From: an uncultured delta proteobacterium | GTDB taxonomy: Bacteria > Myxococcota_A > Polyangia > Polyangiales > Houyiibacteriaceae | Assembly: GCA_963753395.1 (NCBI GenBank) | Contig: CAVWBW010000008.1 | Span: 64,064 to 128,063 of the forward strand | DNA: 64,000 bases | Direction of reading: 5' to 3' | Shown here: one piece after another, positions 1 to 64,000 of the stretch | How positions within the stretch are numbered: position 1 is the stretch's first letter | How the letters are laid out: each line of letters opens with the position of its first letter | Notes under the pieces: model-generated | Databases searched by the model: none | Seen by the model: only the letters and a program-made list of their open reading frames with translations | What the model was told of the DNA's origin: nothing | Made by a program: the position numbers and the translations under genes

Positions 1-2
1 TC

Positions 3-1622
3 CTTATCTCCGGGATGGTCTCGACCGGATGCGTCAACAGGACCGGCGACGAGCTGCTTCCCGGCTTGATGTCGTTTCCCATCGCGATCGCGCTGTCGCC
101 GGACAAGAACGCGGACGGAAAGCCTAAGTTCGTCTACGTGACGAGCTCGAACTTCGCCCTGCAGTACAACGCCGGCAACGTTCAGGCATACGATCTCGAA
201 AAGCTGGTGGAGGGCATTGCCCGGGGCTGCGTCAGTCGGTGGGTGCGCACACAGTGCCTCGTTGATGACCTGGACCCCACGCTTCCCGAATGCCAGTGCG
301 AACCACTCGACCCCACCTGCACTCCGATCCCGATTGGAGTCAAGAATAGCTGCCTCGCGGAAGACTCCGACGAAGACATCAACAGCCCCGAGTGCGCATG
401 CGACCCGGACCCGGACGATGAGAGCTGTACCGCGGTGCCCCCCGATCGGTGCTCTGTGATTCCAGCTGGCCTGGAGTTTCGCGATCGGGAACAGGCCTTG
501 CTGAAGTTCGTTCGGGTCGAAGGCCTGATCACCGGCGAGGTCGAAATCGGCTCGTTCTCGGACGGCCTCGGCGTGTCGACGACGGGCCGACGGCTCTACC
601 TCCCTGTCCGGAGCGACGCCAACATCACCTGGATCGACGTGAGCGAAGAGGGTCGGTTGTTTTGTGGCGGCGACCAAGAAGAGAATGATGCCTGCTTGGG
701 GAAGTACCGCGACGGAGCGGGCGAGAAGGTAAACCCGAGCGTCGACATTACGTTCCCGGCGGACCCGGTCGATGTGTATGTCGGTGACCTATCAGAAGAC
801 TTTGCGCCGCCGGGCCAAGAAGATGACCCGATCTACAACGGCGACTACATCCTCGTCGCGCACCGTGAAGGGCACGCAAGCCTGTTGATCGACCAAGTAC
901 CGCAACCAGGTGTCAACGACAACGAAGAGAAGCGCCCGCGCTTCGCGGCGACCCTCGACAACCTCGCTCCCGAGCAGGTGACCATCACCTACGAACCCGG
1001 CGCGAAGCGCGCGTGGATCCCAAGCGCACTCACGAACTCCGTCGTGCGTGTCGGCATCGGCATCGATGGCGACCCAACGCAGAGCTACATGTTCAACGCG
1101 GGCACCCTGTTCGTCACGGGCATCGACCGCGGCACGAGCAGCCGAGACATCCTCTTCGATCCTCGGCCGGACCAAGAACTGGCGTACATCGTGTCCCGCT
1201 CCCCCGAAGCTCTCCTCGTCGCCCGCACCAACGTGGGGGGCGGAGAACTGAACATGATCGCTCAGATCTCCACGTGCCGAGACCCCTCACGTGTCCGGCT
1301 CGCAGAAGTCCCAGCCCGGGGCGGCACGGTGATCCTCGCCTTCGTCAGCTGCTTCCTCTCGCGAAATGTGAACATCATCGATACCGGCATGTTCCAGGGC
1401 GTGACGACGCTCACCAATATCAGCGGCGCGTTCGAATTCGTCATCGATGGCCCGCGGCTCCTGATGTACACGGCGGACTTCAGCACGTCGGTCCTTCGTG
1501 TGGCCGACCTCCGACCGCTCGTCGCGTGCCTCGAGGGCGGAAGCATGGCACCCGAGGAATGCTCGCCGCGGCTCCTTGGGCTGGTCGGCTTGCCGCAGCC
1601 CGTCTCGGAGCTCCCACGATGA
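3..1622 (+). CDS. Cys-rich lipoprotein with YncE-like beta-propeller (probably 5'-truncated by window edge)
   Basis: Frame is open from the window start (LISGMVSTGC, lipobox-like STGC). Propeller-like repeats (FVYVTSSNF, RRLYLP, LAYIVSRSPEAL) and a duplicated Cys/acidic insert. Stop overlaps the next start (ATGA). Confidence 0.7.
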   Translation, partial: LISGMVSTGCVNRTGDELLPGLMSFPIAIALSPDKNADGKPKFVYVTSSNFALQYNAGNVQAYDLEKLVEGIARGCVSRWVRTQCLVDDLDPTLPECQCEPLDPTCTPIPIGVKNSCLAEDSDEDINSPECACDPDPDDESCTAVPPDRCSVIPAGLEFRDREQALLKFVRVEGLITGEVEIGSFSDGLGVSTTGRRLYLPVRSDANITWIDVSEEGRLFCGGDQEENDACLGKYRDGAGEKVNPSVDITFPADPVDVYVGDLSEDFAPPGQEDDPIYNGDYILVAHREGHASLLIDQVPQPGVNDNEEKRPRFAATLDNLAPEQVTITYEPGAKRAWIPSALTNSVVRVGIGIDGDPTQSYMFNAGTLFVTGIDRGTSSRDILFDPRPDQELAYIVSRSPEALLVARTNVGGGELNMIAQISTCRDPSRVRLAEVPARGGTVILAFVSCFLSRNVNIIDTGMFQGVTTLTNISGAFEFVIDGPRLLMYTADFSTSVLRVADLRPLVACLEGGSMAPEECSPRLLGLVGLPQPVSELPR

Positions 1623-4351
1623 CTCGCTTCACCGCCATCTTCGCCTGCGCGCTCCTCCTGGCCTCGTGCCGAAACGCCACCAACAACGTCATCTTGGCCT
1701 CGCTCTCTCGGTCCGAGGAGATCAACCTTCTGTGCGCGGAAATCGAACAGGTCACCGGCAACACCTACAGGCTTTACGAAACACTCCCCCTCGAGCTCTG
1801 CGGTGAAGATGTCACGGTTGCGCCCGACCCCGATGCACCCGACGCTGAGCCCCAGTCCCTCGGCGCGGTCACACAGACCGAGTCCGGAACTGTCGCCGTC
1901 GTGAACTTCTCGAACGGCGCGATCTTCGATACGAGCCGCACCGTGCCGGGGGTGACCGCGCTCCGCGTTGGCGAGCAGCCGACAGCCATCCAGATCTCAC
2001 CCATCGACTCACGTTACACCTACGTGACCAGCTACAGCCCAAAGAGCCTCCAAGCGATCTCGACGAGAGAAGTCATTACCGGGTCGCCGGTGCCGCCCGA
2101 CTACGACGCGGACGGCGAGCCCGATGGACCAATCCTCGAAGCCCAGCAGCTCCGCTTCGACGCCGGCCTCGTTGCCTTGGCCCTCCATGAGTTTGGAGAA
2201 GTCACGACCCAAGAAGCGAACGGGGAAGTCGTCAGCTTCACCACAGACATTCAATACCGCTATCTGTACGCCGCGATCCCCGAGCTCGGCCAGGTCGTGC
2301 AAGTCCAAGTCACGATCGACCAGGAGACAGGGAGACAAACCTTCGGTGCGATCACCACGATCCAGCTTCCAACGTATGCCTGCGACACGGTGACCCCTGT
2401 GGCCCCGCCGGCGTCGGACGTCGACGACTACAACCGAATCTGCCCCGAGAACTTCGAGAGCGTGGGCCAGGGTCGCTACATCAAGAACGTATCGACGACC
2501 CTCCCATGCACCGACGGCCCTGGCACCGGACCGATGCCCGTCGCGCTGACCGTCGACAAGGGCAACCCCGAGAACGAGCTCGACGATGTGTTGCTCGTTG
2601 CCGACGCCAACCAGCCGGTCATCCACCGCTTCGGCGTATGGTTGAACGGGGCCACCCCGCAAGCACCGATCGTCACCCTGACGCCAACGACCGAGGTCGA
2701 AGTCACGCCCTTCGTTCCCGCGACCTCGGCTCGGGACGATACCGCCGCGACGGACCGCTACCTCTATGCGGTCGGCGCCCTCGATTCGAGCGTGCTGGCG
2801 ATCGAGTACACGCCCGGGTCGGCGGACTTCGGCGCCGTGCTCCCGGTCGTCGCTGGGCAAAGCCCGCGGGCCAACGAGGAGAACATCGAGTCCCGCAATC
2901 GCGTGCGCTCCGGGTTCTCGAACGTACGCGCGATCGAGGTCGTCACCCCATCCTACGTGGTGGAGGAGCTCGTCCCAGGGGGTGGTCTCTTCATTCCCGA
3001 AGGCAACCCGGAAAGCTCCATCTGCAACCCCAACGATCCCGACGCCTCCTCGTTGGCGCAGAACGCCAGCAACATGCGTGGCGTCTTCCTGGCCGTCAGC
3101 CTCGCGAACGGAGTGATCGTCTTCCTCGACGTCTACGATCTGAATGCACCTTGTCGCGGCGGGGAAGGCAACGTCGCTTGTACGCCCGCGGAGACCGGAT
3201 CGGATCGCTTCGCGAGCATTCGGAGACACCGAAGGCGCTTCAACTTCACCCCAAGCACCTTCATCGAGATCGACGGAACACCTTCCATCCAGTTCAACTC
3301 GGCTCCGGGCGTACTCAACCCAGAAAATGGGGAAGCTGAGAACTCGGCCGGGCCTGACCTCGAGCTCATCCAATGCCCGGAATCCATGTTTAGTGTGTTT
3401 CAGCCGGAGCCGTTTTGGAGCACCGTACCCGGCTACATCTGCGCGTCGTCGCAGGTCTGGAGCAGCTTCTCACAGCGCTGGGATGGCCTGTGGCAGGGAT
3501 TGATCCCGAACAGCGAGGGCGGGCTTGGGCAGTTCTCCGATGAATCGTTCCAGGGTGAACCCGGTGAGTGGTTCCTGGCGGGCGACGTACCGTTTTGCCG
3601 CGTAGGTGTCCTCGGTCAGCAGCGAGGCACTCCGAGCGGCAGCGGCCTGAGCATCGATGAGCTCGAAGCCTACGGAGGCGACCGCCTCGTCATCACCGGA
3701 GAGCTTCCGCCCAACACCGCAGACATCGAAGCGTGCAAACAAGAGTTCACGGATCTCCTGGAAGACATCGAAGAACGACAGGTGTGGTTCCCCATCGTCG
3801 ACGCGTTCAACGACCAACTCAAAATTGGTCCCTCTCCGAGAGGCCCCGCATACACCGAGCTCGTCAAGCGCTGCTTCAACCAGTTCACCGAGTACCAGAT
3901 CCACACGCGGAACGTATACACGGTGCTCGGGAGCAGCTCGGGTTTCATCAACCGCGTGATCCCCGACGAGACCCAAGATGGCCTCTGCATCTTCGACCCC
4001 AGCCGGCCCGTCGATCTCCCGACCGGTCCGGATGACACCTTCGACGTCGACACGTATCTGACGGGCCGCGCCTTCCCGGGCACCCAATTCATCAACCCGC
4101 TCGCGAGCTTTCAGATCAGCGACTTCGACGCCGACATCACACCCACCGACTCGACGGTCGCGCTTGCGAGCTTTGCGATCCTCAACCAGTTCGGGTTGGA
4201 AAACCTCGACACCGGCGGTGGCGTGCCGTTTTCGCTGCCCGCTTCAATGCTCTTTTCGTCGCTTAGCAACGATCTCTATTTCGTGGACTACCAAGCCGGG
4301 GTGAAGCGGATCGTTTTTTCTCCGCTTTCCATCGTCCAGACTTTTGACTAG
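1619..4351 (+). CDS. Large Cys-containing lipoprotein (beta-propeller-like, about 910 aa)
   Basis: Real start is ATG 1619 (MTRFTAIFACALLLASC, lipobox LASC), coupled to the upstream stop. The ORF-track extension from 1013 is a shadow of the upstream gene. Confidence 0.75.
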   Translation: MTRFTAIFACALLLASCRNATNNVILASLSRSEEINLLCAEIEQVTGNTYRLYETLPLELCGEDVTVAPDPDAPDAEPQSLGAVTQTESGTVAVVNFSNGAIFDTSRTVPGVTALRVGEQPTAIQISPIDSRYTYVTSYSPKSLQAISTREVITGSPVPPDYDADGEPDGPILEAQQLRFDAGLVALALHEFGEVTTQEANGEVVSFTTDIQYRYLYAAIPELGQVVQVQVTIDQETGRQTFGAITTIQLPTYACDTVTPVAPPASDVDDYNRICPENFESVGQGRYIKNVSTTLPCTDGPGTGPMPVALTVDKGNPENELDDVLLVADANQPVIHRFGVWLNGATPQAPIVTLTPTTEVEVTPFVPATSARDDTAATDRYLYAVGALDSSVLAIEYTPGSADFGAVLPVVAGQSPRANEENIESRNRVRSGFSNVRAIEVVTPSYVVEELVPGGGLFIPEGNPESSICNPNDPDASSLAQNASNMRGVFLAVSLANGVIVFLDVYDLNAPCRGGEGNVACTPAETGSDRFASIRRHRRRFNFTPSTFIEIDGTPSIQFNSAPGVLNPENGEAENSAGPDLELIQCPESMFSVFQPEPFWSTVPGYICASSQVWSSFSQRWDGLWQGLIPNSEGGLGQFSDESFQGEPGEWFLAGDVPFCRVGVLGQQRGTPSGSGLSIDELEAYGGDRLVITGELPPNTADIEACKQEFTDLLEDIEERQVWFPIVDAFNDQLKIGPSPRGPAYTELVKRCFNQFTEYQIHTRNVYTVLGSSSGFINRVIPDETQDGLCIFDPSRPVDLPTGPDDTFDVDTYLTGRAFPGTQFINPLASFQISDFDADITPTDSTVALASFAILNQFGLENLDTGGGVPFSLPASMLFSSLSNDLYFVDYQAGVKRIVFSPLSIVQTFD

Positions 4352-4360
4352 ACCCGGCTC

Positions 4361-6934
4361 ATGGGTGCACGGGGTACCGCGCGAAAGAAAGACCACACGC
4401 CGGTCATGCGCCAGTTCTTGGCCGCGAAGGCACAGCACCCCGATGCGATCGTGTTCTTCCGGCTCGGGGACTTCTACGAGATGTTCTACGAGGATGCCGT
4501 GCGCGCGGCAGCCGTCCTCGACATCGCGCTGACCTCGCGCGGCACCGGGCCCGACGGCAAGAAGATCCCGATGGCCGGTGTGCCGCATCACGCGGCCGCT
4601 GGCTATCTCGCGAGACTGCTCCGCGCCGGCGAGAAGGTCGCCATCTGCGAGCAGATGGGTGATCCATCGAGTGTTCGTGGCGTGGTGCCGCGCGAGGTCG
4701 TGAGGGTGGTGACCCCGGGGCTCTGCCTCGAACCTGACGCCCTCGACGCGCGCGCCGAGAACTTCCTGGTCGCCGTGACGGAGGAGGGCGGCATTGCGGC
4801 GCTCGAGCTGTCGACGGGCACGCTGCGCGCGTGCCTCGTCGAGATCGGGCCACAGTGGGTTGGGGAGCTCGTCCGACTGGACCCGCCGGAGGTCCTGGTC
4901 GAGGCCGGCGCGGCCGGTCTCGAAGACGCGTGCCGCCAGAGCTTGCCTAACGCGGCGCTCCGCGTCGTCGCGCCCCCCAGCGCCGCCGAGGCCGTCGAGC
5001 AGACCCTGACCGAGGAACAAGTGGCGGAGCTTTCTGCGCAGCCGGCCGCGGCCAGGGCGGCGTCCTTGGTGCTCGAGTACGCGAGGGCCCATCTGGCGCA
5101 CTCTCACATCCACGTAGCCACTCTCTACGCGGCGGGCGATCGCCTCGTGCTGGACGACGCGGCGGTGAGAAACCTGGAGCTCGTGCGTACGCTCGACGGC
5201 GAACGACGCGGCTCCCTCTTGCATCTGCTCGACGAGACGAAGACGTCGATGGGGGCGAGGGCGCTTCGGACTCGGCTGCTCGAGCCCCTGACCGACATCG
5301 AGCGCATTCGCCGGCGCCACGACGCGGTGGAGCTCTTCGCTTGCGACGCCCGGACGCGTGAGCAGGCGAGGGCACTTCTCGCAGAAATCGGTGACCTCGA
5401 ACGGCTCGCAGTGCGCGCCGCGGTGGGTTTGGCGACGCCTCGCGACCTCGGCGTAATCCGCAACAGTCTTCGGAGCACGCAAGCGCTTCACGAACAGCTC
5501 GCCCGCCTGCCGCGGCGCGACCTCGACGATGCGCTGGCGTCCCTTCACGACGCGGACTTGTGTGCGGACGTGCGCGCACTTCTCGAACGAGCGCTCGTGG
5601 CAGAGCCGCCGGCGATCGATCGACAGGGCGGCATCTTCGCCAACGGCCACCTCGAAGATCTCGACGAGCTTCGCAAGCTCTCGACGACAGCGAAGGACAT
5701 CGTCCTCGACCTCGAGCGCCGCGAACGTGAGCGCACCGGCATCGGGTCACTCAAGGTCAAGTTCACGAAGGTATTCGGCTACTACATCGAGATCACGAAA
5801 TCGAAGCTCGACTCGGTGCCCGACGAGTACGTCCGAAAGCAAACCATTGCGAACGGCGAACGTTTCATCACTGCAGAGCTCGCGGAGCTCCAAGACCGAA
5901 TCCTCCACGCCGATGAACGCGCGCGCGCACTCGAGTCGGCGGCCTTCGTCGACCTACGCAGATCGGTGGGCGAGCAAGCTCCCCGTCTTCACCGCCTCGC
6001 GCGTGTGATCGCCTCCATCGACGTCGCGACGGCGCTCGCCGAGGTCGCACAGGTCCGCGGCTATGTCCGCCCTACGGTGGATTCGAGCCGTGAGCTCCAC
6101 CTCGAAGAGAGCCGTCACCCGACCGTCGAGTGCTACGCGGCGAAGGACGGGTTCGTACCCAATACGATCGAGCTCGATCCCGAGGAAACGCGCTTCATGC
6201 TGCTCACCGGCCCAAACATGGCAGGCAAGTCCACGGCGATGCGGCAAGCTGCATTGGCGGTCATCATGGCGCAATCGGGCGGCTTCGTGGCCGCCAAGTC
6301 GGCGCGCATCGGAATCGTGGATCGCGTCTACACCCGAGTCGGGGCGAGTGACCAACTCGCGCGCGGCCAGAGCACCTTCATGGTGGAGATGACCGAGGCC
6401 TCGGCGATCTTGCGAGGCGCCACCGACCGATCGTTCGTGATCCTCGACGAGATCGGTCGCGGCACGAGCACCTACGACGGCCTGGCGATCGCATGGGCGG
6501 TCGCTGAGCACCTTCACGACGCAACGCGTTGCCGCACGATCTTCGCGACGCACTACCACGAGCTATGCGAGCTGGCCGATCGCCTGCCCAATGCCGCGAA
6601 CTACAATGTCGCGGCAAAAGAGCACGATGACAGCATGGTCTTGCTTCATCAGCTCGTTCCCGGGGGCTCCAACCGAAGCTATGGCCTGGCTGTTGCTAGG
6701 CTGGCGGGCGTCCCACCTGTCGTGCTCGCCCGCGCGAAAGCGAAGCTCGGGGAGCTCGAAACGCGCCTCGAGACCGCCCCCGCACCCCAGATGCCGCTCT
6801 TCGACGCGCCGCCACCGCCGGACTCCGAGGTCGAGGCCACATTGCGCGCGCTCGATGTCGAGCGGATGACGCCAGTCGATGCACTCGTGACCCTCGCACG
6901 CTTGCGCGACCTCTCTCGGCGTGACGACGAGTAG
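4361..6934 (+). CDS. mutS: DNA mismatch repair protein MutS
   Basis: HTPVMRQF, FRLGDFYEMF mismatch motif, TGPNMAGKST Walker A, STFMVEM, DEIGRGTST, FATHYHEL. Confidence 0.98.
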   Translation: MGARGTARKKDHTPVMRQFLAAKAQHPDAIVFFRLGDFYEMFYEDAVRAAAVLDIALTSRGTGPDGKKIPMAGVPHHAAAGYLARLLRAGEKVAICEQMGDPSSVRGVVPREVVRVVTPGLCLEPDALDARAENFLVAVTEEGGIAALELSTGTLRACLVEIGPQWVGELVRLDPPEVLVEAGAAGLEDACRQSLPNAALRVVAPPSAAEAVEQTLTEEQVAELSAQPAAARAASLVLEYARAHLAHSHIHVATLYAAGDRLVLDDAAVRNLELVRTLDGERRGSLLHLLDETKTSMGARALRTRLLEPLTDIERIRRRHDAVELFACDARTREQARALLAEIGDLERLAVRAAVGLATPRDLGVIRNSLRSTQALHEQLARLPRRDLDDALASLHDADLCADVRALLERALVAEPPAIDRQGGIFANGHLEDLDELRKLSTTAKDIVLDLERRERERTGIGSLKVKFTKVFGYYIEITKSKLDSVPDEYVRKQTIANGERFITAELAELQDRILHADERARALESAAFVDLRRSVGEQAPRLHRLARVIASIDVATALAEVAQVRGYVRPTVDSSRELHLEESRHPTVECYAAKDGFVPNTIELDPEETRFMLLTGPNMAGKSTAMRQAALAVIMAQSGGFVAAKSARIGIVDRVYTRVGASDQLARGQSTFMVEMTEASAILRGATDRSFVILDEIGRGTSTYDGLAIAWAVAEHLHDATRCRTIFATHYHELCELADRLPNAANYNVAAKEHDDSMVLLHQLVPGGSNRSYGLAVARLAGVPPVVLARAKAKLGELETRLETAPAPQMPLFDAPPPPDSEVEATLRALDVERMTPVDALVTLARLRDLSRRDDE

Positions 6935-6987
6935 CGAACGGGCCACGACGCTATACCTTCGTTTGGGGGACTGATACCATCGACGTC

Positions 6988-8055
6988 ATGGAGGATCGTC
7001 TTCGTCGGATCACCGAATCGCTCGAGGAGGCGGACCGGCAGATCGTGAGCGCGCTGAATGCGCGCGCGAAAGCGATCCAAGAGTACAACGCCCTCCGAGA
7101 GGAAGCAGGCGACGAGCCCTTGCGCATCCCAAAGAAGGCGGCTGTCGTCGCGAATGCTCGCGCTCTTGCAAAGGAGTTCCCGCCCGAGAGCATCGAACCC
7201 GTCTTTCGGGAAGTGCTGTCCGCCTGCACGAGCCTCATTGCGCCCGACGTGGTCGCCTACTTCGGGGCCCCCGGCGACCTCGCGCATGCCGCAGCTCGCG
7301 ACTATTTCGGTCATGCGCCGAGCTTCCGCCCCAACGAGTCGGTCAGCGCGGTCCTCGAATCCGTACTGCACGGGCACGCCACCTTTGGCGTAGTCCCCTT
7401 GGAGACGTCGACCGACGGCGCGATCACGGCAACGCTCAACGGGCTCGTCGCAACCGACGCGAAGCTCTGCGCCGAGCGCGTCGTTCGGCAGCGCTACCAA
7501 TTGCTGTCGCAGTCCGGCGAGGCGTCGCACGTGCTGAAGATCTACGGCTCCCCCCAAGCGATTGCCGCATCAGAGCGCCAGCTGAGGTCGCGCTACCCCG
7601 ACGCGATTCTCGTCGACGTGCAGTCGGGCGAGGCGGCGGCGCACTTCGCACTCGGCGACGATCAATCGGCCGCTCTCGGCTCACCGCTGCTCAAGGAGCT
7701 TCACGCGCTGAAGCTGATCGACGACCACCTCGAGAACGATTCGGCGGTTCGTACGCGATTCGGCATCGTAGGCGACCGGCTCCCGTCGCGAACCGGCCAA
7801 GATCGGACGATGCTCGCGATCGCTCCCGGCGACGACCCGGGTGCGCTGCACGGGGCGCTTCGCCCGCTGGCCGACCGTGGGATCAACCTCACGCGAATCG
7901 AATCACGGCCCTCGGCCAACTCCGAATGGAACCACCTCTTCTTTCTCGAGATGGACGGCCACATCACCGACCGATCAATCCTGACGGCGGTCGAGGAGCT
8001 GCGCCGCATCGCCCGTTATGCCAAGGTGCTCGGCAGCTACCCCCGACCGAGCTGA
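6988..8055 (+). CDS. pheA: Chorismate mutase/prephenate dehydratase (P-protein), divergent
   Basis: N-terminal CM-like helix (DRQIVSALNARA), PDT motifs (GVVPLETSTDG, TRF), ACT domain INLTRIESRPS...KVLGSYP; synteny with hisC-aroA-cmk-rpsA. Confidence 0.88.
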   Translation: MEDRLRRITESLEEADRQIVSALNARAKAIQEYNALREEAGDEPLRIPKKAAVVANARALAKEFPPESIEPVFREVLSACTSLIAPDVVAYFGAPGDLAHAAARDYFGHAPSFRPNESVSAVLESVLHGHATFGVVPLETSTDGAITATLNGLVATDAKLCAERVVRQRYQLLSQSGEASHVLKIYGSPQAIAASERQLRSRYPDAILVDVQSGEAAAHFALGDDQSAALGSPLLKELHALKLIDDHLENDSAVRTRFGIVGDRLPSRTGQDRTMLAIAPGDDPGALHGALRPLADRGINLTRIESRPSANSEWNHLFFLEMDGHITDRSILTAVEELRRIARYAKVLGSYPRPS

Positions 8056-8064
8056 CCCACGCAG

Positions 8065-9165
8065 ATGAGCGACCTCGCGGCCCCCCACATTCTGGCGCTG
8101 ACGGCGTACGAGCCTGGCAAACCTGAAGAAGAGCTTCGCCGCGAGCTAGGGCTCGACGACATCGTGAAGCTCGCGTCGAACGAAAACCCGTACGGCCCCT
8201 CACCCAGCGCGATAGCGGCCGTCTCCGGGGAAGCACTTGCGCTTCACCGCTACCCGGACCCGCGTGGACACCACCTCCGCGAGGCACTCGCCGCGCATCA
8301 CGGCGTGCTGGCGGAGGAGCTCTGCCTCGGCAACGGCTCGAACGAGCTGATCGACTTGATCTGCCGCGTCTTCGCCGGGCGAGGCGATCATGCGGTCTTT
8401 GGGCACCCTTCGTTTCCCTGTTACCGCATCGGGTCCATCGCCCAGGAGCTGCCGTTCACGGCCGTGCCGCTTCGCGAGCATCTCAACTGGAACGTCGACG
8501 ACCTCCTCGCGGCGATCACCCCGAAGACCAAGCTGCTCTTCGTCTCGAATCCGAACAATCCGACTGGGGCACACATCGACCAAGCAGACCTCACGCGCCT
8601 CCTTCGCGAGCTCCCGGGGCATGTGCTCGCCGTCGTCGACGAAGCGTACGTCGAGTACGTCGACGCGGACGGCTTCGCTCCCGCTACCGAGCTCAGAGAC
8701 ACGCGGGAGCGGCTCGCAATTCTGCGCACGTTCTCCAAAGCCTATGCGTTGGCCGGGCTGCGAGTCGGCTACGCAATTGGAACGCCGGAGCTGGTCACGC
8801 ACCTCAACCGGCTGCGGGCACCGTTCAACGTCGGCACCCCCGGCCAAGTGGCCGCGAGGGCCGCGCTCGACGACCAAGCCCATCTAAGAGCAACGGTGGC
8901 GGCTACCATCGCGGAGCGGGCCACGCTCACCAAAGGGCTCGAAGCGGCCGGCCTGCGCGTGGCGCCCAGCCAGGCGAACTTCGTTTTGGTCGACGTCGGC
9001 CAGCCGGGAAGGGCGGTGTACGAGGCCCTGCTAGAGCAAGGTGTCATCGTGCGCCCCATGGCGGCGCCGCTCGACACTTGGCTTCGGATCACCGTTGGCC
9101 TGCCGCACGAAAACCAACGCTGCCTCGACTCCCTTGGGCACGTGCTAAGGGAGTCGCGTGCATAG
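8065..9165 (+). CDS. hisC: Histidinol-phosphate aminotransferase
   Basis: KLASNENPYGPS, GNGSNELI, NPNNPTG, VDEAY, RTFSKAYALAGLRVGY. Confidence 0.95.
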   Translation: MSDLAAPHILALTAYEPGKPEEELRRELGLDDIVKLASNENPYGPSPSAIAAVSGEALALHRYPDPRGHHLREALAAHHGVLAEELCLGNGSNELIDLICRVFAGRGDHAVFGHPSFPCYRIGSIAQELPFTAVPLREHLNWNVDDLLAAITPKTKLLFVSNPNNPTGAHIDQADLTRLLRELPGHVLAVVDEAYVEYVDADGFAPATELRDTRERLAILRTFSKAYALAGLRVGYAIGTPELVTHLNRLRAPFNVGTPGQVAARAALDDQAHLRATVAATIAERATLTKGLEAAGLRVAPSQANFVLVDVGQPGRAVYEALLEQGVIVRPMAAPLDTWLRITVGLPHENQRCLDSLGHVLRESRA

Positions 9166-10516
9166 CGTCCGCAAGCGATACCGCGTCCGCCGCTCGGGTC
9201 CGCTCCGGGGCAGCGTTCGCGTCCCCGGCGACAAGTCGATCGGACATCGGAGCCTGATCTTCGGGGCGCTCGGCCGCGGCCCGTCCCGTATCACAGGCCT
9301 CTCAGAAGGGCTCGACAACCAGGCCACCCGCCAGGCGTTTCGCGCCATGGGTGTGCGCATCGAAGACAGCGACGGGGCGACCATCATCCACGGTGTGGGT
9401 TTGCGTGGCTTGCGGATGCCGGGCGACGTCGTCGATTGCGGCAACTCGGGCACCACGATGCGATTGCTCGCCGGCCTTTTGAGCGGCCAGCGCTTTGGGA
9501 CCCGCATGATCGGAGACGCGTCGCTCACACGCCGCCCGATGGGTCGCGTCATCGAGCCGCTGCGCGCGCGCGGCGCTCACATCGCGGGCACCGCAGGCGC
9601 CAAGCCGGACGAGGTCTACCCACCGATCTCGATCGCGCCGCTCGTCGAAGGCGAAGACCTAAAAGGCATCGAGTACGCCATGCCGGTCGCGAGCGCTCAG
9701 GTAAAAAGTGCACTGCTTCTGAGCGGCCTCTACGCGGCCGGCCCCACGGTCCTCGAAGAGCCCGTGCTCTCGCGCGATCACACCGAGCGCATGATGCTCG
9801 CGCTCGGCGTTCCGCTTCAAACCGCCGGCGCTTCGGTCGTTCTCGACCCACGCGTCGACTGGGGACGAGGTTGGGAGCCGTTCGAGTGGCACGTGCCGAG
9901 CGACCCATCGAGCGCAACATTTCCCCTCCTTGCCGCGGCGATGGTCCGAGGCAGCGAGGTGAGCGTCGCAGACGTTTGCGTGAACCCCACGCGTACGGGG
10001 CTCTTCGACTGGCTGCGTCTGATCGGCGCGCGCTGCGCACACCGGCCGAGCGGCCACGGCGCGGGCGACGAGCCGATGGCGGAGCTCACGGTGAGTCACG
10101 GCTCCATCCGGGGATCAGTGGCGGCTGGTGAGCTCATCGTTCGCATGATCGACGAGATCCCCGCCGTCTGCGCGCTCGCCGCTGTCGCCAACGGTAAGAC
10201 CGAGATCCGCGACGCGGCCGAGCTACGCGTCAAAGAGAGCGACCGGATCGCAACCATGGCGCGCGTCCTCGGTGCCTTTGGGGTGCCCTGCGAGGAGCTG
10301 CCGGACGGCATGATCGTCACCGGGGGCGCCGCGCTTCGGGGCGCACATATCGACAGCCAAGGCGACCACCGCATCGCAATGTCGGCCGCGCTACTCGGGC
10401 TCGTCGGCGAGGGGGAGTCGATCATCGATGGCGCGGAGGCGGTCGACACCAGCTTTCCGGGCTTCGTCGGGCTCATGCGATCGCTCGGCGCAGACATCAC
10501 GGAGGAAATTCTATGA
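9158..10516 (+). CDS. aroA: 3-phosphoshikimate 1-carboxyvinyltransferase (EPSP synthase, class II)
   Basis: PGDKSIGHR, DCGNSGTTMRL, RRPMGRV, SAQVKSA, RDHTERM, ELRVKESDRI, DHRIAM. Confidence 0.97.
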   Translation: MHSVRKRYRVRRSGPLRGSVRVPGDKSIGHRSLIFGALGRGPSRITGLSEGLDNQATRQAFRAMGVRIEDSDGATIIHGVGLRGLRMPGDVVDCGNSGTTMRLLAGLLSGQRFGTRMIGDASLTRRPMGRVIEPLRARGAHIAGTAGAKPDEVYPPISIAPLVEGEDLKGIEYAMPVASAQVKSALLLSGLYAAGPTVLEEPVLSRDHTERMMLALGVPLQTAGASVVLDPRVDWGRGWEPFEWHVPSDPSSATFPLLAAAMVRGSEVSVADVCVNPTRTGLFDWLRLIGARCAHRPSGHGAGDEPMAELTVSHGSIRGSVAAGELIVRMIDEIPAVCALAAVANGKTEIRDAAELRVKESDRIATMARVLGAFGVPCEELPDGMIVTGGAALRGAHIDSQGDHRIAMSAALLGLVGEGESIIDGAEAVDTSFPGFVGLMRSLGADITEEIL

Positions 10517-11211
10517 CTCGCCCCCGACCGGTGGTCGCGATCGATGGCCCGGCGGGCGTCGGCAAAAGCACCACCTCACGAGAGCTCGCTCGCCGGCTCG
10601 GCTACACATTGGTCGACACTGGCGCGCTCTACCGAGGCGTCGCGCTAGCCGCCCGCGAGAGGGGTATCGACTGGGCTGACGAGGCGGCGGTCGCAGCAAT
10701 CTGCCCTCAGCTCGAGCTTGGATTTGTCTCGCAAGAGGACGGAACTCCACGGCTTCTGCTCGATGGTGTGGATCGCGGGGATGAGATTCGAACACCGGAG
10801 ATGTCCTCCGGGGCAAGTCAGGTCAGCGCCTATCCCGGGGTTCGCAGGGCGCTCCTCGGCATCCAGCGGGCGCTCGGCGCCCAAGGTGGCGTGGTCCTCG
10901 AAGGGCGGGACATCGGCACGGTCGTCTTTCCCGACGCCGAGGTGAAGCTCTTCCTAACGGCGTCTGCCGAAGAGCGAGCCCGCCGTCGCGTGAAAGACCT
11001 CGAATCACGGGGGATCGCGGTCGATCAGGACGAGCTGCTCGCCCAGATCAAGGCCCGCGACGAAGCGGATTCCACCCGAGCCATCGCGCCGCTCCGGCCG
11101 GCAGAGGACGCGGTCATCCTCGACAGCACCAGCCTCGACATGGAGGCTGTCATCCGACACGTGCTGGAGTTGGTCGAATCTAGTGCCGGCCCTGCAATTG
11201 ACACCCGATAA
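10513..11211 (+). CDS. cmk: Cytidylate kinase
   Basis: AIDGPAGVGKST, DTGALYR, EGRDIGTVVFPDA. Confidence 0.97.
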   Translation: MTRPRPVVAIDGPAGVGKSTTSRELARRLGYTLVDTGALYRGVALAARERGIDWADEAAVAAICPQLELGFVSQEDGTPRLLLDGVDRGDEIRTPEMSSGASQVSAYPGVRRALLGIQRALGAQGGVVLEGRDIGTVVFPDAEVKLFLTASAEERARRRVKDLESRGIAVDQDELLAQIKARDEADSTRAIAPLRPAEDAVILDSTSLDMEAVIRHVLELVESSAGPAIDTR

Positions 11212-11226
11212 CTCCCCTGCTACCCA
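11198..11226 (+). promoter_or_regulatory. Putative sigma70 promoter of rpsA
   Basis: Perfect TTGACA (11198-11203), 17-bp spacer, TG-c-TACCCA; about 90 bp upstream of rpsA. The -10 element is imperfect. Confidence 0.45.
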
Positions 11227-11315
11227 CGACATCCCCTGCGTTTCCGGGGGCCTTCGGAACTACGGCCATGTGTGCCGGGAAGCTCTGAGCAGCTCCGGGA
11301 AGCAGTGATTTATCC

Positions 11316-13136
<1,821 letters not shown>

Positions 13137-13162
13137 CCCAGCCGCCCGCGGCACACTGACTA

Positions 13163-13191
13163 GAGCTCGGGTTCCCAAAGGACTCGGGCTC
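13163..13191 (+). terminator. Stem-loop after rpsA (possible terminator or stabiliser)
   Basis: GAGCTCGGGTTCC-CAAA-GGACTCGGGCTC hairpin, without a U-tract. Confidence 0.35.
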
Positions 13192-13237
13192 GATGTCGTT
13201 AACGTGAGCCCTAGGGGCACGCGCACGGACACCAGCA

Positions 13238-13391
13238 CCCCTCAAGACATGCGGGGGTGCGAGCCGGAACGGCGAAGCCCGGCGCGAATGCGCCGCCAAG
13301 CCCAAGCGAAGCAAGGGGCGCGGAGGTAGGATTGCGGGTGGGGGCGGGCGGGTGGATTTAACTAGACCTCCCGACTTCAATCGCGTTGGCT
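13238..13391 (+). repeat. Dispersed REP-like palindromic element, copy 1
   Basis: Shares GAGCCGGAACGGCGAAGCCCGG...ACTAxACCTCCCGAC...ATCGCGT with copies at 14686 and 61827; partial copies at 31972 and 37101(-). Confidence 0.85.
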
Positions 13392-13419
13392 GTCACTGAT
13401 CCCCTGGCATACTTCATCC

Positions 13420-14670
13420 GTGCGACTGGCTTCCTTCCTCCTCCTCGGGATCGTCCTCGCGGCCGACAGCGTCGCCTTCGCTGAGCCGATCGACTCCCGC
13501 GAGGACTATCTAGTTCGCGGGGAACCGGTGCCCCAAGGGGAGCTATTCGGAACGGTCGCGCTTCTGAGAGCCGGGGCCGAAGAGACCCTGCTTGATATCG
13601 ACGGGCTTTCGCTGCCGTACCGCGTCTTCTGCTCCGGCACGCTGATTACGCCCACGACGGTGCTCAGCGCAGGCCACTGCGTGCAGGCCTGCCCAGACGG
13701 CGACTGCCGCTGTGGCGAGGACGGCTGCCAAGTTGTAGCCACGCGCCGCATCTACGTCGCCGCAGGAATGACGGACCTCGAGAGCGTGTGGGAAGCCGAG
13801 CTCGTGGGTGTCTCCAATATCGTGCTGCAAGACGACTACCTCGACTGGGAATCGCTCGAGTTCGCGTGCGACCAATCGTCTTGTCCGGGCCTCGCCTGGG
13901 ACTCGAACGATCTCGCGCTGCTTCACCTGACGACGCCGATCACTTCCTTGCGACCGGTCGCCCTCTACCCGGAGGACCGAATCTTCGATCTGGCGGGCAC
14001 CGAAACAGTCGGCCTGGCTCAGGGGTACGGGCTGCCGCTGCCGCCAGAGAGCGAGGAGCTGCTCCCACAGGATTCCTACGTGGCCCTGCTGAACCAAGGG
14101 CCGAGCAAGATCGTACGAACGACACACAACGAGCTACTCACCACCCGCAGCGAGGACAACAGCGCGGTGTGCTTCGGCGACTCCGGGGGACCGCTCTACG
14201 TAGTCGAAGGCGGCTCGCCGATGGTGGCCGGAGTGGCATCGAGACTGCGTGGCGACGCCCGCGAGTGCGACGGCGGAGGCGTCTACGCACTCGCCCCGGC
14301 GTACACCGAATGGATCGAGGACAACGTCACCGGAGAGCTCCCATCCCCGTCCAGCGGAGCAGGGGGCTGCTCGGCGTCACGCCCCAGCAGCCCCAGCAGC
14401 GTCGTTGCGCTGGGCCTGGGACTTCTTGTCGTTTTGCTGCTTCGCTCAAGGCGCGTTGCTTCGATCGGAGTCGCCGTTGGCATCGAGGTCGACGTCAGCG
14501 AGGCCGTGGTCGGACCCGCTGTGTGTATTCCAACCCGCCCGCTCGAGGTCACTTACGTCTATGCTTGTCGATCGGACGCGCTCTTTTCGAACATCGTCAG
14601 CTTCGAAGGACAGGTTGTCCACCTAGACGATCGAGCCAACCCCGTCGCCGTAGTCCTGACTGACCCTTAG
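13420..14670 (+). CDS. Secreted S1 (trypsin-fold) serine protease with MYXO-CTERM-like segment and shortened C-terminal tail
   Basis: Signal peptide; CSGTLI, SAGHC, NDLALL, CFGDSGGP triad motifs; GAGGCS...LGLGLLVVLLLRSRR. Confidence 0.85.
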   Translation: MRLASFLLLGIVLAADSVAFAEPIDSREDYLVRGEPVPQGELFGTVALLRAGAEETLLDIDGLSLPYRVFCSGTLITPTTVLSAGHCVQACPDGDCRCGEDGCQVVATRRIYVAAGMTDLESVWEAELVGVSNIVLQDDYLDWESLEFACDQSSCPGLAWDSNDLALLHLTTPITSLRPVALYPEDRIFDLAGTETVGLAQGYGLPLPPESEELLPQDSYVALLNQGPSKIVRTTHNELLTTRSEDNSAVCFGDSGGPLYVVEGGSPMVAGVASRLRGDARECDGGGVYALAPAYTEWIEDNVTGELPSPSSGAGGCSASRPSSPSSVVALGLGLLVVLLLRSRRVASIGVAVGIEVDVSEAVVGPAVCIPTRPLEVTYVYACRSDALFSNIVSFEGQVVHLDDRANPVAVVLTDP

Positions 14671-14685
14671 GAGGATCACTGGCGC

Positions 14686-14808
14686 GCCCCCAATCCATGC
14701 GCGGCAGCCCGAGCCGGAACGGCGAAGCCCGGGGACGCGGGGGGAGGATTACGGGTCGGGGTGGGTGGGCGGTCTTGACTAAACCTCCCGACGCCAATCG
14801 CGTTCGCT
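14686..14808 (+). repeat. Dispersed REP-like element, copy 2 (internal deletion)
   Basis: CCCCCAATCCATGCGCGGCAGCCCGAGCCGGAACGGCGAAGCCCGG then the G-rich arm; lacks the GGCGCGAATGCGCC segment. Confidence 0.85.
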
Positions 14809-14856
14809 AGGACTGGCACTGTCGCTCACACTGATCGCGTGGCATAGTTCCGCTCC

Positions 14857-16515
14857 GTGCGGCTGACTCCCTTGTCCCTTTTCGTGTTTGGCCTCCTTGC
14901 GAGCGTTCCCGCAGTAGCCCGGGCTGATTCCGTCGATTCAGGTGAGGAATACATCGTGGGCGGTCGTCCGGTCGTGGCCGGTGAGACGCTTGCGACGGTC
15001 GGATTGGTCTACGCGTTCGAACCAGCCGAGTCCGAGGACCTGTCTGCGCTCCACTTCCTGGAGCTTGTCGGATGCACGGGGACTCTCATCGCTCCCGCCG
15101 TGGTCGTCACTGCAGCGCACTGCGTCGACAACTGTCTCCGCGACGCGAACTGCGATGCTCCCAACGACTCCGGCGAGACGTGCGAGTGCGAATCGCACCC
15201 GCCGCCGGACGGCACGCTCTTCGTCGCGACTAGGCTACGAACTCTGGATGACGTTTGGCGTGCAAACGCCGTGGCCGTCAAAGAGGTCTTCATCCACGAG
15301 GAGTGGGGGGTGTTCGCCGAGTGGGACATCGACCCGGAAACCGGCCTCGGCGTCGGCGTACACGACATCGCAGTCGTCGTGCTCGCATCACCGATCGGCG
15401 AGATAGAACCGGCGCGTCTGTGGCCAGCCGACTCCGCGACCGATCCCGAAACGGGCCTTGCGCAAGGCTACGGCTTGCAGGAACAACCCTTCAGCGACGA
15501 ACTAGGAAGACAAGAGGAATTTGAATCGCTGCTCAACGAGATCGAGCTCCCAATCGAAGCCATGACCGCCGAGGAGGTTCTCACCGGAGCGGGAATGGAT
15601 GACGGCGGCCTTTGCTTCGGCGACTCGGGTGGGCCCCTCTACGTACGGGAAGGCAGTGCTCTCTTCCTGCTCGGCGTTGCGTCGAGGGCAACGGGCGGCG
15701 CTGGTGACGACGCGCCATGCTCGCCGGGTGGAGTCTACACCTCCGCAAGCGGACACGCCGAATGGATCCTAGACAAAGCCCCCTCTGCGGCCGTGGGCTC
15801 GGACGGCGCCGGCGGCTGCTCGATCCGCAGCCAAGCCTCAAACCGTGGCGCGTGGATCTTGCTGGGTGCACTGCTCGGTTGGGTTTGGTTCCGCCGGCGG
15901 CGCCGAGCGCATGCTAGCGCGCTGTTGGTCGTCCTGGGTCTCCTCGCCGCCTGCGGCGGCTCTGACGGAGAAGCGGCGTTCTGCACCCCTTCGCGCGATC
16001 CCTCAGGCGCATTTTGCAATCCAGGGGTGGCGCGACTCGACCTTCAATCCGCCGAGCGACTCGCGCGAGAGGCGGCGGCCGAAGGGGCATGGCTCTGGGC
16101 GGCCTCGTCAGACGGCACGCGCGGCCTCAACCCCGATGGCGTCGCCGAGTCTTGGTTATTCGACTACTACATGCCCGAAGCGACAGCGTCCGAGCCCCTG
16201 GATCTCGAGCGTATCACCGTGTCCGCTTCGGGGGAGATCACGCAGGTGAGCCAGCCCGGCTCTCTGTCCTGCGTCCCGGAACGTCCGCTGCGCGCAATCG
16301 ACTCACGCGCCATCACCCACCACGCCATTGGCCGCATGTCGGAGGCGGGAACGGAGGTCCAGGTGGGTGGGTCGCCCGACCTCCAAATCGTGCAGCGTCA
16401 CATCTGCGACTCCGCGTCTACCTACTGGAATCATGTCGCCTACGGAGACGTTTACGTTTTCTACGACGGGAGCGGCACGTTCCTAGGGCTCATCGACTTC
16501 GCGACGCTCGAGTAG
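14857..16515 (+). CDS. S1 serine protease with internal MYXO-CTERM, lipoprotein signal and C-terminal domain
   Basis: IVGG, CTGTLI, TAAHC, HDIAVV, CFGDSGGP; GAGGCSI...WILLGALLGWVWFRRRRR followed by AHASALLVVLGLLAAC. Confidence 0.88.
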   Translation: MRLTPLSLFVFGLLASVPAVARADSVDSGEEYIVGGRPVVAGETLATVGLVYAFEPAESEDLSALHFLELVGCTGTLIAPAVVVTAAHCVDNCLRDANCDAPNDSGETCECESHPPPDGTLFVATRLRTLDDVWRANAVAVKEVFIHEEWGVFAEWDIDPETGLGVGVHDIAVVVLASPIGEIEPARLWPADSATDPETGLAQGYGLQEQPFSDELGRQEEFESLLNEIELPIEAMTAEEVLTGAGMDDGGLCFGDSGGPLYVREGSALFLLGVASRATGGAGDDAPCSPGGVYTSASGHAEWILDKAPSAAVGSDGAGGCSIRSQASNRGAWILLGALLGWVWFRRRRRAHASALLVVLGLLAACGGSDGEAAFCTPSRDPSGAFCNPGVARLDLQSAERLAREAAAEGAWLWAASSDGTRGLNPDGVAESWLFDYYMPEATASEPLDLERITVSASGEITQVSQPGSLSCVPERPLRAIDSRAITHHAIGRMSEAGTEVQVGGSPDLQIVQRHICDSASTYWNHVAYGDVYVFYDGSGTFLGLIDFATLE

Positions 16516-16534
16516 GGAGGGGGCCAGAGAAAGG

Positions 16535-16560
16535 CGGTCCGAGGGTCGAGTCTCGGACCG
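16535..16560. terminator. Hairpin between convergent genes
   Basis: CGGTCCGAG-N8-CTCGGACCG perfect 9-bp stem. Confidence 0.45.
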
Positions 16561-16585
16561 ACCGCTCGCGCCGGTGCTGACCGCC

Positions 16586-17341
16586 TCAGTGCACGCTAAT
16601 CACAACTGCCGTAATATTGTCCCGGCCACCCCGCGCGTTCGCCATTGCGATGAAGCGTTGTGCGGCGCCGTTGGGACCCATGTCGATTACGTCCGGGATC
16701 TCGTCGTCTTGGAGATAGCCGTGGAGACCGTCTGAACAGAGCAGATACGCGTCGGAAGGGCGCACCTCGAAAAAGCCCGTATCGACTTGCACGTACTCGC
16801 GGCTTCCGACCGCGCGCGTGATCACGTTGCGGTGCGGGGAGCGGGCGGCTTCGGCCTCGGTGATGATCCCTTGCTTGAGCTGCCAGGCGACGAGGGTGTG
16901 GTCTTCGGTGAGCGGTTCGGCCGATTGCCCGCGAACACGGTAAATGCGGCTATCGCCGACCTGCGCCGTGATTCCGTAATCGCCGCACATTGCGAGCACG
17001 GAAACGGTCGTGCCCATGCCTTGCTGATTGGGATCGTGCTGTGCCAGGCCGAAGACCATGTACGTGGCCGCCTGTACAGCACTCTCGGCCACGCGGATGG
17101 CCTGCCGGAGCGAGTCCTCCGAGGTGTCGCCCTGCGCCACCTTGTCGAGCGCCCCGTGGCCACGGATCACCATTCCGTGAACGGTTTCGACAGCCTGCTG
17201 GCTGGCGATCTCGCCCGCGGCGTGGCCGCCCATACCGTCTGCGACGACGTACAACCCGAGGTCGTCATCGACGAGGAAGGCGTCCTCGTTCAGTTTTCGG
17301 CGCTGGCCAACGTCGGTCAGTCCCGCACTGTGATATTGCAA
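16586..17341 (-). CDS. PP2C/Stp1-family Ser/Thr protein phosphatase
   Basis: TDVGQRRKLNEDA, VADGMGGHAAGE, MGTT, VGDSR, RNVITRAVG, LCSDGL, GGRDNIT. Confidence 0.95.
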   Translation of the reverse strand: MQYHSAGLTDVGQRRKLNEDAFLVDDDLGLYVVADGMGGHAAGEIASQQAVETVHGMVIRGHGALDKVAQGDTSEDSLRQAIRVAESAVQAATYMVFGLAQHDPNQQGMGTTVSVLAMCGDYGITAQVGDSRIYRVRGQSAEPLTEDHTLVAWQLKQGIITEAEAARSPHRNVITRAVGSREYVQVDTGFFEVRPSDAYLLCSDGLHGYLQDDEIPDVIDMGPNGAAQRFIAMANARGGRDNITAVVISVH

Positions 17342-17455
17342 ATCATCCCCGTTCTAAGCGAAGCGGCCGCTGAGCAGCCCCGGCCCTCCCAGGTTAGCGA
17401 AAAAGGCGCGACTCCACCAAGAAGAGGTCCGAATTGACTGCTAAGCTCGGCCCAC

Positions 17456-18823
17456 ATGAACGCCGAAGCCCCCGAAGACCTCGAAGCAACTTGGCAAGAG
17501 CTCCTGCGACGACGCTCACAACTCGTCGAGGATCCCAAGCTCGCGGCCCTCGCCCTCGGCCTCATTCAGCAGATGGGCAACGCGCCGGCGCATCGCGACG
17601 TGCTCCGGGACCTCACGCACGCCTGGAGCAAAGACTCGGGCTTGCTGCTCGCCGCGGCATCGATGTTGGTCGAGCAAGCCGGACGCCGCGGCATGGACGA
17701 GCCCCCGATCACGGAGGAGGGTCCGGCATCGTGGGCCGCGGCCGGCTTGCAGCGCGCCTTGGACGCGCTGAGCGACGCCGACCAGAAAGACCCTGACATC
17801 GCCGGCAACCTCCATGCCATGCTGGGCAACGCGCTGCGGCTCTCCGGGCCAAGCCGCGATGCGGAAGCACAGGAATCGTTCACGCGAGCGATCGAGCTCG
17901 ATCCGGACCGCGGAGAGTGGTGGTACGACGCCGGACTCCTCGACAAGTGGCGTGGGCGCTTCGATGAGGGCTTCGCCGCCAACGAGCTAGCCCGCATGCA
18001 CCTGGGCGATGAGCGACCGGTGCTTTGGAACCTCGCGATTTGCGCGACGGCGCTCGGCAAAGCGGAGGAAGCCGTCGATTCATGGCTCGAGATGGGCATC
18101 GAAGCGCGCGTCGATCGCTCGCGTGGCATGCCCTACGTCGCCGGCCTCCCACCGCTCCTCCTGCGTGTGCTTTCGCGAACGCCGGCGACGGATGCGACAT
18201 CACAGCTTCCGGACAAGTCCGTCGGCTTCGAGCTCGTGTGGGTGGCGCCTCTGAGCCCTTGCCACGGCGTCGTGCAATCGCCGACCTTCCGCGACGCGCC
18301 GATCGACTACGGCGACTTGGTGCTCTGGGACGGCGCCCCCGTCGCCGCACACAACACCGCCGACCACGGGCCGGTGCCGGTGTTCCCCCTGCTCGAGATT
18401 CTCCGCCAAGGCGCCGAGCGCCGCTGGCCGTTCGTCGCTCTCGAGCGGGAGCACGGCGCGCTCGACGGGCTCGAGAGCGAGCTGCCCGAAGGCACACGGG
18501 TGTTCATCCAAGAGGAGCGGGTCGAGCACCATTGCGCAGCTTGCGCGACGGGAGAGCCCCACGAGCATGGGTCAGCGGCAGTGCCAGCGTCAGCGTCAGC
18601 GTCAGCGTCAGCCAGACTGGTGCGGGGGAAGATCATCGTCGAGCCGACCCAGAAGCTAGAAGAGTTTCGAGATTCTTGGGAGGCTGCGATCGCGAAGCGC
18701 CAGGCGACCGTGTCGATGCCCTCGCTCTACGAGCAACTCAAGGATTCCAAACGCGCCGGCCAGGAGCACCAGGCTTGGCGCGGCATCGAAGGGAAAGCGC
18801 TGCGGAGCAAGGCGCGCCCGTGA
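17456..18823 (+). CDS. TPR-containing hypothetical protein
   Basis: TPR-like helices (AMLGNALR...AIELDPD...WYDAGLL, LWNLAICATALG); a CxxC/His cluster (HHCAACATGEPHEH) near the C-terminus. Confidence 0.75.
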   Translation: MNAEAPEDLEATWQELLRRRSQLVEDPKLAALALGLIQQMGNAPAHRDVLRDLTHAWSKDSGLLLAAASMLVEQAGRRGMDEPPITEEGPASWAAAGLQRALDALSDADQKDPDIAGNLHAMLGNALRLSGPSRDAEAQESFTRAIELDPDRGEWWYDAGLLDKWRGRFDEGFAANELARMHLGDERPVLWNLAICATALGKAEEAVDSWLEMGIEARVDRSRGMPYVAGLPPLLLRVLSRTPATDATSQLPDKSVGFELVWVAPLSPCHGVVQSPTFRDAPIDYGDLVLWDGAPVAAHNTADHGPVPVFPLLEILRQGAERRWPFVALEREHGALDGLESELPEGTRVFIQEERVEHHCAACATGEPHEHGSAAVPASASASASARLVRGKIIVEPTQKLEEFRDSWEAAIAKRQATVSMPSLYEQLKDSKRAGQEHQAWRGIEGKALRSKARP

Positions 18824-19632
18824 GCGAGGGTGGGCGCCCACTCCTTCCATCCGAGCAGTACGAGTTCGACGATCTTCCTCGGCTCGACGAGGCGACGATG
18901 TTGGAACGACGGCAGCTCGTCTTCCTCGTTCTGTCGGGTCTCTTTCTCGGCACGCTCGCGATGCTCAACATCCTCGGCGTCACCCGCTTCATCGATCTGA
19001 GCTTCACGGTACCAGGAACGAGCCTCACGGTTCCGATGCCGCTTGCGGTTGGCGTCTTGCCATATCCGATCACGTTCCTCTGCACCGACTTCATCTCGGA
19101 GCTCTACGGCCGGCATCGCGCCAATCAAGTCGTGTGGATGGGGCTCGCCTTGAACCTCTGGGTGATGCTGATTCTGTGGGTCGGGGGCGCGCTTCCCGGC
19201 TTCGAACCTCCCGACCAACCTCAATCCGGCGTGTTCTTCGAAGTGCGGCGTCTGGCGTTCGGGGCGGTGACCGCCTCGATGATCGCGTATCTGGCCGCGC
19301 AGTTCATCGACGTGCACGTGTTCCACTTCTGGAAGCGCCTCACCGGCGGCCGTCATCTATGGCTGCGCAACAACGGATCCACCTTGGTCAGCCAGTTGGT
19401 CGACACCGTGTCGGTCATTCTCATCACGCACTTCCTCGTGCACGGTCTGCCGATCGAGGCGACGAAGCCCGTGTGGCCGCAGCTCCTCACGTATATCGGC
19501 GCAGGCTACACCTTCAAGCTCACGGTGGCGCTGCTGGACACGGTACCGTTCTATTGGGGCGCCAAGCACCTCGGGCGGCACCTGCGGATTCATCCGGTGC
19601 ACGGCACCGGGAACTGGGCCGCGGACTACTGA
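18820..19632 (+). CDS. Queuosine precursor transporter (YhhQ/Vut_1 family)
   Basis: GVLPYPITFLCTDFISELYG, ASMIAYLAAQFIDV, LWLRNNGSTLVSQLVDT; GTG start overlaps the upstream TGA. Confidence 0.88.
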   Translation: MSEGGRPLLPSEQYEFDDLPRLDEATMLERRQLVFLVLSGLFLGTLAMLNILGVTRFIDLSFTVPGTSLTVPMPLAVGVLPYPITFLCTDFISELYGRHRANQVVWMGLALNLWVMLILWVGGALPGFEPPDQPQSGVFFEVRRLAFGAVTASMIAYLAAQFIDVHVFHFWKRLTGGRHLWLRNNGSTLVSQLVDTVSVILITHFLVHGLPIEATKPVWPQLLTYIGAGYTFKLTVALLDTVPFYWGAKHLGRHLRIHPVHGTGNWAADY

Positions 19633-21380
19633 CCTTCGGAATTGTCGTAGATGTAGACCGCGCCGCTGTTGGTGATCGAGCCACCCGAAGGCGTCCCGTT
19701 GACGCCAATCGCCGCGCTGTCTTCGTAAGGTGTACCGACGACCAAGGTGTCGCCCGACAAGCTCATGCTCGAACCCTTGAGGGTGGTTTGCACCTCGCAG
19801 GAAACCAAGCTGCTGGGCGTGCCGTACGTGACCGAACCCGGCGGGCCGGCAAACGCGGATTCGGCGTCGGCGTTGAACGCCTTGTAGAAGTTGGTCTGCG
19901 CCCACTCGCCGTCTACGAGACTGAACACGTACGCGCCGCCGCTATTCACGCCGCCAGTCGAGCTCTCGCCAGGCGAGCCCACGATGAGATTCGTGTCGTT
20001 CACGCTCAGCATCGCGCCGAAGAAGTAGAAGCACGACGCGTTCGATGCCTTCAGGTACTGAGTCTGCTCCCAGACGCCACCGCTCCGCTCGAAGACGTAC
20101 GCCGCACCCGCTTCGCAGTTCAGGCCGTTCATCTCTGCAGTGCCGGCGTTCGCGCCTTGGTTGTCGACCTGATCGCTGTCTTCGCGCTCCGCGCCAACCA
20201 CGATGGTGTCTCCATGGATCGCGACGGCGAAGCCGAAGCGATCGCCCGCATCGGTGTTGGACGCCTTCAGGTAGGCCGTTTGAACCCACTCGTCTTCGAT
20301 CTTCTCGAACACGTACGCGGCACCGGCTCCGGGCGCGCTGTCGTCGCTCTCATCACCGTTGACGCCCATGGCCGCGCTACCCTCACCGGGCGCGCCGACC
20401 ACGATGGTATTTCCGGACACGGCAACCGAGGCCCCGAAGCCGTCGCCTTCGCCACTCGTCGGGCAAGCGAACTCCTCGCAGGCGATGCATTCGTAGGTGC
20501 CGCCCGCGTTGGACGCTGTCGTCGGGCCTGGTTGCGTCCAGTCGACCGAGTTGATCTTCTCGAAGATGTACACCGCGCCGCTGTAGTCGCGGTCCGCGAC
20601 GGGGATTGGCGCCTCACCCAAGGAGTGCCCCGGCGCACCCACCACGAGCGTTTGGCCGATTTCGCTGACTGGTGTGAGCGCAACCGAGTTGCCGAACAGG
20701 TCGAGCGGATCGGTGTCGAGCCCGCGAAGACAACCCCGCTGGGCGCCGGCCGATTCCTGAGTCCAGTTCCCGGTCAGGCGGTTTCGAATGAACACGCGCA
20801 CCGAACCGATGCCACCGAGGCCGAAACCCAGCGATCCAACCACGAAGGTTTCCTCGGCGACCGCAACGCTCCATCCAAACAAGCCGTCGCCGCAGCTCTG
20901 GCCGAGGGGCGGGGTGTCGAACTCTTGCACGACCGACCATTCGTCATTTGCGCGCTCGAACAAGGCGACCTGGCCGAAAGGCGGCCCGCTCGACGGCGAA
21001 CCGACGAGCATCCGGTCCCCCTCAACCGAAACGCTAGTGCCGAACAAGGCGTTCGGCTCGGGCCGCGGCGACTTCACGAACGCCTTGAGCTCCGTCGCGG
21101 CGCAGAAGCCGTCACGGCACACGCCTGCGGCCTCGTTGCAAGCCGCGCCATCGGGGAGCGGCTCGTTGACGCACACACCCGCTTCGATGTCACATGTCGT
21201 CAGCTGGCATTCGTTGGACGCACCACCGGCGCAGTCCTGGTCCGCCACACAGAACGGAACGATGTCCCCGCCCGTGCCGCCGCCCCCTGGCTCGGAGCTT
21301 CCGCTCCCACCGCAGGCGACGAGACCCAAGGAAAAACACAGCGTCAACGAGCGAAACGGGAGCCAAGAAAGACGAGACAT
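19626..21380 (-). CDS. FG-GAP (integrin alpha-like) repeat lipoprotein
   Basis: Lipobox LVAC; repeats FGASVAVSGNTIVVGAP...GAAYVFE, YLKASN; GGAGG RBS upstream. Confidence 0.88.
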   Translation of the reverse strand: MSRLSWLPFRSLTLCFSLGLVACGGSGSSEPGGGGTGGDIVPFCVADQDCAGGASNECQLTTCDIEAGVCVNEPLPDGAACNEAAGVCRDGFCAATELKAFVKSPRPEPNALFGTSVSVEGDRMLVGSPSSGPPFGQVALFERANDEWSVVQEFDTPPLGQSCGDGLFGWSVAVAEETFVVGSLGFGLGGIGSVRVFIRNRLTGNWTQESAGAQRGCLRGLDTDPLDLFGNSVALTPVSEIGQTLVVGAPGHSLGEAPIPVADRDYSGAVYIFEKINSVDWTQPGPTTASNAGGTYECIACEEFACPTSGEGDGFGASVAVSGNTIVVGAPGEGSAAMGVNGDESDDSAPGAGAAYVFEKIEDEWVQTAYLKASNTDAGDRFGFAVAIHGDTIVVGAEREDSDQVDNQGANAGTAEMNGLNCEAGAAYVFERSGGVWEQTQYLKASNASCFYFFGAMLSVNDTNLIVGSPGESSTGGVNSGGAYVFSLVDGEWAQTNFYKAFNADAESAFAGPPGSVTYGTPSSLVSCEVQTTLKGSSMSLSGDTLVVGTPYEDSAAIGVNGTPSGGSITNSGAVYIYDNSEGQ

Positions 21381-21588
21381 CACAACCTCCCCGCGGCCGG
21401 GGTCAAAGAGATCCATCCGGGCATCATACATGGGCGGCCCTGCACTTCAAGACGCCGTTTGCGGCATCGGCCGCCGACCTTGCACGGCGTTCGCGCTTGG
21501 TATGCCGGCTCACACAGGGCTCACATTGGACCACATTCGCTTTCGTTCGAAATGCGACGAATCCCGAGAGCTGACGGACTATGGGCCC

Positions 21589-22326
21589 GTGTCGTCGAAA
21601 GGCCCGAGGTTGGGCTCGTACGAGCTGTTGGCTCCGCTTCGCGACTGCCAGGTCGGCAGCGCATTCGTCGCCGTGAGACCCGGGGTGAGTGGTTTCGAGA
21701 AGCGGGTCGCACTGTACTGCACTCAGCGGGAGCGTCTCGAGCGTGTCGCAGCGGAAGCGAACCTCGCCGCTCGACTCTCCCACGCAGGCGTCGCGCACGT
21801 GCTGGATGTCGGGGTGTGCGGAGAGACCTGCTACGTCGCGACCGAACACCTGTCCGGCACCACGCTGCGTACCATGCTCCTCAGGCGCGGAAGGCTCCCC
21901 TGGCGCAAGATCGCTCCCATGATCTCGGATGCGGCTCTCGGACTTGCGTACGCGCATGGACGCCGAGGCGAAGACGGACGCTTGCTCGGGATCATCCATG
22001 GCCGGGTCTCCCCTGGTCGAATCACCCTCGAGCCTTCGGGGACCGGCCGCGTCTCGGGACTCGGCGTCTCCTGGGCATGGCCGAACGACCTCGGTTTTGG
22101 TGCGCCCGAAGAGAAACGGCGCGAACCCGTCGACGGACGAGCGGACGTCTTCGCCCTGGGCACCATTCTCGGGCGTTGCGTGACGGAGCGCGAGCTCCAG
22201 GGTCCGGTCCTGCGCGTCATCGAGCATGCGACGCAGACACGACCAGAGCACCGATGCACGGCCGCCCAAATGCATGAAGCACTGACGGCCCTGCTTCGCG
22301 ACGCCGAGCCCGTCGCGGCGGAGTAG
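21589..22326 (+). CDS. Ser/Thr kinase-like protein, predicted pseudokinase
   Basis: Hanks-kinase fold (LGSYELL, GFEKRVAL, EANLAARLSH, GLAYAH, APEE...DGRADVFALG) with catalytic residues missing; start codon uncertain. Confidence 0.75.
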   Translation: MSSKGPRLGSYELLAPLRDCQVGSAFVAVRPGVSGFEKRVALYCTQRERLERVAAEANLAARLSHAGVAHVLDVGVCGETCYVATEHLSGTTLRTMLLRRGRLPWRKIAPMISDAALGLAYAHGRRGEDGRLLGIIHGRVSPGRITLEPSGTGRVSGLGVSWAWPNDLGFGAPEEKRREPVDGRADVFALGTILGRCVTERELQGPVLRVIEHATQTRPEHRCTAAQMHEALTALLRDAEPVAAE

Positions 22327-22328
22327 GG

Positions 22329-22736
22329 TTACTCGTTCTCGGAAGCCGGCTCTTCGGCCTCGGGCACCGGCTCTTCGGCCTCGGCTTCCGCAGCAGCTCC
22401 GGCTTCCGCTTCGGCGGCCGCAGCCTCCTCTTGCTCCGCCGCCGCTTCAGCGGCGGCCTCTTGTGCGGCTGTCTGCTCTCGCACGGCGCGATCCAGCGCT
22501 TGTTCGCCGGAGGTCGACAGGAACGCGAGCCAAACCGAAAGGGCCATGAATGTGAACGCGAACCCCGCGGTCAATCGTGTCAGCAGGTTGCCCGCTCCCG
22601 CGCCGCCAAAGATCTGCTGACTGGCGCCGCCACCGAAGGCCGAACCAAGGCCACCGCCTTTCCCCGACTGCAAGAGCACGACGAGAATGAGGAACAGACA
22701 CACGAATACATAGACAATCGAAAGGAACGTGTACAT
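22329..22736 (-). CDS. secG: Preprotein translocase subunit SecG
   Basis: LILVVLLQSGKGGGLGSAFGG...GAGNLLTRLT; follows tpiA. Confidence 0.95.
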   Translation of the reverse strand: MYTFLSIVYVFVCLFLILVVLLQSGKGGGLGSAFGGGASQQIFGGAGAGNLLTRLTAGFAFTFMALSVWLAFLSTSGEQALDRAVREQTAAQEAAAEAAAEQEEAAAAEAEAGAAAEAEAEEPVPEAEEPASENE

Positions 22737-22739
22737 GGA

Positions 22740-23516
22740 CTAGCTTTCCGCGCGGCGAACGCCGGCGTCGACAATCGGGATGAAGTTGTCTACGGACAAC
22801 GACGCACCACCGACGAGCGCGCCGTCGATGTCGGGTTGAGCCAGGAGCTCGTCGGCGTTGGCAGGCTTCACGCTCCCACCATACAGAATGCGCACCGAAT
22901 TGGCCCAGGATTCGCCCAGAAGCTCGGCCAACTTCGCACGGATTGCGCCGTGAACCTCCTGCGCGTCCTCTGCCTTCGCGGTGCGCCCTGTGCCAATCGC
23001 CCAGATCGGCTCATACGCGATCACCAGCGGGGCGAGCGCCACGGCATCGAACCCTTCGGTTGCCGCCTCCACCTGGCCGAGCACCACATCCAAGGTCTGG
23101 CCGGCTTCACGCTGCTCGAGGGTCTCGCCGACACAAACGATCGGAACGAGTTTGTGGCTGAGAAGAGCTGCAACCTTCTTGCGGACGCCCACATCGGTCT
23201 CGCCGAAGAACTGGCGACGCTCGGAGTGACCGATGATGCAGTAGCCGCAGCCTGCGTCGAGCAGAAGCGCCGGGCTGAGCTCACCGGTGAAGGCACCCGA
23301 ATCTTCGAAGTGCGTGTTCTGCGCGGCGAGGCCGACGGACGAGCCCTTCAAAGCCTCTGCGACAGCGGTGAGCGAGGTGGCAACTGGACCGACAACCACG
23401 TCACACCGAGCCCCCTTGCCGACGTGCGCGGCAATGGCGCCGGCCAAGGCCTGGGATTCGGCGACTGTGTTGTGCAACTTCCAGTTGCCAGCGATGAGCG
23501 GTGTGCGCTTGGTCAT
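22740..23516 (-). CDS. tpiA: Triosephosphate isomerase
   Basis: [40 protein letters not shown]. Confidence 0.98.
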
Positions 23517-24700
23517 GGCTGTAGGGCCTCCACGCCCGGCAGCGGGCGGCCCTCTAGATACTCCAACGACGCGCCGCCGCCAGTCGACACGTGATCGAAG
23601 CGGGCGTCGAGACCCGACTGCTTCACGGCCGCAACGCTATCCCCGCCGCCGACGACGCTGAACCCTGGGCAGTCGGCGGCCGCGCGAGCGACAGCCAGTG
23701 TGCCCCGCGCGAACGCGGGATTCTCGAAGAGGCCCATCGGCCCGTTCCAGAAGACGGCTTGCGCACGACGAAGGCGATCCCGGTAGAGGATCTCGGTGCG
23801 CGGGCCGATGTCGAGCGCCATGGCGTCGGGCGGGATCGCGTCGACGCCTACGTCCTTTGCGGAGGTGGATTCGAGCGAGTCGCCGATGCGCACGTCGACC
23901 GGAAGAAGCAGATCGACCTTCGCTTCCTGGGCCGCGCCGATGAGGCTCCGAGCGAGCGCGAGCTTCTCGTTTTCGCAGAGGCTCTTGCCAACGCCGTGGC
24001 CCTGCGCGGCCAAGAACGTGTTCGCCATAGCGCCCCCGATCAGCAACGCGTCGACCTTGCTCATCAAAGCCTCCATGACCCCGATCTTGTCGCTCACCTT
24101 GGCCCCGCCGAGGACGGCGAGGTACGGGCGAGGCGGGTCGGCCCGCAGCTTCTCCAGCACCTCCAGCTCGCGCTGAAGCAGAAACCCAGCCGCGCGATCT
24201 TCGATCAAACGGGGAAGGGCGCTGACGGATGCGTGCGCGCGGTGCGCGGCGCCGAATGCGTCGTTCACGTAGGCCGTGCAGCCCGCGCCGAGCTCGCGCG
24301 CAAAGTCGACGTCGTTGGTCTTCTCTTCCGGATGAAAGCGAAGGTTCTCGAGCAGCGCGACCTGCCCGTTACGAAGGTCTTGAACTACCTTTCGCGCGCC
24401 ATCGCCGATGCAGTCGTCGGTGAGTCGCACCTCGCCAAGCTCGAGGAGCTCGGCCAACCGAGCCGCCACCGGCTCTAGCGAGAGCTGTGGCACGACCTTG
24501 CCCTTCGGGCGGCCGAGATGCGACGCAAGGACCACCCGCGCACCTTGATCGAGGGCGTATTTGATCGTCGGGAGCGCCGCGCGAATGCGCGTGTCGTCGG
24601 TGACTTCGCCGTTCGACAGAGGAACGTTGAAGTCGACGCGAATGAACGTCGTGACGCCTTCGAGGTTCAGGTCCTCGATCGAGCGAATTGCATCGGACAC
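23513..24700 (-). CDS. pgk: Phosphoglycerate kinase
   Basis: [54 protein letters not shown] start at 24700. Confidence 0.97.
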
Positions 24701-24704
24701 AGGC

Positions 24705-25712
24705 TCAGCTCGCGCTCGAGACGATCCGCACCAAGTCGAGCATCCGGTTCGAGAAGCCCCACTCGTTGTCGTACCAGCTCTGAACCTCGACGAGGTCGCC
24801 GCCGACCACCTGGGTCTGCGCCGCATCACAGATCGACGAATGCGGGTTGCCCATGAAGTCGGTCGAGACTAGCGGTGTCTCTTCAAACTTGAGGATGCCC
24901 TTGAGCGGGCCTTCCGCCGCAGCCTTGAGCGCAGCGTTGACCGCCTCTCGGTCGGTGTTCTTCGCGACCTGTGCAGTGAGGCAGGTGAGCGAAACGTTCG
25001 GCGTTGGCACGCGAATCGCAGTGCCATCGAGCTTGCCCTTGAGCTCCGGGAGCACGAGCCCAATCGCGGTCGCAGCGCCGGTCGAGGTCGGAATCATGGA
25101 CAGCGCGGCGGCACGCGCGCGGCGCATGTCGGAGTGGGGCTGGTCGAGGAGCCCCTGGTCGTTGGTGTACGCGTGGACCGTGACCATGTGTCCCTTGACG
25201 ATGCCGAACGTGTCGTTGAGCACTTTGACGAGCGGCGCGAGACAGTTGGTGGTGCAGGACGCGCAGCTGATCACGCGGTCCGTCTTGGGATCGAATTTGT
25301 CGGTGTTGATGCCGACGACGAAGGTACCGTCGATCTCGCCCTTGCCTGGCGCGCTGATGATCACGCGCTCTGCGCCCGCCGCCAAGTGGGCCGCGGCCTT
25401 CTCCTTGGTGCGAAAGAGGCCCGTGCACTCGAGCACCACCTCGGCCCCGAGCTCCTTCCACTTCAGCTTGGACGGGTCGCGCTCGGCAGAGACCGGAATG
25501 CGCTTCTCCCCAATCCAGATGGCGTCGGCCTCCGCTTTCACGGGGTGATCAAAATGACCATGCACCGAATCCCACTCGAGAAGATGCGCGAGCATCTCCG
25601 CGCTCGTGAGGTCGTTGATCCCAACGATCTCGACATCTCCGCGCTCAGCCGCGATCCGGGCTACACAGCGCCCGATGCGCCCAAAGCCATTAATTCCGAT
25701 TTTCGTCGCCAT
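24705..25712 (-). CDS. gap: Type I glyceraldehyde-3-phosphate dehydrogenase
   Basis: [39 protein letters not shown]. Confidence 0.98.
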
Positions 25713-25856
25713 TCCTTCGACTCCCTCCGTGCCGCGGCGCGGTCAGAATACGCCGCTGGCGAGCGCGGAACGTAGGCGCGCGCTGCGTCGGGGTCAAGGA
25801 GGTAGAGGCGCGACTCGTTTGCGCGTTTCGAGCTGCAGAGCCGCGATACGCGGTTG

Positions 25857-26048
25857 TTACTCAGCCGCTTCTTGCGCGTCACGAAGCTCGGTGGTCACCA
25901 GCTCGAGCACCGCGTTGGTGAACGCGACGATGTCCGAGCGGCTGTGACCACTGTTGCGGAGCTCTCGGTAGACCGACTTCGCAAGAATCCGAACGCCGCG
26001 GCCATCAGCCATCGGAACGCTCTCGGTTTGCTTTCTAGGTGCCCCCAT
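25857..26048 (-). CDS. Small helical hypothetical protein (63 aa)
   Basis: Typical high-GC codon usage, amphipathic helices (ILAKSVYRELR), sigma54 motif directly upstream. Confidence 0.65.
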   Translation of the reverse strand: MGAPRKQTESVPMADGRGVRILAKSVYRELRNSGHSRSDIVAFTNAVLELVTTELRDAQEAAE

Positions 26049-26063
26049 CCTGCCCGAGCATGA

Positions 26064-26079
26064 TGCAGGTTACGTGCCA
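26064..26079 (-). promoter_or_regulatory. sigma54 (-24/-12) promoter
   Basis: Minus strand TGGCAC-GTAAC-CTGCA with correct GG-N10-GC spacing, 15 bp before ATG 26048. Confidence 0.7.
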
Positions 26080-26289
26080 GCCGAAGAAAATGGCCAAAGC
26101 GAGTCGTTTCAGCGCCACTTTACACGGGAATTTACAAGGAACGGCAGTCTTTGCCACAGGTGAATCCAAAAACGGCACACCCCCCAAAAAGTGCGAAGCG
26201 GGCTGCGCATTCGGGGGGCAAGCGCGAAGCATCGTACGCACGCAACCTCACGAGAATAGAGGGATTTCGGCCGTTCGGCCGACTTCTGT

Positions 26290-26888
26290 TCATCCGCCCT
26301 GAAGCGCCGCCCGAAGCTCCTTCAGCGCGCGGGTGTGAATCCGGCTCGCCCAGGACTTCGAGACACCGAGCTCGGCTGCGAGCTCGTCGAGCGGGCGGCC
26401 CTCGAAGTAGCGCCCACGCACGACCGCTCGCTCGCGCGGCGAGAGGCGGGCGAGGGCGTGGAGCAGCCGCTCGATGCTCTCGTTCTTGAGCAGCGCCGAT
26501 TCGGGGCTCTCTTCGGCGTAGTTGCCCTGAACTGGACTCGGGCTCGTCAGCCTCGCGCTGATGCGAGTGAAGGCCTTGTCGAGCGGGGACGGGGCGGCGG
26601 TCGGCGGGCGCAGCTCCTCGGCTTTCAGGCGCTGGTGAGCGCGCCGAGGCAGGTCGGCCATCTTGCGGACCCCGTCGAGCATAGCGCCCCGCACTCGATA
26701 GTAGGCGAAGGTCTGAAAGCGGACCCCTCGGCTCGGGTCATACCGGCGCTCGGCCTCGAGCAGGCCCCCAAATCCGAACGCCACGAGGTCTTCCAGATCG
26801 CCTGAGAGGCTCGAAATTCACGGCGAAGACGGCTCGCAAGACCGAGAACCATCCTCCGATGCTGCGCGATCAACTCCTCACCTGGCAT
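26290..26888 (-). pseudogene. FliA/WhiG-like sigma-70 family factor, frameshifted (or sequencing error)
   Basis: N-terminus MPGEELIAQHRRMVLGLASRLRREF in one frame; SLSGDLEDLVAFGFGGLLEA...RFQTFAYYRVRGAMLD...region 4 HTH (LGVSKSWASRIH) in another; shift near 26811-26816. Confidence 0.75.
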
Positions 26889-26993
26889 ACCGAGCCTCCT
26901 GAACAGATGCCTTTAGCCAAGTGGGTTAATGAAGTCAAGTGGACTACATCATACTACATAGAAGTTGGCCGATGCTTGCGGTATAGCCGCGGT

Positions 26994-27407
26994 GTGCAGC
27001 AGCAGCGGCCAGGCCTCGTGAAGGCAGCTCCGGTCCCCGCCGAGCTGATGGAGGACGAGAGGAACGGCGCCATCGTCCGCTCGGTTCTCGACGCGCTGGA
27101 CGCACTGATCTCGACAGAGATGGGCCCGGTGCCGGGCGTGTTCGAGTGGGGAACGCCGGAACGAGGAGGCGCACGGCTGATGCGCTCGTGCGACGCGCAG
27201 GAGGCAGAGTCACTCCGGATCACCTGGAATAGCAATCGGATCAAGCGTATCGAGATTGAATCTAGAACCGATACTAGGTTTCCCGAGCCCGCGTGGCCCG
27301 TAGAACCGTCTGCATTCCTCGAGCGCCTGATCCCGATGGTCTGGGCGTACATCCAGCGAGGCGGCGAGCTCCCTTCGGGTATCGACCGCTTCGCGCGCCT
27401 CTTCTAG
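26994..27407 (+). CDS. Hypothetical protein
   Basis: Open frame filling the gap between the sigma gene and the protease; start uncertain (GTG 26994 or ATG 27048). Confidence 0.5.
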   Translation: MQQQRPGLVKAAPVPAELMEDERNGAIVRSVLDALDALISTEMGPVPGVFEWGTPERGGARLMRSCDAQEAESLRITWNSNRIKRIEIESRTDTRFPEPAWPVEPSAFLERLIPMVWAYIQRGGELPSGIDRFARLF

Positions 27408-30400
27408 TGGTAGCCGTTGCCGTTCCCGAGCAGGGCGCCCTGGAACTTCTGAGTCTCCAGCAAGGAACCGTCTTCGGCGTCCCGGCGGACGACCAGGTAG
27501 TGGCGGGTGACCGTGCCGCTGTCTTCGCGCGCGACGACCATGATGGTGTTTAGGCCGGGTCCGACTGGGATCTCGGCGTCAAACGCCAGCTGTCGAGGCG
27601 TCGCGCTCCCCTGGTTCGACTCGTAGAAGACCTTGTGGCCGCTCGTCGTGATGTAGAGGTCACGCACGCGCTGGCCGTCAGTCGCCTCGCCGGTGATTTG
27701 GATGGCATCGTCCCGGGTGACCAAGGTCTGTAGGCCCGCAAGCGCGATCTCAGGAGAGGCCTTCGGGGTCTCCCAAGTGATCGCTGGGCTCTTCGCGACC
27801 TGGCCCTCTGCCGGGCTGATCGCCTTGGAATCGACCCAACCAGGTCGGCCACCGCCGAGATTCAGCCTCTCGAACTCGCCACTGCGCCCCGTGAGGAGCA
27901 AGCGCGCAGGCGCGTCGAAGCGGCCGATGACGGGCGCGCTGACGTCCGGCCTCGCGCGCACCTCGGTACCGCTCGCGACGACGACGACCTGCTTGCTCGG
28001 AAGGTTTTCGACAGACCCACCCTCCGCCTGAATCGGAATCGTGAGCTTCTGCCCCGCCGCGGTGCCGAGCTTGTTGTCGAGCACGCCGAGCATGAGCTTT
28101 GCTTCATCTTCATTGAACTCCGGGAGCACTTGCAGCGTGAACGGCACGACCCATTCCTCGCCCGGCCGGAGCCCCTCCTTGCGCTCGAAGCGTCCATCGT
28201 AGAGCAGGACGCCGTGGCCGCTCTTGTTCTGGATGTTGGCTTGGAGATCGAAACTGTCGGCCTGTCCGACGTTCTTGATAGTGAAGTAGACAGTCACCTG
28301 CTCGCCACGTTGCACCAGACCGTCGCCGTTGCCGTTCTGGTTGTCGGCAATCTGCAGACCGTATGCAAAGCGCGGGCGGGGCAGGGCACGGACGACGGTA
28401 CGGACCTCGACAGGGTCGGGCACGTGACCGTGGGCCTCTTCGAACTCGACGGTGATGCCGTCGGCCCGGTCGACGGTCGCCCGGGGCAGGCGGCACACGA
28501 GCTTCTCCTCCTCGGTCAAACAAAGGCCGAGCGTGGTGGTCCATTTCCGAGTTTCGCCCGGATCGAGCTTGCCGAAAACGAGCTCACGGCCATCGAACAA
28601 GCCGCTGTCGCTGCTGGTGGTCCCCCGAAGCTGGTAAAGCGTGTGCTTGCCTTCGTTGGTGACCTGCACCTCGATCGAGAGGGGAGACCCGGCCTGCACG
28701 GGCTCATCGCCGGCGCTTGTCTTCGCGACGACTCGCACCTTGCTTGGGCCTTCGTCGCGGCCGACGCTCCAGTTGACTCCCAGCTTCTCGAGGTCGCGAA
28801 CGACCTTCTCGTTCTCTTGCTTTTGCACTCGCTCGATGATCGGCTTCGACTCACGAAGCATCTGCGGCCGGTTCGCCGACTTTGCGTTGAGCACGAGGTT
28901 TTTGGAGAAGCGAATCAGGAAGTTCTCCTTGTCCTCGTTTTCCGCTTCCTCCGGCTCCGACTCGAGCAATCGCTGGCGAAGCTCCCGGTTGAGGTAGTAG
29001 CCCATCACCACGGCGGGGCGCTGACTGTCGGACGCGCTCTCGTGCGTGAGATGAGCGTCGAGGTCTGCCTCGCGTTGATAGAACTGGTTGACCTTGAGAT
29101 CCATGTCGTCTTTGTCGACCGTCATCGGGCTGATCGCGATGTCCGGCACGATGCCGACGCCCTGGATCGAGACGTCGCCGGGCGTGAGGTATTGCGCGAC
29201 GGTCAGCTTGAGCGCCGACTCGTCGGGGAGTGTGTAGAGAACCTGTACGGAGCCCTTTCCGAAGCTCTGCTCGCCGATGATGAGCGCCCGATCGTGGTTC
29301 TTGAGCGCACCGGCTACGATCTCGCTCGCCGACGCACTCTGCGCGTTCATCAGAACTACCATCGGGTAGTCCGGCTCGGTGCCGTCACTGGTCGCGTACT
29401 TCTCCTCGCGCTGGCGGGGGTCCTGCGACGAGGTGGTGACGATCGGGCCGCCATCGATGAAGGTGTCGGCCACTTGGACGGCCTGGTCGAGCAGGCCACC
29501 GGGATTGCTTCGAAGGTCGAGTACCAGGCCCCGCATCTTCTTTCGATGGAGCGCATCGAGCGCTTTGCGGAGATCGGCCTCGGTGTTGCCCTGGAAGTTG
29601 TTGATCTTCACATAGCCGACCGAGTCGCGGAGCATGCGATGTTCGACCGAGTCGATGTGGATGATCGCACGCGTGAGCTCGACTCGGCGAGGGCCACTCC
29701 ACGTGCCTGCGCTGTTCTTACGCCGGATGTAGATGGTGACCTTGGTGCCGCGCTTGCCGCGCAAACGGTCGACGGCCCCGCTGAGCGGCATGTTCAGCGT
29801 GGACTCGTCCTCGATCTTGACGATGCGATCACCGCGCTGAAGGCCGGCCTTCGAAGCCGGAGTGTCGTCCATGGGCCGAATCACCGTCAGGTGTCCGTCG
29901 CGAAGCGAGATGACGATGCCGAGACCGCCGAACTGGCCGCGCGTGCTCGTGCGCATCTCTTTGTAGACTTCTGGCGAGAGCAGAGTCGTGTGCGGGTCGA
30001 GAGTCTTGAGCATGCCGTTGATCGCGACGTACTCGACTTCACGAAGCTCGATGTCGTCCTCTTCCTGCAGCTCCGCTTGGAGGAAGGTGAAGACGTCACG
30101 AAACCGGCCCGCGAGATCCCAAGGGCTCGAGACGTCAGAAACCCTGAACTCGCTCTCCGAGCTGTTGACCTGAACTTTGAGCGTCTCGGCGCCATCCTGA
30201 TAATGGACGAGGACAGGCGCGATGCCTTGCTGGATCGCATCGAGCCCCGCCAGCATCATGCGCTGATGGTCGATCCGGCTCGGATCGACGTAGTCGCTGT
30301 TTACCTCGTGGATGACCCGGTTCATGACTTGGAGCTTCTTCAGGTCCCAAGGGGTCTTGTCCCGTGCCGCGAGTGCGCGCGGAGAGGTATCGATATCGAT

Positions 30401-30493
30401 TTGCAGGCCGTTTTCGACCGGCCAACCAAAGGAAATGGTGAACGCCGCTAGGACGACGACCAAACCAAGTAAGGGCTTCCAGAGTCTTCGCAT
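27404..30493 (-). CDS. Long S41 carboxyl-terminal protease (MXAN_5808-like)
   Basis: Signal/TM segment, LDPHT, PDZ (GQFGGLGIVI), LDLRSNPGG, SASASEIVAG, FGKGSVQ, long Ig-like C-terminus; start ATG 30493. Confidence 0.9.
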   Translation of the reverse strand: MRRLWKPLLGLVVVLAAFTISFGWPVENGLQIDIDTSPRALAARDKTPWDLKKLQVMNRVIHEVNSDYVDPSRIDHQRMMLAGLDAIQQGIAPVLVHYQDGAETLKVQVNSSESEFRVSDVSSPWDLAGRFRDVFTFLQAELQEEDDIELREVEYVAINGMLKTLDPHTTLLSPEVYKEMRTSTRGQFGGLGIVISLRDGHLTVIRPMDDTPASKAGLQRGDRIVKIEDESTLNMPLSGAVDRLRGKRGTKVTIYIRRKNSAGTWSGPRRVELTRAIIHIDSVEHRMLRDSVGYVKINNFQGNTEADLRKALDALHRKKMRGLVLDLRSNPGGLLDQAVQVADTFIDGGPIVTTSSQDPRQREEKYATSDGTEPDYPMVVLMNAQSASASEIVAGALKNHDRALIIGEQSFGKGSVQVLYTLPDESALKLTVAQYLTPGDVSIQGVGIVPDIAISPMTVDKDDMDLKVNQFYQREADLDAHLTHESASDSQRPAVVMGYYLNRELRQRLLESEPEEAENEDKENFLIRFSKNLVLNAKSANRPQMLRESKPIIERVQKQENEKVVRDLEKLGVNWSVGRDEGPSKVRVVAKTSAGDEPVQAGSPLSIEVQVTNEGKHTLYQLRGTTSSDSGLFDGRELVFGKLDPGETRKWTTTLGLCLTEEEKLVCRLPRATVDRADGITVEFEEAHGHVPDPVEVRTVVRALPRPRFAYGLQIADNQNGNGDGLVQRGEQVTVYFTIKNVGQADSFDLQANIQNKSGHGVLLYDGRFERKEGLRPGEEWVVPFTLQVLPEFNEDEAKLMLGVLDNKLGTAAGQKLTIPIQAEGGSVENLPSKQVVVVASGTEVRARPDVSAPVIGRFDAPARLLLTGRSGEFERLNLGGGRPGWVDSKAISPAEGQVAKSPAITWETPKASPEIALAGLQTLVTRDDAIQITGEATDGQRVRDLYITTSGHKVFYESNQGSATPRQLAFDAEIPVGPGLNTIMVVAREDSGTVTRHYLVVRRDAEDGSLLETQKFQGALLGNGNGYH

Positions 30494-30607
30494 TCGATTA
30501 TCGGGGGGGCTGGAGGGCAGTCTGACGAGTGTAACCCCGTTGGGGCTGTGGGCCAATTGCGTCTGACGCCAATTGCGTCTGTTCTTTCCTAGGGTTATCG
30601 AATCGAA

Positions 30608-31972
30608 GTGCCACACCGCATTCTCCGCCAGCAGATCGCCCGGCCGGTGCTCGAAATTTGTAAGGAGCTCCGCAATGCGGGGGAGCGCGCCTGGGTCGTG
30701 GGCGGCTGCGTCCGGGACACGCTCCGTGGAGAGCAGGTAAACGACTGGGATGTGGCGACCACCGCACTGCCTCAGAAGGTGCAAAAGACCTTTCGCAGGG
30801 TAATTCCGACCGGCATCGACCATGGGACTGTGACGGTCCTCTGGAAGGGAGAAGCCTTCGAGGTGACCACCCTTCGCGGGGAAGGGGCCTACTCGGACGG
30901 TCGGCGCCCCGACCACGTGGTGTTCGTCGGCAACATCGACCAGGACCTCGCCCGCCGGGACTTCACGGTCAACGCGATCGCGTACGACCCGGTGGACAGC
31001 CAGGTCGTCGATCCCTTCGGTGGGCTCATCGACATGAAGCACCAAGTGCTCCGGGCCGTCGGAAACCCGAGCGAGCGTTTCCAGGAGGACGGCCTTCGAA
31101 TTCTTCGCGGCGCCCGCTTCGTGGCGACGCTCGACTTCGAGCTCGAGGAGGCCACGGAGGCATCCTTTCGGGGCGCGCTCGACACCTTCCGCAAGGTGAG
31201 CCCTGAACGCGTGCGTGAGGAGTGGCTCAAAGCGATGAAGGCGAGCGCACCCTCTCGCGCGTTCGAGGTCATGCGCCGGACCGGCATCCTCGAGGTGACG
31301 TACCCAGAGCTGCTCGAGCAGGTGGGCTGCGCGCAGAACCAATGGCACGCCTACGACGTCTGGAACCACACGATGCGTGTGCTCGACGAGTCGAATGGCG
31401 ACCCGATCGAGCGCGTGGCGGCGCTACTTCACGACGTCGCGAAGCCACGCACCCGCGCGAAATCCGACAAGACCAACGACTGGACCTTCTACCACCACGA
31501 AAAGGTCGGCGCCGATATGGCAGACCGGTGGCTCCGTGACTACCGCTTCTCGAACAGCGAGCGAGATCTCATCACCGGACTGATTCGGCATCACTTGATT
31601 TGCTACAGCAGCGAATGGACGAACGCCGCGGTGCGCCGGTTCATCAAACGCGTGGGCGCCGACAACGTGGAGCCGCTGCTGCGACTCGGCGAGGCCGACG
31701 CGCTCGGCAAGGGCCGCAACGTCGAAGAGGAGCTCGCTGCGCTCAAAGAGCTCCGCGGCCGAGTCGACCAGGCGATCGAGGAGGGCGGGGCGCTGACCAC
31801 GGGTGACCTCGTGATCGGCGGCAACGACGTAATCCCCTTGCTCGACGGGGGCGCAGGACCCGCGGTCGGCCAGATATTGAGAGCGCTACTCGAAAAGGTG
31901 ATCGACGACCCGAGCCTGAACGACCGCGACAAGCTGATGCCGCTCGCCGAAGAGCTCGCAAAAGACCTGTAG
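30608..31972 (+). CDS. cca: CCA tRNA nucleotidyltransferase family protein with HD domain
   Basis: VGGCVRD, DWDVAT, DLARRDFTVNA, EDGLRILR, SPERVREE, ALLHDVAKP. Confidence 0.88.
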   Translation: MPHRILRQQIARPVLEICKELRNAGERAWVVGGCVRDTLRGEQVNDWDVATTALPQKVQKTFRRVIPTGIDHGTVTVLWKGEAFEVTTLRGEGAYSDGRRPDHVVFVGNIDQDLARRDFTVNAIAYDPVDSQVVDPFGGLIDMKHQVLRAVGNPSERFQEDGLRILRGARFVATLDFELEEATEASFRGALDTFRKVSPERVREEWLKAMKASAPSRAFEVMRRTGILEVTYPELLEQVGCAQNQWHAYDVWNHTMRVLDESNGDPIERVAALLHDVAKPRTRAKSDKTNDWTFYHHEKVGADMADRWLRDYRFSNSERDLITGLIRHHLICYSSEWTNAAVRRFIKRVGADNVEPLLRLGEADALGKGRNVEEELAALKELRGRVDQAIEEGGALTTGDLVIGGNDVIPLLDGGAGPAVGQILRALLEKVIDDPSLNDRDKLMPLAEELAKDL

Positions 31973-32046
31973 CGCGAGCCGGAACGACGAAGCCCGGCGC
32001 GAATGCGCCGCCAAGCCCTACTTGCCAACGCTGGCGCGAATGCGCC
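31972..32046 (+). repeat. Dispersed REP-like element, partial copy 4
   Basis: GCGAGCCGGAACGACGAAGCCCGGCGCGAATGCGCCGCCAAGCCC plus a second GGCGCGAATGCGCC at 32033-32046. Confidence 0.8.
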
Positions 32047-32087
32047 TTTCTTGAGCGACTGCGACTCCGCGGATAGCTTCACCCCCA

Positions 32088-32492
32088 ATGAAGCTCTGGC
32101 CCGCACTCTTGGTCACCGCTGCGCTTCTCGCGCCAGCGACGAGCCACGCAAAGAAGACCGAAGACTTTCGTCACACCTATGAGCAAGTCTGGGGTGCGGC
32201 GATTCGGCTCATTCGCGTCGACCAGGGCTATGCGATTAAAGACCGCGATGAGAGCGTCGGCTACTTTCTCTTCGACTACAAAGACGATGGCCGAGCATTT
32301 CCCGGAAGCGTCGAGCTCGTCCGCATTGCGGACCAAGGGGGCGGCCCGATTCGCGTCGTGATCCAAATCCCCGCGATGCCGAGCTACATCGAACGCATGC
32401 TGTTGGACAAGCTCGAGAAAAAGCTCCTGCACGAATACGGCCAGCCCGCACCACCGCCGGAAAAGCCCGAAAACCCTCCCACCGACCAGTAG
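32088..32492 (+). CDS. Secreted hypothetical protein
   Basis: Signal peptide MKLWPALLVTAALLAPATSHA; TTGAGC-N17-TAGCTT promoter 8 bp before ATG. Confidence 0.75.
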   Translation: MKLWPALLVTAALLAPATSHAKKTEDFRHTYEQVWGAAIRLIRVDQGYAIKDRDESVGYFLFDYKDDGRAFPGSVELVRIADQGGGPIRVVIQIPAMPSYIERMLLDKLEKKLLHEYGQPAPPPEKPENPPTDQ

Positions 32493-32604
32493 CCGGAGCG
32501 CGAGCCCCGGGGGGAAGGAGGTCGTGCGAGGCGGTGTTGCGAAACCGAACCAGGCCCCCAGCTCTCCCCACCGCCGCACTCGGGCGGCATGCTAGGCTCG
32601 CGGC

Positions 32605-34527
32605 GTGACCGAGCCTAGTGCGGCGCAACAGAGCAGTGCTCGTTTTCTCGTCGGTTCGGCCTGGCTGGGCGCAGCAGCGGCGAGCCTCTGTTTTTGCGTC
32701 AACCTCCTGTTCGTCGAAGATCGCGCCCGACTTTGGGCCGGCAACCAGATGGACCCGACTCAGCGGCGACTCTTCGTCGTGTTGGTGATCGTGTCGGCAG
32801 TGCTGCCCGGCGCTGTGGCGGCGGCCACCATTCGAAGGCGTTCACTCGCGGCTGCGGCCGATGATGTCTGGCTGTGGGGCCATCGGCTCTCGCCGCTCGT
32901 GCTCCTCGCGCCGATCGCCCCGCTCATCGACCGGGCAAGCTTCATCGGGAAGCCGATCACGTCAGTGAGCTACATGCTCGTCATCGGCCTTGCTGCGGCC
33001 GCGATCGGGACGCGATGCCTCGAGCGTGGGTTCGCCTCGAGCCGAGCGCCAGATTCCGCACCAACCGCAACCGGGTGGCGAACGTTCGTGCCCAGCGGGC
33101 TGACGGTCGCCGTCTGCGTCTCTCTCTTCGCGCACTTCGCGTACTACGCCGTGCTGCGCCACCACCAGATGCGGAGCGACGCCTACGACCTCGGCATCTT
33201 CGACAACATGATGTGGCATTTAACGCACGGCGAAGGGTTCGGCTCGACGCCAGCATTCGGCCCCGAGGGCAACCATCTGCATCGGCACACGACGTTCGGC
33301 GCGCCGTTGCTCATCCCGCTGTACGCGATCTGGCCGCGCTCCGAAACGCTGCTGATCGTGCAGGCGGCGTTTGCCGCCAGCACTCCGATCCCGATCTACA
33401 TGCTCGGCCGGCGCCTCCTCGGAAGCCCGTGGCTCGGCTTCGTCTTCGCGCTTTGCTACGCGCTCTACGCGCCGACGCACGGGCCGGTTTTCTACGACTT
33501 CCACTTCCTCACGATGGCGTCGCCGCTCTTTGCGTGGGTGTTCTATCTGTCGTTCACAGACAATACGCGGGCGCTCGTCGTGATGACGATCCTGACGCTC
33601 GCTTGGCGCGAAGATACGGGCGCGGTGCTTGCGTCCGCCGGCATCGTCCTGTGGCTCTGGGGCGTTCACCCGAAGCGCACGTTGATCTTCGTCGTGGTGT
33701 GCGGAGCCCATTTCGCGCTGACGAAGTTCGTGTTCATGCCGCTCGGCGGCTCGCATGCCAGCTTTGCCGGCTACTATCACCACCTTCAGGCGCCGGGAGC
33801 GCCCGGCTTCTGGGCCGTCATCGAGACCTGGCTCACCAATCCGTTCTACGTGTTCGACGAAATCTTCGACCGAAAGAGGCTTCTGTACATCCTGCACCTC
33901 TTCGTGCCGCTGCTCTTCTTTCCGTTGCGGGCGAAGACCACCTGGCTAGCCTTGTTGCCAGCAGCGGTGTTCACGCTGATGTCTTCGCGTGATCCCCTCT
34001 ACCAGATCTATTTCCAGTACACCGTGTTCTGGGCGCCGACGGCGTTCTTGCTCATGTTCATGGTGCTCGAGCGCAGGCTCGGCGCTACCGGTCGCCGCAG
34101 AGCACTTGCAGCAAACGCCGGGGCAATCCTGCTGACCACGCTCCTCACCAGCTATTTCTACGGATCCGTATTCGAGTCGCCCAAGATGAAAGGGGGCTTC
34201 GGGCGCATCTCCTACGAGTGGACCGAGCAAGACGAAGCGCGACTCGCTGCATTCCGGGAGCTGACAGCGCAGATCCCGCGCGACGCGTCCATCGCCGCGA
34301 CGAGCCGGGAGGTTCCCCACTTCAGCAACCGCAAGAACGCGTACAGCCTCGAGGTTGGCTATTTCGACGCCGACTACGTGCTGGCGCGCCGCAGGCTCGT
34401 TTCCGGCAAGGAGCCCGCGCGCAAAGCCTACGACGAAGCGCTCGCCAGCGGTCAGTACGAAAAGGTCGGCAGCCAAGACATCTTCGTTCTTTGGAAGCGA
34501 ACCGATAGATCGGAGGTCCGGGAGTGA
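32605..34527 (+). CDS. DUF2079-like polytopic membrane protein (GT-C-type glycosyltransferase)
   Basis: AYDLGIFDN, LYAIWPRSETLLIVQA, YDFH, REDTG motifs; many TM helices. Confidence 0.8.
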   Translation: MTEPSAAQQSSARFLVGSAWLGAAAASLCFCVNLLFVEDRARLWAGNQMDPTQRRLFVVLVIVSAVLPGAVAAATIRRRSLAAAADDVWLWGHRLSPLVLLAPIAPLIDRASFIGKPITSVSYMLVIGLAAAAIGTRCLERGFASSRAPDSAPTATGWRTFVPSGLTVAVCVSLFAHFAYYAVLRHHQMRSDAYDLGIFDNMMWHLTHGEGFGSTPAFGPEGNHLHRHTTFGAPLLIPLYAIWPRSETLLIVQAAFAASTPIPIYMLGRRLLGSPWLGFVFALCYALYAPTHGPVFYDFHFLTMASPLFAWVFYLSFTDNTRALVVMTILTLAWREDTGAVLASAGIVLWLWGVHPKRTLIFVVVCGAHFALTKFVFMPLGGSHASFAGYYHHLQAPGAPGFWAVIETWLTNPFYVFDEIFDRKRLLYILHLFVPLLFFPLRAKTTWLALLPAAVFTLMSSRDPLYQIYFQYTVFWAPTAFLLMFMVLERRLGATGRRRALAANAGAILLTTLLTSYFYGSVFESPKMKGGFGRISYEWTEQDEARLAAFRELTAQIPRDASIAATSREVPHFSNRKNAYSLEVGYFDADYVLARRRLVSGKEPARKAYDEALASGQYEKVGSQDIFVLWKRTDRSEVRE

Positions 34528-35270
34528 CCGCTCGCCGCATGCAGATGGTCGTGCCCTGCTACAACGAAGCGGCCCGATTCGACCACGCGGCCTTCGACCG
34601 AGCATTGGCTGAGAACGCCGACCTCGCATTCGTGTTGGTCAACGACGGAAGCACCGACGAGACGGCGGCCGCACTTCATGCATTGGCCTCGCGGCACGCA
34701 GAGCGGGTCAGGGTCATCGACCATGCGAAGAATGCAGGGAAGGCCGAGGCGGTGCGTCAAGGCATGTTGATGGCGTTCGGAGAAGGGGCCGCGATGGCGG
34801 GATATTGGGACGCCGACCTCGCCACGCCGCTCGATGCGATCAGCGGCTTCGTCGCGGTTCTCGACTCCAATCCCGAGGTCGACATCGTGCTTGGCGCGCG
34901 CGTCGCCATACTCGGTCACGAGATCGAGCGAAGCGCAACGCGCCACTACGCCGGACGCGTATTCGCCACCCTGGCAAGCGTCGCCCTCGGACTGTCTGTG
35001 TACGACACGCAATGCGGCGCGAAGCTCTTCCGCTGCAACGACACCACCCGCGCGCTGTTCGCCGAGCCGTTCGGGTCACGCTGGGTGTTCGACGTAGAGC
35101 TCCTCGCCCGGTACGTCGCGGGCGGAAGCGAGCCGAACGGCATTCGCGAGCTCCCGCTCGAGCGTTGGACCGACGTAGCCGGCTCCAAGGTAAACCCCGC
35201 CGACTTCGCCCGTGGCGTCATCGAGCTAGTCCGAATCAGACGCAAGTACGACTTGCGCCGATCCGATTGA
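34524..35270 (+). CDS. GT2 polyprenol-phosphate glycosyltransferase (DPG/DPM synthase-like)
   Basis: VVPCYNEA, VNDGSTD, NAGKAEAVRQG, WDADLATP, DTQCGAKLF, WVFDVEL. Confidence 0.9.
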   Translation: MTARRMQMVVPCYNEAARFDHAAFDRALAENADLAFVLVNDGSTDETAAALHALASRHAERVRVIDHAKNAGKAEAVRQGMLMAFGEGAAMAGYWDADLATPLDAISGFVAVLDSNPEVDIVLGARVAILGHEIERSATRHYAGRVFATLASVALGLSVYDTQCGAKLFRCNDTTRALFAEPFGSRWVFDVELLARYVAGGSEPNGIRELPLERWTDVAGSKVNPADFARGVIELVRIRRKYDLRRSD

Positions 35271-35294
35271 GCCTCGTCTCGCGAAGCGCCGCGG

Positions 35295-36980
35295 CTACTT
35301 GTTCGATTCGGGCTGCTCGAAGCAGTAGATGGCCTGCAGATCTTGGCCGCAGTCCTTCGTCTGCCACTGAGTCCAGCCGGGCTGCGACCGAATCCATTGA
35401 CCGCTCTGCACTGGGGCAAAGCCGCTCTGGTCGGTCGTAAGACCGAGGCAGCCGTCGTTGAAGTGCGTGAAGCCCTGATACGTGGTGTTGGTCCAGACGA
35501 AGCAGAAGTCGTTTTCGCCGGGGATGTTGCAGGTCGTCGTGAGGTTGATGCCGTTCTCGTCGACGCGGATGTCGCGGTCGAGCTCGCCGTCGATCAAGTC
35601 ACTCCAGTCAGCTGCGATCGGATCGCCGTTGATCAAGCGATACGGGATCGCCGAACGGTGGAAGCGCTTCTGTGGGGACGTGCACTCGTCGGAAGTCCAA
35701 GACATCCAGTATCCGCCAAGGCCCGCCTCTCGCGCGAGGTCCGCACAGAGCTTGTCGGCGCCGCGCGGTCCGTTGAGGTCCGCCGTATAGAGCTGACTGC
35801 TGACGAAGACCATCGCCGCGTCTTCGCAGGCTCCGTCCACGCAAACCTCGAGAGGTCCGCAATCATCGGTGCCAGGACAGCTGCGGTCGGTCGCCATGCC
35901 GGCGTCCCGCGCGCCCTTGTCCGGAACGCAGCCGCCCTGACCGCCTTCGCCGCCCATGCCGCCTTCGCCGCCCATGCCACCTGCGCCAGCCATGCCGCCT
36001 TCGCCGCCCATCCCGCCTGCGCCAGCCATGCCGCCCATGCCGCCTTCGCCGCCCATGCCGCCTTCGCCGCCGACGCCACCGATACCGCCCATGCCGCCGG
36101 AACCACCGGCGCCAGCCGAGCCGCCCATGCCGCCTTCGCCGCCGACGCCACCGATACCGCCCGTGCCGCCGGAACCACCGGTGCCAGCCGAGCCGCCCAT
36201 GCCGCCTTCGCCGCCGACGCCGCCGATACCGCCCATGCCGCCGGAACCACCGGCGCCAGCTGAGCCGCCCATGCCGCCGCCACCCGAACCATCGACGCAG
36301 GTGATGTCGACGGTCCAGTTGCAGTCACAGTAGCGGAAGCCGTCGTCAGACACTGTGATCGTGATCGTCTGCTCGCCGACCTCTTCGCAGGTGTACTTCG
36401 TCTCGGGGGCGGTGGGGTCCGCGAAGGAGCCGCCGGTGCCCGTCCAGAGGTATTCGATGGGGTCGCCCTCGACGTCGGCCGCTTTGGCAAAGACGTCAAT
36501 CTGATTGCCGACGGAGGTCTGCAAAGGTGAGACGATGACCTTGACGAGGTCGGAACAGAAGTTGAGCTTGCCATTGACACGGACACCGCCGTACTGCTCG
36601 TTGGGCTTGCAGTTGAGGATCACCATGACCTCGGTGGAGATGCCGACTGCCACGTCGAACCGGGCAGAGCCTGAGCAGGAAGTCTCTCCGTCGGTGGATA
36701 CCGCAGTCATAGCGACTTTGTAGCCCTCGCCAGCTTCGATGCCGTAGACCTCGACCGACGCCGTCGACCCGGGAGCGCTCGTATTGATGGTGCCCACCAT
36801 CTCAGGCATCGCGTTCCCGGTGATCGAGTAGGAGACCTCGTCGATCTCGATGCCATTGGCGAGCTCGAGCTCGAGCGAAAGGCCGCCTGTGTTGTCACTC
36901 GAGTCGGCGCCGCATCCAACGAAAAGAACGGCGCTGAACAGCCAGCTAACGAGCCAGCGCATCCGGGGGGAACTGGGCAT
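35295..36980 (-). CDS. Lipoprotein with Gly-rich linker and DUF1554-like C-terminal domain
   Basis: Lipobox FVGC; Ig/PKD-like middle; GGM/GGE repeats; VFVSS...GADKLCADLA...VWTNT C-terminal domain. Confidence 0.75.
   Translation of the reverse strand: MPSSPRMRWLVSWLFSAVLFVGCGADSSDNTGGLSLELELANGIEIDEVSYSITGNAMPEMVGTINTSAPGSTASVEVYGIEAGEGYKVAMTAVSTDGETSCSGSARFDVAVGISTEVMVILNCKPNEQYGGVRVNGKLNFCSDLVKVIVSPLQTSVGNQIDVFAKAADVEGDPIEYLWTGTGGSFADPTAPETKYTCEEVGEQTITITVSDDGFRYCDCNWTVDITCVDGSGGGGMGGSAGAGGSGGMGGIGGVGGEGGMGGSAGTGGSGGTGGIGGVGGEGGMGGSAGAGGSGGMGGIGGVGGEGGMGGEGGMGGMAGAGGMGGEGGMAGAGGMGGEGGMGGEGGQGGCVPDKGARDAGMATDRSCPGTDDCGPLEVCVDGACEDAAMVFVSSQLYTADLNGPRGADKLCADLAREAGLGGYWMSWTSDECTSPQKRFHRSAIPYRLINGDPIAADWSDLIDGELDRDIRVDENGINLTTTCNIPGENDFCFVWTNTTYQGFTHFNDGCLGLTTDQSGFAPVQSGQWIRSQPGWTQWQTKDCGQDLQAIYCFEQPESNK
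35935..36285 (-). repeat. Coding tandem repeat (72-bp unit x3 plus shorter Gly-Gly-X units)
   Basis: GGMGGSAGxGGSGGxGGIGGVGGE x3; 72-bp period visible at 36121/36193. Confidence 0.85.
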
Positions 36981-37100
36981 ACGGGGGTCTCCTAGGGGGG
37001 GTGCCGACGGTACCACAACTGCTGTTCAGTTAATTCGAGGTTTTTCTCGGACCTGCACGGAATGTAATCCGGATCACACACCGACATACACGGTTCTTGC

Positions 37101-37204
37101 GCCATCACCCGGCCACCCCTGCCCGTAGCCCCCCCCTCCGCGCCCTGCGCTTCGCTTCGACTTGGGGGCGGATTCTCGCCGGGCTCCCCCGTGCCGGCTC
37201 GCGC
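37101..37204 (-). repeat. Dispersed REP-like element, diverged inverted copy 5
   Basis: Minus strand GCGAGCCGGCACGGGGGAGCCCGGCGAGAATCCGCCCCCAAGTCGAAGCGAAGCGCAGGGCGCGGAGGGGGGGCTACGGG. Confidence 0.7.
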
Positions 37205-37220
37205 CTGAGCTAGGGCGACG

Positions 37221-37940
37221 TCAGCGGCCCTGCGCCTCCCCTGTCATCGGTACGAACCTGACCGGCAACACCTCTTCCTGCCGAAACCCGGTCTTCGTCC
37301 GGGTCACTCGGAGCAAGCTCTGGAAGCGGGTGCCGACAGGAATGACCAGGCGGCCACCAATCTTCAGCTGCTCCTTCAATGGCTCCGGGATCGCTGGCGG
37401 CGCGGCGGTCACCACGACCGCGTCGAAGGGGGCGTGCTCCGGCCAGCCGACGTAGCCGTCCCCGTGGCGCACCGTCACGTCGTAGCCGAGCTTGCCCAGC
37501 CTCGCCTTTGCCTCCTTCGCCAGCGTCTCGACGATTTCGATCGAGAACACCTTCACGCCCATCTCCGCGAGGATGGCGGCCTGGTAGCCCGAGCCCGTGC
37601 CCACCTCGAGCACGATGTCGCCGGGCTTCAGGTCCGCGAGCTCGCTCATCAGCGCGACGATGTAGGGCTGGCTGATCGTCTGCTGATGGCCGATCGGGAG
37701 CGGTCGGTCGTCGTAGGCCGACGCGCGCTGCGCCTCTTGGACGAAGCGCTCACGGGGCACCGCGCGCATCGCCCGGAGCACGTGGGGATCTTGAATCCCA
37801 CGTGACTCGATTTGAGTGCTCACCATGCGCCACCGCTCTTGTTCGCGGATCGCCGCTTCTTCAGGCCCCGCATGCGCAGGCCCGGATCTTTGGCTGCAGG
37901 CGCCGAGCACCAAGAGCGTCATCCACAGAGCGCGTCGCAT
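37221..37940 (-). CDS. pcm: Protein-L-isoaspartate O-methyltransferase with lipoprotein-like N-terminus
   Basis: AYDDRPLPIG, TISQPYIVA, LEVGTGSGYQAA, GDGYVGWPEHAPFD, VRFVPM. Confidence 0.93.
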   Translation of the reverse strand: MRRALWMTLLVLGACSQRSGPAHAGPEEAAIREQERWRMVSTQIESRGIQDPHVLRAMRAVPRERFVQEAQRASAYDDRPLPIGHQQTISQPYIVALMSELADLKPGDIVLEVGTGSGYQAAILAEMGVKVFSIEIVETLAKEAKARLGKLGYDVTVRHGDGYVGWPEHAPFDAVVVTAAPPAIPEPLKEQLKIGGRLVIPVGTRFQSLLRVTRTKTGFRQEEVLPVRFVPMTGEAQGR

Positions 37941-38020
37941 CACGCAGAAAATACCACGGAAAGAACGGCGGTGCGGCGCTGGTTGCCGACCCAAAGGTCG
38001 CGGCTATCCTTCGGCGCCCA

Positions 38021-39244
38021 ATGCCCCTGGTCGTACAGAAATATGGCGGCACAAGCGTCGGTTCGCTGGACCGGATACGCATGGTCGCGGAGCGCGTGGC
38101 GGAGACCTATCGCGACGGCCATCAGGTCATCGTGGTGGTGAGCGCGATGGCGGGCGAAACCGACCGGCTCCTCAGCATGGGTTGGGACCTCTCGAAGAAG
38201 CCTGCCGAACGCGAGATGGATGTGCTCGTGTCGAGCGGTGAGCAGGTGAGCGCGGCGCTCCTTGCGATTCAGCTCAACGAGCTCGGCGTGCCGGCGCGCT
38301 CGCTGCTCGGTCACCAGGCTCGCATTCGCACCGAGAACGTCTTTCGGAAGGCCCGCATCCGCACCATCGACGGGGACGCGCTCCGTTCGTCGCTCGACAG
38401 CGGCAACGTACTCGTCGTGGCGGGGTTTCAAGGCACCGACGCGTACGGCAACATCACCACGCTCGGGCGCGGCGGGTCCGACACGTCCGCCGTCGCGATT
38501 GCTGCCGCCGTCAAAGCCGACATCTGCGAGATCTGTACCGACGTCGACGGGGTGTACTCCACCGACCCCGGTGTCTGCGCGAAGGCGAGGAAGATCGCGC
38601 GCATCAGCTACGAGGAGATGCTCGAGCTCTCCTCGCTCGGCGCCAAAGTTCTGCAGATTCGTTCGGTAGAGCTCGCCATGAAACACCGGATGCCGCTGCA
38701 TGTGCGCTCGAGTTTCTCGAAAGCGGAGGGAACGATCGTGACCGATGAAGAACACCTGCTCGAAAAAGTCATCGTCGCCGGCGTGGCCGCCGACAAGAAG
38801 ACCGCAAAGCTCACCGTCCGCGCGCTACCGGATCACCCCGGGGTCGTTGCGAGCGTGTTCGAGCCGCTCGCCGAAGCGAACATCTCGGTCGACATGATCA
38901 TTCAGAACGTCTCGCGCGAGGGCCACACCGACCTGACGTTCACAGTGAGCCGCGAGGACGCCGACCGCGCCGAGGAAATCGCCAAGCATCTGGTTGCCAG
39001 CGTCAACGCCGAGGGCGTCGGACGCGACGATTCAGTGGCCAAGGTGTCGATCGTGGGCGTGGGCATGCGCAATCACGCCGGCATCGCCGCACGCATGTTC
39101 CGCCTGCTCGCCGACAACAGCATCAACATCCAGGCGATTAGTACCAGCGAGATCAAGACCTCGTGCTTGATCAAGGCTGAGCATGCCGATAAGGCGGTCG
39201 TGATTCTGCACGACGGGTTTGAGCTCGAAAAGAACGGCAACTAG
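38021..39244 (+). CDS. lysC: Aspartate kinase
   Basis: VQKYGGTSV, VVVSAMAG, TTLGRGGSDTSA, TDVDGVY, two ACT domains. Confidence 0.96.
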   Translation: MPLVVQKYGGTSVGSLDRIRMVAERVAETYRDGHQVIVVVSAMAGETDRLLSMGWDLSKKPAEREMDVLVSSGEQVSAALLAIQLNELGVPARSLLGHQARIRTENVFRKARIRTIDGDALRSSLDSGNVLVVAGFQGTDAYGNITTLGRGGSDTSAVAIAAAVKADICEICTDVDGVYSTDPGVCAKARKIARISYEEMLELSSLGAKVLQIRSVELAMKHRMPLHVRSSFSKAEGTIVTDEEHLLEKVIVAGVAADKKTAKLTVRALPDHPGVVASVFEPLAEANISVDMIIQNVSREGHTDLTFTVSREDADRAEEIAKHLVASVNAEGVGRDDSVAKVSIVGVGMRNHAGIAARMFRLLADNSINIQAISTSEIKTSCLIKAEHADKAVVILHDGFELEKNGN

Positions 39245-39392
39245 AGCAACCCCCGCACCGAACGGCCGATGCTGGGTCGTGCCCGGCGATCCATCTCTCA
39301 CCCAACCCGGCGCGTGCGTCGTGCTGCTGCTCGTCGCAAGCGCACTCGCATCGTCCGAACCGTTGCGGATCGCGCAGCGGCCATACGCGTCG

Positions 39393-39920
39393 TTAGCGGA
39401 GGTCGAAACGAACGCCAACGCGGAGCGCGGCCGTGATGATGAACGCGCCAAGCGGGCTCTTCGCGTTCGTCGCCACCCAGAAGCCGCGGGCGTCGGCGCC
39501 GATGATCCATCGCGGATTGATCAGGAAGTCGACACCCAGCAACGCGTGCAGGGCGAAGTCCCCGCGCCCGTTGCGTTCCTGGACGCTCAGGATGCCATCC
39601 AACCCAAACCCGATCAGCGGCACGAACCGCACGATGTCGACCGCGTACAGGGTCTCGAGTCCGGCGATCCCCATGTGGAGCGTTCGGTCTTCGAAGTAAA
39701 CGTTGTAGCTCAGCAGGCCCTGGATGCTCCAGGCATCGCCGATCCCGCCGCCAGCGGTCAACGCGAAGTCGACGCCGTTTTGGGGGAGGGCGTCGCCGTG
39801 CGGCATGCCCGCGTACCCGACGGCAAAGCCAAGCGTGGCCTGGTCCTCGTACGCGCGGGCCGAAGTAGGGAGTGACGCCATCAAGCTGAGACACCCCAAA
39901 GTCCAGACGACGAAGCGCAC
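39393..39920 (-). CDS. Small outer-membrane beta-barrel protein
   Basis: Signal peptide, alternating beta strands, C-terminal VGVRF. Confidence 0.65.
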   Translation of the reverse strand: MRFVVWTLGCLSLMASLPTSARAYEDQATLGFAVGYAGMPHGDALPQNGVDFALTAGGGIGDAWSIQGLLSYNVYFEDRTLHMGIAGLETLYAVDIVRFVPLIGFGLDGILSVQERNGRGDFALHALLGVDFLINPRWIIGADARGFWVATNAKSPLGAFIITAALRVGVRFDLR

Positions 39921-40036
39921 AGCGGCCCCTCTAGCATGGGCGCCGCGCCGAGCGCGAGGCTACGTTGACGGGACGGGGGCCCCGTGTATAGTGCCGACCC
40001 GATTTACAGGGGATTCCCCGCCTTTTGGAGAAAATC

Positions 40037-40894
40037 TTGGCCAACGACTCTGCCAAAGACGAAAAACAAGCGCCGATGACCGCAGGCGAGCGACTCGCCG
40101 CGCAACAGGCCGCCAAGGCTGCGCGCAAAGCGGCGCAGAAGGGGCGCGACGCGGAGCTCGTTGAAGAGAAAGCGATCGCGCAGGCCGCAGTGGCGAAGGA
40201 CTGGCTGCAAGATAACCTCAAGCCCCTCGGGTTGATGGCGGGCGGCGTCCTCTTGGTTGCGGCCATCGGGATTGGCTGGTCGACCTACACGCGAGGGCAG
40301 GCGGCTGACGCGGGCGCCGCGCTCGGTGTCGTGCTCGACGCAGACGAGAGCGAGAGCGCGGCGTTGGCGAGCGCATACGCAGACGTCGCAAACGCGCACC
40401 CAAAGACACCCGCCGCAGCTTGGGCGCGGGTCGGGGAGGGCAAGGCGCTCTACGCACAAGGGGACTGGGCCGGCGCGCGCGCCGCGTACCAAGCGGCCCT
40501 CGATGTCAGCGAGGACGAAGTGATCCGTTGGGCCGCGCTCGAAGGCATCGCATACTCGCTCGAAGCCGAGACCTCCTATGACGAGGCGCTCGAGCAGCTC
40601 GAAGCGCTCCGTGAGGTCGACCCGAGCGTCGCGCCCATCGCCGGCTACCACCAGGGCCGGATCCTTCAGGCGCAAGGCAAGCTCGAAGAGGCGAGGACCA
40701 AATTCGATGGTGTCTTGGCCGATTTGAAGGACCCCGAAGCACCGGTGCTGCCGTACACCGAGGAGCAAACGGAGGCACGCCTGGCCCTGCTAGACCCGAG
40801 TCTCGCCTCCGGCGAGGGCATGGACCCTCGCCGTGCGGATGAGTTCATCCGGCAGATGAACGAGATGCTCCAACGGCAACCGCCCAAAGAGTAA
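40037..40894 (+). CDS. YfgM-like membrane-anchored TPR protein
   Basis: Single TM then TPR helices; precedes bamB-like gene; GGAG RBS before TTG 40037. Confidence 0.7.
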   Translation: MANDSAKDEKQAPMTAGERLAAQQAAKAARKAAQKGRDAELVEEKAIAQAAVAKDWLQDNLKPLGLMAGGVLLVAAIGIGWSTYTRGQAADAGAALGVVLDADESESAALASAYADVANAHPKTPAAAWARVGEGKALYAQGDWAGARAAYQAALDVSEDEVIRWAALEGIAYSLEAETSYDEALEQLEALREVDPSVAPIAGYHQGRILQAQGKLEEARTKFDGVLADLKDPEAPVLPYTEEQTEARLALLDPSLASGEGMDPRRADEFIRQMNEMLQRQPPKE

Positions 40895-40903
40895 GCTTCG
40901 GCT

Positions 40904-42103
40904 ATGCGCATTCGCCATGCCGCCGCTTGGGCCGTCCTGATGCTGCTGGGCGCGGCCACGCCCGGTTGCGGCTCGTCTGGGACGCCGTCGACCAACGCCG
41001 ACAACTTCGGCTGGGTCCAGAGCGGAGCGAACTACGCGATGCCAGGCGAGGGTGGCTTCAACGTACGCTGGTCGAGACAGCTCACCGACCGGTGGGAAGC
41101 GCGCTTTCTGCCGGTGCAACTGAGTGGGGCTGCGTTCGACACCAAACGCAAGCGCGTCTACATCGGTACGACAGAAGGCAACATGTTCGCCTATGACATG
41201 GAGGGCCGGCGGCGCTTCTTCTACGACGCGGGGGCGCAGATCGAGTCGCACGCGGCCGTCGCGCCGAAGTCGGGCGAGGTGTATTTCGCATCGGTCGACG
41301 GCGCGGTGCATGCGTTGATGCCGGACGGGATTCTCAAGTGGAAGACGAAGTTGATCGGGGCGATTCGCGCTCGTCCGGTCGTGACGAAGGACGCTCTCTA
41401 CCTCGTCGGAGAATACGATGTGGTCACCGCGTTGGCGCGCGACGACGGACGAATCCTTTGGACCTACGACAAAGAACCCGTCGAAGAGATCACGATCGCG
41501 GGTCACGCGGGACTCTTGCTCGAGGGCGGCCGCCTCTTCGCCGCCTTCACCGACGGGGCAGTCGCTGCCATCAACCCGGCCGACGGACGCCTGCTTTGGG
41601 AGACCGAGACCGCGTTCGACATCGAGCGCCGCCCCGGCAACGTGCCGCAGTTCCTCGACGTCGATACGACGCCAGTCATGCTTCGCGGAACGCTCTACAT
41701 CGCGTCGTTCACCGCGGGCTTGTACGCCCTCAATCCCGTCAACGGATCCGTGGAATGGCGGGACGCGGCATTCACGGGCGTCACGGGGCTCGCCGCGGCC
41801 GGGCGCATGCTCGTGATCTCCTCGGCGGGCCGGGGCATCTCGCTGATGGACCTCCGTACACGCAAAATACAATGGGAAAAGGCGCCCGAGCGGGGCGCGC
41901 CGACCCCGCCGATCGTCACGGAGACGGGCACGGTGATCTACGGCGAGACCCAAGGCTCGCTGCTCGCGCTGTCGTTGTCCGACGGCCGAGAAATCGCACG
42001 CGCCGAGGGCGGCGCTGGATTCTCCGCGACTCCAACGGTGCACGGCCGGCTGGGCGGGGCGATCTCGAACGGTGGCCGCTTCTTGTTCTTGCGGATTAAC
42101 TAG
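40904..42103 (+). CDS. PQQ-like beta-propeller lipoprotein (BamB-like)
   Basis: Lipobox-like PGC; repeats ALxxxDGRxLW, DVDTTPV; yfgM-bamB-type synteny. Confidence 0.8.
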   Translation: MRIRHAAAWAVLMLLGAATPGCGSSGTPSTNADNFGWVQSGANYAMPGEGGFNVRWSRQLTDRWEARFLPVQLSGAAFDTKRKRVYIGTTEGNMFAYDMEGRRRFFYDAGAQIESHAAVAPKSGEVYFASVDGAVHALMPDGILKWKTKLIGAIRARPVVTKDALYLVGEYDVVTALARDDGRILWTYDKEPVEEITIAGHAGLLLEGGRLFAAFTDGAVAAINPADGRLLWETETAFDIERRPGNVPQFLDVDTTPVMLRGTLYIASFTAGLYALNPVNGSVEWRDAAFTGVTGLAAAGRMLVISSAGRGISLMDLRTRKIQWEKAPERGAPTPPIVTETGTVIYGETQGSLLALSLSDGREIARAEGGAGFSATPTVHGRLGGAISNGGRFLFLRIN

Positions 42104-42117
42104 AGCGGCGTCGGCAA

Positions 42118-42813
42118 CTAGTCTGCGGTGCCCGCGACCAGCGGGTACACGATGCCGCCGAGTGCGCCACCGATGATCGGCGCGACCCAGAACAGCCAGA
42201 GTTGCTGAAGTGCCCAGGGCTCCGCAAAGACCGCGACGCCCGTGCTTCGCGCTGGGTTCACGGAGAGGTTGTCGACGGGGATGCCGATCAAATGGATCAG
42301 CGTGAGGCAAAGGCCGATGGCGACAGGGGCGAGGGCGGCCGGTGCACGCTTGTCGGTCGCGCCGAGGATGACGAACAGGAAAGCGAACGTGAGCACGATC
42401 TCGGCGGTGAGGGCCGCGGCCATCGAGTAGCCGCCGGGCGAATGCTCGGCGAATCCGTTCGATGCAAAGCCGCCGGCTTGGAAGCCATCTTGGCCGGAGG
42501 CAATGAAGTAGAGGACTGCGGCGCCAGCAAGGCCACCGAGCACCTGAGCGATGATGTAGGGCACGAGCTCCGAAGCCGGGAAGCGCTTGCCGACGAGCAA
42601 ACCCACCGAGACGGCCGGATTGAGATGGCAGCCGGAGATGTGGCCGATCGCATAGGCCATCGTCATGACGGTCAGCCCGAACGCGAGGGCCACACCCAAG
42701 AACCCGATGCCGAGCTCGGGAAAGCCGGCCGCGAGCACTGCGCTTCCGCATCCGCCGAACACGAGCCAAAACGTACCGATGAACTCAGCCGCAACCTTGT
42801 TGCCTAGCGCCAT
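42118..42813 (-). CDS. aqpZ: Aquaporin Z
   Basis: [36 protein letters not shown]. Confidence 0.96.
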
Positions 42814-42926
42814 ACTTCCTCCTTCGCCCCGGTGAGGAGCCGCGCGGATAGTCGCACCGAAGTGCCGCGACTGTAAACCGCACACGGAGATCGCTCCGGG
42901 GCCTGGGTGTGGTAGCTTTGGCCGCG

Positions 42927-44324
42927 ATGTTCGGTGTTGGTGGTTCGTGCCATCGCCTCGCGCTTGGGGCAGGTCTTCTGTTGGGTGCGCTCCATCTCTT
43001 CGCTTGTTCGCAAGAGGCGGGGTGGTCGAGCGCGGAGGAGCTCGACCCGCGCTCTCCCGCTTCTCACACAGCCCTGGTGACCGGCGGGGACGGCAGCACG
43101 CTCGCCGTGTGGCGGGGGCCGAATCCGGAGTCGAATCCGACGCTGCCCCGAGGCTTCGAAGGCCTGTTCGCGCGGTGGAAACGCGCCGGCGGAGGCTGGG
43201 GTCCGGTCAGCGTGCTCGACGACTACGAGTCCTTGCCGCTCGAACCCGCAGCGGCCGCGGGCCCGAGCGGCGAGGGGATCGTCGTCTGGGGTCAGCGGGG
43301 CGAGCTCACCGAGCCCGACGAAGTGTGGGCAAGCCGCTACGGACCCGCGGCGGGTTGGGGTGCTCCGGAAGCGGTCGGCGACGGACGCTTTCGAGAGACC
43401 CCGCGCGCGGCAGTCGGACCCGCAGGCGAGATGTTCGTCGCGTGGAGCCGCCGGACGAGCACGGGCCAGGAGATCGCGTTGAGCGAGCACCAAGCGAATG
43501 CCGGATGGATTGGACGCGAGACGCTCTCGCTCGCGGCGGGGCAAGACGAAGTCACGCTGCTCGGTCTCGCGGTGGATCGAGGCGGCCGCGTGATCGCCGT
43601 GTACTGGTCGGGGACGATTGGAACGGGTGTGAACCGATTCACACCGGAAGCCGGCTGGGGCTCTCCCTCGACGTTTGAGCAGGATGATCTGGTGGGGCCG
43701 CCCATGGCCGAGGTCGATGTCCAGGGCACCGTCTGGGCATTTTGGCCCGGACTCGAAGTCAATGGCAGCTGCGAGGGCGCGGTCCGCAACACCTCGGACG
43801 ACGGTTGGGAAGCGCTGACGCGCTTCGAGACTGGGTGCGCGCAGGGCACCGGTGGGGCCATCGCGGTGGACCATGTCGGAGGCGCAGTGGCGATTTGGGG
43901 TCAGGGCTACTCAGAGGACGCGACCGCGTTCTGGTCTCGGTACCGAGCTGGTCAAGGCTGGACGCCTCCCGAATCGGCGCCGGTCGGAGAAGGCTTCGGA
44001 CCCACGGTCTGGGACCTAGGCGCACTCCGCGACGGACAGGCGGCCGCGCTCTGGTATCGGCGGGGGATCGAAGGCAGCGAATTCGGTGGCGGCCAGTTCG
44101 CGGTCTGGACGAGCGCGCTCGGCGCAGGCAACCAATGGACGGATCCCCAGCGGCTGACGGAACGAGGCCCATGGGCGTCCGTATCCGACGCGCGTTTCGT
44201 GCCACCGCGCATCGTGACGCACGAAGACGGTCGGGCGGTCGGACTCTGGATCGGGTACAGCGTCCCGCCCACGGCCCCTCAGAGCGAGCTGAGAATCACG
44301 CCTTGGTGGAGCGAGCGCCGCTAG
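42927..44324 (+). CDS. Hypothetical lipoprotein with Trp/Gly-rich repeats
   Basis: Lipobox LFAC; repeated ...RYxPxxGWxxP units suggesting a propeller. Confidence 0.65.
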
Positions 44325-44363
44325 GGAAGCGAGCGATCCCGCTCACCCAACTGCATTCTCCCA

Positions 44364-44391
44364 ATTTCGCAGAACGTATATTATGTAAACT
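44364..44391 (+). other. dif: dif site (XerC/XerD chromosome dimer resolution site)
   Basis: ATTTCGCAGAA-CGTATA-TTATGTAAACT: 11-6-11 layout with XerD-type arm, in an AT-rich intergenic island. Confidence 0.8.
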
Positions 44392-44407
44392 TTTGTACCT
44401 TACTACT

Positions 44408-44487
44408 TGACGCTGACGCTGACGCTGACGCTGACGCTGACGCTGACGCTGACGCTGACGCTGACGCTGACGCTGACGCTGACGCTG
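44408..44487. repeat. Hexanucleotide microsatellite (TGACGC)13
   Basis: 13 perfect units at 44408-44485. Confidence 0.95.
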
Positions 44488-44874
44488 CTAGTGCTGCGGC
44501 GCGAACACGAACGGGAATGTGAAGCTCAGAGGCTTGCCGGAGCGGCGGATCGGGAACTTGATCCCGCCGACGACGCGAGCGACGCAGCGTTCGACGCCTT
44601 CGTGGCCCGTCGTGTTCTCCAGGACCCGAACCGCTTGGACGGAGCCCTTGCGCATGACGTCGAAGCGGACCTTCACCTTGCCGGAGAGCTCGGGCTCGTA
44701 GCGCAGCGCAGACTCGTAGCAGCGATTGATCTTCGGAAGGTCAATCCGGATCTTCTGCCGGACGATGTTCGCGTTGAGCTTGCCGTACGCCGCCTGCGTC
44801 GTTCCGCTCGCGCTCAGCACCACCAATGCGGCGGCAAGCGCGACGACGAGCGTTTGTCGACCCACGGAAGGCAT
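44488..44874 (-). CDS. AgmX/PglI C-terminal (TonB-C-like) domain protein
   Basis: Signal peptide; INRCYESALRYEPELSGKVKVRF...VERCV...FP...FTFPFVF. Confidence 0.8.
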   Translation of the reverse strand: MPSVGRQTLVVALAAALVVLSASGTTQAAYGKLNANIVRQKIRIDLPKINRCYESALRYEPELSGKVKVRFDVMRKGSVQAVRVLENTTGHEGVERCVARVVGGIKFPIRRSGKPLSFTFPFVFAPQH

Positions 44875-44980
44875 CCCTTGCAGATACGCCCCGAGCCGCT
44901 CAAACCGCAAAAAAACCGCCGGTTCCCACCTGCGCCGACGGATTCCGCGAGGATGCCACGGAGCGTGATACAAGTTCCCC

Positions 44981-46015
44981 ATGTCCCCCAAACGCCCAGA
45001 GCTGTCCTGTATTCAACGGACACGCAAGCGGCTCAAGAGCCTGACCAATACAGCCATCGGCGAAGGTTTCTTTGGGACGCTCTCGCGCCTCGGCCGCCTT
45101 CACCCGCTGGCGAACCCCGCCAAACATGGTGTTCAGGTGATCAGGGATGTCGAGTATCAGCGCACGGGCAACGCGCGTCACCGGCTCGACATCTACAAGC
45201 CCGCCAATCACCAAGGCCCGCTGCCGATCGTCCTCTACCTGCACGGCGGCGCGTTTCACCTCCTGTCGAAGAACACGCACTGGCTGATGGGGCTCGCGTT
45301 TGCGCGCGCCGGCTACCTCGCGTTCAACATCGACTACCGGCTCGCCCCCGAGAACCCTTACCCGGCCGCTGTGTCGGACGTCTGCTCGGCGCTCGAATGG
45401 GTCGCGGACAACGCGGAAGCCTACGGCGGTGATCTCAGCCGCCTCGTATTCGCTGGCGAATCCGCGGGAGGCAACCTCGCGACCGCGCTCACCATCTGTT
45501 GTTGTTATCGGCGCCCAGAGGAGTTTGCGCAGCGCGCGTTTGCGACAGGCCTGGTTCCGACCGCCGTCGCGCCTGCATGCGCGCCGCTCCAAGTGACGAA
45601 CCCGGGCCGCTTGAATCGCAAACGAAAGCTCCCAGGCTGGGTGAACGACATTCTCGAGGGAATGAACGAGACCTACATCGGGGCCCTTCACGACCCCGCC
45701 CCCGGCGAGCTCGACCTCGCCGACCCGCTTCACGTCTTCGAGCGAAAGGAACGCCCGGACCGCGCCCTTCCCGCTTTCTTCGTGCCCATTGGTACCCGCG
45801 ATCCGCTTCTCGACGACACACGCCGCCTCGACCGCGCTCTCAAAGCGATGAACGTCGTGTGCGAAGCGCGCTACTACGAGGGCGAGCTTCACGCCTTTCA
45901 CGCGCTCGTGTGGCGACGCCAAGCGCGCCGTTGTTGGCGCGAGCAGCTTTCGTTCTTAGCCCGCGCGCTTCAACATCCGCGCGAGCCGCGACACGAATTC
46001 GTCGCCCAGGCCTAG
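44981..46015 (+). CDS. Alpha/beta hydrolase (HSL-family esterase)
   Basis: LHGGAF, IDYRLAPE, GESAGG, DPL, HAF. Confidence 0.9.
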   Translation: MSPKRPELSCIQRTRKRLKSLTNTAIGEGFFGTLSRLGRLHPLANPAKHGVQVIRDVEYQRTGNARHRLDIYKPANHQGPLPIVLYLHGGAFHLLSKNTHWLMGLAFARAGYLAFNIDYRLAPENPYPAAVSDVCSALEWVADNAEAYGGDLSRLVFAGESAGGNLATALTICCCYRRPEEFAQRAFATGLVPTAVAPACAPLQVTNPGRLNRKRKLPGWVNDILEGMNETYIGALHDPAPGELDLADPLHVFERKERPDRALPAFFVPIGTRDPLLDDTRRLDRALKAMNVVCEARYYEGELHAFHALVWRRQARRCWREQLSFLARALQHPREPRHEFVAQA

Positions 46016-47334
46016 CCTCGGCTGCCGGCGCTGGCCGGAAGCGCGAGCGGCTTGCTCGGCTTGAAGCGCCGTCGACGAACGATGCCCGCCTCGCGCGCGA
46101 AATGACCGACCATCGCGGACCACGCGCCGAGCGACAGAACGGGCTCGCGGCCTTCGCTGAGCTCGACGATCTGTCGATAGAACCACGCGACCTCGGCTTG
46201 CCCATTGAGCGTTCGAACCGTGCGGACGGAGCTCGCGCGCCCGAGGAGCCCGGGCCCGAGACGAAGCGACTTCTCGGGCGTCGGCAGCGCGTCACGTGAA
46301 CCCCCGAGGATCGCGTTCGCCAAGCTCGTCTCGACGCAAAACGGACGCGCGATACCCACGACGTCGACCTCGCCGGACGCGACGACTTCGCGCATCAGGT
46401 CCGGAGTCCGAAAGCCGCCGGTGACCATGAGCGGCATGCCGTCGACCGCGTCGCGCATGTCGCGCGCATATTCGAGGAAGTACGCTTCTCTTCGCCGGGT
46501 GCTCTCCGCCTGACGCTCCGAGGACTCACCCTTGTCGCCGAACAGCGCCATCTGCTCGTAGGTCCCTCCCGAAATCTCGATGAGGTCGAGCCCGAGCTCC
46601 GCAAGCCATCGGGCCACTTGCACGGACTCTTCTTTGCTGAAGCCGCCCTTTTGGAAGTCCGCGGAGTTGAGCTTGGCCGCGACGGGGAAGTCGCTTCCGA
46701 CCGCCTCGCGCACGGCCTTGTACACCTCCAGCGCGAAGCGCGCGCGGTTCTCGAGGGACCCGCCCCACTCGTCCGTTCTGCGATTCGCACGCGGCGACAG
46801 GAACTGGCTCGCGAGGTACCCGTGCGCCGAATGAATCTGGACACCGGTGAAACCCGTCTCTTTGGCCGTGCGCGCGACGTGGGCGAAACGGCCGATGGCG
46901 TCGTGGATCTCGGAAACCTCGAGTGCGCGCGGCTGGGCCATCAGGCCCATCATGCCGCTGAGCTTCTCCGCCGACGGCGACACTGGATGGCTGCTCGACA
47001 TGCGCGTGCACTGCCGCCCAGGATGGCTGATCTGCATCCACAAGTGGTTTCCAGCGCGTGTGCCGGCCGCCGACCAGCGACGCAGCGCATCCTCACCGCC
47101 GTTCGCGTCGATCGCGACATTGCCCGGCCGCTCGAGGTAGCGGCGATCGACCATCACGTTGCCGGTGAGAAGCATCCCGGCCCCACCGTCGGACCAACGG
47201 CCATAAAGCGTCGCGTGCCTCTCGGTCGCGTTGTCGTTGGCATCGGCCAACCCTTCGGTCATCGCACCCTTGGCGATACGGTTTTCGAGAACCGCTCCAC
47301 AAGGGAGCACGAGTGGCTTGCTGAGAGGATCCAT
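46012..47334 (-). CDS. NADH:flavin oxidoreductase (Old Yellow Enzyme family)
   Basis: NRIAKGAMTE, QISHPGRQ, QIHSAHGYLASQFLSP, RTDEWGGSLENRAR, EISGGTYE. Confidence 0.92.
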   Translation of the reverse strand: MDPLSKPLVLPCGAVLENRIAKGAMTEGLADANDNATERHATLYGRWSDGGAGMLLTGNVMVDRRYLERPGNVAIDANGGEDALRRWSAAGTRAGNHLWMQISHPGRQCTRMSSSHPVSPSAEKLSGMMGLMAQPRALEVSEIHDAIGRFAHVARTAKETGFTGVQIHSAHGYLASQFLSPRANRRTDEWGGSLENRARFALEVYKAVREAVGSDFPVAAKLNSADFQKGGFSKEESVQVARWLAELGLDLIEISGGTYEQMALFGDKGESSERQAESTRRREAYFLEYARDMRDAVDGMPLMVTGGFRTPDLMREVVASGEVDVVGIARPFCVETSLANAILGGSRDALPTPEKSLRLGPGLLGRASSVRTVRTLNGQAEVAWFYRQIVELSEGREPVLSLGAWSAMVGHFAREAGIVRRRRFKPSKPLALPASAGSRG

Positions 47335-47377
47335 CGCCGCCGAGCATAGGGCCATCCGCGCAATGCGCGAGCCGCGC

Positions 47378-47929
47378 TCAGCGCTTGCCGGATCCGCCGA
47401 GCAACACGTTCATGAGCGGACTCCCGTCGACCTTCGCGTCTTTGATCAGCGTGTCGAGCAGTTGCTTGCCGAAGCGGGCGAGGTCGAGCAGCTCGCGCAC
47501 CCGCTCCTCTTGGAACTCCGCCCTCCCCCGCGACGCCGGGTCCTTGGCCTTATCCTTCAGGAACTGAATCGCGTCTTCCATGATGTCGATCGCGTCGAGC
47601 ACCTCGACCCGCTCCCGCTCATTGAAGACGCGCGAGATCATCTTCCAGAAGTTGCCTTCTGCAGTGTAGTGGTCGCGACGCTCGCCTTGAAGCCAGACCT
47701 TCTTCACGACTCCCCAACGAAGGAGCTCGTTGAGGGTCATGGAAACCGCACCGGCGCTGAGCTGGAGCTTCCCTTGAATATCGGGCGCGCTGTGGGGACG
47801 ATCGGAGAGATAGAGGATCGACCACAAGCGCCCCATGTTCCGCTTGAAGCCCCAGAATTCGATCAGGCGGCCGACGGAGTCGCTGATCAGAACCTCGCTT
47901 TGCCAGAGCTCCTCTTCGCTCTCTGCCAC
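47378..47929 (-). CDS. GbsR/MarR-family transcriptional regulator
   Basis: WGFKRNMGRLWSILYL, LQLSAGAVSMTLNELLRWGVV, GERRDHY. Confidence 0.85.
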   Translation of the reverse strand: MAESEEELWQSEVLISDSVGRLIEFWGFKRNMGRLWSILYLSDRPHSAPDIQGKLQLSAGAVSMTLNELLRWGVVKKVWLQGERRDHYTAEGNFWKMISRVFNERERVEVLDAIDIMEDAIQFLKDKAKDPASRGRAEFQEERVRELLDLARFGKQLLDTLIKDAKVDGSPLMNVLLGGSGKR

Positions 47930-47993
47930 TCTTGCGGCCTACCCCGAACACATACGCTTGACCAGCCGCCCACTGGCAACAACAGTCCGATGC

Positions 47994-48278
47994 ATGGAAC
48001 GACCCACGTTCGAGGCGATGCTGGAGGCTGCCACCGGCGTCGAGCGCAAAGGCGACGAGTACACTGTCGAGGACGGCTACAGCTTGACGCTGTATGTCGG
48101 GGAGCCAGGTCAATCGATGGAGGTCGCTGAGGTCGTCACGCTCAAGCTCAGCTCGGCGTTTTGCGAAGCGACCTCCCGTGAGCATCACACGGCGCACTTC
48201 GTAGAGTACAGCAGCCTACACGGCCTCTGCGTGCGCCCACCAAGCGGCGGCGGCGGACGGCGCGCCGGGTTCAGCTGA
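47994..48278 (+). CDS. Small hypothetical protein
   Basis: 94-aa ORF ending RRAGFS; TTGACC-N17-AACAGT 7 bp upstream. Confidence 0.65.
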   Translation: MERPTFEAMLEAATGVERKGDEYTVEDGYSLTLYVGEPGQSMEVAEVVTLKLSSAFCEATSREHHTAHFVEYSSLHGLCVRPPSGGGGRRAGFS

Positions 48279-48337
48279 AGCCGAACTCTGTGGCCACGGC
48301 CGCCATTTGACGTAGGATGTGGTTGGGGGATCACGAG

Positions 48338-49723
<1,386 letters not shown>

Positions 49724-49748
49724 TATAGTGAGCGCTGGAGGATCTTCC

Positions 49749-50276
49749 TTGGCACCTCAGCGACGAAGCGCAGGCTTCACGACGATCGAGCTTCTGATCG
49801 GCGTGGCGATTGTGGGCATCTTGGCGGCACTCGCCGTGCCCACGTTCAAGAGCTACGTCTACAAGAGCCGCGTGAGTGAAGCCGTGACCGTGCTCAACGA
49901 GATCAGGACCAAGCAGGAAACCTACCGCAGCCGTTGGGGCAACTACGCTGCTGTGAGCGGCGGAGGAGACTGGGCGACGGCCAACTACACACCGACGACC
50001 AGCCCAGGTGCCCAGGCCGTGGTATGGCCAGGCGGCGACGAGTGGGAAGAGCTCGGCCTTCGCTCGCCAGGGGTGGTGCGGTTCCAATACGCAACCGTCG
50101 CAGGCGCGCCGGGCTCCCCACCACCGCCGAGCAGCAATCTCCCAAACCGAGACTTCTGGTTCGCCGCGCAGGCCGTTGGAGACCTCGACGGAGACGACGA
50201 GACCTTCATTCTCGAGGTCTATTCACACTCGCGACGCATGTACAACAGCGCGGACGGCCAGGGAGGCTACGAATGA
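49749..50276 (+). CDS. Type IV pilin-like protein
   Basis: RRSAG|FTTIELLIGVAIVGILAALAVP; GGAGG RBS before TTG 49749 (alternative start 49707). Confidence 0.9.
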   Translation: MAPQRRSAGFTTIELLIGVAIVGILAALAVPTFKSYVYKSRVSEAVTVLNEIRTKQETYRSRWGNYAAVSGGGDWATANYTPTTSPGAQAVVWPGGDEWEELGLRSPGVVRFQYATVAGAPGSPPPPSSNLPNRDFWFAAQAVGDLDGDDETFILEVYSHSRRMYNSADGQGGYE

Positions 50277-50779
50277 AGCGCAATGAAGGCTTTACCATCA
50301 CCGAGCTCATGATCGCAGTCGTGATCATGGGCGTTTTGGCGACGCTCGCGATTCCGAGCTTCACGTCGTACATCTACAAGGCGCGCGTGTCCGAGGCGAC
50401 CACCTTCCTCGGCCAGATCAAGCAACGCCAGGACTCGTACAGGAACGAGTTTGGCCAGTATTGCGCCGTCAACGGTGACGACTGGGGCACCTACAACCCG
50501 ACGGATATTCCCGGCGACCCCGTCGTGTGGACGTCCACCGACGAGTGGGAGCAGCTCGGCGCCAGCCCGGACGGCCCGATTCGCTTTCAGTACGCTACGG
50601 TCGCAGGGTTCCCCGGAGACTCCCCGCCGTCTGGCACCAACATGGAAGAGGATGACCACTGGTTCGTAGCCAGAGCGCAGGGAGACCTCGACGAGGACGG
50701 TGTCGATTTCTTCGTCGAGGTCTACTCGCAATCGAATCAGATGTATAACAGTGCCATTGGAAAAGGTGGATGGCAGTGA
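50273..50779 (+). CDS. Type IV pilin-like protein
   Basis: MKRNEG|FTITELMIAVVIMGVLATLAIP; ATGA overlap with the previous pilin. Confidence 0.9.
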   Translation: MKRNEGFTITELMIAVVIMGVLATLAIPSFTSYIYKARVSEATTFLGQIKQRQDSYRNEFGQYCAVNGDDWGTYNPTDIPGDPVVWTSTDEWEQLGASPDGPIRFQYATVAGFPGDSPPSGTNMEEDDHWFVARAQGDLDEDGVDFFVEVYSQSNQMYNSAIGKGGWQ

Positions 50780-50815
50780 CAATTTGTGTCACCTGCAGGT
50801 GACAAATTCTGTCTA
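50776..50815 (+). promoter_or_regulatory. Tandem enhancer (putative PilR) binding sites
   Basis: GTGACA-ATTTG-TGTCAC (50776-50792) and GTGACA-AATTC-TGTCTA (50799-50815), about 75-115 bp upstream of the sigma54 site. Confidence 0.7.
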
Positions 50816-50889
50816 ACTAGGCCCCTTTTCGCCAGCGACGATCCGCGATTTGCCAATAATTTCCGCTTGAGGCTCCCCTTCCGGACAAT

Positions 50890-50905
50890 TGGCACGGCAG
50901 CTGCA
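50890..50905 (+). promoter_or_regulatory. sigma54 promoter of pilA
   Basis: TGGCAC-GGCAG-CTGCA with GG-N10-GC spacing. Confidence 0.85.
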
Positions 50906-50966
50906 TTGTATTTGGGCAGCAACTTTGGATTATGCGGGCACGGAGCCCGGGGGAAGGTAACGAAAC

Positions 50967-51539
50967 ATGAACAAGCTACTCTCGAAGAAAGAGGGATTCA
51001 CCCTCATCGAGCTGATGATCGTCGTCGCTATCATCGGCATTCTCGCCGCGATCGCGATCCCGGCATTCATCAACTACGTGAAGCGCTCCAAGACCTCGGA
51101 AGCGGGTGCGAACCTCAAGTCGCTCTTTCAGGGCGCTGCGGCGTACTACGAGCAGGAGAACTGGCAGGCGGGCATGGTTGCCGCTGGCAGCGCGGCTGCG
51201 GCCTCGACACACTGCCTCGTGCCGAGCGCGACGCCGAGCTGGGACGCGACCGACGCGAAGTACGTCGTCAACTGGAACGACGAGGCCGCCTCGTATCAGG
51301 CGCTCAACTTCGCACCGGCCGATCCGATCTACTTCGAGTACGTCATCATCTCGGACACGGCCGGCACGACCGCCGGCTGCGGCAAGCCGGCCGGAAGCAC
51401 CTCGGTGTACTCCTTCGAGGCGATCGGCGACCTCGATGGCGACGACGTCGAATCGAGCTTCAGGCTGGCCGCGGGCACCAACCCGGACAACGCGCTCTAC
51501 CGCGCACCGGGCATCCACTCGGTCGACGCACTCGAGTAA
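50967..51539 (+). CDS. pilA: Type IVa major pilin
   Basis: [26 protein letters not shown]; own sigma54 promoter and terminator; strongly biased codons. Confidence 0.9.
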
Positions 51540-51563
51540 TCGGGCCCGGATGACCTAACGGCG

Positions 51564-51597
51564 AAGGCCGCGGCGACTGCTGCGGCCTTTTGCTTTT
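51564..51597 (+). terminator. Rho-independent terminator after pilA
   Basis: AAGGCCGCGGC-GACT-GCTGCGGCCTT followed by TTGCTTTT. Confidence 0.8.
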
Positions 51598-51635
51598 AAG
51601 TGGCGCGGAGTGTTTTTGGCTATACTCGGACTGGG

Positions 51636-52478
51636 ATGGGGATTCGGATCATCGCATTCGCGTTGCTGCTGACGGCACTCACTGGGGTGTGGTCCCTCCG
51701 CAACCGCGCGATGACTCAGTACCTCGAGACCCAGACCTACGAAGACATCTACTACCTGCCGCCGCCCGATTGGCTGCAGGTGATGAGTCTCGGCTATCCA
51801 CGCGCCCTCGCCGACCTGATTTGGCTCCGTGCGCTCATCTATTTCGGGGACGAGTTCGAGAACAAGGGCGCGGTGAAACACGTCTTCAATTATGGCGAAT
51901 CGATGCTAGCCCTCGACCCCGACTTCCGCCGGGTGTATCGCTGGGTCGGCGTGGCTGCCGTTTATACGCCGGCGGGCAGCCCGACGGAGTTCATCGAGCG
52001 CGCCATCGACGTTCTGCGGCGCGGTATCGAGCGCTTTCCCAATGATGGGCAGCTCGCCTGGGACGCGGGCGCCACGATCGCATACGAGCTCCTTCCGAAT
52101 CTCCCGAAGGACGACCCCAGCCGTGAGCGCCTCGAGGCTGAGGCCAACGAACACATGATGGCGGCCGCCCGCCTCGGCGCTGGGCCCGATTGGCTCGTGA
52201 TCACGAACGCCACCGCGCTCCGCAAGCTCGGCGAGAAAGAGCGGGAGCTCCGCCATCTCGAGGAGATGTATGCACTGGTTCGGGACCCCAAGGTGCAAGC
52301 GGAAATCGAGGTCCGCCTCTCGCAACTTCGCGACGAGGCGTACGCGGAGGCCTTCCGTCGCGCCAACGAGGAGTTCGAGCAGCGAAGGAAGGACGAGTTC
52401 CCGTACGTTCCACCGACCCTCTACTTCTTCGTCGCCGACCCGATACAAAGCGCCATCAGCCTCGGGGACCCAAGTTAG
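51636..52478 (+). CDS. Pilus-associated helical membrane protein (myxobacterial PilG-like)
   Basis: N-terminal TM, ALADLIWLRALIYFG, LALDPDF, TPR-like helices; position directly after pilA. Confidence 0.6.
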   Translation: MGIRIIAFALLLTALTGVWSLRNRAMTQYLETQTYEDIYYLPPPDWLQVMSLGYPRALADLIWLRALIYFGDEFENKGAVKHVFNYGESMLALDPDFRRVYRWVGVAAVYTPAGSPTEFIERAIDVLRRGIERFPNDGQLAWDAGATIAYELLPNLPKDDPSRERLEAEANEHMMAAARLGAGPDWLVITNATALRKLGEKERELRHLEEMYALVRDPKVQAEIEVRLSQLRDEAYAEAFRRANEEFEQRRKDEFPYVPPTLYFFVADPIQSAISLGDPS

Positions 52479-53012
52479 GTGGCTCGCGGCGGCCCGAGAT
52501 TGAGCCTCATCGAGGCCGCTCTCTTAGTTTGCTTGGTGGCGGTGGTGCTGGCCGTGTTCGTCCCGACCTTCTTGCGCCGGGTGCGGACGAACAAGATCAG
52601 CGAAGCCGTGGAGCTCCTTCAGGAGATGAGCCGAAGCACGAGCGCGTACTACGACACCGCTTGGCCGTCGCTCGACCGACACTGTTTGCCTCCCCCGGCG
52701 GGGCCGACGCCGGGCGCGCCGACGGAGGATCCGCAGACGGTCGACTTCTTTTCTCCCGATACGAGGGGGCGCGCCACCTGGGAAGCCATCGGGTTTCAAC
52801 CGGAGCACCCGATCCGATTTAGCTACAGCTACACGCCGAGCGAACACGGCTGTGGCTTGCGCGGATCGGCGGGGGACGTCTCGATGGTGTTTCGCGCCGA
52901 AGGTGACCTCGACGCGGACGACGTACGATCGGTGTTCGAGCGGCGCGCCGTCGTCGGCCCGAACGGCTTCACCCCAGCCGACGCGCTTCTCGTACACCAA
53001 CGCACCGAGTAG
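52479..53012 (+). CDS. Non-canonical pilin-like protein
   Basis: PR|LSLIEAALLVCLVAVVLAVFVP, SEA, AEGDLDADD shared with neighbouring pilins. Confidence 0.75.
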   Translation: MARGGPRLSLIEAALLVCLVAVVLAVFVPTFLRRVRTNKISEAVELLQEMSRSTSAYYDTAWPSLDRHCLPPPAGPTPGAPTEDPQTVDFFSPDTRGRATWEAIGFQPEHPIRFSYSYTPSEHGCGLRGSAGDVSMVFRAEGDLDADDVRSVFERRAVVGPNGFTPADALLVHQRTE

Positions 53013-53018
53013 TAAGCG

Positions 53019-53828
53019 CTACTCGGCGCCGCCAGCCGCAACGCGGGCTTCCGCATCGACGAGCGCAGTCACAATCTCACCCGACGCTCGCCTGAGTGCC
53101 GGCGCCACGCTGTCCCCGAACCGGTCGGGATGGAGGTCACGCACCAGCTTTCGCAACGCCCGTCGGGCGTCTTGCCCCCCTGCGCCCTCTGGAAGATCGA
53201 GGAGCACACGCGCGGAAGCCTGGTTTCGAAGCTCGCGCCGCTTTCGAAGGAGCAGTGGATAGGAGCCGCACGCCTTCGGCGTCGCGCAGCGAAGGAGCTT
53301 CAGCATCCAGGCAAAGCGAGAGCCGCGAAGCCCGCACCCCGGAAGCCGAGAGAGGTCCTCCGCGCAAACACCGCGCCGCAACCAGAAGACCACCGCGGTT
53401 TCCTCCGGCCTGAGCTCCGCCCCGACTAGCATGGCCTCCCCTGCCTCAGTCAAGTGGTAGGTCGAGTCGCCGAGGTCCGCGCGAACCGCGGATGCGTCGA
53501 CCCCGTGAAGAGCCGCGCGCATGACCTGGAGCGCCAACCTCCGCGCAGGCGCAGGCTCCCGAAGCTTCCACCACGAGGTCGCGAGAGGCTCTTGCACCAA
53601 GCGGAGCACCAAGCCGTCCCATTCGCACACCTGAACAACACTCTCGAGCAGCTGCCGCGGCGAAGTCGCGACGCGTCGGTCCACGTTGGCGCCGACGACT
53701 AGGCCCTTCTCGAACGACACGGTCGCGGAGCGCCCCTCACCCTGAAGATGAAGCGTTCCGCTTGCACCCGCCCGGTCGAGACCAAGCAGAACGCGGCAGA
53801 GCATCGTTGCGCTGGGAAGCGCGCGCAT
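53019..53828 (-). CDS. J-domain protein with DUF4388-like N-terminus
   Basis: SGTLHL...VSFEKG N-terminus; C-terminal RRALRKLVRDLHPDRF. Confidence 0.75.
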   Translation of the reverse strand: MRALPSATMLCRVLLGLDRAGASGTLHLQGEGRSATVSFEKGLVVGANVDRRVATSPRQLLESVVQVCEWDGLVLRLVQEPLATSWWKLREPAPARRLALQVMRAALHGVDASAVRADLGDSTYHLTEAGEAMLVGAELRPEETAVVFWLRRGVCAEDLSRLPGCGLRGSRFAWMLKLLRCATPKACGSYPLLLRKRRELRNQASARVLLDLPEGAGGQDARRALRKLVRDLHPDRFGDSVAPALRRASGEIVTALVDAEARVAAGGAE

Positions 53829-53867
53829 GCATTCCGGATAGGCGATTGGCCCATCGGTGGCCAGTTT

Positions 53868-54803
53868 TCAGCGCAACGCCGCGTACCGAGGATCGCCGGG
53901 GCGCAGCGCGAGGGCGTTTCGGATCTGCGCGAAGCGCGCCGACACCGAGGTCGGAGCAACGCCGTACCGGCGCGCGACCTCAGCCTGAGTGCAACCGGGC
54001 CGCTGCTCGACGACCGCAATCGCGTACTCCAATGCGGCCGCCAACACCTCGGGCTTCGTCACACGGAGCTCACAGTGCGCTTGCATGTCGGACCACAACT
54101 GGGTGGCCCGCTCAATCTCTGCGCGGGAGAAACCCGCTTCGCCCATCTTGCGCTGCACGGTCTCCGCGACGCGATCCCCCGGAGGGCGGCGAACGTTTGC
54201 CGGCGCAGCGGGCGCATCGGTCGCGCCGCCGCGAATCCATTCGAGGAGCCCACGGTGATCGGGATTGCATGGCCCCATTTCCTGGGCGAGCTCCGCGAGG
54301 CGCTGGGCCTCTTCGAGGTCGCCCAAGCGAGCCACGCAATGCGCGAGCGAGCCGATGATCTCGTCATGATCGGGCTCGAGCTCGAACGCGCGGCGCAGAT
54401 GCCGCTCCGCTCCGACCGCATCATCGAGCGCGACGTCCATCAAGTGGCCGAGGTTGTGATGGTACCAAGGCGTTTGCGGCGCGATCCGCGATGCGTCGCG
54501 ATACGAACGCACCGCGACACGATAGTTGCCAAGCAGCGCATGGCAGAGACCCATCAACGCGTGCAGCACGTCGTCTTCGGTGCAGTGGGTGAGCAGGCGG
54601 CGCAGGTGCAGCGCCGCTTTCCAAGGGTTGCTTTCGAGGTGGAGCTCCGCCAAGTGGCGATGCGCGAACAGAGCCGCGTCGCTTCCGTCCTCAGCCATGG
54701 ACAGCAGCTGAGTCAGCAGACCTTCGGCTCGCTTCGACGAAGCTTCGAGCGCTTCTTCCGCTTGCGCCCAAACTTCTTCGACCGTGCTCGCCCGTCGACC
54801 CAT
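53868..54803 (-). CDS. TPR protein with C-terminal TFIIB/cyclin-like HTH
   Basis: TPRs (HALMGLCHALLGNY, WYHHNLGHL); KPEVLAAALEY...TQAEVARRYGV. Confidence 0.75.
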   Translation of the reverse strand: MGRRASTVEEVWAQAEEALEASSKRAEGLLTQLLSMAEDGSDAALFAHRHLAELHLESNPWKAALHLRRLLTHCTEDDVLHALMGLCHALLGNYRVAVRSYRDASRIAPQTPWYHHNLGHLMDVALDDAVGAERHLRRAFELEPDHDEIIGSLAHCVARLGDLEEAQRLAELAQEMGPCNPDHRGLLEWIRGGATDAPAAPANVRRPPGDRVAETVQRKMGEAGFSRAEIERATQLWSDMQAHCELRVTKPEVLAAALEYAIAVVEQRPGCTQAEVARRYGVAPTSVSARFAQIRNALALRPGDPRYAALR

Positions 54804-54890
54804 CTGCATTCGTATAGCCCTTCGGTTTTTTGAAAGCAAGACTCGACCATTCTGCACTGAGCGCCTCTATGAGGTATGCTTGCCCGAACG

Positions 54891-55376
54891 ATGCCTGAAG
54901 AATTCGACGAAGACCTGTCCTCCGACCCCGAACGACAGGAAGGTGAACGCCGCTGGTCGGAAGGTGTCTTGCGCGACACACTCCGCAGAGCCGTCGAGAA
55001 GGGAATCGAAGCTGGCGTCGGAACGCTTCGAAGCGCGGACAGTGCATTGCGCGGCGTCACACAGGACGGGAAGCTTCCGAAAGAGGTCATCGGCTACGTC
55101 TTCGCGTCGGTGGACGAAACGAAGAACGCACTCGTTCGTGGCGTCGCGAAAGAAGTGCGCGACTTCTTGGAAGCAACCGATATTGCTGGCGAGTTCTACC
55201 GCGCGCTGACATCGCTATCGTTCGAGGTGAAGACCGAAATCCGTTTCATCCCGAACGACGCGGGCGGTGTTCGGCCGCAGGTGAAGGCGCGCGCGGTGCA
55301 GAAGCGTAAGCGGCGCAAGGGTGTCGTCGAAACCGAGCAAATCATACCGCCGGTCGACGATTCGGGTGAGTCCTGA
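54891..55376 (+). CDS. Hypothetical protein
   Basis: Open frame with typical codon usage, directly upstream of cobA/hemD. Confidence 0.7.
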   Translation: MPEEFDEDLSSDPERQEGERRWSEGVLRDTLRRAVEKGIEAGVGTLRSADSALRGVTQDGKLPKEVIGYVFASVDETKNALVRGVAKEVRDFLEATDIAGEFYRALTSLSFEVKTEIRFIPNDAGGVRPQVKARAVQKRKRRKGVVETEQIIPPVDDSGES

Positions 55377-55381
55377 GGGGG

Positions 55382-56920
55382 ATGACCGCGCCCGGGACAG
55401 TGTATTTGGTGGGTGCCGGCCCTGGTGATCCGGAGTTGATCACCGCGCGGGGCCTCCGCCGGCTCCAAGAAGCCGACATGGTGCTCTACGACGCGCTCAT
55501 TCACCCGGACCAGCTCCATGCGGTGAAACCAGGCGCGGAGCTCGTGTTTGTTGGAAAGCGAGCGGGGCGCGTCAGCGAACGTCAGGCCGCGATCAACCGC
55601 CGGCTGGTCGAGGCGGCGCGGCAGGGCAAGACCGTCGTCCGGCTCAAAGGCGGCGACCCCTACCTCTTTGGTCGTGGTTCGGAGGAAGCCGAGCTGCTCG
55701 CGGCGGAGGGCGTCGCGTTCGAGGTCGTGCCCGGCGTCCCCTCCCCCCTCGCCGCGACGGCCTACGCCGGCCTCTCGCTGACCCACCGCGAGCTCGCCTC
55801 GAGCGTGGCTTACGTGACCGCGACCGAATCTGTCGAGAAAGACCGGACGGGGCATGATTGGTCGAAGCTCGCGACGGCGACGCAGACGCTCGTGATCTTC
55901 ATGGGCATGCGCAAGCTCGACTCTCTCGCGAAGCTCCTGATCGAACATGGGCGCCCTCGGGACACCCCCGTTGCCGTCGTGCAGTGGGCGTCCCTCCCGA
56001 GGCAACGCACGGTCGTCGGAACGCTCGAAGACATCCACGCACGCGCTTCTGCGGCGGGCCTCGGGCTCCCGGCGCTCACGATCGTAGGCGAGGTCGTTCG
56101 CCTTCGCGACAACCTTCGCTGGTTCGACACCAAGCCTCTTTTCGGCAAACGCGTCTTAATCACCCGCGCGGTGCACCAAGCAGGCTCGCTTGCGGCTCTC
56201 CTTCGCGACGAGGGGGCGCAGCCCTTGCTCGCGCCGACGATTCGGATCGCGCCGCCCGTCGACGTGGGACCGCTCCGGGACGCGATCACGCACCTCGATT
56301 GCTACAATTGGGTGCTCTTCACGAGCGGCAACACGGTCGACTCCTTCTTCGCCGCTCTCGCTGCCGAGGGGCTCGATGCACGCGCGATCGGGAGCGCCCG
56401 CGTGTGTGCGATTGGCGTAAAAACCGAGTCGGTCTTGTCCGCGTACGGGATCCGGCCCGATTTGGTCCCCGAGGACGCGCGGGCCGAGGGCGTCATCGCG
56501 GCGCTCCGGCCGACGCTCCGCGATCGCACGCGCATCTTGCTGCCGCGCGCCGAAGTGGCCCGTGAGCTTCTCCCCGAGACGCTGCGCGCGCTGGGCGCCG
56601 AGGTCGACGTCGTGACGGCTTACCGAAACCTCCCTCCGGAGGCCACCGAGGTTGCGCGCATCGAGAGCCTCATCGATCCCGGGGAGACCGACGCGGTGCT
56701 CTTCACCTCATCCTCGACGGTGCGAAACCTGTACGACCTCCTCGGAGACGACGCCGGGGAGCGCCTCAACGCCCTCGCCCTCTTTTCGATCGGCCCCGTG
56801 ACCACCAAGACAGCCGAAGCGCTCGGACTACGGGTGAAGGCCACCGCGGCCGAACAGAGCATCGAATCGCTGGTCGTGGCCGCACGCGCGTACTATGCCG
56901 AGGGGGATGGCAATGATTGA
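55382..56920 (+). CDS. cobA: Uroporphyrinogen-III C-methyltransferase/synthase fusion (CobA/HemD)
   Basis: VYLVGAGPGDPELIT, RLKGGDPYLFGRG, then PLFGKRVLITR, FTSGNTV, FTSSSTV. Confidence 0.93.
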   Translation: MTAPGTVYLVGAGPGDPELITARGLRRLQEADMVLYDALIHPDQLHAVKPGAELVFVGKRAGRVSERQAAINRRLVEAARQGKTVVRLKGGDPYLFGRGSEEAELLAAEGVAFEVVPGVPSPLAATAYAGLSLTHRELASSVAYVTATESVEKDRTGHDWSKLATATQTLVIFMGMRKLDSLAKLLIEHGRPRDTPVAVVQWASLPRQRTVVGTLEDIHARASAAGLGLPALTIVGEVVRLRDNLRWFDTKPLFGKRVLITRAVHQAGSLAALLRDEGAQPLLAPTIRIAPPVDVGPLRDAITHLDCYNWVLFTSGNTVDSFFAALAAEGLDARAIGSARVCAIGVKTESVLSAYGIRPDLVPEDARAEGVIAALRPTLRDRTRILLPRAEVARELLPETLRALGAEVDVVTAYRNLPPEATEVARIESLIDPGETDAVLFTSSSTVRNLYDLLGDDAGERLNALALFSIGPVTTKTAEALGLRVKATAAEQSIESLVVAARAYYAEGDGND

Positions 56921-57317
56921 ACGGGCCTGGCGGATCGGCGCGGTGGTGATGCTCGCCGGCGGATTCGGATGCGGAGGCGATCCTTGCAGTGACGCAGAGG
57001 ACCGAACGGTGCTCCTGAGCGAGCTCCCGTGCAGCTCGCTCGATGCCGGAGGTGTGTGGGAGTCCCACCCGTGGCCACCCATCGCGGACGAGCAATGTTA
57101 TTGGTTCGAGTTCCGCGCCTGCAGCATCTACCGATTCGAAAACCCCCTCCCGGAGGCCCCGACGACGGTGATTGGCTACACCTCCTTCGATTCGGACGGC
57201 AGCTTCTCCACGCTCGGGTCGGGCAATAGCTTCGTCGTCGAAGAAGCCACGGACTCCGAGGTCGTCATCCGCAACGCCCAGAACCAGCTTTTCTGGCTGC
57301 GCCTCGTGCTCGAGTGA
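56913..57317 (+). CDS. Hypothetical lipoprotein
   Basis: Signal ending GGFGC, Cys-containing; overlaps the cobA/hemD stop. Confidence 0.6.
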   Translation: MIERAWRIGAVVMLAGGFGCGGDPCSDAEDRTVLLSELPCSSLDAGGVWESHPWPPIADEQCYWFEFRACSIYRFENPLPEAPTTVIGYTSFDSDGSFSTLGSGNSFVVEEATDSEVVIRNAQNQLFWLRLVLE

Positions 57318-57361
57318 CCCCCTAGCGCATCGCTCAGAGGGGCCTTAGGTTAGCCGGGCAT

Positions 57362-57694
57362 ATGGCGGAGAGGTTCGAGAACGACGCCGGCACGATCACC
57401 AAGGTCAAACCGGAGAAAAAGCTCAAACGTCCGCGGCTCTACCGGGTTTTGCTACACAATGATGACTACACCACCAGAGAATTCGTCGTCTTCGTCCTCG
57501 AGTCGGTCTTCCACCTGGGCGAGCAGGACGCGATCCGGGTCATGCTTCACGTCCACCACAACGGCGTCGGCGTGGCCGGCGTGTTCACTCGCGAGGTCGC
57601 CGAGAGCAAGGTTCAACGGGTCGAGCGCCTCGCCGCAGAGCAGGAATTCCCTCTCCGTCTGACGATGGAACCGGAAGAAGAGGAAGATCGCTAA
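57362..57694 (+). CDS. clpS: Clp protease adaptor ClpS
   Basis: YRVLLHNDDYTTREFV, MLHVHHNG, FPLRLTME. Confidence 0.97.
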   Translation: MAERFENDAGTITKVKPEKKLKRPRLYRVLLHNDDYTTREFVVFVLESVFHLGEQDAIRVMLHVHHNGVGVAGVFTREVAESKVQRVERLAAEQEFPLRLTMEPEEEEDR

Positions 57695-57695
57695 C

Positions 57696-59993
57696 ATGGC
57701 AGGCCCCGTCATCGACAAAGAGCTCCAAGCCACACTCCGCAAAGCCTTCGACCAAGCGGGACTCATGCGCCACGAGTACGTGACCCTCGAGCACCTGCTT
57801 CTCGCGCTTACAGACGACCCGAATGCGTCCAAGGCGCTCGGCGCCTGCGGTGCTGACGTGAAGCGGCTTCGGAAGCGCCTCGAGGAGTTCATTCAGGAGC
57901 GGTTGGCGCGCATCCCCGAGAACGTCTCGGTAGAGCCACGGCAGACCTTGGCAGTGGAACGCGTGCTGCAGCGCGCCGCCATACACGCGATCTCGTCCGA
58001 GATGAAGACGATCGACGGCAGCAACGTTCTGGTCCAGCTCCTCAAGGAAGAGGAGTCGTTCGCGGCCTTCGTCCTTCAGGAAGAAGGCCTCTCACCCCTG
58101 GACCTCAAGCGCTACATCTCGCACGGCGTTGGCACCGACATCGTCCCTGGCGAGAGCGACGCCTACACCGACACCGACTTCGAGGACGATGAAGGCGAAG
58201 GGGCTGGGGGACGCGACCCTCTCGAGGCCTTTGCGACCGATCTCATCGCGGAAGCGGCGGAGGGCCGGATCGACCCTCTGATCGGGCGCGAAGACGAGCT
58301 CCACAGGACCGTGCAGGTGCTTTGCCGGCGGCGGAAGAACAACCCGGTCTTCGTGGGTGAGCCTGGCGTCGGCAAGACGGCCATCGCAGAGGGCCTCGCG
58401 CGACGGGTCTACGAGGGCCGCGTACCGAAGGTTCTCGAAGACGCCCAGATCTTCTCTCTCGACATGGGCGCCCTGCTCGCCGGCACGAAGTTCCGCGGCC
58501 AGTTCGAGGAGCGCCTCAAGGCCGTGATGAAGCGGCTCCAAGAGCTCGACAACGCCATCCTGTTCATCGACGAGATTCACACCATCGTCGGCGCCGGCGC
58601 GACCACGGGCAGCTCGATGGATGCCTCCAACATCCTCAAGCCAGCCCTCGCGTCAGGGAAGCTTCGATGCCTGGGTTCGACCACCTATGCCGACTTCAAG
58701 CACCTCGATCGCGACCGGGCGCTCGCGAGGCGATTCCAGAAGATCGAGGTCCACGAACCAAGTGTCGAAGACACGATCGAGATCCTCAAGGGCCTCCGAC
58801 CGTATTACGAAGACCACCACGAGGTGAAGTACGACGACGACGCGATCGAAGCCTCGGTGCACCTGGCGCAGAAGCACCTCGTCGAGCGCTTCCTTCCGGA
58901 CAAGGCGATCGACGTCATCGACGAGGCCGGTTCGCTCGAACGCATGCGCCCCGAGAAGGAGCGAACCCATCGGATCACGATCAAGGAAATCGAGCGCGTC
59001 GTCAGTAAGATGGCCCGTGTGCCGGTGGAGTCCGTCAGTGCGAAGGAACGAGACCAGCTCAAAGAGCTCGGCCCTGAGCTTCGCAAGGTCATCTTCGGCC
59101 AGAACGAGGCGGTCGACAAAGTCGTCAGCGCGATCACGCTCTCGCGCGCCGGCCTTCGAGCCGATCACAAGCCGATCGGATCGTTCCTCTTCGCCGGGCC
59201 GACCGGCGTTGGTAAGACGGAGCTCGCAAGACAGCTCGCGCGCGTGATGGGAGTCGAGCTCCTCCGCTTCGACATGAGTGAGTACAGCGAGCGGCACTCT
59301 GTGTCCCGCTTGATTGGCGCCCCGCCGGGCTATGTTGGATTCGACCAAGGGGGATTGCTCACGGACGCCGTCCGCAAGCACCCGCACGCCGTCGTGATCC
59401 TCGACGAAATCGAAAAGGCGCATCCGGAGCTCTTCAACATCCTGCTTCAGGTGATGGACCATGCGAAGCTCACCGACAACAACGGACGCGAGGCGGACTT
59501 CCGCAACATCGTGCTCGTGATGACGACCAACGCCGGAGCTTTCGAGGCCACCGAGAAGGTCGTTGGCTTTGGCGGCGGCGAGGAGCCGAAAGACTTCGCC
59601 AGCGGACGCGCGCGCCAAGCGATCGAGCGGATCTTCACGCCGGAGTTCCGCAATCGGCTCGATTCGGTGGTGTACTTCAGCGGCCTTCACAAGAAGGTCA
59701 TCCGCAAAGTCGTCGACAAGGAGGTCGGCCTCCTTTGCGAGATGCTTGCGGAGAAGCAGGTTCGCCTCGAGCTCAGCGACGCGGCCCGCGACTGGCTCGC
59801 CGAGCACGGCTACGACCCGCAGATGGGCGCGCGGCCGATGGCCCGCCTCGTCGAGCAAAAGCTCAAGAAGCCCCTGGCCGAAGCGATGGTCTTCGGGACC
59901 CTCGAGGAAGGCGGCACCGCGCTGGCGGAGGTGCAGGATGGAGAGCTCAGCCTCTCCTTTCACGCGACGAACGCACCGCCGGCCGAGGCCTGA
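57696..59993 (+). CDS. clpA: ATP-dependent Clp protease ATP-binding subunit ClpA
   Basis: [42 protein letters not shown]; follows clpS. Confidence 0.97.
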
Positions 59994-60046
59994 GCGTCGA
60001 GAACGACCCTCCATGGCGGCCTTGCGCTAGCCTACGGCGTCCATCG

Positions 60047-60772
60047 ATGCCCGTGTACCTACTCGACAAGGAACTGATCTTCCCGCCGCCCGAAGATGCC
60101 AATGAAGAAGGCATCGTTGCGGTCGGCGGTGATCTCTGCCCTCAACGGCTGCTGCTGGCCTACCAACAAGGCATCTTCCCGTGGCCGGCTCGCGGCTATC
60201 CTTTGCTCTGGTTCTCGCCAGACCCTCGTTTCGCCCTCGTGCCGACGCGGACCCACGTCTCTCGGTCGCTTCGCAAGGTCATGCGCAAAGGAGAGCTCCG
60301 TGTTACCGCGGACACCGCGTTCGCGGATGTGATCACCGCGTGCGCCGCCGTGCCCCGCCCTAAGCAGCAGGGCACTTGGATCACCCGAGAGCTTCGCGAA
60401 GGCTACCTCGGGCTCCACGAGCTCGGATATGCGCATAGCATCGAGGCCTGGCGCGATGATCAACTGGTTGGCGGCCTCTACGGAGTGGCGATTGGGAAGA
60501 CGTTTGCCGGCGAATCGATGTTCGCGTCGGAGCCGGATGCATCGAAGGTCGCGTTCACGACTCTGCTAGGGCACCTCGCCGCGTGGGGCTTTCGCATCGT
60601 GGACTGCCAAGTACATACCGATCACTTAGCGCGCTTCGGCGCCACCATGTGGCCGCGAGAGCGCTTCCTCGGCGAGTGGCGCGCGGCGGTCGACGAGCCG
60701 AGCCGGATCGCGCCGTGGGAGCTGAACATGTCCCCGGAGGAGTCCCTCGCGTGCTTGCGATCGGGGCGATGA
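60047..60772 (+). CDS. aat: Leucyl/phenylalanyl-tRNA-protein transferase
   Basis: GGDL, AYQQGIFPW, WFSPDPR, AHSIEAW, LVGGLYG, GESMF, ASKVA, DCQ; start ATG 60047. Confidence 0.96.
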   Translation: MPVYLLDKELIFPPPEDANEEGIVAVGGDLCPQRLLLAYQQGIFPWPARGYPLLWFSPDPRFALVPTRTHVSRSLRKVMRKGELRVTADTAFADVITACAAVPRPKQQGTWITRELREGYLGLHELGYAHSIEAWRDDQLVGGLYGVAIGKTFAGESMFASEPDASKVAFTTLLGHLAAWGFRIVDCQVHTDHLARFGATMWPRERFLGEWRAAVDEPSRIAPWELNMSPEESLACLRSGR

Positions 60773-60804
60773 TCGCGCGGATCTGGAGCCCCGTCCGGCC
60801 TCGC

Positions 60805-61635
60805 TTACTTCGGCGTACGGACGATGATCGTCCCGATGTCCGGAGCCAGAAGCTCGATCGGGAACACACCGTAGACCTGAAGCTCGCCCTGTAGCCGGGT
60901 CTTCTCACAGTACCCGGCGGGCGACACCGCAAGCCGTTTTGCTCGCGAGGCGGGATCGCGAATCAGGGCGTCGACCTGGGGCGGAGTGTCCCAATGGAAG
61001 AGACGCTCGCCCTTGTAGAGGTAGACCCAGACCGGATCGTCCTTGGCCGCCTCCACGCGGAACTGGCGACTCAAGCGCTGCGCCAGGCGCGACAATGGGA
61101 TTCCGGCAAGGACCGCACCCACGACCTTCCCGTCTTTCATCGATGGCGCAGCGAAGAGGATCGACCAAGACGATGGCGCCTCGGGATCCTGAGCGAAGAA
61201 CTCGCCTAGCCCTGTCCCCGAGCTGCCCGCGAGCGCCTGTCGAACGACCTCGAAGCGCGACTTGAAGTCCTGTCCGGTCATTCGGTCCTCCTCCCGATCG
61301 CGCGCAATCACGACACCATCGGGACCGATGGCCGCGAGGAAGGACATCGGGGAGGCAACGAATTCATCAATCCCCTTCTTTGGTTGCTGGAGAATTCTCA
61401 ACGCCGCCCGGATTTGAGACTTGCGCTTCTCAGGATCGTCAACCGCGAACCCCGGCGCGATTTTCGCCGCGGCCTTCACGACGCCGGCCTGGTGGTTCTC
61501 GAGATCCTGCTGAACCAAAGTCCGCACCCGCTGGAGGTCGACCTCCCGGAGCTGGGTTTCGGTACGCTCGATGGCCGCGCGGTTCTCGCAGGCGACGAGC
61601 ATGAACCCGACCAGTAGCAAAGCCCCCCAGCGCAT
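60805..61635 (-). CDS. Lipoprotein with Cache-like domain
   Basis: Lipobox LVAC; IGPDGVVIAR...FAAPSMKDGKVVGAV strands. Confidence 0.65.
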   Translation of the reverse strand: MRWGALLLVGFMLVACENRAAIERTETQLREVDLQRVRTLVQQDLENHQAGVVKAAAKIAPGFAVDDPEKRKSQIRAALRILQQPKKGIDEFVASPMSFLAAIGPDGVVIARDREEDRMTGQDFKSRFEVVRQALAGSSGTGLGEFFAQDPEAPSSWSILFAAPSMKDGKVVGAVLAGIPLSRLAQRLSRQFRVEAAKDDPVWVYLYKGERLFHWDTPPQVDALIRDPASRAKRLAVSPAGYCEKTRLQGELQVYGVFPIELLAPDIGTIIVRTPK

Positions 61636-61662
61636 GACCAAAGCGTAGCATCTCGCGTTCGG

Positions 61663-61680
61663 AAAACCGCGAAAGCGGTT
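61663..61680 (-). terminator. Putative terminator hairpin (minus strand)
   Basis: AACCGC-N4-GCGGTT followed by TT on the minus strand. Confidence 0.45.
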
Positions 61681-61690
61681 CTAACGTCCC

Positions 61691-61808
61691 GGAGAATCGG
61701 TCGCGACGCACGTGCTCGCGCCGGGGACCCCGCTCGGCCGTCTCCAAACGGCGCCATACAACTCGCCTCCCGCCCCGTCGCTGTGCCGCGCATCCCGACC
61801 GATTCTCC
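61691..61808 (-). ncRNA. Candidate structured RNA or MITE-like long hairpin
   Basis: 22-bp terminal inverted arms (19/22 identical; two of the three mismatches become G-U pairs on the minus strand) and inner stems. Confidence 0.4.
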
Positions 61809-61826
61809 TCCACACGCAACCGCCCC

Positions 61827-61983
61827 GCCCCCAATCCATGCGCGGCAGCGCGAGCCCGAAGGGCGAAGCCCGGCGCGAATGCGCCGCCAAGCCTCGGCGA
61901 AGCAAGGGGCGCGGAGGGAGGACTACGGGCGGAGGCGGGCGGGTCGGATGTAACTAAACCTCCCGACGCCATTCGCGTCCGCT
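61827..61983 (+). repeat. Dispersed REP-like element, copy 3 (full length)
   Basis: High identity to copies 1 and 2, with a compensatory GCCC-GAA-GGGC hairpin. Confidence 0.85.
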
Positions 61984-62076
61984 GACGCCGACGCTTGCGC
62001 CGAAGGCCCGTGGGCGGTGCGCAGCATCGCCTCTACGGGCTGGCGCTGGGGCCGACGCTGGGGCACGCTAGCTGGG

Positions 62077-62643
62077 ATGCACGAAGTGACCCAAGAAGCC
62101 GCCTCCACGACCAACCTAATCAACGCCATGGATCTCCGCTTCATGACGCTCGACGAGCTCGTCGCGCTCTTTCGTCGCCTCCCGGCCCCGTCGTTCGAAA
62201 AGATGCACGGTGAGTTCGCAGCGACGCTGCTCGAACAAGGGAGCGGCAGGGCGTTCATCACCGGACAGGTCGCGCTGAACATCAACGGCCGTTGGCTCTG
62301 CAAGGCATTCGAGCCCAGCGGGCCGAACGAAGGCCACGGCTACAACAGCTTCATGACACCGCGCGGCGTGAAGCGCGCGGTACGCATGAAGACGCGAATC
62401 GGTCCTTCGAAGATCCAAGGCGATTCCAACGACAGCTTCCATCTCGAGTACGCAGACTTGAACGACTTCAAACGAGGCGGCCCGGGCGGCGCATTCGTCC
62501 ACACGATGTTCGACGAGCTCCGTCAGGCCGGCCCCGGTCTCTACCTCGGCATCGGCCGCGTGGGCTTCACGAAGAAGCAACTCGACGAGCTCCACCCATT
62601 TATCCTCGAGGGGCCAGTGGCCGATTTCGTGCAGAAGAAGTAG
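62077..62643 (+). CDS. Hypothetical beta-rich protein
   Basis: WLCKAF...GYNSF...LEYA...DELRQAGPGLYLG pattern; start uncertain; stop is 3 bp before the next gene. Confidence 0.65.
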   Translation: MHEVTQEAASTTNLINAMDLRFMTLDELVALFRRLPAPSFEKMHGEFAATLLEQGSGRAFITGQVALNINGRWLCKAFEPSGPNEGHGYNSFMTPRGVKRAVRMKTRIGPSKIQGDSNDSFHLEYADLNDFKRGGPGGAFVHTMFDELRQAGPGLYLGIGRVGFTKKQLDELHPFILEGPVADFVQKK

Positions 62644-62646
62644 CGG

Positions 62647-64000
62647 ATGCTCAGCCGCGCCGTAGACGCGCTGAAGCGCTGGGCTGACGAGCACAGGGAG
62701 TGGATCATCATCGGGGTGGCCCTCCCCGCTGGAACCGTCGCAGGAGCTCTCGAACGCGCAAGGTCGTCGTTCCGCCCGAGCCCCAAGCCATCCGAGCATG
62801 ATACGCGCGTCGAACGTATTCAGGACGACGTCAGGCGGTACGCGGAGGCGCGCGACGTAGGCGAGGCGTGGGCGCAGAAGCCGCTTCGCACCGATCGCAA
62901 GGGTTCCGCATCGTTGAACGTCCGGATGTCCGACAAGTCCGCTTCGCAGACGGTCAACATGAGCGACCTGAGGAACATCCTCGAGGTGGATGAGGCGCGC
63001 GGGGTAATCCGAGTCGAGCCGTTCGTGACGGTCGGCGACGCTGCTGCGTATCTCGACGAGCGGGGTCTACAGCTCGAGGCCACGATCGAGATGAAGGATG
63101 CGACGCTCGGCGGCCTGGTGATGGCGCTCGGCATGACGACTCACTCCCACGTGTGCGGTCTCGTCCACGACACGGTGACGGCGTACGAGATCATCAGCGC
63201 GAAGGGCGAGCTCCTTCGGGTCACCGCCGACAACGAGCATTCCGACCTCTTTCGCGCCCTCCCCTGGAGCCACGGAACACTAGGTCTCCTCGTCGCGCTC
63301 GAGATGCGCGTGGTTGCGGCATCGTCTCACGTTCGGCTCGTCTACCGACCGTTCTACTCGCTCGACGCATACGCGAAAGAATACCAGCGACTCGCCCGAG
63401 CAGAGAGCCCTCCCCACTTCATCGAGGTTCTGATCTTCGACAAGGATCGCGCTGTGCTGATGGAGGGACACCTCGCCACGAGTGCGGAGGTTCGAGGTAG
63501 CGGGCTCCCTGTGAACGCGGTCGACAAGGCACACAAGCCGCTCTTCTACAAGCACGTGGAGAGCATGCTCGAGCTCGGCGAAGGCCGACGGCGCGAAGAG
63601 CTCGTTCCAATGCTCGATTATCTCATGCGCCACGACCGGAGCATGTGTATGTGTCTCGCGCAGATTCTTCCGACGGCGAATGAGGCCTGGTTCCGCTACA
63701 GCATGGGATGGATGCTTCCGCCCAACATGAGCTTTCTCAAGGGCACGCGTCCGGAGGCAGAGCGCGAAAACACCATTCGCAAGCAAGTCTGGCAGGAGTT
63801 CGCGTTCCCCGCCGAACACTTCTCCGAGATAGTCGCCCGCGCCCATGAGGAGCTCGAGATTTATCCGCTGCTCGCCTACCCGTGCAAAGTCATCGACCAC
63901 GGCGGCATGGTCCGGGCACCCGGCAATCACGGCAAGCCGTACCGCGGCGAGCCCGAAACCGCGGCCTTTCTCGATCTCGGCATCTACGGAATCCCTGAGC
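62647..64000 (+). CDS. FAD-binding Delta24-sterol reductase-like protein (DHCR24/DWF1 family), 3'-truncated by window edge
   Basis: Translated by hand with no stop before the window end: HDTRVERIQDDVR, ILEVDEARGVIRVEPFVTVG, DLFRALPWSHGTLGLLVALEMRV, KPLFYKHVE, FRYSMGWMLPP, FLDLGIYGIP. Confidence 0.85.
   Translation, partial: MLSRAVDALKRWADEHREWIIIGVALPAGTVAGALERARSSFRPSPKPSEHDTRVERIQDDVRRYAEARDVGEAWAQKPLRTDRKGSASLNVRMSDKSASQTVNMSDLRNILEVDEARGVIRVEPFVTVGDAAAYLDERGLQLEATIEMKDATLGGLVMALGMTTHSHVCGLVHDTVTAYEIISAKGELLRVTADNEHSDLFRALPWSHGTLGLLVALEMRVVAASSHVRLVYRPFYSLDAYAKEYQRLARAESPPHFIEVLIFDKDRAVLMEGHLATSAEVRGSGLPVNAVDKAHKPLFYKHVESMLELGEGRRREELVPMLDYLMRHDRSMCMCLAQILPTANEAWFRYSMGWMLPPNMSFLKGTRPEAERENTIRKQVWQEFAFPAEHFSEIVARAHEELEIYPLLAYPCKVIDHGGMVRAPGNHGKPYRGEPETAAFLDLGIYGIPE

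Follow-up and report, generated by a model that had tools for sequence, protein, structure and literature searches.

Open reading frame (ORF) 14857–16515 of the window, by which we mean the whole 64,000-nucleotide stretch of DNA analyzed here, probably encodes a single precursor that is cut twice, yielding an S1 protease lipid-anchored at its C-terminus and a PepSY-like partner lipid-anchored at its N-terminus that would stay bound to the protease as a chaperone-like regulator. The two products would arise at 1:1 stoichiometry. The hinge that joins them is a phylum-wide design and is not special to this ORF.

Organization of the ORF and its double sorting signal

The frame is open from a GTG start at 14857 to a TAG stop at 16515 and encodes 552 aa, along which a signal peptide, an S1 protease, a MYXO-CTERM (Cys321), an RRRRR cluster, a lipobox signal (Cys366) and a 187-aa domain follow one another, as shown in Table 1. 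A first-pass annotation, made from the letters alone, had described an intact S1 protease with H-D-S motifs, and this was borne out. PF00089 (trypsin) spans residues 71–304 (E 2.9e-16, 60.4 bits against a cut-off of 20.6), and the invariant triad of His88, Asp170 and Ser257, IVGG at residue 33 and the fold matches all place the protein in Peptidase S1. Ala23 is invariant in the homologue alignment (A2), and at the predicted activation site Tyr32 was observed in 14 of 23 rows and Ile/Val33 in 21 of 23. The extended protease loop is presumably the 140s loop by chymotrypsin numbering.

The same annotation had claimed that a MYXO-CTERM-like signal follows the protease and that the frame runs on, with no stop, into a lipobox Cys and a further domain. 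The continuation was confirmed, the frame passing through Cys366 at nucleotide 15952 into the domain beyond. The tag itself was also upheld, with TIGR03901 (cut-off 20) giving 22.5 bits in the genome search and 17.6 bits, below the cut-off, on the whole protein. A MYXO-CTERM is usually C-terminal and a Sec/SPII signal usually N-terminal; here, 202 residues lie beyond the Arg cluster and the lipobox signal is internal in the fused ORF. The Sec/SPII pattern is nevertheless present, with RRRRR as a basic n-region followed by 15 uncharged residues, the last four of which are LLAA, so that the Cys completes LAAC. The GGCS of Cys321 matches the ordinary terminal MYXO-CTERMs of the same genome, in which the TIGR03901 search gave 11 matches; nine of them end at most 40 residues from the C-terminus, and the only two long-tailed ones are ORF 14857–16515 and its upstream paralogue. 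A strict regular-expression scan, which gave four matches and missed ORF 14857–16515, was replaced by this HMM search. The window's genome (G000) contains LspA, two Lgt genes and a myxosortase that scores 127.9 bits with NF040914 (cut-off 100). Judging by the tag, this myxosortase and the records of related proteases, the phylum is probably Myxococcota. The NCBIfam 'lipo-invert' tail model NF058595 remained below its cut-off of 37 bits, at 17.9 and 20.2 bits.

Table 1. Features of ORF 14857–16515 and its upstream paralogue in window coordinates.
Feature	Position	Strand	Basis
Tandem paralogue: S1 protease, MYXO-CTERM and shortened tail without lipobox, predicted-contact segments only	13420–14670	+	profile, alignment
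N-terminal Sec/SPI-type signal peptide, predicted cut after Ala23	14857–14925	+	sequence
Activation peptide, 9 residues, ahead of IVGG; zymogen predicted	14926–14952	+	sequence
S1 chymotrypsin-fold serine protease, His88/Asp170/Ser257; S1-specificity-setting position is Gly	14953–15786	+	PF00089, alignment, fold
Extended loop 3′ of GYG motif; residues 216–223 predicted partner-binding	15475–15528	+	co-fold, loop comparison
Internal MYXO-CTERM: GAGGC 15805–15819 (Cys321 at 15817), TM segment about 15850–15891, RRRRR 15892–15906	15805–15906	+	TIGR03901, alignment
Internal lipoprotein signal: Arg cluster n-region, 15-residue h-region, lipobox LLAA-Cys366 (15952)	15892–15954	+	sequence, alignment
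187-aa lipoprotein domain, predicted tandem PepSY-like fold, conserved Cys pairs 376/387 and 472/517	15952–16515	+	alignment, AF2, fold comparison

Conservation of the fusion in the genus

The fusion is due neither to chance nor to misassembly, being found in ten other genomes of the genus (nine intact, one frameshifted) and in a contig of run X2. The profile of the C-terminal domain matches 16 of the 55 genomes of the genus; fusion through the same hinge was observed in 11 of the 55 (10 intact including G000, one frameshifted), in five of the 16 nothing but a stand-alone gene or a fragment of the domain was found, and both forms coexist in one genome. The X2 contig, possibly from the source sample of the assembly, covers 14781–16700 with three differing letters and no gap. 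At least two full-length fusions were obtained from a contig scan keyed on the protease motif, and longer forms of the partner domain were protease fusions only, which, at three matches among 7990 scored candidates, is weak evidence. A fused homologue with several frameshifts, either a pseudogene or the product of assembly errors, was noted (L009/L035, G020:C2:140474-142059).

Full-length or near full-length fused proteins with 32–45% identity to ORF 14857–16515 were aligned in 23 rows. Cys321 and Cys366 are invariant in all of them, a result that upholds the first-pass annotation, which a variable lipobox Cys would have refuted, and are spaced by 43–51 residues. Gly/Ala precedes Cys366, after an uncharged stretch of 9–18 residues, in 23 of 23 rows, with the hinge sequence itself diverged. 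The strict textbook lipobox is present in only five rows and is weak in 18. A stop or a separate gene at the junction was looked for in the homologues, and no junction stop was found, so a fusion artefact is not supported. The fusion is no artefact because it occurs in 11 of 55 genomes, its cysteines are invariant and the stand-alone lipoprotein starts at the same Cys. The second signal looks functional.

Separate translation of the lipoprotein from an in-frame internal start, like an assembly error, is very improbable. Ten of 11 junctions do contain an in-frame TTG, GTG or ATG 12–40 codons from the lipobox Cys, but the positions are not conserved, only one of the 11 junctions has a start with a Shine-Dalgarno-like word, the 12 codons between it and the Cys leaving too little room for a signal, and ORF 14857–16515 offers a single candidate, TTG at −31, without such a word. 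The 11 genomes and the X2 contig speak against an assembly error. A single cut is a more serious alternative, though an unlikely one: either Lgt/LspA act at Cys366, which is simplest, leaves the protease in the inner membrane on the hairpin and frees the lipoprotein, or myxosortase acts alone and the partner stays there. One cut suffices for two chains, the lipobox is weak in those 18 rows, and loss of myxosortase in Myxococcus xanthus leaves surface display partly intact, according to the accessible text of PMC11980579. Against this, both cysteines and their Gly/Ala neighbours are retained in every row, and GGCS is the same as in the ordinary terminal tags of the genome; both points favour two cuts.

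Stand-alone relatives and phylogeny

A profile of the partner domain gave 73 matches among 1.84 billion representatives. Those of about 200–250 aa with an intact start mostly have an ordinary N-terminal lipoprotein signal with its Cys just before the domain, and the stand-alone domain begins at the Cys homologous to Cys366. Five long matches (P0063, P0068, P0069, P0073 and P0075) were dropped as repeat-driven chance matches. No protease was present in the flanks of about 1.5 kb of the stand-alone genes L007, L010, L011 and L031, whose DNA was checked; since many stand-alone members have no protease within that distance, the domain can work without one.

The phylogenetic tree comprised 58 rows and was rooted at the midpoint, with the five chance long matches and short fragments left out. 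All 27 fused rows were placed in a single branch of 34 rows (support 96/68, not starred), in which seven stand-alone rows are nested, and the fused/stand-alone label needs five changes on the tree. This topology is compatible with a single fusion and repeated later loss of the protease, a putative order given by the midpoint root. A widespread family of unfused S1 proteases that are about 363 aa long, end in a MYXO-CTERM-like tag and lack the long loop was observed in 19 genomes of the genus (L261–L279); a protease of this type was not seen in G000 at E 1e-20.

The same hinge across the phylum

Myxococcota were searched for an internal MYXO-CTERM followed by a second signal; the first-pass annotation had suggested such a search for a lipobox. 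Sorting tag, Arg cluster and new signal peptide, of lipobox type or SPI type, join unrelated partners at no fewer than 72 loci; these lie in 57 of the 300 genomes sampled from the phylum and are spread over 16 families outside the window's own; this count is a lower bound from a biased choice, with 22 candidates scored per genome, and is not an unbiased rate. The first hinge profile was built from 11 hinges and run on the 300 genomes. Among the 33 places with long profile coverage that were examined, 30 had the tag, the Arg cluster, the second signal and a long tail, and three did not. A broader profile added 42 places, picked for near-full coverage and absence of a stop. In every one of these, a second hydrophobic signal is present and the frame stays open for 183 residues or more, counted from the tag, with a lipobox-type Cys in 24 of the 42 by script (23 by eye) and SPI-type signals in the others.

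The partners behind the hinge include MXAN_2562-family barrels, which follow MXAN_2561-like proteins (204.5 and 191.9 bits, cut-off 100), TraB-like barrel/OmpA regions in five proteins (below the cut-off of that model), an amidase plus propeller, and two glycoside hydrolases. A recurring fusion of 1400–1600 aa with a Cys-rich lipoprotein half was also encountered (L074, L077, L083, L085, L094, L100, L102, L103 and L105), among whose scanned halves no NCBIfam match was obtained at E 1e-5, and at one locus (L080, G165:C565) the hinge leads into a lipoprotein of only about 50 residues with a Gly-rich CGC motif at its end.

An unfused MXAN_2561/2562-like pair occurs in G000 itself (L280, G000:C1:46136-46972), in which the tag ends in RRRRR-stop and its TGA overlaps the next GTG by four bases; the barrel gene of this pair is spread over two frames, and its upstream neighbour seems to shift frame as well. 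By its sequence, one indel in such an overlap of tag stop and next start would create a hinge. A fusion of overlapping genes of this kind would leave both signals behind, which agrees with the idea of an uncut two-pass inner-membrane protein with both domains periplasmic and the signals persisting as fusion fossils that serve as anchors. We consider this improbable, for fossil signals should lose their cysteines, whereas both are invariant at the identities given above, and in the stand-alone descendants the same position serves as an N-terminal lipobox that looks functional. Outer-membrane barrels, moreover, must leave the inner membrane to fold. They sit behind SPI-type second signals at the same joint and need release from the inner membrane, so at least the SPI-type hinges are argued to be cut.

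Fold of the partner domain

The partner had been called PepSY-like by eye, and its predicted fold agrees with this where its sequence does not. The AF2 model built on 46 sequences (partner pLDDT 92.8) contains two helix-plus-sheet repeats. The best fold match was 4EXR (Z 9.3, rmsd 3.7, 131 aligned; Foldseek probability 0.97, E 0.15), modestly above the best Z of typically 7–8 expected by chance, followed by FoxB (Z 6.0), YpmB (4.7), YpeB (4.0) and a vibriolysin precursor (3.7); 4EXR, FoxB and YpmB are proteins that we take to be PepSY-like. Foldseek returned no match at E under 0.001. By sequence, no Pfam match was obtained for the 186 residues after Cys366, none of the 46 domain members matched a PepSY family at E 0.1, and no solved chain matched the partner family. 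A lead from the Atlas scored 0.75, with PepSY on 18% of that cluster. Taken as a model, the structure points to a tandem PepSY-like domain by fold that is not PF03413 by sequence.

Pairing of protease and partner

The two halves (residues 33–310 and 371–552) were co-folded as the first-pass annotation had proposed, giving 0.77, with the best of three controls at 0.37. Among 157 solved complexes 116 attained the co-fold mark, and among 215 mismatched pairs two did; these counts hold roughly here, where the input was our own paired 23-row alignment. The runs share at least 92% of contacts, with a partner pLDDT of at least 87. Contacts were predicted at residues 63–68, 130–134 and 216–223 of the protease, presumably its 30s, 70s and 140s loops by chymotrypsin numbering, and at 470–476, 516–517, 523–524 and 535–551 of the partner. 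The triad and the S1-pocket residues are absent from these contacts, and binding is thus predicted away from the active site, which favours a chaperone-like or allosteric partner over a classical substrate-like inhibitor. Of the earlier suggestion of a cognate inhibitor or chaperone, the pairing was supported, and substrate-like inhibition now appears less likely. The full-length AF2 model (pTM 0.76) hints that the two domains are held in a fixed position relative to each other; in this membrane-free model, residues 329–364 form one continuous low-confidence helix and no hairpin.

Independently of the co-fold model, sequence differences between fused and unfused forms were found on both sides of the predicted contact. 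The protease GYG aligns with GWG. Twenty-two of the 23 fused proteases have a GYG-to-CFGDS distance of 49 and the remaining one of 54, against 41 in each of the 19 unfused sisters; the loop after GYG is eight residues longer than in all of these sisters. Every one of the 23 fused proteases has the loop motif and none of the 19 unfused ones does, the 19 being one family and so a single comparison. In the partner, C[IVL]P at 472–474, on a predicted contact strand, was observed in 25 of 27 fused and two of 31 stand-alone domains; at position 475, where ORF 14857–16515 has Glu, Thr occurs in 22 of the 27 fused rows. Positions that have lost the fused consensus are over-represented at the interface (p 0.022 for all rows, 0.016 for nested rows, by a permutation that ignores kinship), and interface columns in the fused rows are barely more conserved than the rest (0.54 vs. 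0.51). Both predicted contact surfaces are largely specific to the fused forms.

The upstream paralogue and its surroundings

The protease of the paralogue belongs to the same subfamily (75% to the fully fused copy of G007) and has the long loop. Its tail of 76 residues retains the CIPT strand and last sheet of the partner together with both cysteines, and its mean local score against the partner is 30.4, a value reached by none of 1000 shuffles (mean 18.9). Through two apparent in-frame losses, the tail (14443–14670) lacks the lipobox, a helix and the greater part of the first repeat. Over 13930–14661, a contig from another study is identical, and the short-tailed form was not found in other species. 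The tail may be a product of decay or a minimal module.

The partner might instead be an independent binding protein that is merely co-exported and does not regulate the protease, a reading to which we assign a small share of the probability. PepSY-fold proteins also bind metals, as noted in the accessible text of PMC9988556, most members of the family stand alone and none of the 46 matches Pfam PepSY, and in the sources available in part the regulation by PepSY domains is described for M4/M36 peptidases and SleB and not for S1 proteases. Such independence is countered by the co-fold, which passes with its controls, by contact motifs that are fusion-specific on both sides, and by the paralogue, whose short tail retains just the contact segments.

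An interspersed repeat of about 140 nt lies upstream of both protease genes (13246–13415 and 14691–14850), with further copies in the window at 31974–32018, 37106–37205 and 61832–61984. Its copies in G000 merge into 164 places (144 of them ≥60 nt) distributed over 13 contigs, often clustered a few hundred bases apart, and copies adjoin the homologous genes in G007 and G020. No Rfam match was obtained in 13000–16800, which includes two copies of the repeat. It could be a REP-like or cassette-boundary element tied to the patchy spread of the genes. Just upstream of both proteases, 8065–13136 contains a housekeeping run that by eye reads like hisC, aroA, cmk and rpsA.

Discussion

In the two-cut reading that we prefer, the protease would be exported by Sec through its N-terminal signal until the MYXO-CTERM helix stops transfer, with the Arg cluster remaining cytoplasmic as is established for MYXO-CTERM in the accessible text of PMC11980579. 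The second hydrophobic stretch would restart export, giving a hairpin with both domains outside. Cys321 would be processed by myxosortase and Cys366 by Lgt and LspA, enzymes that the genome encodes. In the model, the products would then dock through the Cys472 edge strand of the partner and the extended loop of the protease, off the catalytic cleft. The partner likely helps to fold the protease and to hold or position it, by analogy with what is proposed for YpeB on SleB (PMC13556211, in its available part), and it may either restrain or stimulate the enzyme. The fusion would guarantee that the pair is produced and exported together.

Several known systems resemble parts of this arrangement, and the statements on them here refer to the available parts of the sources cited. 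The MYXO-CTERM/myxosortase system (TIGR03901, NF040914; 10.1101/2023.06.07.544157) has the same Cys motif, TM helix, Arg cluster, N-terminal signal and myxosortase; ORF 14857–16515 differs from a typical MYXO-CTERM protein in that its tag is not terminal. Internal MYXO-CTERMs are called rare, with MXAN_5598 of M. xanthus as an example (Guo, Haft, Wall, mBio 2025, PMC11980579). That protein likewise has a mid-protein MYXO-CTERM, is proposed to be processed and is thought to be a fusion of two genes like traA/traB; however, processing is proposed there for the N-terminal part only and the partner is a barrel/OmpA region, whereas in ORF 14857–16515 a lipobox signal follows the tag and the partner is a PepSY-like lipoprotein. 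No description of a second signal after an internal MYXO-CTERM was found in the accessible part of PMC11980579 or in the literature searched, in which an earlier mention may exist; the available text of the Haft preprint (10.1101/2023.06.07.544157) does not mention internal tags, polyproteins, lipoproteins or fusions, and that of PMC6372800 does not mention a natural fusion. VesB of Vibrio cholerae (PMC11389362) is also a surface serine protease whose tripartite C-terminal tag is cleaved by an intramembrane protease, but it uses GlyGly-CTERM and rhombosortase, and its tag is terminal without a fused partner. YpeB/SleB and the M4 peptidase pro-domains (PMC13556211; 4EXR, YpmB 2GU3, YpeB 5BOI) share the predicted two-repeat sheet-on-helix fold, and YpeB shares a membrane-tethered partner predicted to hold the enzyme with the catalytic groove left uncovered. 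Compared with these PepSY chaperone-inhibitors, the present partner has no PF03413 match, serves an S1 client, and lies C-terminally in the same ORF with a lipoprotein signal of its own.

No paper on polyproteins split at internal signal peptides was found in our search. Bradyrhizobium FbcH and viral envelope polyproteins are reportedly split at internal signal peptides by signal peptidase I at one site. There, too, an internal signal restarts export and marks the cut, whereas in ORF 14857–16515 two lipid-anchoring systems would act on one 45-residue hinge. To our knowledge, few bacterial polyproteins are processed by housekeeping sorting enzymes.

More tentatively, and with somewhat less than even confidence, the hinge might be a general envelope polyprotein code of Myxococcota, in which about 45 residues are read by myxosortase together with LspA or SPase I so that a single ORF gives separately sorted partners; it would join a surface protease of the trypsin family to a PepSY-like exosite regulator in the present case, and the paralogue would carry a trimmed 55-residue binding module. 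On that tentative reading, this would also be the first dedicated PepSY-like partner of an S1 protease found in the literature searched. A hinge in at least about a fifth of the sampled genomes would mean that many annotated 'single' envelope proteins of myxobacteria are in fact two, and the fused partners would point to obligate pairs that are TraA/TraB-like, MXAN_2561/2562-like, amidase/propeller or protease/regulator. The ORF would provide a compact test substrate for two questions raised in the accessible part of PMC11980579, namely which enzyme lipidates MYXO-CTERM and whether internal tags are processed, and the hinge could be put to use for 1:1 co-display at the surface.

What the first reader, a model, noticed from the sequence alone, without database searches (positions are those of the whole stretch)
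62647..64000. Eukaryote-like DHCR24/DIMINUTO sterol reductase homolog missed by the ORF track
Seen in sequence: an uninterrupted ORF runs to the window edge. Its motifs are colinear with my recollection of animal DHCR24 and plant DWF1 along the whole length: N-terminal hydrophobic segment, H..RV..IQ..VR, ILEVD...RVEP.VT.G, DLF.A.PWS.GTLG.LVA.E, KP.F.KHVE, RH.RS, FRY..GWM.PP, and D.G.YG.P. The FAD-binding loop is divergent (EATIEMKDATLGGLVMALGMTTHSH). Established: several myxobacteria synthesise sterols. Inference: a sterol side-chain reductase or isomerase, possibly with altered substrate, co-transcribed with the unknown gene at 62077-62643 (3-bp gap).
Basis: partly seen in the sequence, partly recalled or inferred. 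Interest (0 to 1): 0.7.

Follow-up and report, generated by a model that had tools for sequence, protein, structure and literature searches.

The report
Divergent bacterial sterol side-chain reductase paralogue
An uncultured myxobacterium carries an intact, divergent second copy of the cholesterol-pathway enzyme DHCR24; because many carriers have no sterol cyclase gene, it likely remodels the side chain of scavenged sterols rather than finishing home-made cholesterol, and its activity is untested.

Summary
Observation confirmed. The ORF is intact (560 aa; stop 329 nt past the window) and a full-length DHCR24-family flavoprotein: an animal-DHCR24 profile gives E 6e-106 over 31-512/517, the best generic FAD oxidase 8e-12; 10 of 11 human disease-variant residues are kept. 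The genome encodes SQE, OSC, CYP51, two SMTs and steroid-degradation genes, plus a second DHCR24 (38% identical) beside an SMT. This gene is not that copy. It belongs to a separate bacterial clade (B) that groups with Nannocystis-type DHCR24 and the orphan invertebrate 'DHCR24-like' proteins (100/99), which share the supposedly divergent FAD loop. Clade B's own changes lie elsewhere (IFW to MCM). Only 13 of 31 same-genus carriers have OSC, while 32 of 41 carrier genomes have KshA-type oxygenases; some copies sit beside CYP51 or CYP125. Best reading: a C-24 side-chain reductase/isomerase for scavenged sterols (about 0.5). Co-transcription with the upstream gene is not conserved. Bacterial DHCR24 homologues are published, and this scan noted a similar clade before on other DNA (e1-4623243). 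New variant of a known kind; modest interest.

The parts
62647..64000 (+). First 451 codons of a 560-aa DHCR24-family flavoprotein (clade B); the gene ends 329 nt beyond the window (G000:C8:126710-128392)
   Evidence: AlphaFold model mean pLDDT 88.6, DprE1/cytokinin-oxidase-like fold, Z 26.6, rmsd 3.0 over 371 residues
62704..62760 (+). Moderately hydrophobic segment, residues 20-38, helical in the model; inferred membrane-association segment
   Evidence: hydropathy 1.42; helix 17-42
62941..63222 (+). Pfam FAD_binding_4 match, residues 99-192
   Evidence: E 7.9e-15
63082..63150 (+). FAD loop, residues 146-168; A152/T164/T165 shared with Nannocystis-type and invertebrate DHCR24-like proteins; H168 invariant in all six groups
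63643..63651 (+). Clade-B signature M333-C334-M335 where other groups have I/L-F-W (mammalian 335-337); further signature sites H481-T482, S488 and W502 lie beyond the window
   Evidence: 99% of 119 clade-B rows; F and W in 94-100% of rows of the five other groups
62077..62643 (+). Upstream 188-aa gene of unknown function; neighbour only, not shown to be a partner
   Evidence: no Pfam or NCBIfam hit; ESM Atlas nearest named family DUF4334/GXWXG at 0.85, a lead only; distribution independent of clade B

Best explanation
The gene encodes an intact DHCR24-family flavoprotein of a separate bacterial clade that likely acts as a membrane-associated, NAD(P)H-dependent reductase (possibly with isomerase activity) of the sterol C-24 side-chain double bond, likely working mainly on sterols taken up from prey or sediment. 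Shown: sequence family, fold, conserved FAD-site residues, tree position and genomic co-occurrence. Inferred from known DHCR24/DWF1 chemistry: NAD(P)H reduces non-covalently bound FAD, flavin hydride goes to the side-chain alkene and a proton completes saturation, giving cholesterol- or cholestanol-type side chains. Inferred from distribution: in these steroid-degrading myxobacteria the saturated product would go into membranes or to side-chain oxidation, and in OSC-positive strains such as this one the enzyme would also accept home-made intermediates, while the SMT-linked paralogue would handle 24-alkyl sterols.
For: Full-length DHCR24 homology with R94, R103, L167, M169, E191, N294, K306, Y471, D473 and E480 equivalents kept (variant list from passages of PMC10795535, numbered through a 516-aa canid orthologue that matches all 14 listed human residues). 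Nested inside the family with outgroups. Nearest groups are Nannocystis-type DHCR24, 41-43% identical. Lee and Welander (PMC12004948, results and discussion read) credit the canonical C-24 reductase of E. salina with its cholesterol, on proteomic grounds (data not shown); Hoshino's Fig. S18 text lists E. salina beside N. exedens. Sterol-handling neighbours: CYP51 across a TetR gene in L078 (L081 shows the same layout), CYP125 and a PRK07798 acyl-CoA synthetase in L083. Carriers: KshA_C in 32 of 41, ERG4/ERG24 family in 31 of 41, strong OSC-type cyclase in 17 of 41; 10 carriers at least 95% complete lack OSC. Own genome has HsaA-like, KshA-like and meta-cleavage genes.
Against: No activity data for clade B. 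The animal sister group is the one with weak activity: BmDHCR24-2 shows almost no desmosterol reduction (passage in PMC8471071). The near-invariant FW (336-337), L470 and M476 are replaced, E174 is T, and the clade has a long stem (0.61), so the substrate may differ. Clade B coexists with the SMT-linked copy in 12 of 55 genus genomes and with a Nannocystis-type copy in G183 and G186, which argues against plain redundancy. Five carriers titled Spirochaetes, Aureispira or Lentimicrobiaceae showed no OSC, KshA or ERG4/24 match (MAGs, several on short contigs). KshA and ERG4/24 look near-universal in this lineage, so their co-occurrence is largely shared descent. Most neighbourhoods hold no sterol gene.
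Confidence: 0.5

Rival explanations
1. It acts on the sterol side chain with different chemistry: oxidative 24(28)-dehydrogenation of 24-alkyl sterols (sitosterol to fucosterol, the step Ciufo et al. proposed for animal group 2), or reduction of a 22 or 25(27) double bond, priming plant and algal sterols for degradation.
For: Sister to group 2, for which this role was proposed (section 23 of PMC3124498); clade-specific substitutions; coexistence with other DHCR24 types; CYP125 neighbour; the fold's solved members are oxidases or dehydrogenases.
Against: No experiment supports the proposal, and a 2025 preprint doubts an ancestral dealkylation role for DHCR24-like (passages). Nannocystis-type members of the same group are credited with C-24 reduction (PMC12004948). 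No association with SMT in the genus (22 of 31 carriers against 38 of 55 overall).
Confidence: 0.2
2. It is the dedicated last step of de novo cholesterol synthesis in this bacterium (desmosterol to cholesterol), with the SMT-linked paralogue serving phytosterol-type products, like the SSR2/SSR1 pair of nightshades (pairing recalled, not from a call).
For: The genome has MVA genes, SQS, SQE and OSC in one cluster, CYP51, two ERG4/24 genes, EBP-family and sterol-desaturase-family genes. In G177, G178 and G179 clade B is the only DHCR24-family match beside an OSC-type cyclase.
Against: 18 of 31 genus carriers have no OSC match, 10 of them at least 95% complete; 7 OSC-positive genomes lack clade B. 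The gene lies on another contig than the OSC cluster.
Confidence: 0.15
3. Clade B has left sterol metabolism and saturates or oxidises another isoprenoid lipid (for example a quinone or carotenoid side chain).
For: Carriers with no other sterol gene found (G180, G181, G184, G190, G191); loss of the conserved aromatic pair FW; long branch.
Against: It nests among sterol enzymes, not with the outgroups; 36 of 41 carrier genomes have OSC, KshA or both; sterol P450 neighbours in three loci.
Confidence: 0.12

Closest known systems
Canonical C-24 reductase (DHCR24 homologue) of Nannocystaceae, e.g. Nannocystis sp. P0220; E. salina and N. exedens in PMC12004948 and PMC8237579
   Same: Same side of the 100/99 split; 41-43% identity, the highest outside clade B; same FAD loop A152/T164/T165.
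   Different: Keeps IFW and FLYAD where clade B has MCM and HTYCD. Both types coexist in G183 and G186. Reported to follow OSC vertically in its family, whereas clade B does not track OSC.
Invertebrate 'DHCR24-like' (group 2 of Ciufo et al. 2011, PMC3124498)
   Same: Crustacean, nematode and flatworm proteins group with clade B and the Nannocystis type and share the loop. Their 37-42% identity to group 1 matches the published 34-42%.
   Different: 36-39% identical to the query; function unknown. My assignment of these sequences to group 2 rests on taxa and identity; the named B. mori and C. elegans proteins were not retrieved.
Vertebrate/animal DHCR24 (group 1)
   Same: Full-length colinear homology; 10 of 11 disease-variant residues kept.
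   Different: 30-35% identity; opposite side of the split; first N-terminal hydrophobic stretch absent; E174 to T, FW to CM.
SMT-linked DHCR24/DWF1-like paralogue in the same genome (P0123, G000:C2:25815-27482)
   Same: Same family, 38% identity.
   Different: Directly downstream of a sterol methyltransferase, 50-53% identical to fungal and stramenopile enzymes; a clade of the two paralogues is rejected (p-AU 0.0016). Plant DWF1 itself was not retrieved.
Bsr, GGR-family bacterial C-24 reductase (PMC12004948)
   Same: Performs the reaction proposed here in Sandaracinus and Minicystis.
   Different: Unrelated fold. Whether this genome has Bsr was not settled.

Membership tests
DHCR24/DWF1 family | Full-length homology beyond the FAD domain | tested here: met
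   E 6.4e-106 over 31-512 of 517; next non-DHCR24 ORF in the genome 7.8e-12, N-terminal domain only
DHCR24/DWF1 family | FAD_binding_4 domain and VAO-type two-domain fold | tested here: met
DHCR24/DWF1 family | Residues hit by human desmosterolosis missense variants | tested here: met
   10 of 11 identical, L324 is M; FAD contacts E174 and I510 are T and V (list)
DHCR24/DWF1 family | Nests within the family rather than with outgroup FAD oxidoreductases | tested here: met
   quick tree, 33 rows, SH-aLRT 99 on two nested branches; outgroup branches are very long, so the root is unsure
DHCR24/DWF1 family | N-terminal membrane segment | tested here: inconclusive
   hydropathy maximum 1.42 against 2.0-2.1 in P0469, P0220 and P0228 and 1.25 in P0123
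DHCR24/DWF1 family | NAD(P)H-dependent reduction or isomerisation of the C-24 double bond | not testable with these tools
   needs enzyme assay
Group 1 (vertebrate-type) DHCR24 | Clusters with vertebrate DHCR24; E174, IFW | tested here: not met
SMT-coupled DWF1-like reductase | Linkage or co-occurrence with a sterol methyltransferase | tested here: not met
   no SMT-like match in the clade-B loci L022-L029; 22 of 31 carriers have SMT, background 38 of 55; met by the paralogue P0123
SMT-coupled DWF1-like reductase | Direct comparison with plant DWF1, SSR2 or 24ISO | not tested
   no plant sequence was among the named hits
Nannocystaceae-type / invertebrate DHCR24-like group | A152, T164, T165 FAD loop | tested here: met
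   100% of 119 B, 9 N and 13 group-2 rows for A152, T164 and T165
Nannocystaceae-type / invertebrate DHCR24-like group | IFW and FLYAD motifs; inside the N plus group-2 clade | tested here: not met
   clade B is sister to that clade (98/91) and unresolved against it; motifs differ
De novo bacterial sterol pathway | SQE and OSC in the genome | tested here: met
De novo bacterial sterol pathway | Gene tracks OSC across carriers | tested here: not met
   13 of 31 in the genus; 7 of 17 among genomes at least 95% complete; 17 of 41 in the GTDB set
Generic bacterial FAD-linked oxidases (DprE1, GlcD/E, lactone oxidases) | Reaches a curated model cut-off | tested here: not met
   best 37.7 bits against cut-off 396.8; 14-18% structural identity

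The most novel reading that the evidence does not exclude
Clade B, the Nannocystis-type enzymes and the orphan invertebrate 'DHCR24-like' proteins form one subfamily, dominated by bacteria, that is separate from animal DHCR24 (a single animal clade is rejected, p-AU 0.0002). Clade B is its sterol-scavenging branch and runs the still unassigned first step of phytosterol side-chain remodelling (24(28)-dehydrogenation or an isomerisation). A bacterial gene would then give a tractable handle on the unknown enzyme of insect, crustacean and nematode phytosterol dealkylation, and sediment bacteria, including spirochaetes, would be rewriting sterol side chains that geochemists read as eukaryote-specific biomarkers.
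Probability: 0.1. Interest if true: 0.75.

Novelty: new variant of a known kind. Interest (0 to 1): 0.38.

Why it matters
Bacterial DHCR24 homologues are known, so the gene's existence is no surprise. What would matter: (1) if clade B works on scavenged sterols, abundant sediment myxobacteria that cannot make sterols still alter side-chain saturation, which bears on sterane and stanol biomarkers; (2) the tree ties the uncharacterised invertebrate DHCR24-like proteins to myxobacterial enzymes rather than to animal DHCR24, which makes a question open since 2011 testable with easily expressed bacterial proteins; (3) one genome holding two distant DHCR24 types and two SMTs offers a direct paired assay of division of labour.

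Tried and rejected
Recent duplication of the two paralogues: rejected. Recent transfer from a eukaryote: no sign; GC3 is typical and nearest relatives are bacterial. Operon with the upstream gene: not conserved; the promoter and terminator scan found nothing, which is uninformative for this host. Xenologous replacement of the Nannocystis type by clade B in one genus (G321 against G333): no shared flanks. ERG2 family: no match, but the control rang nowhere. Bsr: two GGR proteins; one is BchP, the other is MenJ-like below cut-off, and no GGR was found in four relatives' OSC regions to compare with, so unresolved. Solved DHCR24 structure: none found by sequence or fold, so the position of the MCM signature relative to the substrate pocket was not measured. 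Expression: no RNA holder listed. Contigs of three DNA runs cover parts of the gene without indels inside it; one run may be the source. Rows dropped: one search kept 176 of 304 proteins after length and 75% identity filters; P0247 was removed from the clade-B alignment because it carries Nannocystis-type motifs; one row (L040) was dropped by the tree program. Fisher tests ignore kinship and are descriptive. The 41-genome set and the 55-genome genus set overlap and are not independent. The GTDB scan used two clade-B patterns, so carriers that differ there were missed.

Full report
Observation. The ORF starts at 62647 and is open to the window edge. The genome (G000, 4.94 Mb, 99.4% complete) extends it to 560 aa, ending 329 nt past the window. 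Pfam finds only FAD_binding_4, and no NCBIfam oxidase model comes near its cut-off. A profile of 115 animal DHCR24 sequences matches positions 31-512 of 517 at E 6.4e-106; the only other full-length match in the genome is a second DHCR24, and the next ORF scores 7.8e-12. The AlphaFold model (pLDDT 88.6) has the DprE1/cytokinin-oxidase fold. Using a 516-aa canid orthologue that matches all 14 human residues named in passages of PMC10795535, 10 of 11 disease-variant positions are identical in the query.

Host. The closest named records are titled Myxococcales, Polyangiales, Sandaracinaceae or Deltaproteobacteria MAGs, among them 'Myxococcales bacterium SG8_38' at 75% identity; runs holding the stretch are sediment and soil metagenomes. 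The genome has one cluster with mevalonate genes, squalene synthase, squalene epoxidase and a cyclase (the mevalonate and synthase names are my reading of the translations). The cyclase scores 683 bits on the oxidosqualene cyclase model, below its cut-off of 851 but far above the hopene model, and aligns to human lanosterol synthase with V at position 453. Also present: CYP51, two ERG4/ERG24 genes, three EBP-family and six FA_hydroxylase-family genes and two sterol methyltransferases. It also carries steroid-degradation genes: eight KshA_C matches, two HsaA-like proteins just under the cut-off, meta-cleavage enzymes, thiolases and a PRK07798-type ligase.

Two paralogues. A second DHCR24 (P0123, 38% identical) lies directly downstream of a sterol methyltransferase, an arrangement repeated in relatives, and is 50-53% identical to fungal and stramenopile enzymes. 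The gene of this finding is not SMT-linked. A clade of the two paralogues is rejected (p-AU 0.0016).

Tree. FastTree on 176 of 304 proteins and IQ-TREE LG+C20 on 50 chosen rows place the query in a long-stemmed clade B (100/100). One branch (100/99) separates clade B, Nannocystis-type proteins and a crustacean/nematode/flatworm group from vertebrate-type DHCR24, fungi, stramenopiles and the SMT-linked paralogue. With outgroups, clade B stays nested (quick tree, long outgroup branches, root unsure). The invertebrate group is 37-42% identical to vertebrate-type DHCR24 and 54-59% to the Nannocystis type, which fits group 2 of Ciufo et al. (PMC3124498; passages and section 23). Holding the two animal groups together is rejected (p-AU 0.00018; the groups were named after seeing the first tree). 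No plant, human, B. mori or C. elegans sequence was in the trees.

What is divergent. Clade-B-specific sites are N91, M333-C334-M335 (I-F-W elsewhere), H481-T482, S488 and W502. Whether these line the substrate pocket was not measured.

Distribution. Of 55 same-genus genomes, 31 have clade B, 24 the SMT-linked type, 20 OSC and 38 an SMT. Only 13 of the 31 have OSC, and 10 carriers at least 95% complete have none. Of 41 GTDB carrier genomes, 17 have a strong cyclase, all with the OSC-type motif, 32 have KshA_C and 31 an ERG4/ERG24 gene. Carriers outside the myxobacteria are titled Spirochaetes (3), Aureispira, Lentimicrobiaceae, Actinomycetota, Dongiaceae and Proteobacteria DTSAM18, and Spirochaeta isovalerica has a 53% identical protein. 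The five spirochaete and Bacteroidota MAGs showed none of the three sterol markers. Neighbourhoods vary; the informative ones are CYP51 in L078 and L081 and CYP125 with a PRK07798 ligase in L083. Clade B coexists with a Nannocystis-type copy in G183 and G186 and is the only match in G177, G178 and G179. In 151 order-level and 251 class-level genomes it was found almost only in this genus.

Upstream gene. It has no family and a weak DUF4334/GXWXG lead. It occurs in 28 of 55 genus genomes, 18 of them clade-B carriers, and is adjacent in 3, once head-to-head. Co-transcription here is possible but is not a conserved unit.

Mechanism. Most likely a flavin-mediated, NAD(P)H-dependent reduction (perhaps with isomerisation) of the C-24 side-chain alkene, acting mostly on scavenged sterols (0.5). 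Family, fold, residues, tree and co-occurrence are shown; substrate, direction, cofactor use and membrane location are inferred. Rivals: altered side-chain chemistry (0.2), a dedicated last step of de novo cholesterol synthesis (0.15), a non-sterol isoprenoid (0.12). Against the best reading: the characterised animal member of the sister group has almost no desmosterol activity (passage of PMC8471071), and the clade coexists with other DHCR24 types.

What is known. Bacterial DHCR24 homologues are in print: M. capsulatus (passages of PMC2817430), methanotrophs and myxobacteria (passages of PMC4919349), Nannocystaceae and E. salina (PMC12004948, parts 1-4 of 7 and supplement legends; passages of PMC10202945 and PMC10152446). 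Hoshino and Gaucher allow a bacterial origin, and the text of their Fig. S18 lists an uncultured deltaproteobacterial sequence beside N. exedens and E. salina (PMC8237579 passages and supplement part 29); I could not fetch it, so clade B may already be in that tree. That listing has no group-2 invertebrate. Functional myxobacterial SMTs are known (passages of PMC10070321). A 2025 preprint treats DHCR24-like as an arthropod duplication, and its main text has no occurrence of 'bacteri' (10.1101/2025.04.14.648839, passages; figures and supplements not seen). Searches returned no description or assay of clade B; the library lacks most subscription papers, and Fig. S12 of PMC12004948 could not be seen. 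This scan already noted a similar clade on other DNA (e1-4623243).

Verdict. Real gene, correct family, partly right interpretation. New variant of a known kind; interest 0.38. The most novel reading not excluded (probability 0.1, interest 0.75) is that this subfamily holds the unassigned phytosterol side-chain remodelling step.

Noticed in passing
window 61680-62000: Dispersed intergenic repeat upstream of the 188-aa gene: about 60-145 blastn hits per position across the genome, with imperfect inverted arms and very high contig depth in three metagenomes; REP- or MITE-like.
   Followed up: partly
G000:C2:25815-28533 (L007): SMT followed by a second, more canonical DHCR24/DWF1-like gene, conserved in relatives; with a second SMT and a Rieske gene next to the OSC cluster (C4:268598-270684) this predicts saturated 24-alkyl sterols in a bacterium. 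12 of 24 genus carriers of this copy have no OSC match.
   Followed up: partly
P0214, P0210, P0227, P0228, P0231 against P0220: Invertebrate DHCR24-like proteins are 54-59% identical to Nannocystis DHCR24 but 37-42% to vertebrate-type DHCR24; one animal clade is rejected. Ancient paralogy or transfer from bacteria; direction not tested.
   Followed up: partly
G000:C13:157-27700 (L139): Photosynthesis gene cluster: BchP and BchG pass NCBIfam cut-offs; puf, puh and bch neighbours read from translations. Phototrophic Myxococcota are reported (PMC10576062, search listing only).
   Followed up: partly
G000:C14:207303-222855 (L132), C13:127241-130477 (L135): Steroid-degradation clusters (KshA-like, HsaA-like, meta-cleavage enzymes, thiolases) in a genome that also encodes de novo sterol synthesis; multiple KshA_C genes in most relatives.
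   Followed up: partly
G000:C12:59079-63276 (L134): CYP51 with TetR and ferredoxin genes, and a 271-aa protein that looks like cyclopropylsterol isomerase CPI1 (resemblance recalled; no Pfam hit), although the OSC has the lanosterol-type V453.
   Followed up: no
P0314, P0344, P0364, P0377: 890-916-aa proteins made of two tandem DHCR24-like units, each matching most of the profile (three checked); source unnamed.
   Followed up: no
L033-L041: A further DHCR24 type in 7 of 10 genomes of family f7 and two others (33-37% to the query), branching apart from clade B and the SMT-linked type.
   Followed up: no
window 49707-53012: Run of type IV pilin-like genes with N-terminal methylation motifs (read from translations); clpS, clpA and aat-like genes at 57362-60772.
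   Followed up: no
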